In this document: positions 1 through 8,907 of the stretch, in pieces | How the letters are laid out: each line of letters begins with the position of its first letter | Numbering within the stretch: the stretch's first letter is position 1 | Source: Nitrososphaerota archaeon | GTDB taxonomy: Archaea; Thermoproteota; Nitrososphaeria; Nitrososphaerales; UBA57 | Assembly (NCBI GenBank): GCA_013378385.1 | Contig: JACAFS010000041.1 | Coordinates: forward strand, 1 to 8,907 | Direction of reading: 5' to 3' | DNA length: 8,907 bases | Translations under genes and position numbers: made by a program | Notes under the pieces: generated by a model | The model's database searches: none | Seen by the model: only the letters and a program-made list of their open reading frames with translations | Told to the model about the DNA's origin: nothing

Positions 1-32
1 CCCGATATAATTTAGAGAGAATGTATTTACTT

Positions 33-1715
<1,683 letters not shown>

Positions 1716-1742
1716 ATAACCTGAAGGATGTTAGACATAGCA

Positions 1743-1752
1743 TATATATTTT
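1743..1752 (-). promoter_or_regulatory. TATA-box-like element upstream of the thermosome gene
   Basis: The minus strand reads AAAATATATA, centred about 32 nt upstream of the ATG at 1715. With the usual archaeal TATA-to-TSS spacing (~26 nt) this implies a very short leader. It is a motif-level call only. Confidence 0.4.
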
Positions 1753-1762
1753 GTGCGGATTT

Positions 1763-1888
1763 TCACATATCACAATCTAATTCTTCAATTCTATTTGGAT
1801 CGAATAAACAAGAATAACATAAATTTTCAATCATATGTGCTTCAGTGGTTGGAACAAATGTATCTCCACATAATGAACAATTATTCAT
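1763..1888 (-). CDS. Small zinc-ribbon-like protein, 41 aa (MNNCSLCGDTFVPTTEAHMIENLCYSCLFDPNRIEELDCDM), not in the supplied ORF track
   Basis: Hand translation of the minus strand gives ATG at 1888-1886 and TGA at 1765-1763. Two CxxC pairs 16 residues apart (C4/C7 and C24/C27) are the classic four-Cys zinc knuckle spacing. It lies on the same strand as, and 26 nt downstream of, the pmbA stop, and fills an otherwise unexplained 199-bp gap. A 41-codon open frame is only modestly unlikely by chance in AT-rich DNA. Confidence 0.5.
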   Translation of the reverse strand: MNNCSLCGDTFVPTTEAHMIENLCYSCLFDPNRIEELDCDM

Positions 1889-1914
1889 TATATTTACATA
1901 AAATTTGATATTAA

Positions 1915-3243
1915 TTAAGTAGATCGAGTAACCGGTACGTCTTTTATGACAATAGAAGGAGATAAAACAGGAGTTTCAACTTCCCACCAATTAATCCATT
2001 TACGAGTTTGAGATAATGAATCAATATTAAGTAATTGTCTTGGAATATCATCACTAATACGAATGCCATGAATAGGAGAAGAGATTTTGCCGTTTTCTAT
2101 AATAAAACATGCGTCTCTAGGAACAGTAGAATATGAACCAGCGGCGGGGTTTTGGAATCTAGTGTACCAATTATTTGTGATTAATAATCCATTGTTAATT
2201 GAAGATAGCTGTTCTTCGAAAGTAGTATTTCCAGAAGATACATCAATATTCCAACAAAAAGGAGCCATTATTCCTGCATTGCCTGTAGATTTCACTCCAT
2301 ATTTATTAGAAGTAGTAATATTGTGAAGATAGTTTGTCAAGATGCCATTATCAATTATTTTGGTAGATTGGGTAGGCGTTCCTTCATCATCAAAAATACG
2401 TTGATAAATACCATTTTTTGGATTACCAACGTCAGATAAAGATAAATCGTCGGATGAGACCTTAAGATTTATTTTATTGGCAAAAAATGAATCGCCAGAA
2501 TCAACAGAATCAGCTGAAGCTGCATGGCCTACAAATTGGAATATATCTGCTGCAACAGTAGGTGTAAATAAGATATCATATTTTCCAGGATTGCATTGTC
2601 TTGGATTTATTGATGATTTTGCATAATCGCCTGCGTCGATTCCAGCTTTTTCAGAATCTATATCATCAATTGAAGATGAACATGACAAACCATGTCCACT
2701 AGATTTAGATTCAGTAAATGCACGAATATTTAATAAATTAGTAATAGATTCGTCTTTAGATTCAATACCAGCAGATGTTATTAATATTATTTCAGACATA
2801 CGACTTGTAAATGATCCACATACTCGTGATGCGCCATGTTGTAAAGCAGAATTGATAGAATTCTCAACATGATCAATAATAGATTCAGAATTATTTATTT
2901 GGTCAATCTCGATATGTTTGTTTATTTCATAGGTAAAAGGTCCAGATGGAAGATGAGTATAATCATTATTTATAGGAGAATCATTGCAATATTGAAACAA
3001 AGAATCTAAATAATTAATAATGCTAGTTTCGTCTAGATTATAAATTACACCACTAGCGCGTTTTTTATCTTTTCCTAAATAAATCTCAATTGCAATATTT
3101 TCGGTACTGTCAAAGACATTGATTGAATTATTACTAAATCGTATAAGATCTTCATATTCTTTAGATAAGAGAAATGAATAATCGTCGCAATTAAGAGAAG
3201 AAATTTTATTTTCAACTATAGATAATATATTATTTAGATTCAT
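1915..3243 (-). CDS. pmbA: PmbA/TldE-family protein (peptidase U62 family, non-catalytic partner of TldD), 442 aa
   Basis: Size and overall similarity fit the TldD/PmbA family, including the C-terminal G-rich region and motifs such as FDDEGTPTQ and NNWYTRF. At the position of the TldD metal site it has GHAASADS, with no HExxxH. Its ATG overlaps the tldD stop in an ATGA (3240-3243). Confidence 0.88.
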   Translation of the reverse strand: MNLNNILSIVENKISSLNCDDYSFLLSKEYEDLIRFSNNSINVFDSTENIAIEIYLGKDKKRASGVIYNLDETSIINYLDSLFQYCNDSPINNDYTHLPSGPFTYEINKHIEIDQINNSESIIDHVENSINSALQHGASRVCGSFTSRMSEIILITSAGIESKDESITNLLNIRAFTESKSSGHGLSCSSSIDDIDSEKAGIDAGDYAKSSINPRQCNPGKYDILFTPTVAADIFQFVGHAASADSVDSGDSFFANKINLKVSSDDLSLSDVGNPKNGIYQRIFDDEGTPTQSTKIIDNGILTNYLHNITTSNKYGVKSTGNAGIMAPFCWNIDVSSGNTTFEEQLSSINNGLLITNNWYTRFQNPAAGSYSTVPRDACFIIENGKISSPIHGIRISDDIPRQLLNIDSLSQTRKWINWWEVETPVLSPSIVIKDVPVTRST

Positions 3244-4703
3244 GATCGAGTACCTATTCTAATATTTCTTAATCGAACATCAGGCGCTCCAGTCCAGACA
3301 GGAGCTCCTTGCATAGGTTCGCCTTTTCCACAGTTTGCGGCTTTGAAATCAAGGTTTTTGGAACGTGCATCAACAGAAGACCAGAATTTCTTGGATGTGA
3401 GTTCTAAAACGGGGGATTTAACATTTATGTCTAATTCGCCATTTTTGATTAGATAGGCTTCAAAACCAACATATCTTTGGTTTTCTCTCCTATCGTCTAT
3501 ATTCCATTCCATGAAATTTTTTATATAAACGCCTTTTTTTATGTCAGACAGTAATTCTGTGATATCATAATCTCCAGGTTCAATAAATGTATTAGACATT
3601 CTTATTATAGGTTCTTTATCAAATTCAACACTACGAGATGCAGCGTTACTTCGAATATTCATTTTGAATGATGTTTCACGATTATGTAATAAATCAGTAA
3701 TAACTCCGCCTTTAATTAGTTCACGTTTTCGTGATTCAACGCCTTCATCGTCAAATAAATAAAATCCCATAGATTCAGGGATAGTAGGATCATCACTGAC
3801 AAATACTTCTTCACTGCCAATTTTAGTTCCATAACAATCAAAACCAAGATAAGATTCTCCAGCTTGAGCAGCTTCCCTGCCAAGAATACGATCAGCTTCA
3901 AATGGATGTCCACATGATTCGTGAGCAACTAGACCAGCAATATCTGGACCAACGATTATATCAATATCTTCGTCGAATTTTTCAGATTTAGATTTAATAG
4001 AATTAGATGCAATAATCAATTGTTCTGGAATATATGAACTAAGGTCGAAAGATTTTATTTTCTCCCAACCGCCAGAACGTCCAAGTCCTGCATATCCAGC
4101 AGGAATGCTGAATGCAGACAATTGTCCATTATGATTAGCAGTAATAATACTATGAAATGAGACACGAGGAACACGACTCAATATGTGTGTGCCTTCAGTA
4201 TTCACATAAAATTTTTCTTCAATCGAATTATCAATACCTAAAGTTCTATTAGGAAGAGAGACATCGGAATTAAATGATGTAATATATCCATCAACGTCTT
4301 TCAGAATTGATATCATATCTGTAACATGAACGTTTTTTAAATTTTCTTTTTCTGAAGCAGACCATTCTTTATTGACTGATTTTTCACTTGAAAATTCAAT
4401 AGGAGCCTTTGATATTTTTTTAGATGATTTTGCTCTTGAAATTGATTTTTCAATTAAAGTATTAAGAGAATCATCAAACATATTAGTAGATGCAAAGACC
4501 ATCACACCATCATAAATCATACGAATTCCTACGCCTTGTTTTTCATAAGAAATTGTAGGTTTAGATTCGCCATTTTGTAATATTGCAGCCAAATGTTGTG
4601 TAGAATGAAATCTAGCTTCGGCATATTCTACATTATATTTCTGTGCTTCATTAATAATCGAATAAAGTAAATCTTCATATTTTGATAATGAATTGGCAGT
4701 CAA
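3240..4703 (-). CDS. tldD: TldD-family zinc metalloprotease (peptidase U62), 487 aa, TTG start
   Basis: The metal-binding motif HESCGHPFEAD is present (HESCGH at nt 3906-3923). FDDEGV and GxC-type C-terminal motifs also fit TldD. The only ATG/GTG/TTG start between the upstream in-frame stop (4821-4823) and the conserved N-terminal region is TTG at 4703-4701. The first internal Met is about 60 residues in, past conserved sequence. Confidence 0.92.
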   Translation of the reverse strand: MTANSLSKYEDLLYSIINEAQKYNVEYAEARFHSTQHLAAILQNGESKPTISYEKQGVGIRMIYDGVMVFASTNMFDDSLNTLIEKSISRAKSSKKISKAPIEFSSEKSVNKEWSASEKENLKNVHVTDMISILKDVDGYITSFNSDVSLPNRTLGIDNSIEEKFYVNTEGTHILSRVPRVSFHSIITANHNGQLSAFSIPAGYAGLGRSGGWEKIKSFDLSSYIPEQLIIASNSIKSKSEKFDEDIDIIVGPDIAGLVAHESCGHPFEADRILGREAAQAGESYLGFDCYGTKIGSEEVFVSDDPTIPESMGFYLFDDEGVESRKRELIKGGVITDLLHNRETSFKMNIRSNAASRSVEFDKEPIIRMSNTFIEPGDYDITELLSDIKKGVYIKNFMEWNIDDRRENQRYVGFEAYLIKNGELDINVKSPVLELTSKKFWSSVDARSKNLDFKAANCGKGEPMQGAPVWTGAPDVRLRNIRIGTRS

Positions 4704-4745
4704 TAGTAGATTATAATAATCGGCAACAATATTAGTTTTATTAAG
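4704..4745. promoter_or_regulatory. 42-bp divergent intergenic region that must hold the promoters of tldD (minus) and the PIN-ATPase gene (plus)
   Basis: Two A/T-rich TATA-like stretches are present. TTATAATAA (about 4711-4719) is centred ~30 nt before the plus-strand ATG at 4746. The minus strand reads TTAATAAAA (4744-4736), centred ~37 nt before the TTG at 4703. The geometry implies short leaders and interleaved promoters. This is a motif-level call only. Confidence 0.3.
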
Positions 4746-6584
4746 ATGGGAAAAGTAAGCAAAGAGAAGTTTAATAAAGTAAGAATAGTTCCAGATACAA
4801 GCATAATAATTAATCAGATATTATCAGAAAAAATAGGAAAAGGAGAGATTAAAAATTCTGAAATTATAATTCCGATAGCAGTTTTAGATGAACTACAAGC
4901 ACAGGCCTCAAAGCATCAAGAGATAGGATTTTTAGGATTAGAAGAATTAAAGGTAATCAAGGATATCTCAACTAAGAAAAAAATTAAATTCAGGTATTTA
5001 GGAACAAGGCCATCACTAGAAGATATCAAATTATCTAGAAGTGGAAGAATTGATGCGATTATTAGAGACGAAGCTATAAAAAATGATGCCATATTGTTTA
5101 CTGGAGATTATGTTCAAGCAATAGTAGCAGAAGCAATGGGTGCAAAAGTAAATTATATCCCAAAGGTAATTGATGAAGAGGGCAGTAACCTCGACAGATT
5201 CTTTAAAGATGAATTAATTTCAAGTGTGCATATTAAACAAGGAATACCAATAAGGGTAAAAAAAGGATTGCCTGGAGAAATTGAATTAATTTCAATAGGA
5301 AAATCGATTGATGAAGACGAGATAAATAAAATAATTAAAGATATAGAGGAATTTGCACGAGTGAGTCAAAAAAGAGACAAACAAATAGTTCGTGACGGAG
5401 CAAAGGTAATTCAACTTGATAAATTCAGAATAACAATAACAAATCCTCCATTTTCAGATAAACCGGAAGTAACAATAATTAAACCAATTAAAAAATTACA
5501 AATTACTGATTATAGCATTCCTAAAAAACTAATGGAAAGAATAGAAATATCGGCAGAAGGAATATTAGTGGCGGGGAGTCCAGGTTCAGGTAAAAGTACA
5601 TTTGCTTCTAGTTTGGCAGAATTTTATTCTTCAAAGAATAAGATTGTTAAAACAATTGAATCGCCAAAAGATCTACAAGTGAATCCTGAAATTACCCAAT
5701 ATGGGCAACTAGATGGTGATTTTGAGAAAACAGCAGAAATATTATTGTTAGTAAGGCCAGACTACACAGTATTTGATGAAGTAAGAAAAACGAGAGATTT
5801 TATGATTTTTGCAGATTTACGTTTATCAGGAGTTGGTATGATTGGAGTAGTACATGCGAGCAATCCCGTAAATGCCATTCAAAGATTTGTTGAAAGAATT
5901 GAAATGGGAATGATCAGTAACATTGTAGATACGGTAATTTTTCTTAAAGATGGAGAGATATCTAAAACATATCAATTGGAATTAGTCATGAAAGTACCAA
6001 CAGGAATGCAAGAAGCGGATCTTACAAGGCCAGTTATCGAAATAAGAGATTTCATTGATTCGACTCTAGAATATGAAATATACACATATGGAGAAGAAAA
6101 AGTAATAATTCCAGTAATGGAAGTTGAAAAAAAAGAACGTATAACAAAAGACAAATCTATGAAAAAACTTCAAGATAATTATGGCAAATATATGAACGAG
6201 ATGGATATTGAAATGGTTTCGTCTAGACGAGCATTAATTACAACTGATAAAAAGAACATTCCAGAGATAATCGGGAGAAATGGACAGAATATTATGAACA
6301 TGGAAAAAAAACTAGGGATAAAAATTGATGTTGAACCAAGCAATAATGCATTAGGTAGAAATATCGACCACGTAATTCATGAAACGGGAAATTCATTAGA
6401 TATTTTGTTTAAAAGAAAACTAGATGGAAAAACATTAAATCTATACATAGACAATGATTATATTTTATCCGCAACAGTAGGAAAAAAGAACAAAATAAGA
6501 GTTGCAAAGGATTCAGACATAGGAAAATCAATAATTAATGCAATAATTCAGGAAAGAAAAATTATTGTGACAAACGTAGATTAA
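4746..6584 (+). CDS. PIN domain / PilT-like P-loop ATPase / KH domain fusion protein (archaeal PINc-VapC family ATPase, COG1855-like), 612 aa
   Basis: The N-terminal PIN-like module has IVPDTS (D17 at nt 4794-4796), VLDEL, and a TGD motif at aa 119-121. Walker A GSPGSGKST lies at nt 5574-5600 and Walker B-like TVFDE at D344-E345 (nt 5775-5780). The C-terminal KH motif IIGRNGQNI has its GRNG at nt 6273-6284. Confidence 0.9.
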   Translation: MGKVSKEKFNKVRIVPDTSIIINQILSEKIGKGEIKNSEIIIPIAVLDELQAQASKHQEIGFLGLEELKVIKDISTKKKIKFRYLGTRPSLEDIKLSRSGRIDAIIRDEAIKNDAILFTGDYVQAIVAEAMGAKVNYIPKVIDEEGSNLDRFFKDELISSVHIKQGIPIRVKKGLPGEIELISIGKSIDEDEINKIIKDIEEFARVSQKRDKQIVRDGAKVIQLDKFRITITNPPFSDKPEVTIIKPIKKLQITDYSIPKKLMERIEISAEGILVAGSPGSGKSTFASSLAEFYSSKNKIVKTIESPKDLQVNPEITQYGQLDGDFEKTAEILLLVRPDYTVFDEVRKTRDFMIFADLRLSGVGMIGVVHASNPVNAIQRFVERIEMGMISNIVDTVIFLKDGEISKTYQLELVMKVPTGMQEADLTRPVIEIRDFIDSTLEYEIYTYGEEKVIIPVMEVEKKERITKDKSMKKLQDNYGKYMNEMDIEMVSSRRALITTDKKNIPEIIGRNGQNIMNMEKKLGIKIDVEPSNNALGRNIDHVIHETGNSLDILFKRKLDGKTLNLYIDNDYILSATVGKKNKIRVAKDSDIGKSIINAIIQERKIIVTNVD

Positions 6585-6859
6585 TTAAAAAATCTAGTTT
6601 TAATTTTCTTCATTTCGTCAATAACTGAATAAATAAGAATTACAAATCCAAATACAAGTAATGCACGAGTGAATTGTAGTTGTGCTCCACCTCGTTGTAT
6701 TGCAGGGCCAAGTTCCAGCTCGGAAACTTCACCAAATCCTGCTTCTTGAATTTCGATAACACTTTGATTGAGAAATACTAAGTTATCAATTGACTTTTGA
6801 AAAGCAATAAATCCAAATATCAAAAAGAAAAGCCCTACAATGAATGTAAATTTTTTCAA
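6581..6859 (-). CDS. Small two-TM membrane protein, 92 aa (paralog A), TTG start
   Basis: Predicted hydrophobic helices span aa 4-20 (FTFIVGLFFLIFGFIAF) and aa 64-80 (TRALLVFGFVILIYSVI), around a ~43-aa polar loop. Both termini are basic (MKK.., ..KKIKTRFFN), which suggests an N-in/C-in topology. It is paralogous to the adjacent ORF. The start is TTG at 6859-6857 and no in-frame ATG is available. An AAGGT lies 7 nt upstream, inside the end of the preceding gene. Confidence 0.7.
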   Translation of the reverse strand: MKKFTFIVGLFFLIFGFIAFQKSIDNLVFLNQSVIEIQEAGFGEVSELELGPAIQRGGAQLQFTRALLVFGFVILIYSVIDEMKKIKTRFFN

Positions 6860-6861
6860 AC
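6801..6861. repeat. 61-bp perfect direct repeat, copy 1 (5' end of miniprotein gene A including its TTG start)
   Basis: Base-by-base comparison shows 6801-6861 is identical to 7097-7157 (offset 296 bp). The segment covers 2 nt upstream, the TTG, and about the first 19 codons. Confidence 0.95.
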
Positions 6862-6864
6862 AAA

Positions 6865-7155
6865 CTACCTTAATAACATAGTTTTAATTTTCTTCATTTC
6901 ATCAACTATTGAATATATAAAAGTTACAAATCCAAATACAAGAAATGCACGAGTGACTTGCAATATGGCATCTCCTCGCCGTAATTGCTCAACAGCTTCT
7001 TCTTCGGAAAACTCAACTCCGCCGTCAGGAAGTCTACCCGCTCGAGCTTCTATTACGTAGTTTTCTAGGGCAATTATATTATCAATTGCATTATTGAAAG
7101 CAATAAATCCAAATATCAAAAAGAAAAGCCCTACAATGAATGTAAATTTTTTCAA
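6865..7155 (-). CDS. Small two-TM membrane protein, 96 aa (paralog B), TTG start
   Basis: The architecture matches 6581-6859 and the first 20 residues are identical. TM2 spans aa 68-84. The loop is acidic and Arg-rich (RLPDGGVEFSEEEAVEQLRRGD). The start is TTG at 7155-7153, with an in-frame TAG 4 codons upstream. A GGAG lies 9 nt upstream, inside the last codons of the preceding gene. Confidence 0.7.
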   Translation of the reverse strand: MKKFTFIVGLFFLIFGFIAFNNAIDNIIALENYVIEARAGRLPDGGVEFSEEEAVEQLRRGDAILQVTRAFLVFGFVTFIYSIVDEMKKIKTMLLR

Positions 7156-7157
7156 AC
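7097..7157. repeat. 61-bp perfect direct repeat, copy 2 (5' end of miniprotein gene B including its TTG start)
   Basis: Identical to 6801-6861. The 3' ends of the two genes are also closely related: 6597-6676 versus 6881-6960 have 9 mismatches in 80 nt, and the first 20 nt are perfect. Confidence 0.95.
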
Positions 7158-7160
7158 CGA

Positions 7161-7649
7161 TTATCTCCTATCGATTAAAATGTTTTCCAACCAATTTATT
7201 CCTTGTGTAGTTATCTTAAACATAATTTTTTTATCAATATTTTTTTTATCTACATAACATAATTTTTGTAATTCGCTAAGTCGAGAACTAACAGATTTTG
7301 GATTAAGATCGGTCAGGTCGCATATATCAGAGATTGGTGTAAAGGAATTAGTTTTTCCTGCAAGAAATCCAACATAATTAGCAAGTAACTGAAGACAAAT
7401 TCTTTCACGGTCACTCATTTTTTTTGAATTAATCCAGATTCTTGGTCCTTCAGATGTAAGTTTTATCAAGTTATGAAATTTTGATAAGATATCCTCTAAT
7501 GAATAATTAATTGTGATTTTCTGAGCTAATTCAAGGGATGGGATAGATTTGAGAAGGAATTCATTAATTGAATGTAATACATCCTCAGGATTTCCCTTAA
7601 AATCAATTTTTGTATCTTCATGGGTTATTGTTACGGATAGTTCAGGCAT
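7161..7649 (-). CDS. Hypothetical protein with N-terminal beta-hairpin/helix module and C-terminal winged helix-turn-helix, 162 aa (paralog 3 of the triplet)
   Basis: ATG at 7649-7647. The N-terminus LSVTITHEDTKIDFKGNPEDVLHSINEFLL follows the pattern of the two upstream genes. The C-terminal region (aa ~79-158, nt 7176-7415) has a MarR/ArsR-like wHTH layout: SDRERICLQLLANYV / FTPISDICDLTD / NPKSVSSRLSELQKLCYV / wing KKIMFKIT. This is pattern recognition, not a database hit. Confidence 0.72.
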   Translation of the reverse strand: MPELSVTITHEDTKIDFKGNPEDVLHSINEFLLKSIPSLELAQKITINYSLEDILSKFHNLIKLTSEGPRIWINSKKMSDRERICLQLLANYVGFLAGKTNSFTPISDICDLTDLNPKSVSSRLSELQKLCYVDKKNIDKKIMFKITTQGINWLENILIDRR

Positions 7650-7667
7650 GAAATCACGTCAAAATAG

Positions 7668-8147
7668 CTACAAAGTAGAATTTGAAGGTTTTTCAGTAGA
7701 TGAAAGAAGAGAAGTAGACGCAGTATAAACATATTCTCCAGTATTACTTTTGAATCTTCGAAGACGTCCTGATTTTGCCATTCTTAATAGAGTAACTGCA
7801 ACAGTTTGTTTAGGATACATTAATCCGTATAATTGTAAAATTTCTCTTATTTCATTAAGCTTCTTTGGAGTATCAGACCAATTACTAGTAAATAGTTTTA
7901 GTAATACATCGGTCAATGAATCAGATTTATTTATTATGATATCGGGAGGAATATTAGAAGTGTTTTCTACAGTATTATCGTTTATAGAAAATTTCTTATC
8001 AAGAGAATGTAAAGTAGATACGCCACTTAGGGATTCAATTATTTTTGGAATATGAGATATTATTTCATCAAGATTATTAATATCGCATTCAATATCAACT
8101 TCAGCGTTAGAAATTTTTAATTTAATTTTTGTAATAGAAGTTGTCAT
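7668..8147 (-). CDS. Hypothetical protein with N-terminal beta-hairpin/helix module and C-terminal winged helix, ~159 aa (paralog 2)
   Basis: The ORF track starts at TTG 8150, but the next codon is ATG (8147-8145), which I prefer. An AGGA lies 9 nt upstream of that ATG. The N-terminal ITKIKLKISNAEVDIEC (nt 8085-8135) aligns with paralog 1. The wH region (nt 7716-7919) aligns ungapped with paralog 1 at about 25% identity (D..L..NW, L.E..E.L...G..Y.K, Y.Y wing). Confidence 0.75.
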   Translation of the reverse strand: MTTSITKIKLKISNAEVDIECDINNLDEIISHIPKIIESLSGVSTLHSLDKKFSINDNTVENTSNIPPDIIINKSDSLTDVLLKLFTSNWSDTPKKLNEIREILQLYGLMYPKQTVAVTLLRMAKSGRLRRFKSNTGEYVYTASTSLLSSTEKPSNSTL

Positions 8148-8178
8148 CAAATAATTTCCTAGAAAATTCTATATTAAC

Positions 8179-8595
8179 CTATTGTAAGGGGGGTCTTTTC
8201 TGGACATATCGATAATTCCTCATAGAACCATTACGAGTCAATATATTTTCTCTAACAAGATCTTTTAATGAGTGTGAAATACTTGTTTTATCATAATGAT
8301 AACCGCGTCGCGATAATTCTTCGTCTACTTCGGACAGGTTTCTTTCTTTGGTAAACCAATTTTCCTGCCATAAAGTCTCAATTAAATCTCTACATATAAC
8401 ATGTTCAGTGGATTTAGTCATCCTACTAGAAATAGTAGGTTTAGGATTGTCAGACACAGATGGGACAGATATTTTTGTATCAATGCCGCCAATTACATTT
8501 TCAACAGTTTGTTTAACTTTGTCTTCAGGGCAAGATATTTCGACCTCCCAATCTCCATGCTTCAGTTTTACTGTAATTTTTTCTTTATCAGACAT
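8179..8595 (-). CDS. Hypothetical protein with N-terminal beta-hairpin/helix module and C-terminal winged helix, 138 aa (paralog 1, first gene of cluster)
   Basis: ATG at 8595-8593 and TAG at 8181-8179. The N-terminus ITVKLKHGDWEVEISC (nt 8530-8577) is followed by the helix KVKQTVENVIGGI and an S/T/P-rich linker. The wH-like region (nt 8203-8400) ends in a RNYRYV wing. Confidence 0.78.
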   Translation of the reverse strand: MSDKEKITVKLKHGDWEVEISCPEDKVKQTVENVIGGIDTKISVPSVSDNPKPTISSRMTKSTEHVICRDLIETLWQENWFTKERNLSEVDEELSRRGYHYDKTSISHSLKDLVRENILTRNGSMRNYRYVQKRPPLQ

Positions 8596-8606
8596 TTTTA
8601 TCCTTA

Positions 8607-8623
8607 TTGTGCATCTTGCACAA
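8607..8623. promoter_or_regulatory. Perfect inverted repeat TTGTGCA-TCT-TGCACAA, candidate operator of the five-gene cluster
   Basis: Read directly: the arms are 8607-8613 and 8617-8623 with a 3-nt spacer. It lies 12-28 nt upstream of the ATG at 8595 and immediately downstream (in the minus sense) of a TATA-like box. That is the position where archaeal repressors typically block RNAP recruitment. Confidence 0.45.
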
Positions 8624-8625
8624 CA

Positions 8626-8634
8626 TTTATATTT
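8626..8634. promoter_or_regulatory. TATA-like element TTTATATTT / AAATATAAA in the divergent intergenic region
   Basis: It is centred ~35 nt upstream of the minus-strand ATG at 8595 and ~21-39 nt upstream of the candidate plus-strand ATGs (8651, 8663, 8669). It is near-symmetric, so it could serve either or both directions. Motif-level call only. Confidence 0.3.
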
Positions 8635-8650
8635 GAATCTTTCTCATTCC

Positions 8651-8907
8651 ATGTTGGGCAAGATGGGCATGAATTATATTACACGAGAGAAAAATCAAAC
8701 AAGTATAATAGAATTATTGGATAATATAGAGATCCCAGATAAACAGAATAATGAAAAAGAAGATTTTATGAAAATATTGAATAAATTAATTGAAATAAAA
8801 TTAAATGAGTTAGGAAAAACATATTTCGAAGTTGTTAAAGAGAATAAAACAAGAGAAACACAACTCAGAAAACTAAATGCATGGGCAATTTGGCTTGAAG
8901 AAAATGA
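8651..8907 (+). CDS. Partial hypothetical protein running off the right edge (MLGKMGMNYITREKNQTSIIELLDNIEIPDKQNNEKEDFMKILNKLIEIKLNELGKTYFEVVKENKTRETQLRKLNAWAIWLEEN...)
   Basis: By hand translation this frame is open from 8438 to the window end with no stop, which is why it is missing from the ORF track. Candidate starts outside the neighbouring gene are ATG 8651, 8663, 8669 and 8768, so the start is uncertain. The sequence is predicted helical and K/E-rich, with no motif I recognise. Confidence 0.45.
   Translation, partial: MLGKMGMNYITREKNQTSIIELLDNIEIPDKQNNEKEDFMKILNKLIEIKLNELGKTYFEVVKENKTRETQLRKLNAWAIWLEEN

Follow-up and report, generated by a model that had tools for sequence, protein, structure and literature searches.

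Transcriptional repressors of the BlaI, MarR, and ArsR types usually control their own expression through palindromes overlapping the promoters of their genes. Repressors in archaea work by occluding the TATA/BRE region or the transcription start site. Here, we analyzed an 8,907-nt stretch of DNA from a Nitrososphaerota archaeon (the window), which encodes three small proteins (P1, P2, and P3, the trio) followed by two membrane miniproteins (M1 and M2, with their orthologues collectively M), and compared it with related loci. The members of the trio are ancient paralogues that belong to an uncharacterized winged-helix DNA-binding family, and we found no description of the trio or of its promoter motif in the literature.

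Like the repressors BlaI, MecI, and CopY (PF03965), P1 and P2 are small and combine a DNA-binding domain, via a linker, with an oligomerization module (putative in P1/P2), and a palindromic operator (putative here) lies over their own promoter; the P1/P2 superfamily is, moreover, remotely homologous to these repressors in its winged-helix DNA-binding domain. The domain order, however, is reversed, with the winged helix C-terminal in the P2 model and, family-wide, in the alignments, the N-terminal hairpin-helix is unrelated to the dimerization helices of BlaI, and the operator sequence is distinct. No gene for a BlaR1/MecR1-type M56 sensor-protease was found in the window or the annotated neighbourhoods. 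P3 differs from the MarR, ArsR/SmtB, and AspA families in carrying an N-terminal module of ~75 residues that is foreign to them. Its AF2 model lacks the N-/C-terminal helical dimer interface of MarR, no conserved Cys/His cluster as in the ArsR/SmtB metal sites is present in the P3 alignment, and no gene for the AspA partners ParA or ParB occurs in any neighbourhood examined.

Two further systems are comparable in logic. As in LexA and CI, a DNA-binding domain and an oligomerization module (putative here) are set on an exposed linker, and the candidate autoregulated promoter is shared in most lineages with nurA-herA, genes of DNA repair, but the window proteins share no homology with LexA/CI and have no S24 peptidase/autocleavage domain, by Pfam and NCBIfam matches or in the P2 and P3 folds. 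As with anti-sigma factors and other membrane-sequestered regulators, the gene directly behind that of a DNA-binding protein (P3) codes for a small membrane protein; M, however, is missing from most regulator-bearing lineages rather than co-occurring with the regulator wherever that is found, and it has no recognizable anti-sigma, zinc-binding, or protease domain.

Results

Gene layout and selection

All five minus-strand ORFs claimed in the preliminary description are present (Table 1), and the gaps between them in the order P1-P2-P3-M1-M2 are, as described, 31 nt (28 nt with the TTG start at 8150), 18, 5, and 5 nt; homologues of P2 begin at the ATG equivalent to 8147. The SD-like elements could also be confirmed, with GGAG and AGGT located 8-10 nt upstream of the TTG starts of M1 and M2 within the preceding genes. 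The last 4 nt of M2 overlap a convergent PIN-ATPase-KH gene. Against orthologues, dN/dS amounts to ~0.09-0.13 for P1-P3 (0.09 for P1 versus L008) and to 0.16-0.58 for M, and all five genes are under purifying selection. The composition of the window is not atypical, and Rfam and tRNA scans of it gave no match.

Table 1. Genes and promoter elements in the window (positions count from its first nucleotide)
Feature	Coordinates	Strand	Description
M2	6581..6859	-	92 aa; tandem M1 paralogue, loop of a different type
M1	6865..7155	-	96 aa, starting with TTG 5 nt behind P3; miniprotein, 2-TM hairpin, external loop acidic
P3	7161..7649	-	162 aa; distant paralogue; N-terminal hairpin-helix and second helix-hairpin, then C-terminal MarR/ArsR/AspA-like winged helix
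P2	7668..8150	-	159-160 aa, probable start ATG 8147; P1 paralogue with longer, disordered linker (residues 43-77)
P1-P2 spacer	8151..8178	-	TTAATATA ~25 nt upstream of the P2 ATG
P1	8179..8595	-	138 aa; N-terminal beta-hairpin and helix, short linker, C-terminal winged helix
Site B	8612..8626	-	Operator-like ATGTTGTGCAAGATG, directly after the P1 TATA box; position conserved in all lineages
TATA-box-like element	8626..8634		AAATATAAA, palindromic, between the two motif copies; read from sequence
Site A	8651..8665	+	Second motif copy, inverted, ATGTTGGGCAAGATG; ends with what is probably the start codon of the divergent gene
Gene X	8651..8907	+	Small helical protein divergent from P1; extends beyond the window end; length in relatives 85-89 aa

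Family and fold of the trio

The preliminary description regarded all three proteins as wHTH paralogues. This holds outright for P1 and P2 (BLASTP E 2e-6; hhalign 96.9%), while P3 gives no significant pairwise match to either and is related to them at the profile level only, where deep profiles of P3 and the P1/P2 superfamily are colinear across 135 columns (hhalign 94.6%, E 7e-8). Their assignment as DNA-binding proteins of the wHTH type is supported by AF2 models, Foldseek, and profile matches, and in this family a variable linker connects a beta-hairpin/helix module at the N-terminus to a winged helix at the C-terminus. In the P2 model (pLDDT 73.6), the hairpin spans residues 5-22, the helices 23-41, and the winged helix 78-150, and the latter matches the winged helices of Fur, BlaI, MarR, and PadR. 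The P3 model (pLDDT 85.6) has a beta-hairpin/helix/helix/hairpin N-module, a wHTH unit of ~85 residues with the AspA/ArsR-SmtB fold, and a single short C-terminal helix. The best Foldseek matches of both models are all wHTH repressors (Zur/Fur, BlaI, MarR, ArsR/SmtB, and AspA). Over 85 columns, P3 superposes on AspA (4rs8) with a target-normalized TM score of 0.82-0.85 and an rmsd of 1.2-2.0 Å, with an E value of only 0.013 by sequence; its C-terminal domain also superposes on SmtB, CzrA, and MarR, and at full length the rmsd to MarR proteins is ~14-15 Å.

That the five proteins belong to no recognizable family is correct at the curated cut-offs of Pfam and NCBIfam, which none of them reaches, and PHROGs and PADLOC scans gave no convincing match; it is not correct at the superfamily level, where BlaI/MecI- and MarR-type matches appear. 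Pfam Penicillinase_R (PF03965) is matched by 27 of 60 superfamily members (E<=0.01), with P1 and P2 themselves scoring 14.1 and 14.4 bits (cut-off 22.6), and the P1/P2 superfamily profile matches the DNA-binding domain of BlaI (1p6r) with an E value of 4.6e-5; their winged helix is thus remotely BlaI/MecI-like. Of the P3 homologues, 17-19 of 34 match MarR_2 or HTH_24, with MarR_2 found in 17/34 and MarR in 14/34 (best E 2.7e-6) and none of these in P3 of the window at E<=0.01. An ArsR-like recognition helix, NPKSVSSRLSEL, runs without variation through the P3 alignment. PDB sequence searches gave nothing significant with the P2 family profile and weak wHTH matches only with that of P3, and in Foldseek searches of PDB and viral structures the matches were of a generic wHTH kind, with none for the N-terminal module. 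The superfamily comprises 557 clusters at 50% identity.

Distribution, synteny, and divergent genes

The trio is complete in 25 of the 31 chromosomal loci, which span marine Nitrosopumilales, lineages from groundwater, and HR04, an archaeon from a hot spring; the incomplete loci mostly end at a contig edge, and P1 orthologues are found in nearly all related loci. Some distant loci (L024-L026) encode P3 without P1 or P2 within 6 kb, so the three proteins need not always act together. The neighbourhood in the window includes genes for a thermosome, TldD/PmbA, and PIN-ATPase-KH, with ProRS and DUF92 also present in relatives. As judged from these comparisons, the trio is ancient and sits in a conserved chromosomal block across the Nitrososphaeria.

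P1 and P2-P3 are separate units in most lineages, nurA-herA (NurA and HerA confirmed by Pfam) is divergent from P1 likewise in most lineages, and the gene order P2-P3> <P1 <> nurA-herA is conserved across deep lineages. An XRE-type HTH_3 protein is conserved beside herA. In the window lineage (the window and L001-L012), nurA-herA is not at the locus and its position is occupied by gene X, while the trio and the promoter motif are kept; the link between the trio and DNA repair therefore rests on other lineages. Gene X has no Pfam match and no similarity to NurA, HerA, or the 86-aa ORF of L013, which leaves its interpretation as a nurA-herA remnant unsupported.

Promoter architecture

Upstream of P1, the near-palindromic motif ATGTTGnGCAAsATG abuts the TATA box, and this motif/TATA architecture could be aligned across all lineages. 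The TATA-like element, conserved in related loci as ATATAAAT or TTATAAAT, probably serves both directions. The palindrome described upstream of P1 was recovered as TTGTGCA-AGA-TGCACAA at 8607-8623, a perfect 7-3-7 arrangement that overlaps site B and is contained in a 28-nt inverted repeat flanking the TATA box. The motif occurs three times in the window versus 0.09 expected matches, and in 302 kb of related loci all matches with at most one mismatch (40/40) are located at the P1 promoter. The only 'terminator' called by a promoter/terminator scan is the operator palindrome; the scan is sigma-70-based and uninformative for an archaeon. A leader peptide encoded by the short ORF starting inside site B (MLCKMHNKDKNV) was considered and rejected, as neither its length nor its sequence is conserved, and the position of the TATA box puts the transcription start downstream of its ATG.

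A TATA-like element is also conserved in all lineages ~25-30 nt upstream of the P2 ATG; where P2-P3 is a separate unit, it reads (G/C)(C/T)ATATTAA and keeps the distance to the P2 ATG seen in the window. The P1-P2 spacer thus probably holds an internal promoter from which P2-P3-M would be transcribed without a leader. Because of this conserved element, the proposal of one promoter for the whole cluster is doubtful, and that of a single transcript is not supported, as P2-P3 forms a unit of its own in most lineages and retains a TATA-like element in the window.

Miniproteins

M1 and M2 (62% identity) each show two hydrophobic segments in addition to an acidic loop and basic termini, which supports their description as 2-TM hairpins. 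Their genes are identical over the first 59 nt, and dS between them is 0.08 and 0.22 at the ends versus 2.4 (saturated) in the loop. Because dS is so low in the flanks compared with the saturated loop, the near-identical ends indicate gene conversion between tandem copies and not protein-level constraint, and the earlier view of transmembrane helices kept constant beside a diverging loop is not supported.

Orthologues of M were found directly after P3 in marine loci only (the window, L001-L003, L007-L009, and L011-L013), with a gap of 1-16 nt or an overlap in every marine locus that carries M; M is absent from one marine lineage (L004-L006) and from all non-marine loci. Copies per marine Nitrosopumilaceae-type locus number 0, 1, or 2; of the fetched loci, two copies are confined to the window and L007, the locus closest to it (P2 96% identical). 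The loop type of M2 is also found in the metagenome proteins P0015-P0019. Most trio-bearing lineages lack M, and the two groups of genes, one ancient and Nitrososphaeria-wide and the other restricted to a marine subset, did not amplify together as had been suggested. From their distribution, M1 and M2 are recent, lineage-specific, and accessory, and stand outside the conserved core. Both were also compared with the TsaT-type small membrane toxin NF047370, a candidate that was rejected with scores (16.9 and 17.3 bits) far under the cut-off of 80; the match is limited to the second TM segment.

Discussion

We propose, with a probability of roughly 0.5 for the mechanism overall, that the trio comprises autoregulated, probably hetero-oligomeric repressors of a bidirectional promoter. 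P1-P3 would assemble through their common N-terminal modules as homo- or hetero-oligomers and bind the ATGTTGnGCAAsATG sites on either side of the TATA box in a promoter serving P1 in one direction and nurA-herA (most Nitrososphaeria) or gene X (window lineage) in the other. With site B placed after the TATA box and before the P1 start, and site A where the divergent gene begins, proteins bound there would block TBP, TFB, or RNA polymerase, which would bring about autorepression and also co-regulate the divergent genes. Ancestrally, P2-P3 is a transcription unit of its own that came to lie in tandem behind P1 in marine lineages; M1/M2 were appended to this unit, are duplicated in this strain, and have had their ends homogenized by gene conversion. 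The binder of the motif could also be another factor, such as the XRE-type HTH_3 protein beside herA.

It seems unlikely that the trio forms a heteromeric DNA-damage or cell-cycle repressor of nurA-herA and its own genes acting via ATGTTGCGCAACAT-type operators, with LexA-like logic, a possibly cleavable exposed linker, and miniproteins adding an envelope signal in some marine lineages. We are similarly doubtful that P1-P3 handle DNA as accessory subunits of the machinery for end resection by HerA-NurA, e.g., as DNA-end or chromatin adaptors, and are co-expressed with it from the common promoter. The adjacency kept across deep lineages, the presence of the DNA-coating winged-helix proteins AspA and TubR among the best fold matches of P3, and the 1:1:1 conservation of the trio, which suggests a complex, are consistent with such a role; however, the trio and its promoter motif persist where nurA-herA is not at the locus, the recognition helices resemble those of sequence-specific ArsR or BlaI repressors, and conserved palindromes at the own promoter are typical of autoregulators.

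The same degree of doubt applies to a set of independent small regulators that merely reside in one syntenic block, with the motif as the site of another regulator or as a core promoter/initiator element. The separate P1 and P2-P3 units, the solitary occurrence of P3, and the generally high synteny of the thaumarchaeal core would agree with it, but all three proteins share one unusual architecture and common descent, their genes stay adjacent through rearrangements, and a generic core element would not be expected to be duplicated in inverted orientation and unique to the P1 promoter in 302 kb.

A membrane-gated module, in which M1/M2 tether or sequester a wHTH protein at the membrane via their shared cytoplasmic faces while the two different outward loops sense different external cues, is decidedly unlikely. 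Its attraction lies in the position of M, always close behind or overlapping P3 where present despite saturated synonymous divergence, in the N-in/C-in topology with an exposed acidic loop, in the coexistence of two loop types, and in the remote likeness of the P1/P2 winged helix to BlaI, which is under membrane-sensor control. Membrane gating cannot be the core function, though, because most trio-bearing lineages lack M, as do the marine loci L004-L006; a locus may carry 0, 1, or 2 copies, gene conversion accounts for the invariant ends, and M contains neither a protease nor a kinase nor any known binding domain. Domestication of what a virus or integrated element left behind is very improbable and was rejected for the window locus: although distant superfamily members lie in element-like contexts, at L029 (serine recombinase, HTH_17 gene, and many small ORFs) and L031 (MazG, dCTP deaminase, dNK, and helicase), and the 557 clusters of the superfamily could point the same way, the locus sits in a core chromosomal neighbourhood with phylum-wide synteny, its composition is not atypical, no PHROG or PADLOC family matches, and an IMG/VR scan with P2-derived patterns found no relatives.

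Conclusions

Ammonia-oxidizing archaea count among Earth's most abundant microbes. To our knowledge, their gene regulation is almost uncharted, and for their DNA-repair genes no regulator has been described. The first reading of the locus is corrected here in that the miniproteins are a recent and variable appendage and their 'conserved helices' an artefact of gene conversion. What the locus offers is a phylum-wide trio of uncharacterized DNA-binding paralogues with a new N-terminal module, together with an unusually well conserved operator-like element and a conserved physical link to nurA-herA, and the motif provides a handle for regulon searches in complete genomes.

Gene cluster and conserved promoter

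The five consecutive same-strand ORFs recognised in the preliminary description are all present on the minus strand of the window, where they encode a trio of winged-helix (wH) proteins (P1, P2, and P3) followed by two miniproteins with two transmembrane (TM) segments each (M1 and M2). As the homologues of P2 start at the ATG at 8147, the gap between P1 and P2 is 31 nt, and the next gaps in the order P1 to M2 are 18, 5, and 5 nt; GGAG and AGGT are found just 5′ of the TTG starts of M1 and M2. The palindrome that had been placed in a promoter-like region upstream of the first gene was likewise found.

Genes and promoter elements of the wH cluster and its immediate neighbours in the window
Feature	Position	Strand	Size	Remarks
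PIN-ATPase-KH gene	4746-6584	+		convergent with M2
M2	6581-6859	minus	92 aa	ORF, TTG start
M1	6865-7155	minus	96 aa	ORF, TTG start
P3	7161-7649	minus	162 aa	ORF
P2	7668-8150	minus	160 aa	ORF
P1	8179-8595	minus	138 aa	ORF
Perfect palindrome TTGTGCA-AGA-TGCACAA	8607-8623			5′ of P1
Site B, ATGTTGTGCAAGATG	8612-8626			directly after AAATATAAA; overlaps the perfect palindrome
TATA-like element AAATATAAA	8626-8634			5′ of P1
Site A, inverted copy ATGTTGGGCAAGATG	8651-8665			ends in likely start codon of X
X	starts 8651-8663, to 8907	+		divergent small gene, incomplete at window end

Sites A and B are copies of the near-palindromic motif ATGTTGnGCAAsATG and jointly constitute a 28-nt inverted repeat that encloses the TATA element. 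The motif has three matches in the window against 0.09 expected, and the 40 matches that 302 kb of fetched related loci contain when up to one mismatch is allowed are all located at this promoter. Its layout (inverted site, ~20 nt, TATA, direct site) recurs in every lineage, down to ~40% protein identity, with the direct site in deeper lineages being a perfect 14-bp palindrome, ATGTTGCGCAACAT. All lineages conserve a second element, (G/C)(C/T)ATATTAA (TTAATATA in the window), ~25–30 nt 5′ of the P2 ATG, which suggests that P2-P3(-M) may have kept a promoter of its own, with a transcript that would be leaderless.

The base composition is uniform along the window, no RNA families or tRNAs were found in it, and the neighbouring genes are ordinary core genes (thermosome subunit, TldD/PmbA, PIN-ATPase-KH, divergent X). 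The 3′ ends of M2 and the PIN-ATPase-KH gene overlap by 4 nt (6581–6584), a tail-to-tail arrangement also seen in L001–L003. The 3′ end of the thermosome gene (33–130, minus strand) is a GGM/PGM repeat tail, GGMGGMGGMGGMGMPGMM, which raises the local GC content and creates spurious ORFs on either strand. Between the PmbA-like and thermosome genes lies a conserved 41-aa ORF (1763–1888, minus strand) with CxxC...CxxC spacing, MNNCSLCGDTFVPTTEAHMIENLCYSCLFDPNRIEELDCDM, likely a zinc-ribbon miniprotein, whose orthologue in L001 (11982–12107, ~80% identical) has been called as a gene.

Families and folds of the winged-helix trio

P1 and P2 are homologous across their full length (BLASTP E 2e-6; hhalign 96.9%). 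Similarity of P3 to either was not significant in pairwise and small-profile comparisons, but a P3 profile (34 sequences) aligned colinearly with the P1/P2-superfamily profile (60 sequences) over 135 columns (94.6% probability, E 7e-8), which makes P3 a distant paralogue. The claim of three paralogous winged helix-turn-helix (wHTH) proteins is therefore clear for P1 and P2 and holds for P3 only at the level of deep profiles. The AF2 models of P2 (pLDDT 73.6; beta-hairpin 5–22, two helices 23–41, disordered linker 43–77, winged helix 78–150) and P3 (pLDDT 85.6; hairpin 3–18, helix 20–34, second helix and hairpin 50–70, winged helix 79–158) agree in architecture. Foldseek searches of the PDB with both models returned wHTH proteins only: Zur/Fur, BlaI/MecI, MarR, and PadR for P2, and AspA (target-normalised TM 0.82–0.85), ArsR/SmtB/CzrA, and MarR for P3.

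None of the window proteins reached curated Pfam or NCBIfam cut-offs, and to that extent the preliminary view that no characterised family is recognisable stands; it does not extend to the superfamily level, where Penicillinase_R is matched by 27 of the 60 P1/P2-superfamily members (best E 9.5e-8) and MarR_2 or HTH_24 by 17–19 of the 34 P3 homologues. The P1/P2-superfamily profile also matches the BlaI DNA-binding domain 1p6r (E 4.6e-5). The wH domains fall in known superfamilies, BlaI/MecI-like for P1/P2 and MarR/ArsR/AspA-like for P3, yet the window proteins lack defining features of these families (cut-off scores, domain order, dimer interface, partner genes). The N-terminal module, with the signature [RK][IV][RK][IV]-G-x-x-E-[IV]-E-[IV]-x-G, matched nothing known.

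Proposed regulation and the divergent genes

The genes divergent from P1 are nurA and herA (Pfam NurA, DUF87) in L013, L015, L017, L018, L021, L022, L026–L028, L033, and L034; an XRE-type HTH_3 protein (~230 aa) and then DUF92 usually come next. The pair adjoins P1 across deep Nitrososphaeria lineages (L013 2741–5537, L018 7644–10201, L021 3055–5722, L027 6491–8973), with an additional 86-aa ORF separating the two genes in L013. In the window lineage the position is taken by the small, unrelated X, and the motif is kept. X is an 85–89-aa helical protein of marine loci only (L001 copy at 5232–5489); it matches no Pfam family and resembles neither NurA nor HerA.

On the best-supported reading, P1–P3 are sequence-specific wHTH repressors of this promoter. 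They would oligomerise, probably via their common N-terminal module, and bind both operator-like sites, B between the TATA box and the P1 start and A where the divergent gene begins. Once occupied, these sites would no longer admit the archaeal pre-initiation complex in either direction, and the outcome would be autoregulation of P1 together with co-regulation of nurA-herA (or X). Relatives of BlaI, MarR, and ArsR and known archaeal repressors act by such promoter occlusion or autoregulation. We infer that the motif-binding proteins are P1–P3; the neighbouring HTH_3 protein, encoded beyond nurA-herA, is an alternative candidate. A weaker reading takes the trio as accessory subunits of HerA-NurA; it is consistent with the shared neighbourhood but less so with the window lineage, which has the trio and the motif with X in place of nurA-herA.

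Evolution of the miniproteins

M1 and M2 are 62% identical, and each contains the two hydrophobic segments expected of a 2-TM miniprotein, along with an acidic loop of ~40 residues and basic termini, which imply an N-in/C-in topology. M lies directly 3′ of P3 in the window and in L001–L003, L007–L009, and L011–L013. This position could fit a membrane-gated module of P1–P3 and M, but that reading too is much weaker than repression by the trio. Among the fetched loci, M is missing from the marine lineage L004–L006 and from all non-marine loci, and it is duplicated solely in the window and its closest relative, L007. M is thus a late, variable addition to a widespread trio, and the two halves of the cluster did not amplify together, contrary to what had been proposed. 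Nor do the nearly invariant helices point to a common partner: the M1 and M2 genes are identical over the first 59 nt, and synonymous divergence is low at both ends (dS 0.08 for the first TM region, 0.22 for the second TM region and tail) but saturated in the loop (2.4). The loops are thus of long standing, and gene conversion has homogenised the ends. The C-terminal tails follow gene position rather than loop type (RFFN in the last gene, (M/K)LLR if another M follows), a pattern in keeping with recombination of the tandem genes. Evolution is faster in M than in P1–P3 (dN/dS 0.16–0.58 versus 0.09–0.13).

Distribution and synteny of the trio

Searches with P2 returned 45 relatives and with M1 only 19, all unnamed or "hypothetical" and from marine thaumarchaeal sources; P3 returned 87, named "predicted transcriptional regulator" by some sources. 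Scanning genomes with the P2 alignment yielded 17 loci, which belong to Nitrosopumilales from the sea, Thaumarchaeota from groundwater, and "archaeon HR04" from a hot spring (unclassified in NCBI taxonomy). After assignment of ORFs in the 34 fetched loci by family HMMs, the trio was complete in 25 of the 31 chromosomal loci (a contig edge cuts off most of the others), with the order P1-P2-P3 in marine loci and P2-P3> <P1 (P1 convergent) elsewhere. The trio is ancient and the window locus is a syntenic core neighbourhood; that the cluster genes are unrelated neighbours is a weaker explanation. Less likely still is a domesticated mobile element: some distant superfamily members do occur in element-like contexts (L029, L031), but no viral or defence signal was found at the window locus.

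An exhaustive profile search recovered 557 P1/P2-superfamily clusters (50% identity, E ≤ 1e-3), all of those looked up being "hypothetical". The distant member P0250 (L029 1–9633; L030) adjoins a large serine recombinase, an HTH_17 gene, and a series of small ORFs that lack annotation and include three short wH paralogues, in what looks like an integrated mobile element. P0188 (273 aa; L031 756–7577) clusters with MazG-like, SLFN-type helicase, NYN, NucS, dCTP deaminase, and dNK genes, possibly as part of an island of viral origin or with a role in defence. In a third clade (L032 35–816), a P3-like ORF overlaps a following P2-like ORF by 4 nt; paired paralogues thus recur outside the trio arrangement.

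Implications

A further reading, in which the trio is a damage-responsive repressor complex that controls the repair genes of Thaumarchaeota in the manner of LexA, seems unlikely. In the literature searched, no description was found of the N-terminal module, of the fixed set of three paralogues, of the conserved bidirectional operator-like element, or of the link to nurA-herA, all of which appear to be undescribed. Regulators of the wHTH kind are known; the main new finding is the conserved architecture of the promoter upstream of P1.
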